Source of the DNA: Octopus vulgaris
Lineage: Eukaryota
Direction: 5' to 3'
Length of the DNA: 26,525 nucleotides
NCBI GenBank assembly: GCA_951406725.2
Contig: CATOCA020000039.1
Coordinates: 1 to 26,525 of the forward strand
Shown: positions 1 through 26,525 of the stretch, piece by piece
Layout: every line of letters begins with the position of its first letter
How positions within the stretch are numbered: the stretch's first letter is position 1
The notes under the pieces: generated by a model
Databases searched by the model: none
Told to the model about the DNA's origin: nothing
What the model saw: only the letters and a program-made list of their open reading frames with translations
Translations under genes and position numbers: made by a program

Positions 1-479
1 ACTCAATTTGTACTCCTTGGAACGAAGACGAGAGAGATATGCAGTGATATACATATGGAAAATCCTGGAGGGACTAGCACCAAATTTTGGAATTGAGAGC
101 TGTTCCAATCCCCGTACAGGACGTCACTGTGTGGTGCAAAAGGTCCCGTCTTCCACATCCAGGGTAAGGAGCAGATACTGTAATAGCCTGGGGTTCAGGG
201 GCCCTCAGCTTTTCAACAAACTGCCAAGAAAACTAAGAGATCTACATGATGCGGATGTGGACATTTTCAAAAAACATCTAGACAAGCTGCTTTCCGGGAT
301 CCCAGATGAACCCACTGCAAGGTACGAAGGTAACCTAAGGGCAGCAGCTACAAACTCTCTCTTAGATCAGTGGCCAGCCACGGCAAACTGGACTTAGAGA
401 GGGTAGCAACAAGGGCGGTGCCCCAGCATGGCCTCAGCCGGATGGCTGAAACAAGTAAAAGAGTAAAAGAGTAAAAGAG

Positions 480-480
<1 letters not shown>
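1..480 (+). mobile_element. 3' end of CR1/L2-group LINE, family B (runs off window start)
   Basis: ORF2 C-terminus ([20 protein letters not shown]...FKKHLDKLL) homologous to the other RT ORFs here; 3'UTR motif GGTGCCCCAGCATGGCC; tail AAGTAAAA(GAGTAAAA)2GAGT joined to (TA)n. Confidence 0.92.
2..397 (+). CDS. C-terminal part of LINE ORF2 (post-RT region), partial
   Basis: Open frame [13 protein letters not shown]...WPATANWT*, collinear with ORF2 C-termini at 5800-6189 and 12599-13030. Confidence 0.85.
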
Positions 481-7257
<6,777 letters not shown>

Positions 7258-7279
7258 GACATACTATATATACATAATT

Positions 7280-8120
7280 ATGCCTTAAGATTATAAATAA
7301 CGATTTTTATACACTTTAATATATATAGTAATATTGTTAACATATTTTCAGATACTCTATCTCCTAATTAGCCTTAAGATTAAATTAAATAACGTTTAAT
7401 ATTACCCACACTCTAATATAATATTAATATTGCTAATATATTTTCAGATACTCTATCTCCTAATTAGCCTTAAGATTAAATTAAATAACGTTTTTTTTTT
7501 ACCCACAAACTTTAATATTGTTAATATTTTTTTTTTTTTTAAATACTCTATCTTCTAATTAGCCTTAATATCTTCTTGTCTTCTCTCGAACATAGTTAGA
7601 TAGATAAACAAATAGACAGATCATCCAGCATGTCCAGAGCATGGAGACCTGACGAACTAGATTAATATTCGTACGAGCCTGGAAGTGTGCCGACGGAGAT
7701 AGCCCTAGCGAAGTGATTGCGGCTGCGCTGAAGATTAAAGGCTACAATAACGACAGCGGCTCAGATGGATAATAGAGACGGGAATATCGTGCGCTCATAT
7801 GCGGTTATATATATATTCATATATGCCATCTTCTAATTAGCGGGGCAAAGATGGCAAAATAACGATATATTATAAGTCTAATTACGCCTCTAATATAATA
7901 TTAATATTGCTAATATATTTTCAGATACTCTATCTCCTAATTAGCCTTAAGATTAAACAACGTTTTTATCCACACTCTAATATAATATTAATATTGCTAA
8001 TACATTTTCAGATACTCTATCCCCTAATTAGCCTTAAGATTAAATAATGTTTTTATACAACCATTATTGTTAATATTTCTTTTTCAAGTACTCTATCTTC
8101 TAATTAGCCTTAATATCTTC
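7280..8120 (+). repeat. ~80-97-bp AT-rich tandem monomers in the LINE 5' region, two blocks of ~3
   Basis: Recurring TTTTCAGATACTCTATCTCCTAATTAGCCTTAAGATT; GCCTTAA anchors near 7282, 7371, 7467, 7562, 7944, 8030, 8107. Confidence 0.9.
7630..7860 (+). pseudogene. Degraded duplicate of the ORF1 N-terminus (Myb/SANT-like region)
   Basis: ATGTCCAGAGCATGGAGACCTGACGAACTAG... parallels 8174 onward; several indels. Confidence 0.8.
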
Positions 8121-8173
8121 CTGTCTCTCTCGAACATAATTAGATAGATAAACGGATAGACGAATTATCCAGC

Positions 8174-9135
8174 ATGTCCAGAGCATGGAGACGTGACGAG
8201 CTGGATTTATTCGTACGAGCATGGGAGTGCGCCGGCGGAGATAGCCTAGCGAGGTGATTGCGGCTGTGCTGAAGAGCAGAGGCTACAAGAGGACGGCGGC
8301 TCAGATGGAGCGAAAGAGACATGGAGACGTGACGAGCTGGATTTATTAGATAGATTGCGGCTGTGCTGAGGAATTCGTGCGCTCATATGCGCTTGTACGG
8401 TCGCACATTGGCGCACTTGATGCCATCTTTGAGAACGAGTGGGGCAAAGATGGCAAGAATGGAGACGATGAAAGAAGTCACCCCTACCTGGTGGACGCCC
8501 GGGAAGGTTTTGAATGAGAAACCTGCCCGGGAAGTTTACTTTCCAGGTGCAAGTTCTCCAACCGGCAGCAAGGGCCATGGAGACGGAGAACCCGGTGAAG
8601 AGGTAGAGGGAGGAAGAAGAACTAAAAGAAGGACTGGAAGAGCTAAAGGAAAAGAAAAAGCTCAAGCAGGACCAAAGAGTGAAACAACCAGAAATAGAAG
8701 TGGAACCGCAAAGGATGGAACCAAACAGCGCACACGGGTGTGTGCATGTTCTACCTGAGAGGTTCCTGCTGGCATGGAAAGGAAGGTGCAGGCTGCTGCT
8801 TTGCACATCGGGGACCCTGCCACAGAGACACGAGGCAGATGGACAAACCATCAACACAAAGAAAAGGGATGGACCACGCACCACCTGCCCCAAAGCGGAG
8901 GTACGCAGATGTTGTGCGCGCCACAAACAGCCAACATGATGTTGTCGAAAGAGCAGCTGCTGAGCAACAATCTTTTTTGTGCATGGCACAAAAGATTGTA
9001 CAGCAGCTGACCTGGCTTCATCAAACCCAAGCCCGCAGGTGGGACTACCCACTATATACCAGACCACCACAGCAAACAGACACAGGATGGACACCGCCGG
9101 CAACAACGTACACCTCACCTCGATACTCCTACTGA
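8174..9135 (+). pseudogene. LINE ORF1 (Myb/SANT-like + charged linker + CCCH finger), disrupted
   Basis: Manual translation MSRAWRRDELDLFVRAWECAGGDS/SEVIAAVLKSRGYKRTAAQMERKR; frameshifts at ~8245 and ~8740; ~50-bp self-derived insertion at ~8320-8368; CMFYLRGSCWHGKEGAGCCFAH at 8743-8808. Confidence 0.8.
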
Positions 9136-12081
9136 ACATCAGAGGACTGCAAACACTCAGTAACAGGACAAAGATCCCGTTCCTGAGAGACTTTGTTGCA
9201 TGCAATCAAGCCTTATGCATAGCACTTACAGAAACGCACCTGAAACCGGACATAGCAGATGCGGAGTTACACATACCACAGTATGCTGTACTACGGACCG
9301 ACAGGAAAGAAAGGAGTCATGGAGGTGTTGCTATGTACATCCGTGAGGACCTCACACCCCAGGTCCTCTTGTCATACTCAAACTCGGTGTGTGACACACT
9401 AATTGTACATATTAGGCAACTTGATGTAGTTGTGTGTGCTACATATCGCCCTCCAGATGCCCCAAGCCATGTGGGCAAGTTTGAAGACTGCCTTATAAAA
9501 ATAGAAGAAATTCTAACCACATTAGAACAACACATAGGTGTGCTTCTTATGGGAGACTTCAATCTGCCCAATGTCAGATGGCCCGAGGGCCTTTCTCTCC
9601 CAGGAATGACAAGATGTGAACGAGGACAGGCGAGGTCCCTCCTGAACCTCATCAACACCCTGTACATGGAGCAGGTAATACTCCAACCAACCAGGGCAGG
9701 TAACACACTGGATCTCTGCTTCACAAATGACATGGATCTCATCCATAATGTGAAAGTGACACCGACACTACTCTCGGATCACAACATGATAGAGCTGACC
9801 ATGTACGGGCCAAAAGAGAGCACGGACATGCAGCCTACAAGAAACCCTCAAAATCTTTCCAGCTTGAACTACCATAAGGCAAACTGGAAACAAATTGAGA
9901 AAGAGATCCTCAAACAAAACTGGCCTAAATGTCTCTCCTCGCCAGACATCGACGTGAAACTTCAACAATTCATGTCTGTAATGCAAGCCATATGCTACAA
10001 ATGTGTCCCAGAGAGAAAGGCCACTGTACACAAGAACAAAATCCCCAGAGAGAGGAAAATTTTAATGAGACGGCGTACGAAATTTTCAAATCGCCTAAAC
10101 AAACAGATTGAAAGCAGTGAAAAGTCCCGCCTAAAAATAAAACTGTTGGAAATCGAAAAATGTCTGCAACTCTCCCATGAAAAAGAAAGAGCAGACAAAG
10201 AAGCCTGGGCTATAGAAAACATAAAATCTAACCCCAGAGCTTTCTACAGGTATGCCAAAGAAACAGCTACAGTGCACTGTAGAATAGGGCCACTCCTCGA
10301 AAAGGATGGCACACTTACAGGAAAACCAATGAGGGTAAGTGAAATACTGAATGAGCAATTCAAGAGTGTTTTCACTCCACCCCTTGGGCATCTCCAAATC
10401 ACCAATCCAACTGACTTTTTACCACTGCAGATATAAAATCAGAGGCGGCGACGATAGATTACATCGATATAAAGGAAGACGATGTAACCAAGGCTATAGA
10501 TGAAATGAAAACAGACTCAGCTACTGGCCCCGATGGATTCCCGGCAATCCTCCTAAAAGCATGTAAGAGAGTCCTAGCAAGACCACTGCAGTTCCTCTTT
10601 CAGAGCTTCCTTGCAGCTGGCAAACTTCCAGGAAAACTGAAGGAAGGTAAAATATGCCCCATTCATAAAGGAGGTAGCAGAGCGGAAGCCAAGAACTATA
10701 GACCTATCTCTCTGACCTCACACATCAGCAAGGTCATGGAACGAATAGTCAGAAGGAAGCTGATCACCTTCCTTGAAGAGAATGACTTGCTGCCCGACAC
10801 CCAACATGGTTTCCGACCAGGGAGAAGCTGTTTAACTCAGCTCCTACAACACTATGACTGGGTGCTGAAACGGCTGCTCAACCACTCAAATGTGGAAGTG
10901 ATATATCTCGACTTTGCAAAGGCCTTTGATAAAGTCGATCATGGAATGATATGTCACAAACTGCGTGATCTCAACATAGTTGGAAAACTGGGAGAATGGC
11001 TTCATGACTTTCTGAAGGATAGAAGTCAGGTGGTAGTAGCCAATGGGGCCACCTCCATTAACACACAAATAGTGAGCGGTGTTCCGCAGGGCACTGTTCT
11101 GGGACCACTACTGTTCATAATGGCCCTCTCAGACATGCCCTCAGCCACGCAGAGAGCCACGATCACAAGTTATGCAGATGATACAAAAGTTTCACAGGCA
11201 ATACAGAACCCTGAGGACACTAAACACCTGCAATGTGAGCTGGACGAAATATACAAGTGGGCTGAAAAGAATAGCATGCAGTTCAATGCTGGAAAGTTTC
11301 AAGCTTTATACTATCAGCATGCAAAACTGAATGCAATACCCAATGAATACACTGGACCCGGAGGGATTGCAATCCCAGAGGCACAATCAGTGCGTGACCT
11401 GGGTATTCACATGAGTGATGACGCGACCTTTCATGTACATGTTGCTAAACTGACAATGAAATGTAGACGGCTGGCTGGATGGATTCTTAGAACCTTTAGA
11501 ACAAGAGAACAAGAAACCATGATGGTCCTCTGGAAGACACTTGTCCTAAGCCACTTTGACTATTGCTCTCAGCTATGGTCACCATCCAGTGTCAAGTTGA
11601 TCACAGAACTTGAGGCGATCCAACGAAGCTACACAAAGAAGATAGCCTCTATGCAGAATGTAAGCTACTGGGAAAGACTCAAGAGATTAAAATTATATTC
11701 CCTGGAGCGTAGGCGGGAAAGATATGCCATAATATACATCTGGAAGATCCTGGAGGGAAGTGTCCTGAACTTTGGCATCGAGAGTTACGCAAATGCCAGA
11801 ACTGGGCGCCACTGCGTGGTGCCTAGGACTCCAAACCTGCCATCAAGATGTAGGACAAGATCTGTGATAGCCTGGGCTTCCGAGGCCCACAGCTCTTCAA
11901 TATCCTCCCGAAGAACCTGAGAGACCTGCATGGGGTGGATACAGATGTCTTTAAAATGAAGCTGGATCTCTTCCTGTCAGGTGTCCCAGATGAACCAACT
12001 TCACGGCAGGAGGGGCAGATGAGGGCAGCTGCATCGAACTCTCTCATGCACCAAATAGCAGTTGCTAGAAAGCCTCCATGA
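8964..12081 (+). pseudogene. LINE ORF2, APE endonuclease + reverse transcriptase, with two 1-bp frameshifts (~10420, ~11860)
   Basis: APE motifs LNIRGL, ALTETHL, YRPP, MGDFN, LDL, SDH; RT motifs [19 protein letters not shown]. Confidence 0.95.
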
Positions 12082-12162
12082 AGTGAAACCAAGTAGCAAC
12101 ACCAAATGGCATGGTGCCCCAGCATGGCCACAGCTCATAAGCTGAAACTAGAATCAATCAAT

Positions 12163-12508
<346 letters not shown>

Positions 12509-12598
12509 TTGATTGATTGATTGATTGATTCCAGTTTCAGCTCATGAGCTGTGGCCATGCTGGGGCACCGCCATTTGGTGTTGCTACTTGGTTTCACT

Positions 12599-15500
12599 TC
12601 ATGGAGGCTTTCTAGCAACTGCTATTTGGTGCATGAGAGAGTTCGATGCAGCTGCCCTCATCTGCCCCTCCTGCCGTGAAGTTGGTTCATCTGGGACACC
12701 TGACAGGAAGAGATCCAGCTCCATTTTAAAGACATCTGTATTCACCCCATGCAGGTCTCTCAGGTTCTTCGGGAGGATATTGAAGAGCTGTGGGCCTCGG
12801 AAGCCCAGGCTATCACAGAATCTTGTCCTACATCTTGATGGCAGGTTTGGAGTCCTAGGCACCACGCAGTGGCGCCCAGTTCTGGCATTTGCGTAACTCT
12901 CGATGCCAAAGTTCAGGACACTTCCCTCCAGGATCTTCCAGATGTATATTATGGCATATCTTTCCCGCCTACGCTCCAGGGAATATAATTTTAATCTCTT
13001 GAGTCTTTCCCAGTAGCTTACATTCTGCATAGAGGCTATCTTCTTGTGTAGCTTCGTTGGATCGCCTCAAGTTCTGTGATCAACTTGACACTGGATGGTG
13101 ACCATAGCTGAGAGCAATAGTCAAAGTGGCTTAGGACAAGTGTCTTCCAGAGGACCATCATGGTTTCTTGTTCTCTTGTTCTAAAGGTTCTAAGAATCCA
13201 TCCAGCCAGCCGTCTGCATTTCACTGTCAGTTTAGCAACATGTACATGAAAGGTCGCGTCATCACTCATGTGAATACCCAGGTCACGCACTGATTGTGCC
13301 TCTGGGATTGCAATCCCTCCGGGTCCAGTGTATTCATTGGGTATTGCATTCAGTTTTGCATGCTGATAGTATAAAGCTTGAAACTTTCCAGCATTGAACT
13401 GCATGCTATTCTTTTCAGCCCACTTGTATATTTCGTCCAGCTCATATTGCAGGTGCCTAGTGTCCTCAGGGTTCTGTATTGCCTGTGAAACTTTTGTATC
13501 ATCTGCATAACTTGTGATCGTGGATCTCCGCGTGGCTGAGGGCATGTCTGAGAGGGCCATTATGAACAGTAGTGGTCCCAAAACAGTGCCCTGTGGAACA
13601 CCGCTCACTATTTGCGTGCTAATGGAAGTGGCCCCATTGGCTACTACCACCTGACTTCTATTCTTCAGAAAGTCGTGAAGCCATTCTCCTAGTTTTCCAA
13701 CTATGCCAAGATCACGCAGTTTGTGACATATCATTCCATGATCGACTTTATCGAAGGCCTTTGCGAAGTCGAGATATATGACTTCCACATTTGAGTGGTT
13801 GAGCAGTTGTTTCAGCACCCAGTCATAGTGCTGCAGGAGCTGAGTTAAGCAGCTTCTTCCTGGTCGGAAACCATGTTGGGTGTCAGGCAGCAAGTCATTT
13901 TCTTCAAGGAAGGTGATTAGTTTCCTTCTGACTATTCGTTCCATGACCTTGCTGATGTGTGAGGTCAGAGAGATAGGTCTGTAGTTCTTGGCCTCCGCTC
14001 TGCTACCTCCTTTATGAATAGGGCATATTTTACCTTCCTTCAGTTTTCTTGGAAGTTTGCCAGCTGCAAGGAAGCTCTGAAAGAGGAACTGCAGTGGTCT
14101 TGCTAAGACTCTCTTACATACTTTTAGGAGGATTGCCGGGAATCCATCGGGGCCAATAGCTGAGTCTATTTTCATTTCATCTATAGCCTTTATTACATCG
14201 TCTTCCTTTATATCGATGTAATTTATCGTCGCCGCCTCTGATTCTATATCTGCAGTGGTAAAGAAGTCAGTTGGATTGCTGATTTGGAAATGCCCAAGGG
14301 GTGGAGTGAAAACACTCTTGAATTGTTCATTCAGTATTTCACTTACCCTCATTGGTTTTCCTGTGAGTGTGCCATCCTTTTCAAGGAGTGGCCCTATCCT
14401 ACAGTGCACCGTAGCTGTTTCTTTGGCATACCTGTAGAAAGCTCTGGGGTTAGTTTTTATGTTGTCTATAGCCCAGGCTTCTTTGTCTGCTCTTTCCTTC
14501 TCATGGGAGAGTTGCAGACAATTTTCAATTTCCAACAGTTTTATTTTCAGGCGGGACTTTTCACTGCTTTCAATTTGTTTGTTTAGGCGATTTGAGATTT
14601 TTGTGCGCCGTCTCATTAAAATTTTCTCTCTCTGGGGATTTTGTTCTTGTGTACAGTGGCCTTTCTCTCTGGGACACATTTGTAGCATATGGCTTGCATT
14701 ACAGACATGAATTGTTGAAGTATCATGTCGATGTCCGGCGAGGAGAGACATTCAGGCCAGTTTTGTTTGAGGATCTCTTTCTCAATTTGTTTCCAGTTTG
14801 CCTTATTGAAGTTCAAGCTGGAAAGATTCTGAGGGTTTCTTGTAGGCTGCATGTCCGTGCTCTCTTTTGGCCCGTACATGGTCAGCTCTACCATGTTGTG
14901 ATCCGAGAGTAGTGTCGGTGTCACTTTCACATTATGGATGAGATCCATATTATTTGTGAAGCAGAGATCCAGTGTGTTACCTGCTCTGGTTGGTTGCAGT
15001 ATTACTTGCTCCATGTACAGGGTGTTGGTGAGGTTCAGGAGGGACCTCGCCTGTCCTCGTTCACATCTTGTCATTCCTGGGAGAGAAAGGCCCTCGGGCC
15101 ATCTGACATTCGGTAGATTGAAGTCTCCCATGAGAAGTACACTTATGTGTTGTTCTAATGTGGTTAGAACTTCTTCTATTTTTAAAAGGCAGTCCTCAAA
15201 CTTGCCCATATGACTTGGGGCATCTGGAGGGCGATATGTAGCACACACAACTACATCAAGTTGCCTTATGTGTACAATTAGTGTGTCACACACCGAGTTT
15301 GAGTATGACAAAAGGACCTGGGGTGTGAGGTCCCCACGGATGTACATAGCAACTCCTCCATGACTCCTTTCTTTCCTGTCGGTCCGTAGTACAACATACT
15401 GTGGTATGTGTAATTCCGCATCTGCTATGTCCGGTTTCAGATGCGTTTCTGTGAGTGCTATGCATAAGGCTTGATTGCATGCGACAAAGTCTCTCAGGAA

Positions 15501-15716
15501 CGGGACTTTTGTCCTGTTACTGTGTGTTAGTAGTCCTCTGATGTTCAGTAGGAGCATCGAGGTGAGGTGTATGCTGTTGCCGGTGGTGTCCACCCTGGGT
15601 CCATCTGCTGTGGCGGTCTTGTGAACCGTGGGCAGTTCCATCTGCGAGCCTGAGCCTGATGGAGCCAGGTTAGCTGCTGTACAATCTTTTGTGCCATGCA
15701 CAAAAAAGATTCCTGC
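12599..15716 (-). pseudogene. LINE ORF2, APE + RT (~1040 codons when repaired), with two 1-bp frameshifts (~14625, ~13040)
   Basis: ORFs 14616-15701, 13036-14751 and 12599-13030 join into one protein collinear with copy 1. Confidence 0.95.
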
Positions 15717-16435
15717 TCAGCAGCTGCCCTTTCAACAACACGTTGGTGGTTTGTGGTACGCACCACATCTGCGTACCTCCGTTTTGGGGCAGGTGATGCC
15801 TGGTCCATCCCATTTCCTTTCGGTGGTTGGTTTCTGTGGCAGGGTCCCGGATGTGCAAAGCGGCAGCCTGCACCTTCCTCTCCATGCCGGCAGGCACCTT
15901 TCAGGTAGAACCTACATACCCGTGTGCGCTGCTTGTTTCCATCCTTTTTGGCATATGGACAGTTAGGTTTGCCTCATCCCTGGCTGCCTTGCCCCTTGGC
16001 TTTACCTCTGAGTTTTAGCTTCAGTTTTTCCTCTTTTTTGGCCTCTTCATCTCCATGTCCATGGCTTTTGGTGCCGGTAGGAGCATCCGTACCTGGGTTC
16101 ACCTCCCGGGCAGGCCTCTCGCTGGAGTTTTCTTCCTGGGCGTCCACCAGGTGGGGGTGACCCTCCTCATCTGCGCCCGCGTCTCCATCCTTGCCATCTT
16201 TACTTTGTTCGCGTTTTTCGCTGTTAAAAATGGCATCCAGTGTGTTTATGTGCGATCTGACAAGTGCGTATGAGCGTACGAACTCTTGCCTCTTCCGCTC
16301 TATTTGTGCTGACGTCCTTTTGAATCCGTTGTTCTTCAGCGCAGCCGTAATTATATTACTTGGACTTTCTCCGTCAGCGCATTGCCATCCTTGCAGGAAC
16401 CACGCCAGTTCATCACGTTTCCAAGCTCTGGACAT
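15545..16435 (-). CDS. LINE ORF1, 296 codons with one in-frame TGA (15974-15976): Myb/SANT-like domain, charged region, CCCH zinc finger
   Basis: ORFs 15974-16435 and 15545-15808 share a frame; the gap translates GSQG*GKPNCPYAKKDGNKQRTRVCRFYLKGACRHGEEGAGCRFAHPGPCHRNQPPKGNGMDQ; N-terminus WKRDELAWFLQGW...IITAALKNNGFKRTSAQIERKRQEFVRSY. Confidence 0.8.
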
Positions 16436-16447
16436 TCTTGATATATA

Positions 16448-17004
16448 ATCTATCTATCTAATTATGTTAAGTTATATTAATCCAATAGTAGGGGGTAATA
16501 GAGAAAGAGAGCGTCTATGTACTTAAGGAGAGATTGGGAGCCAAGAGAAGAGAGCAAGAGAGAAGAGGAAGGGGAGAGATATTTTGTCTATCTATCTATC
16601 TATCTAATTATATTAAGTTATATTAATCCAATAGTGCAATAGGGGGTAGGGGGGTAATAGAGAAAGAGAGCGTCCATGCACTTAAGGAGAGATTGGGGAG
16701 CCAAGAGAAGAGAGCAAGAGAGAAGAGGAAGAGGAGATACTGAGTGCTGAAGGAAGATAGAGAAAGCCTCTATGCCCTCAGAGAGAGATTGAGAGCTGAG
16801 AGAGGAGAGCTGAGACAGACAGAGAAGCGCAAGGGAGAGAACCGAAGAGACAGACAGAATTCTAAACGAAGTTGTTGGGCCAAGGAGGGGCGCAGGGAGA
16901 GAACTGAAGAGACAGACAGAGAAGCGCAAGGGAGGGAACTAAAGAGACAGACAGAGAAGGGCAAGGGAGAGAACTGAAGAGACAGACAGAATTCTAAACG
17001 AAGC
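16448..17004 (-). repeat. Duplicated GA/CT-rich units upstream of ORF1 (probable 5'UTR)
   Basis: ~16448-16580 repeated at ~16592-16740; GAGACAGACAGAGAAGCGCAAGGGAGAGAAC units and AGAATTCTAAACGAAG at ~16856 and ~16988. Confidence 0.8.
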
Positions 17005-17199
17005 TATTGGGACATACACATGTATACACACACACACACATACACACATGTACACACGTGTGCACATGCACATATATAGACAAGAGTAACAAGTGAGTAT
17101 ATAAAGAAACAAAAATAATAATGAAACATATATAAACATATATTACAAAACATATATAAACATATATTACAAAAGTAATAATAGTGAGAAATTATAAGA

Positions 17200-17370
17200 C
17201 AATAATAATAATAAAAATAAAACAGCTGAAAGAAAACAGGCCAGTAGGTTTTACAGAGTTTATATATATATATGTAGTATATACACACACACATATATAT
17301 ATATAACACACACATATATACACACACACATATATTTAACAAGTGATAATAATAATAGATAATAAAATAG

Positions 17371-17403
<33 letters not shown>

Positions 17404-17715
17404 AACCAGCTGAAAGAAAACAAGCTAAGAGATTTTACAGAGTTTGTACATATATATATAATATATACACACATATACAATACATATACACACACATATA
17501 TATCTAAGCAGAGGAAAAAGAGAAAAGGGAATATATACATTTGTCCGCCGCAACAGACAAATTCTTCTATAACAGAACTAATTGCGACTATACTTCTAAT
17601 AATAATAATAATAAAACAGCTGAAAGAAAACACGCCAGGAGGTTTACAGTTTAAGCAAAGAAAAAAAAAAAGAAATGGCAATATATATTTATTTCGCTAC
17701 AGACAATGTCTCTTA
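17200..17715. repeat. Degenerate ~170-230-bp tandem repeat, 3 copies
   Basis: (AAT)n-AAAACAGCTGAAAGAAAAC...TTTACAG at ~17200-17260, ~17370-17445 and ~17598-17652. Confidence 0.75.
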
Positions 17716-18170
17716 AGATAAACTACAATACGATTCTACTACTAACACACACACACATGCATGGATATATAGATATATACGCACATGTACGCATATACAT
17801 ATATAAACAGAGTAACAGGTAATTTATAGATAATAGATATAACGAAATTAACAGTAACAAGAATTTGTGATACGTTTTTGCGAGGATATAAACAGGAATT
17901 TGGGTACTTATCGACTGGAAATAAATTTAGAAGATTCCACGTGCGTTTCGGCAGAAAGAGATCTTTGTGTCAAAACTTGACTTGTGGCAGAAATATATTG
18001 CGATTTTTTAAGTAAATATCCAGGTACGCGTCTATAAAGTAACAATTTCTACGTTTTGTGAGTGATTTGCCAAGTTATTTCGTCGATTTTATGCAGCCCT
18101 TCTTGTTTTTTTATCGCAGAGCGAGACAACACGTGTTTACTCTACGAAAGCGGAAGTATATATATATATA

Positions 18171-18201
<31 letters not shown>

Positions 18202-18526
18202 TTATTATGTGAAATAGAAAGATGAATAATCTTGTAGTAGATTAATCAAAAGTTTAACCGATACCTTAGTAGCAAAAATCACAGCAGTAAAACAGCACGG
18301 TTGGAGGTACAACCATATGGTGTTGCAACCGTGCGTTGGTGCGGATAATTGAAATTAGAACATTATTGGTGAATTGAAGAAATGGAGCTGAACGCAGATT
18401 GAACAGAAATCGTTTTATTTCATTCTACACGTGTTTCGAAAGGCACAAATTACCAAAATCCGATGGAATAATGGGACCATATTGTGTCTTTCTCTTCAGG
18501 AAGAAAATAGGAAATCCGTTGGAAAA

Positions 18527-18739
18527 ACACACACATAGGAGCACAAACACACACACATATATATATACATATATACGACGGTCCTCTTTCAGTTTCCGTC
18601 TACCAAATCCACTCACAAGGCTTTGGTCGGCCTGAGGCTATAGTAGATGGCATTTGCCCAAGATGCCACGCAGTGGGACTGAACCCAGGACCATCTGGTT
18701 GGTAAGTAAGCTACTTACCACACAGCCACTCCTACGCCT
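18527..18739 (-). mobile_element. tRNA-derived SINE, probably 3'-truncated, resembling octopus SINEs
   Basis: Minus strand begins GGCGTAGGAG, A box TGGCTGTGTGG (18718-18728), B box GGTTCAGTCCC (18675-18685), body ...GGATTTGGTAGACGGAAACTGAAAGA, then TA/TG repeat; family assignment is from memory. Confidence 0.85.
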
Positions 18740-18796
18740 ATACATATACATATATAATACACACACACATACATACACACACATACACACACACAC

Positions 18797-18865
<69 letters not shown>
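18740..18865. repeat. (CA)n/(TA)n microsatellite
   Basis: Direct reading. Confidence 0.97.
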
Positions 18866-18869
<4 letters not shown>

Positions 18870-19187
18870 AATGAGATAGGGGTTGAAAATTCAACCCACC
18901 ATGGGATAATATATATCCAATATACTACAAAATTAGAGAATGGAGACAACATACTTAATACATAGATGTTAGAAATTGTCAAGCTATCCGATGATACTCA
19001 ATCCATACTATTAAATGGGTACAGGGTATTACATATGACCGTAAAGGCAATACTATAAAATTAGAGAATGGAGATATACAGTAATAGTAAATCAGTAAAA
19101 AGATCAACTATCCGATGATACTCAAGTAAAAAATTTCATACACCATACATATGATACTGCTAGATAGGTACCCAACAAGACTAATAC

Positions 19188-21906
19188 ACGGCCTCTTCAG
19201 AGAATTAAATTAAATTTGTTATAATAGTGAAAAATATTATATAATCATATACATATAAATATAAAAATATAAAAAAGTAAAATATAAAAACTTATACATC
19301 ATAATGCTACACTTGTATAATATAATACATATTTGTACAAAAAGGAAGGTAACCAGAACAAAATAAAACAAAATATATAACAGTGTATATATAATATTAA
19401 TAAGTACCGATATCATACATATTTAGCTAATAGTTTTTTTTATAAAAAAAGGGGGCTAACACATATGGAGATGAAAAATAATAATAATTAAATCCGTGGT
19501 ACAGTTCATAAAATTCTAAAGCTATAAAAGTTAATAAAAATTACTATTAATAATAATAATAATAATAAAAATAATAATAGTAATAATAATAAAAAATAAT
19601 AAAAATAGATACAGTTAAGTTATCACCAAGTCCATCCTTCCAAGATCGAAATAACTATGAGTTAAGAAATGCTGACCACTAGGTAAAGAAAATTTAGATT
19701 AATTCGATTGGCTATTGGTTTGAAATTTAAATCACAAAAGAAAATTATACGGTTGGTTAGTCAGGGAACGCCAATATTCACACACGCATCTACAGATCAA
19801 TCGCACATACACACATAGTTATATGTATATACATACACTTGTACATATACATAATCATAAGCAACAACTAACACTTAGATAAACAAATAGGGAAGCAACC
19901 ATGCTAACACTAAGTCCTTCAAAATTATAACTGAGCCTCAATAACAAAAAAAGAACCATCCATGCATTCTATAAAATATTTAATTAAGATATAAATGTAT
20001 TTTTAAATATCAGTATGTTACTAATTCAGATAATTATTTCATGGGTAACTTAAAATTTGTAACACCGGTTTGTTGCAGAGTAAACATACGGTTGTTAGGT
20101 TTATCGTAAGTTTGTTATGATTTAAAGTACGCTAAATTATAAAATATAAAATATAAAATATATTAATTTAGATATTATAAATAAGTCACTTATTAACTTA
20201 ATAAATATAGTGCCAAAATATACCAGTTTAGGCAATAAAAAATAGAGGGGAAGTATTAATGTAAACGCTTATGAGAACATCACAGAAATTTTAAATAAAT
20301 TTTATATTATAAAGACTTAATATGAAAAGAGATAAAATAAATAAAAAGGAATAAATACGAAGGAATAAATACGGTTATACACATAATTATAAGTACAAAC
20401 TAGTATATATGTATTCCTATATTATTAAAATAAATAAAAATAAATGATAGATATGTATGTATAAAACTACACCAGTATAAGTAAATAAGTAAAGAATAAA
20501 TAGGTAACAAATTAAATGACTTGATATGTATGTAAACATCCACACTTAAATAGGCAAATAAATATTAAGTGTGGATGTTTATACATATCAAGTCATTTAA
20601 TTTGTTACCTATTTATTCTTTACTTATTTACTTATACTGGTGTAGTTTTATACATACATATCTATCATTTATTTTTATTTATTTTAATAATATAGGAATA
20701 CATATATACTAGTTTGTATATAATTATGTGTATAACCGTATTTATTCCTTCGTATTTATTCCTTTTTATTTATTTTATCTCTTTTCATATTAAGTCTTTA
20801 TAATATAAAATTTATTTAAAATTTCTGTGATGTTCTCATAAGCGTTTACATTAATACTTCCCCTCTATTTTTATTGCCTAAACTGGTATATTTTGGCACT
20901 ATATTTATTAAGTTAATAAGTGACTTATTTATAATATCTAAATTAATATATTTTATATTTTATATTTTATAATTTAGCGTACTTTAAATCATAACAAACT
21001 TACGATAAACCTAACAACCGTATGTTTACTCTGCAACAAACATTGTTACAAATTTTAAGTTACCCATGAAATAATTATCTGAATTAGTAACATACTGATA
21101 TTTAAAAATACATTTATATCTTAATTAAATATTTTATAGAATGCATGGATGGTTCTTTTTTTGTTATTGAGGCTCAGTTATAATTTTGAAGGACTTAGTG
21201 TTAGCATGGTTGCTTCCCTATTTGTTTATCTAAGTGTTAGTTGTTGCTATGATATATGTATATGTACAAGTGTATGTATATACATATAACTATGTGTGTA
21301 TGTGCGATTGATCTGTAGATAATGTGTAATATTGGCGTTCCCTATAATAACCGTATAATTTTCTTTTGTGATTTAAATTTCAAACCAATATGCCAATCGA
21401 ATAATCTAAATTTTCTTTACCTAGTGGTCAGCATTTCTTAACTCATAGTTATTTCGATCTTGGATGACTTGGTGATAATAATGTATCTATTTTTATTATT
21501 TTTTTATTATTATTACTATTATTATTTTTATTATTATTATTATTATTAATAGTAATTTTTATTAACTTTTATAACTTTTAAATTTTATGAACTGTACCAC
21601 GGATTTAATTATTATTATTTTTCATCTCCATATGTGTTAGCCCCCTTTTTTTATAAAAAAAACTATTAGCTAAATATGTATGATATCGGTACTATTAATA
21701 TTATATATACACTGTTATATATTTTGTTTTATTTTGTTCTGGTTACCTTCCTTTTGTACAAATATGTATTATATTATACAAGTGTAACATTATGATGTAT
21801 AAGTTTTTATATTTTACTTTTTTATATTTTTATATTTATATGTATATGATTATATAATATTTTTCACTATTATAACAAATTTAATTTAATTCTCTGAAGA
21901 GGCCGT
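19188..21906. repeat. 2.7-kb palindrome: arms 19188-20549 and 20565-21906, 15-nt spacer
   Basis: ACGGCCTCTTCAGAGAATT...AAACATCCACACTTAA / ATAGGCAAATAAATA / TTAAGTGTGGATGTTT...AATTCTCTGAAGAGGCCGT. Confidence 0.97.
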
Positions 21907-21995
21907 ACATCTGTTAATGCCTCATTTATACCTGCCTTTATGGCTTATAAATTAAATGAGTATGACTGTCCTCACTGCGAAACAGCTGTCAATTT
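21888..21995 (+). ncRNA. Degenerate type I hammerhead ribozyme-like motif
   Basis: CTGAAGA-G at 21894-21901, structured insert (CTCATTTA/TAAATGAG), C-GAAACAGCTGTC at 21978-21990 with palindromic stem III and GUC triplet; stems I and II imperfect. Confidence 0.4.
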
Positions 21996-22200
21996 TGATT
22001 TATTTGCATATTGTATTTATAATTTTTACTTATATCTCTTTATCTTTACTTTTACTTTACTTTTACTATTACTGTATATCTCATTTCATTTTATATATTG
22101 CCTTTACTCCTATGTAATGGTGTATTAAAGTATGGATTAATCATCGGATAGTTGATGTTTTATTGATTTAAGTATGTTTCTCCATTCTCTAATTTTGTAG

Positions 22201-22867
<667 letters not shown>

Positions 22868-25098
22868 ACTCTTTTACTTGTTTCAGCCATCCGGCTGAGG
22901 CCATGCTGGGGCACCGCCCTTGTTGCTACCCTCTCTAAGTCCAGTTTGCCGTAGCTGGCCACTGATCTAAGAGAGAGTTTGTAGTTGCTGCCCTTAGGTT
23001 ACCTTCGTACCTTGCAGTGGGTTCATCTGGGATCCCGGAAAGCAGCTTGTCTAGATGTTTTTTGAAAATGTCCACATCCGCATCATGTAGATCTCTTAGT
23101 TTTCTTGGCAGTTTGTTGAAAAGCTGAGGGCCCCTGAACCCCAGGCTATTACAGTATCTGCTCCTTACCCTGGATGTGGAAGACGGGACCTTTGGCACCA
23201 CACAGTGACGTCCTGTACGGGGATTGGAACAGCTCTCAATTCCAAAATTTGGTGCTAGTCCCTCCAGGATTGATTTCGATACTGGGATTTCGATCCCTCC
23301 TGGACCAGTATAGTTGTGTGTGTATATGTGTTTACAGCTTGATATTGTAAGGCTGAAATTTACCAGCATTACAAATTGCTGTTGTTGTCTTCAGCCCATT
23401 TGTATATGGCATCCAGATCTTGTTGTAAAGGTCAGCATCAGCTGGGTTTTTGATTGCCTGTGCTACCTTTGTGTCATCAGCATGGCTAGTGAGGGATGTT
23501 GTTTGTGCTACCAAGGGCATGTCAGAAGGCACAAAAACAGCAAGGGTCCCAAGACTGTGCCCTGTGGCCTTCAGCACTATTGGTGTCTTTCCCGAGAGGG
23601 CTCCATTGGCTGCAACCATCTGGCTTCTGTCCTTCAGGAAGTCATGTATCCACTCACTAGCTTTTCCCATATTGCCTTCCCAGTCTGAGTAATTTGTGAC
23701 ATATCATCCTTGGTCGACTTTGTCAAGGCCTTCTTAAAGTCGAGATATACCACATCCACCTGTGAGCAGTCAAGTGATTGTTTCAGTACCCAGTCGTAGT
23801 GTTGTAACAGCTGCGTAAGGCAGTAACTTCCTGGGCAGAAAGCCATCACTGTGTGTCAGTGAGACGGTTAGTTTCTTCGAGGAAGACGTGATCAGTTTTT
23901 CTGATGATTCGTTCCATGACCTTACTTATGTGTGACGTCAGGGAGACTGGCCTGTAGTTTTTGGCCTCTGCTCTACTCCCTCCTTTGTGGATGGGGCATA
24001 TGGTGCCTTCATGACGCCCTGGGCAGTTTACCGTTGGCAAGGAACACTTTGAAGAGCTTCTAACAGTGGTCCCGCTGAGCATGCCTGCATGTTTTGGAGA
24101 ACTGCTGGAGTCCCATCTGGTCCAGCAGCTGAGTTTTATTCTCATTTCTTCTATGGCAGATATTACATCCCTCTCTGTTATGTCTATGTAATTCAGTGGT
24201 TGTTTGTTTGGTTTGTGGTGTTTGGCATCCAAAGAAAACTTCTGGGTTTTGTGGTTTGCATGGCACTTTGGGGGATGTGAATAAAGCTTTTATACTGTTC
24301 CTTTAGTATTTCACTTATCCCTTGGGGGTCCCTCCAGTTAGAGAGCCCTTTTTATCCAAAGAGTGGGCCAATCTTGCAGTGTACCGAGGTGGTTTCTTTC
24401 TACAAATTTAAAGAAGGCTTTGGGGTTTGTTTTAATATTCTCTATGGCCCTGGCTTCTCTCTCTGCCCTCTACTTCTCATAGGAAAGGTTTGAGTGCAGT
24501 TTCCGTTTTCAAAAAGTTTCAGGTGGAGTCCTCATTGTTTCTCTTGCATTGATTGCTTCAGAGAGCTTCATCTTCACTGTAAGTATTTTCCTGTCTCTGG
24601 GAACATTTGTTCCTTGCCCATGTTTCTCTGAGATTGAGCTGCTGGCATATGTTCTGTATTGTTGTCATGAAATGTTGGAAATGTGTGTTGGTGTCTTGAC
24701 CTTCAGTGATGAGTCTCCAGTCATGTTTTCGGATCTCTTCGTTGATCTTCTTCCAGTTTGCCTTATGGAAGTTTAGACTGGATAGGCCTGTGGTATTTTC
24801 TAATGGCTGCGTCTCAACTAACTCTCTCATACTATATCATTACCTCCCCTAACAGTTGTGAGTCAGAGAGAATTGTTGGTGTTACCATTATGTTGTGGAT
24901 GAGCATCAGGTTGCTTGTGAAACAGAAGACCAAGACATTCTCACCTCTTGTTGTAAAAGCACTGCTTGCTCCATCAGAAAAACTTGCGTGTGAGAGCCAA
25001 CAAGGGCTCTGTCTGTCTCTGTTCAAGTGATGTCATTCCAGGGAGAATGTATCTAATGCATTTGACTTTTCGGAAGGTTAGTCTCCCAGCAGCAGTAG
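22868..25098 (-). mobile_element. 5'-truncated, internally deleted, indel-rich LINE with a family B 3' end
   Basis: 22868-23270 is the reverse complement of ~62-464 with ~3 substitutions; RT remnants (NYRPVSLTSH, VYLDFKKA, HADDT) and APE C-terminal remnants (LLLGD, ILSDS); (TA)n on both sides. Confidence 0.92.
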
Positions 25099-25262
<164 letters not shown>

Positions 25263-25413
25263 ATTCTGAATTCTTTATTTTGGTTTACTCAACACACTGA
25301 CTATTGGTTTGCCTTATGGGCTCTTTGTTTATAGTTAAGTTGTTTTGCTCACTTCTCTGTTCTGTTTTTTGTTTTTCAACAGGATTTCTATTTTCTTCCT
25401 GAAAGAGAAGAAC

Positions 25414-26505
<1,092 letters not shown>

Positions 26506-26525
26506 TTGTAGTTTCTTATATCTGT

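Follow-up and report, generated by a model that had tools for sequence, protein, structure and literature searches.

The closest described systems are the 3′ tails of two groups of LINEs. In the L2 clade, the ORF2 protein (ORF2p) of ZfL2 was reported to bind its own 3′ stem-loop through its EN-RT region, the stem being recognized in a general manner and the loop in a specific one, and four L2 LINEs with about 60% RT identity were found to carry nearly the same stem-loop (PMC4176376). Efficient retrotransposition of UnaL2 needs a hinge that a bulge and a mismatch form within the stem, and reverse transcription begins on a short repeat just downstream (PMC1636434). As for the CR1 group, amniote CR1 elements end in a 3′ hairpin and an octamer repeat, which are conserved across subfamilies and were suggested to be the RT recognition site (PMC4316615), and the oyster element CR1-14_CGi, later reclassified as CR1-Zenon (PMC11481361, supplement), presents stem-loops with compensatory changes that are common to BivaV-SINE2 and BivaCORE-SINE1 (PMC4824008).

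The stretch of DNA analysed here in full (the window) spans 26,525 nucleotides of Octopus vulgaris (contig CATOCA020000039.1); this AT-rich animal DNA includes long (TA)n tracts as well as five LINE copies, which belong to three families denoted A, B and C. Copy B1 (1-480, plus strand) retains the 3′ end of ORF2 (1-397), truncated by the window start and closed by a stop codon at 395-397. Copy C (4132-6264, plus strand) is a 5′-truncated LINE that encodes an RT and has (TA)n on both sides; its ORF2 contains one frameshift close to the 3′ end. Copy A1 (8133-12160, plus strand) presents a degenerate ORF1, a frameshifted ORF2 with endonuclease and RT, and a 3′ tail, and its 5′ UTR may start as far back as approximately 7277, where we infer the boundary. 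Copy A2 (12510-16468, minus strand), made of ORF1 pieces, endonuclease and RT, lies tail-to-tail with A1 across a single (TA)n tract, and copy B2 (22869-25098, minus strand), flanked by (TA)n on both sides, comprises the last 391 nt of the element and, beyond a gap of about 350 nt, an indel-rich RT/endonuclease stretch (23282-25098). Since these last 391 nt of B2 are 99.2% identical to B1, and A1 and A2 are 99.3% identical over their last ~800 nt, the five copies represent three independent observations. The A1/A2 couple forms a large inverted pair (8133-16468), whose arms are 62-70% identical at the 5′ end, then 95%, and finally reach the 99.3% of the last ~800 nt, a gradient that suggests conversion between the arms or a 5′ exchange between subfamilies.

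As judged from their sequence, the five copies are Octopus CR1-clade LINEs. Pfam matches to Exo_endo_phos_2 (E 1.8e-12) and RVT_1 (E 6.8e-31) were obtained for A1, and likewise for A2, and an RT was recognized in C. The order within ORF2, with the AP endonuclease followed by the RT, is that of CR1-clade LINEs, as are the 3′ ends, which consist of a short tandem repeat (8-nt units in B and C, a 4-nt unit in A) with no poly(A). The best named homologue among the 120 matches listed was a protein from Argonauta hians, with 57% identity. A marker peptide of these ORFs matched 20 rows, all of them from Octopus, in the RT alignment published by Martelossi et al. 2023 (PMC10294476), and the 12 rows for which the class was checked were all assigned by these authors to the CR1 clade of the Jockey superfamily. 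Compared by eye, the 128 displayed RT residues of O.sinensis_14 are identical to those of C, and the 128 of O.sinensis_21 to those of A1, while A2 differs from O.sinensis_104 by two residues and a two-residue gap over the displayed stretch; family B is linked to CR1 only via in-frame pieces located upstream of B2, which closely match O.sinensis_114. The CR1 placement is thus one by visual identity to published clusters that their authors' tree assigned to this clade (PMC10294476), and it indicates that the elements are Octopus CR1 LINEs with RTs already catalogued. For these octopus clusters, the covered parts of PMC10294476 give an RT alignment and a clade, with no analysis of the 3′ UTR. An earlier note on this DNA, made from the letters alone, had taken the L2 clade as its model; membership in that clade was rejected, since the table in which the matching clusters carry the label CR1 has separate entries for L2 and L2-2 (PMC10294476). 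The nearer precedents are therefore the amniote CR1 hairpin with its octamer and the oyster CR1-14_CGi.

What the five copies have in common at their 3′ ends is a tail containing an invariant 17-mer, which occurs exactly at 417-433 and 6208-6224 and 12113-12129 on the plus strand, and at 12553-12569 and 22899-22915 on the minus strand, compared with 0.03 occurrences expected from shuffled sequences. No sixth copy was found in the window at up to three mismatches. The earlier note had described this motif as identical in all five copies and as located in the 3′ UTR of all three families, and both statements are correct: the tail lies beyond the ORF2 stop in every copy, with gaps from the stop to the 17-mer of 19, 18, 31, 29 and 19 nt. 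It had also placed the start of the motif at 414, which must be amended, as the 17-mer begins at 417 and positions 414-416 are part of a lower stem that had been overlooked. Downstream, the distance from the 17-mer to an AAAC motif is 15 nt in all five copies. A degenerate pattern combining the second hairpin described below with AAAC matched the same five sites and no others in the window (0.02 expected), and a covariance model of the family tails, as the note had proposed to build, retrieved only the five LINE copies when run on the whole window.

The surroundings of the 17-mer are far less constant. Each family has its own 15-25 nt after the stop codon, its own loop in the second hairpin and its own unit of the terminal repeat, in agreement with the claim that the neighbouring UTR differs. 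Over the final ~430 columns of the alignment, no three-way identical stretch is longer than these 17 nt, and the second longest, of 13 nt, lies within the coding sequence. At fourfold-degenerate sites of the RT region, C matches A2 at 83 of 147 and A1 at 73 of 139; in the last 62 codons, B1 matches A2 at 7 of 22 such sites and C at 5 of 18. The three-way identity at third positions is 0.31, a rate at which the probability of a 17-nt three-way run is about 7e-8, and it is 3e-3 even at a rate of 0.6. A coding explanation was discarded, as the motif lies past the ORF2 stop in all copies. Taken with the divergence of silent sites, the invariance of the 17-mer indicates that the motif is under a constraint that coding does not explain. 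Contamination by bacterial or archaeal DNA was rejected as well: the four matches found in 596 Gb of such sequence, none accompanied by the second hairpin or by LINE sequence, are attributable to chance.

The tail is predicted to fold into two adjacent hairpins. The first consists of a 4-bp lower stem (5 bp in C), a G.G mismatch, a 4-bp upper stem and a CCCA loop; in the lower stem, the four bases immediately 5′ of the 17-mer are paired with its final three bases and the base that follows it. In B1, this hairpin spans 413-434 (plus strand), with the lower stem at 413-416/431-434, the mismatch at 417/430, the upper stem at 418-421/426-429 and the loop at 422-425. The 4-bp fold of the 17-mer on itself that had been suggested from the letters corresponds only to the upper half of hairpin 1, within which there is no covariation; the hairpin as a whole is longer, and has more in its favour, than that description. 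Hairpin 1 is closed by G.U in family B, by C-G in family C and by U-A in family A, a compensatory change across all three that the earlier note had overlooked, and its innermost lower pair is either C-G or U.G. Hairpin 2 adjoins hairpin 1 with no spacer, and its stem counts 5 bp in family A, 5-6 bp in family B and 4 bp in family C. In B1 (435-448), it has 5 bp and a GGAU loop, and a sixth pair, 434-449, could form if hairpin 1 gave up its closing pair; hairpin 2 is followed by AAAC (449-452) and by 3.5 copies of the family-B 8-nt repeat (454-481), which runs into (TA)n. Both hairpins and AAAC are identical to B1 in the B2 tail (22880-22919, minus strand). The C tail (6203-6243, plus strand) comprises hairpin 1 at 6203-6226, which takes the extra base for its 5-bp lower stem and leaves hairpin 2 (6227-6238) with 4 bp, AAAC at 6240-6243 and an 8-nt repeat extending to approximately 6266. 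In A2 (12534-12573, minus strand), hairpin 1 is found at 12552-12573, hairpin 2 at 12538-12551 and AAAC at 12534-12537. The A1 tail (12107-12148, plus strand) maintains an intact hairpin 2 (12131-12144), AAAC (12145-12148) and then a 4-nt repeat, and a 2-nt insertion (12111-12112) breaks its modelled hairpin 1, which we read as decay after insertion of the element. The same order, hairpin 2, AAAC, a family-specific short repeat and (TA)n, is thus kept throughout. The loop of hairpin 2 varies (GGAU in B, UUCG in C, CAUG or CAUA in A), and both the second hairpins and the AAAC motifs quoted in the earlier note are right in all five copies, including the cUUCGg tetraloop of C (6230-6235).

For B1, B2, C and A2, folding with three lengths of context gave the two-hairpin fold as both the minimum-energy and the centroid structure, and in these copies the seven inner pairs of hairpin 1 have pair probabilities of 0.83-1.0. 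The folding z-scores are modest (-1.75, -2.14 and -1.56, with -0.50 for A1). In the five-row alignment, 63 of 64 cells pair (the missing one arises because the B2 row ended short), compared with 22-46% when the partners are slid. The covariation score exceeded that of 499 of 500 shuffles, a figure to be read considering that the rows are related, and the number of pairs changed on both sides, which is two, was not above the shuffles (225/500). Altogether, the stems show two compensatory pairs, two one-sided changes and one pair broken in C. Hairpin 2 contributes one compensatory pair (C-G vs. U-A), one one-sided change (A-U to G.U) and the broken pair (C.A), so that its description as a covarying hairpin is borne out for one pair and not for the other two. 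An exact permutation over the three families yielded P = 0.056, and the probability that randomly placed stem changes would retain as many pairs is about 0.005 for both A vs. B and A vs. C; the favourable P values err on the optimistic side, because they use a structure that was itself derived from these sequences. Six of the eight pairs of hairpin 1 are invariant, including the four upper ones, and since these four never vary, their support comes from the energy model alone. The covariation is thin, with three independent families and two compensatory pairs, and the two-hairpin structure can be considered plausible and consistent, albeit statistically unproven. A fourth related octopus RT type exists outside the window (O.sinensis_49, O.sinensis_71, O.sinensis_98 and O.bimaculoides_1, in supplement 23 of PMC10294476), and it would supply another independent tail for covariation testing.

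By analogy with the systems introduced above, the tail is probably a 3′ recognition signal of the stringent type for the ORF2p of a lineage of Octopus CR1-clade LINEs. In stringent-type elements, the 3′ UTR contains a conserved stem-loop placed just before the terminal repeat, and this is the arrangement found here. Briefly, in the proposed mechanism the tail would act in cis in the element RNA, with hairpins 1 and 2 forming back to back past the ORF2 stop. ORF2p would read hairpin 1 by both sequence and shape, probably through the basic EN-RT linker, in which an ILMRRR stretch is kept in A1, C and their relatives and is a candidate for the tail-binding site, and the G.G mismatch would serve as a hinge. 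Hairpin 2, whose shape is kept while its letters are free, would hold the 15-nt distance between the 17-mer and AAAC, as a structural spacer or as a family-specific element, and this spacing would bring the short terminal repeat to the nicked target, the site at which reverse transcription would be primed. The earlier note had put forward a two-hairpin RT signal; position, conservation, folding and limited covariation agree with it, and binding by ORF2p rests on analogy. Such a tail would be a new example of a mechanism already known in related elements, the mechanism itself not being new, and it allows a natural test, within the CR1 clade, of the model of stem-general, loop-specific recognition, for which the experiments cited above were on L2 elements (PMC4176376).

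Part of the same evidence could be read otherwise. The 17-mer might be recognized as a single strand, by ORF2p or by a host RNA-binding or 3′-end-processing factor, with only hairpin 2, or neither hairpin, being of structural importance. All 17 bases are invariant, beyond what pairing alone needs, six of the eight pairs of hairpin 1 never vary and the z-scores are modest, as would be expected in that case. Nevertheless, the two flanking positions that do vary still pair in the three families, giving three different closing pairs, and the two-hairpin fold is the predicted minimum in four of the five copies, and for this we consider recognition of a single strand unlikely. It could also be argued that the identity derives not from selection but from a recent exchange of 3′ ends between families, by template switching or gene conversion. 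The inverted pairs are indeed most alike at their 3′ ends (the 62-70%, 95% and 99.3% of A1/A2), from which it follows that homogenisation may act locally within a family; the families, in contrast, are unlike one another on either side of the 17-mer, so that exchange would have had to transfer a patch of ~20 nt to the same place twice, and it would yield no compensatory pairs. An origin of the identity in exchange is consequently very improbable.

Slightly less credible still is a role of the motif as DNA, or its capture from a host small RNA, for which we found no supporting point. Against both, the motif is present in the window solely at LINE 3′ ends and always in the orientation of the element, no tRNA gene was found in the window and no Rfam family matched 380-478, save for one chance match (E 2.8). 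For the whole window, none of the 150 Rfam matches listed, out of 180, overlaps a tail, and those listed are sub-threshold matches to miRNA families on TA-rich or palindromic DNA. A recognition signal read by ORF2p is the interpretation that we retain.

When this putative signal is set beside the known tails, amniote CR1 is similar in kind: it belongs to the same clade, its conserved 3′ hairpin is followed by a short tandem repeat (8 nt, as in families B and C) and its copies are heavily truncated at the 5′ end (PMC4316615). The octopus tails differ, as far as the published description goes, in having two adjacent hairpins and a repeat unit that varies by family (8, 8 and 4 nt). The oyster CR1-14_CGi is likewise a mollusc LINE of the CR1 group whose 3′ stem-loops show compensatory changes (PMC4824008), although it belongs to another clade and host and, in its case, a sharing of the tail with SINEs is documented; the likeness is drawn from the published description. 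UnaL2, ZfL2-1 and ZfL2-2 resemble the octopus elements in their mismatch-interrupted stem, conserved loop, terminal repeat located just downstream and nearly identical tails across diverged families; in contrast, they are L2 elements with a single stem-loop and a GGAUA loop, in place of the invariant CCCA of octopus (PMC4176376, PMC1636434). A homology between this GGAUA loop and the GGAU loop of hairpin 2 in family B was considered and rejected, because the latter is absent from A and C and the likeness is thus probably due to chance. The tail is not described in the covered parts of PMC4758252, PMC5804259, PMC4824008, PMC5786205, PMC9115989, PMC11481361, PMC3747384, PMC4176376, PMC1636434, PMC10294476, PMC4316615, PMC4120745, PMC4640811, PMC3531059 and PMC13282606. 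A search of the full-text literature for the 17-mer and its reverse complement gave no occurrence in the 26 papers listed out of 27, which contained only an 11-nt piece, in unrelated primers.

An abundant octopus SINE may end in a similar tail, and the earlier note had seen in these LINEs its possible autonomous partners. The window contains a single SINE-like element (18576-18740, minus strand), with A-box- and B-box-like motifs and located between microsatellites, which gave no match to the tail model. The tail motif was also absent from the searchable supplements of Nishihara 2016 and from those of Martelossi 2024 (eight files) and Bonar 2026 (one file), which constitute a weak test. Searches for SINE copies through spurious read-through peptides, weak tests as well, gave no candidate in one case and 22 in another, none of them scoring, and two peptide matches were discarded as translations of unrelated tandem repeats with only partial likeness. 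The literature searched, with most subscription papers and the Repbase and Dfam records outside its scope, describes no octopus SINE-LINE pair. CR1-group partners of mollusc SINEs are established in bivalves (PMC11481361), which makes the proposal of SINE partners in octopus plausible. According to PMC13282606, the O. vulgaris genome is 12.9% LINEs and 11.6% SINEs; 13 CR1 families were recently active, with 787 insertions, and 893 of the 900 recently active SINE families are unclassified. With a precise model of the 40-nt tail, SINEs could be matched directly to a CR1 partner, and the 3′ ends of CR1 elements could be located.

A further feature of these elements is their association with (TA)n. 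B1 at its 3′ end and C at its 5′ end share the tract at 480-4131, that at 12161-12509 lies between the 3′ ends of A1 and A2, and others adjoin LINE ends at 6265-7276, 22201-22868 and 25099-25262. At all five 3′ ends, the terminal repeat gives way directly to (TA)n, which also adjoins C and B2 at their truncated 5′ ends. Given that (TA)n makes up 55% of the non-LINE DNA in the window, five out of five would occur by chance with a probability of about 0.05; the tracts may have grown after insertion. The pattern hints at microsatellite targeting by this CR1 lineage, and is to be taken as a lead only. In the covered parts of PMC4640811, target-specific non-LTR elements are reported mainly in the RLE-type, Tx1 and R1 groups, and the literature searched, within the scope given above, contains no description of a TA-targeting CR1. 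It could tentatively be envisaged, as a possibility more than an expectation, that the tail is made of two parts, an invariant hairpin 1 common to all families, which would permit cross-mobilisation and provide a handle that the major octopus SINEs could borrow, and a family-specific hairpin 2 with its terminal repeat, and that the same lineage prefers insertion into (TA)n. If so, the two-part tail and this preference would be the engine behind part of the octopus SINE load and of the repeat clusters nested in microsatellites. A palindromic target would permit the arrangement of A1 and A2, whose 3′ ends point towards each other from the two sides of a single (TA)n tract.

Several minor observations concern the remainder of the window. 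The ORF1 of family A (15602-16453, minus strand, and 8170-8960, plus strand) is broken in both copies. It shows a match to a CCCH zinc finger (Pfam E 1.8e-4, below the cut-off) and, at its N-terminus, a weak, sub-threshold Myb/SANT-like match (Pfam E 0.063), with atlas scores of 0.76-0.84 that are leads only; CCCH, Myb and SANT are not mentioned in the covered parts of a survey of ORF1 in the Jockey superfamily (PMC4120745). The described ORF1 types against which CR1-clade membership was considered are RRM, PHD, esterase and zinc knuckle. Upstream of A1 there are AT-rich repeats of 87-96 nt (7277-8130), and upstream of A2 pyrimidine-rich repeats (16470-17010), the two sets being mutually unrelated. 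The start of the A1 ORF1 region is duplicated in tandem (7540-7770 and 8086-8310); the two copies are 88% identical over 229 nt, and the upstream one is shortened. The stretch upstream in B2 (about 23271-25098, minus strand) has 40 small indels in ~1270 columns and a short microhomology at the join of the ~350-nt gap, and it may reflect long-read error, an old copy or a chimera. Finally, an AT-rich palindrome of 2.7 kb (19188-21906), with arms that are 97% identical, 11 mismatches and 18 gap openings, may be a foldback element or an assembly artefact.

Follow-up and report, generated by a model that had tools for sequence, protein, structure and literature searches.

How the second open reading frame (ORF2) of a LINE is translated is an old question, and experimental answers exist for few elements (L1, SART1 and Zorro3), all of which make separate proteins. 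A −1 frameshift is stated to be needed in Dictyostelium TRE5-A and TRE3-A (relevant passage of PMC5911963) and is stated, within gag, for Drosophila HeT-A (PMC5009743), and a −1 overlap is described in a passage on R1B (PMC2718515). In the portion of the 2016 frameshifting review covered here (PMC5009743), HeT-A is the sole non-LTR element named and L1 is treated as a case of initiation; further passages on prior knowledge come from PMC1965478, PMC1925062 and PMC13343379. Within these passages, we found −1 frameshifting demonstrated at the ORF1-ORF2 junction of no animal LINE, the Dictyostelium TRE elements and HeT-A being the stated precedents. The words "frameshift", "slippery" and "overlap" have 0 occurrences in the main text of a 2026 survey of the vertebrate CR1 group. 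Our literature search, conducted outside subscription papers, Repbase Reports and older element descriptions, returned no report of a slippery heptamer in CR1 LINEs and, within the same scope, none of (TA)n targeting by them. Overlapping ORFs of CR1/T1 elements are reportedly described in older papers.

The window analyzed here, a stretch of 26,525 nt from Octopus vulgaris, contains LINE copies set among (TA)n arrays (Table 1). On the basis of sequence comparison, we propose that the LINE represented by copies 1 and 2 probably employs programmed −1 ribosomal frameshifting, by which an ORF1-ORF2 fusion of ~1,280 aa would be produced.

Table 1. Features of the LINE copies in the window (positions refer to the whole stretch).
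Feature	Position	Strand	Remarks
Family B copy, 5′-truncated	4130..6240	+	Junction missing; right end approximate
5′ UTR of copy 1 (A1)	7311..8173	+	~87-96-nt tandem repeats; exact 5′ end not fixed
Copy 1 (subfamily A1)	8174-12160	+	APE and RT domains
ORF1 of copy 1	8174..9135	+	Indels at 8245, 8321, 8505, 8540 and 8744
CCCH zinc finger of ORF1	8743..8808	+	From reading of the ORF; Pfam zf-CCCH below cut-off in relatives
Hairpin with the heptamer in its 5′ arm	8954..9009	+	Inner stem 8967-8999
TGA closing the −1 (ORF2) frame	8961..8963	+	Three codons 5′ of the heptamer; likewise in A2, B and D, not in C
ORF2 of copy 1	8964..12081	+	1-nt losses near 10416 and 11862
ORF1/ORF2 overlap of copy 1	8964..9135	+	Both frames open
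Slippery heptamer T_TTT_TTG	8973..8979	+	Candidate −1 shift site; ORF1 phase tcT TTT TTG (Ser-Phe-Leu)
ATG in the ORF2 frame of copy 1	9087..9089	+	Sole one before APE; arises from Gly-Trp of ORF1; ORF1 stop 46 nt farther 3′
3′ UTR and (ATCA)n tail of copy 1	12082..12160	+	Tail runs into (TA)n
Copy 2 (subfamily A2)	16435-12522	−	APE and RT domains
ORF2 of copy 2	12599..15716	−	Broken near 14625 and 13045
ORF1 of copy 2 (A2)	15545..16435	−	Broken at 16039, 16006 and 15975
Heptamer T_TTT_TTG of copy 2	15701..15707	−	TGA 15717-15719 before the heptamer
Family C relative, decayed, 5′-truncated	22935..25100	−	Junction missing; 5′ end approximate

Copies 1 and 2 are arranged tail to tail around a single (TA)n array (12160-12520). 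Their 5′ UTRs (7311-8056 and 16480-17800) are long, contain tandem repeats and are unlike between the subfamilies; TRF arrays were found at 7311-7568 and 7888-8056 in that of copy 1, and the intact copy L105 is similar upstream. Both copies are dead: compared with intact relatives, copy 1 differs by 8 indels plus 13 substitutions and copy 2 by 5 indels plus 28 substitutions. Their subfamilies are young and abundant, as indicated by 1,764 and 1,640 first-look candidates in the 2.8-Gb genome, the best 40 of which show 99-100% identity. Because 85% of alignment columns across ORF1 and the junction are identical between the two copies, and the ORF2 proteins of A1 and A2 are 95% identical, they do not constitute independent evidence. 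Database relatives of ORF1 carry the species names Octopus vulgaris and O. sinensis, and P0002 matches the genome at 100%. The last 80 aa of P0001, a database protein of O. sinensis named LPIN3, belong to the ORF1 described here, and this segment is probably a gene-model artefact or an exonisation.

ORF2 has the order APE then RT, with PF14529, PF03372 and PF00078 above the Pfam cut-off; in copy 1, Exo_endo_phos_2 and RVT_1 were matched at E values of 2e-12 and 7e-31, respectively. By eye, the RT of copy 1 differs by one residue from the printed stretch of O.sinensis_36_LINE, a cluster listed together with O.sinensis_21, 54 and 104_LINE as Jockey/CR1 in the tree-based Table S7 of Martelossi et al. 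(2023; PMC10294476). Grouping of the RT with the CR1 clade was made through this near-identity to classified O. sinensis clusters, our own tree being one without named references. We also found 5′-truncated copies, short-repeat 3′ tails specific to each family and no LTRs, as in the CR1 clade, and by these sequence features the window elements are classified as a young octopus LINE of that clade.

In intact copies, ORF1 comprises 296-303 aa and the ORF2 frame 1,039 codons from stop to stop. ORF1 is composed of a weak Myb/SANT-like N-terminus, one CCCH finger and a conserved C-terminal motif. A sequence-only reading made before this analysis had labelled the first two parts "Myb" and "CCCH", and both labels are retained in weakened form: PF13837 matched in 5/6 cephalopod-type ORF1s but only at E 0.002-0.04, below the cut-off, and a single finger is supported by a match to the MBNL1 fingers at E 0.001, although Pfam stays below its cut-off there too. 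Atlas look-alikes of the Myb region score 0.80-0.84, and an Atlas search with the whole ORF1 gave no match. The ORF1s of non-octopus relatives have tandem CCCH-type fingers, some with a PHD in addition. The described ORF1 types of CR1 elements are esterase, PHD, RRM/CCHC and L1-like, and the octopus ORF1, with its weak Myb/SANT-like part and one CCCH finger, fits none of them. A term count in the main text of PMC4120745 gave 0 occurrences each for "CCCH" and "Myb". Given that ORF1 of the CR1 group is described as modular in the passages at hand, the atypical ORF1 leaves CR1 membership intact.

We then compared the junction among copies. In copy 1, ORF1 continues beyond the heptamer for 51 codons to the TGA at 9133-9135, and the −1 frame stays open into APE, with 57 ORF2 codons before the first APE Asn. 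All coordinates given in the sequence-only reading for the two TGA codons (8961-8963 and 15717-15719) and the two TTTTTTG runs (8973-8979 and 15701-15707), as well as the phase tcT TTT TTG, were reproduced, and its claim that both frames remain open for ~50 codons agrees with the 51 further ORF1 codons and the open −1 frame counted here. The site therefore has the form of a canonical heptamer, X_XXY_YYZ in the phase of the upstream ORF with the downstream ORF in −1. A G at position Z is less typical as the last heptamer base in eukaryotes. The layout of A1 (TGA, three codons, T_TTT_TTG, then 51 codons of ORF1 with the −1 frame open) was present in 30/30 best loci, and the same TGA, T_TTT_TTG and open −1 frame in 29/30 best loci of A2, the exception being a copy that had lost one T; note that these loci were chosen at 99-100% identity and hence are not independent. 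The layout is a feature of the family and not an error of one copy, and the loci, having been picked for identity, are silent on selection.

Families B, C and D were traced from the two other window elements and from P0002 to fuller copies, and their ORF2s are 74%, 65% and 72% identical to that of A1, respectively. The fuller copies of family B have T_TTT_TTG, and family D has T_TTT_TTA in 14/14 rows printed from 20 loci. In family C, Arg-Asn-Phe provides A_AAT_TTT one codon upstream with the phase unchanged. A slippery heptamer stands at the site in 158/161 octopus rows when all stored rows, duplicates included, are counted; L040 and L064 are single copies in which a T was lost from the run. 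For the ORF1s P0021, P0023 and P0025, with Ser-, Ala- or Asn-Phe-Leu at the site, the queries used found no close families in the genome.

More distant relatives were collected by an APE alignment search, which supplied 84 loci: the 80 top-ranking ones among 151 metagenome matches, and 4 from the genome collection. An in-phase T_TTT_TTA is present in each of the ten best of the 80, whose APE identity is 31-37%, and L221/L222 have A_AAA_AAC. L221 and L222, as well as L223 and L224, are LINE DNA within bacterial genome bins, probably as eukaryotic contamination; among viral contigs, no relative was found. In a midpoint-rooted FastTree tree of 47 sequences and 686 columns, limited to loci whose ORF2 reaches 600 aa, the relatives that qualify group with the octopus families in a single clade (support 0.999). 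An in-phase X_XXY_YYZ lies within the overlap in 13/13 family representatives with a readable junction, which correspond to ~8 lineages by our own grouping; L153, L177 and L218, which have too little sequence or a break at this point, stand outside this count. The classes are T_TTT_TTG, T_TTT_TTA, A_AAT_TTT and A_AAA_AAC, so that one slippery class is swapped for another while heptamer and phase are kept across families, a test on which the sequence-only reading had staked its proposal. The point at which the −1 frame opens lies 0-7 codons 5′ of the heptamer in 11/13 representatives, and the frame continues for 23-143 codons to the ORF1 stop. The layout of the clade is thus two ORFs with a −1 overlap, a heptamer in phase and no conserved start codon.

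Codon choice at the site was also examined. Phe-Leu is encoded in slippery form in 11/11 cases at the junction versus 0/57 elsewhere in the same elements; Asn-Phe of family C and Lys-Asn of M8 are slippery-coded elsewhere in 4/30 and 9/48 cases, respectively, and these two are individually weak cases. When ORF1 residues were fixed and codons resampled synonymously, the probability of a heptamer at the site was 0.006-0.30 per family. The residue preceding Phe-Leu varies (Ser, Asn, His or Ala), and its codon ends in T every time. The heptamer is accordingly conserved beyond the constraint on the protein. Synonymous conservation around the heptamer gave small counts with no clear excess, and when the octopus families were taken by themselves, openness of the −1 frame as far as the Gly-Trp site described below was not significant (P 0.18-0.71).

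An improbable alternative, yet the one with most in its favor, is that ORF2 has a start of its own at an ATG or GTG that arises from Gly-Trp of ORF1 (in copy 1, at 9087). Initiation there would be internal or would follow termination at the ORF1 stop, 46 nt downstream, the octopus heptamer being a relic or a minor route. This site is ATG in A1, B and D and GTG in A2 and C, always with A/G at −3 and G at +4, so that an RTG in good context is present in 5/5 octopus families, and Gly codons end in a purine in just 46-60% of cases in these families. The claim of the sequence-only reading that no ATG is shared holds but needs a supplement: copy 1 has its ATG at 9087 and copy 2 has ORF2-frame ATGs at 15641 and 15557, but copy 2 has a GTG (15591-15593, minus strand) at the site of copy 1's ATG, and the RTG in its A−3/G+4 context is shared. 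In A1, a plain ATG lies 16 codons before the APE Asn, A and B are without a stimulator, and precedents are described for SART1 (reinitiation; passage of PMC10275272) and L1 (AUG-independent initiation; passage of PMC5009743). Both routes could be usable in A1. On the other hand, the RTG of the octopus families precedes the ORF1 stop by 46-79 nt and, in the four of them whose ORF1 is whole, has 14-23 ATGs upstream of it; it is the nearest shared one, and coupling of the SART1 type, with an ORF2 AUG overlapping the ORF1 stop (UAAUG), was not found. The site is only GTG in 2/5 octopus families and is missing in M4 and M7, which also have no CTG or GTG before the APE Asn. The interval from heptamer to APE Asn is without ATG in C, M3, M4 and M7, and M2 and M6 have one solely at −1; in family C the first APE Asn comes 10 residues earlier than the first ORF2 Met. 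No ORF2 ATG is therefore conserved across the clade, which was the outcome that the original proposal of frameshifting had called for. In addition, a start at Gly-Trp leaves unexplained both the synonymous choice at Phe-Leu and the A_AAT_TTT of family C.

A separate observation was made in family C, where an allele at two loci with different 5′ ends (L081/L265 at G000:C41 and L264 at G000:C20) has ORF1 and ORF2 in one frame as the result of a small replacement at the Gly-Trp site, with 1,327 codons open at G000:C41. This allele hints that an ORF1-ORF2 fusion is tolerated, conversion or trans-mobilisation being possible as well.

The 84 loci were also surveyed irrespective of family. After removal of 21 redundant loci, 63 remained, among which 28 were without a long overlapping ORF, 13 had a long N-terminal extension and 22 had an ORF of at least 100 codons that spans the ORF2 start, the frame of ORF2 being −1 in 20 of these pairs and +1 in 2. 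Among the −1 pairs, 16/20 have a strict heptamer in phase versus 1/20 and 3/20 in the other phases; when published XXX exceptions were allowed, the numbers were 19/20 versus 2/20 and 10/20. The expected number was 2.9 (48 per 12,511 codons), giving P 1e-11, or 1e-7 at a doubled rate, values affected by the fact that the 20 loci are not fully independent lineages. The heptamer was missing at L179 (−1 overlap) and at L166 and L208 (+1 overlaps). Behind esterase, PHD and other ORF1 types, the heptamers were G_GGA_AAC, T_TTA_AAC and A_AAA_AAC, which are listed among the shiftiest on mammalian ribosomes in a passage of PMC5009743.

Several groups of loci in this survey are worth recording. Four metagenome loci with an esterase ORF1 (L163, L196, L197 and L200) have T_TTA_AAC directly followed by TAG at the ORF1 end, with ORF2 in −1. 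In a lineage whose ORF1 C-terminus reads ...NFRFLVVG (L152, L159, L164, L160, L173, L175, L182, L193 and L215), G_GGA_AAC or G_GAA_AAC starts the −1 overlap. A_AAA_AAC was seen at L188, L190, L210 and L211, and A_AAT_TTA at L151. Eight CR1-like loci (L154, L156, L157, L158, L169, L170, L217 and L219) have the ORF2 frame open for 190-280 codons upstream, with a PHD-like Cys/His pattern by eye in this extension, and were read as single-ORF relatives in which the N-terminal domain is pre-fused to APE.

The phase dependence found in the survey bears on a further explanation, namely that the frames are joined in the RNA by a polymerase that slips on the T6 run and adds one U. A six-T run is indeed present in A, B, D and most relatives, T-loss copies exist (L040 and L064), and such slippage is hard to tell from frameshifting, HIV RT also slipping at the HIV shift site (passage of PMC5009743). 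However, RNA slippage needs no codon phase, the heptamers are specific to one, and A_AAT_TTT, G_GGA_AAC and T_TTA_AAC in relatives are no long homopolymers; moreover, contigs from four runs guessed to be RNA show no insertions or deletions at the run, with the proviso that contigs drop rare variants. We consider this explanation very unlikely. The sequencing-run search found no RNA run with the element among the matches listed. It is hardly credible, finally, that the arrangement is a coincidence. On this reading, Phe-Leu would be conserved only because an ORF1 helix begins there, the −1 overlap would have arisen by chance, and translation of ORF2 would occur by AUG-independent reinitiation near the ORF1 stop, as in L1, or on a transcript that is spliced or sub-genomic. 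In its favor, the octopus ORF1 stop lies directly at the first APE motif and the ORF1 motif is conserved as protein. It is opposed by the codon controls, by a heptamer class that changes while the phase stays, by an ORF1 stop >120 codons before APE in M2, and by guessed-RNA contigs (showing neither strand nor expression) that bridge the junction without a joint.

RNA structure around the site differed among families. A hairpin had been drawn at 8967-8999 in the sequence-only reading; it is present in copy 1 and extends to 8954-9009 (z = −4.0, 0/200 shuffles as stable; z = −2.1 in copy 2), but it is not conserved. By family, z was −4.6 in A1, −2.6 in A2, −4.3 in B and about +1 in D and C, where the hairpin is unstable, and 0/25 pairs were compensatory, so that it was rejected as a conserved structure. 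With the heptamer buried in it, the enclosing hairpin is at most like the 5′-3′ anchoring helix of HIV, in which the 5′ and 3′ flanks of the shift site are paired (passage of PMC5009743). On the 3′ side in A1, A2 and B, no stable hairpin or H-type pseudoknot was found to start 5-9 nt after the heptamer (z +0.4 to +1.7), and pseudoknot prediction gave none in 5/5 octopus families, in agreement with the initial remark that a canonical downstream stimulator could not be identified. The 3′ structure is weak in D, and a longer-range fold in C is limited to the widest window used. In M2, M5 and M6 (3/13), a hairpin of 7-8 bp lies 7 nt 3′ of the heptamer with z of −2.2 to −3.3. An HIV-like cassette of T_TTT_TTA, a 7-nt gap and a 7-8-bp hairpin was seen at L143:779-850, L146:710-780 and L147:740-810. 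Long-distance pairing with the 3′ UTR was also considered and rejected, as the best UTR duplex ranks 3-46 of ~320 windows in 9 families and the partners differ.

As the heptamer is kept in phase at the ORF overlap, ribosomes likely slip back by one base there. Under the proposed frameshifting, ribosomes starting at the ORF1 AUG would mostly read ~300 aa and end at the TGA at 9133, and in a minority, after ~250 aa, the Phe and Leu tRNAs would re-pair in −1 on U_UUU_UUG, these ribosomes then passing through a linker of ~50 aa into APE-RT. A ratio like that of gag and gag-pol would be obtained from one RNA, with the endonuclease-RT as the C-terminal part of a fusion in the order Myb/SANT-like domain (weak), CCCH finger, linker, APE and RT. 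For the four families in which ORF1 is complete, its predicted size is 1,279-1,292 aa, in line with the ~1280 aa first suggested. Because no 3′ stimulator was found in octopus family A, shift efficiency may be low, and it is perhaps tuned by the enclosing hairpin. More speculatively, the endonuclease of the fusion would have the Myb-like and CCCH domains in cis, an arrangement that could account for insertion into (TA)n.

Regarding this setting, families A, B and C, and D to a lesser extent, lie in (TA)n microsatellites, and each octopus family has its own short-repeat tail. TA-rich sequence was found at 22/31 5′ break points and 49/65 3′ ends, counts that stand without a genome TA background and cover loci L061-L120, L238-L257 and L264-L266 together with the whole window. 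That the fused Myb-like domain causes the TA-repeat location is speculation. We also regard as doubtful the broad form of the proposal, in which two-ORF CR1-group LINEs across animals would frameshift to a gag-pol-like fusion whatever their ORF1 (CCCH/PHD, esterase or PHD/coiled-coil), and the Myb-like domain held in cis in the octopus fusion would aim a genome-dominating LINE at (TA)n. The sequence comparisons nevertheless suggest that a large group of animal LINEs probably uses the retroviral solution for ORF2. If true, the actual retrotransposition enzyme would be ORF1-ORF2, the modular domains of ORF1 could directly steer RNA binding and target choice, and first-ATG annotations of ORF2 would be wrong, at the cost of the first APE motif in family C. 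As the signal consists of 7 nt inside a 170-nt cassette, the proposal is cheap to test, and many natural frameshift cassettes are supplied, some apparently without a local stimulator.

Compared with described elements, the closest in sequence are the O. sinensis CR1 clusters of PMC10294476, whose RT is near-identical and in whose main text "frameshift" occurs 0 times and "ORF1" once. RTE-2_OV of Octopus vulgaris shares APE and RT; identity with it was rejected because it belongs to the RTE clade and has a single ORF of 1,109 aa (relevant part of PMC9115989). TRE5-A/TRE3-A, HeT-A and R1B are of other clades, and the cited passages on them contain neither a conserved heptamer nor a comparative test. 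L1, SART1 and Zorro3 resemble the octopus LINE in having a bicistronic RNA with a low output of ORF2. Unlike the octopus proposal, L1 and SART1 use AUG-independent initiation or reinitiation and make a separate ORF2 protein (passages of PMC5009743 and PMC10275272), and in Zorro3, as described in the passage available, the ORFs do not overlap and ORF2 requires its own ATG. The octopus junction differs from gag-pol in that it belongs to a non-LTR APE-RT element without a protease to cut the fusion, in that no 3′ stimulator was found in the octopus families, and in that its shift is a predicted one. It is like retroviral and gypsy gag-pol in having X_XXY_YYZ in the upstream phase, a pol-like ORF in −1 and no need for a start codon. 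The U_UUU_UUA of HIV-1 (passage of PMC5009743) is identical to the heptamer in family D and in 7/8 non-octopus representatives, and in one lineage (M2/M5/M6) the likeness to HIV-1 extends to a hairpin 7 nt downstream.
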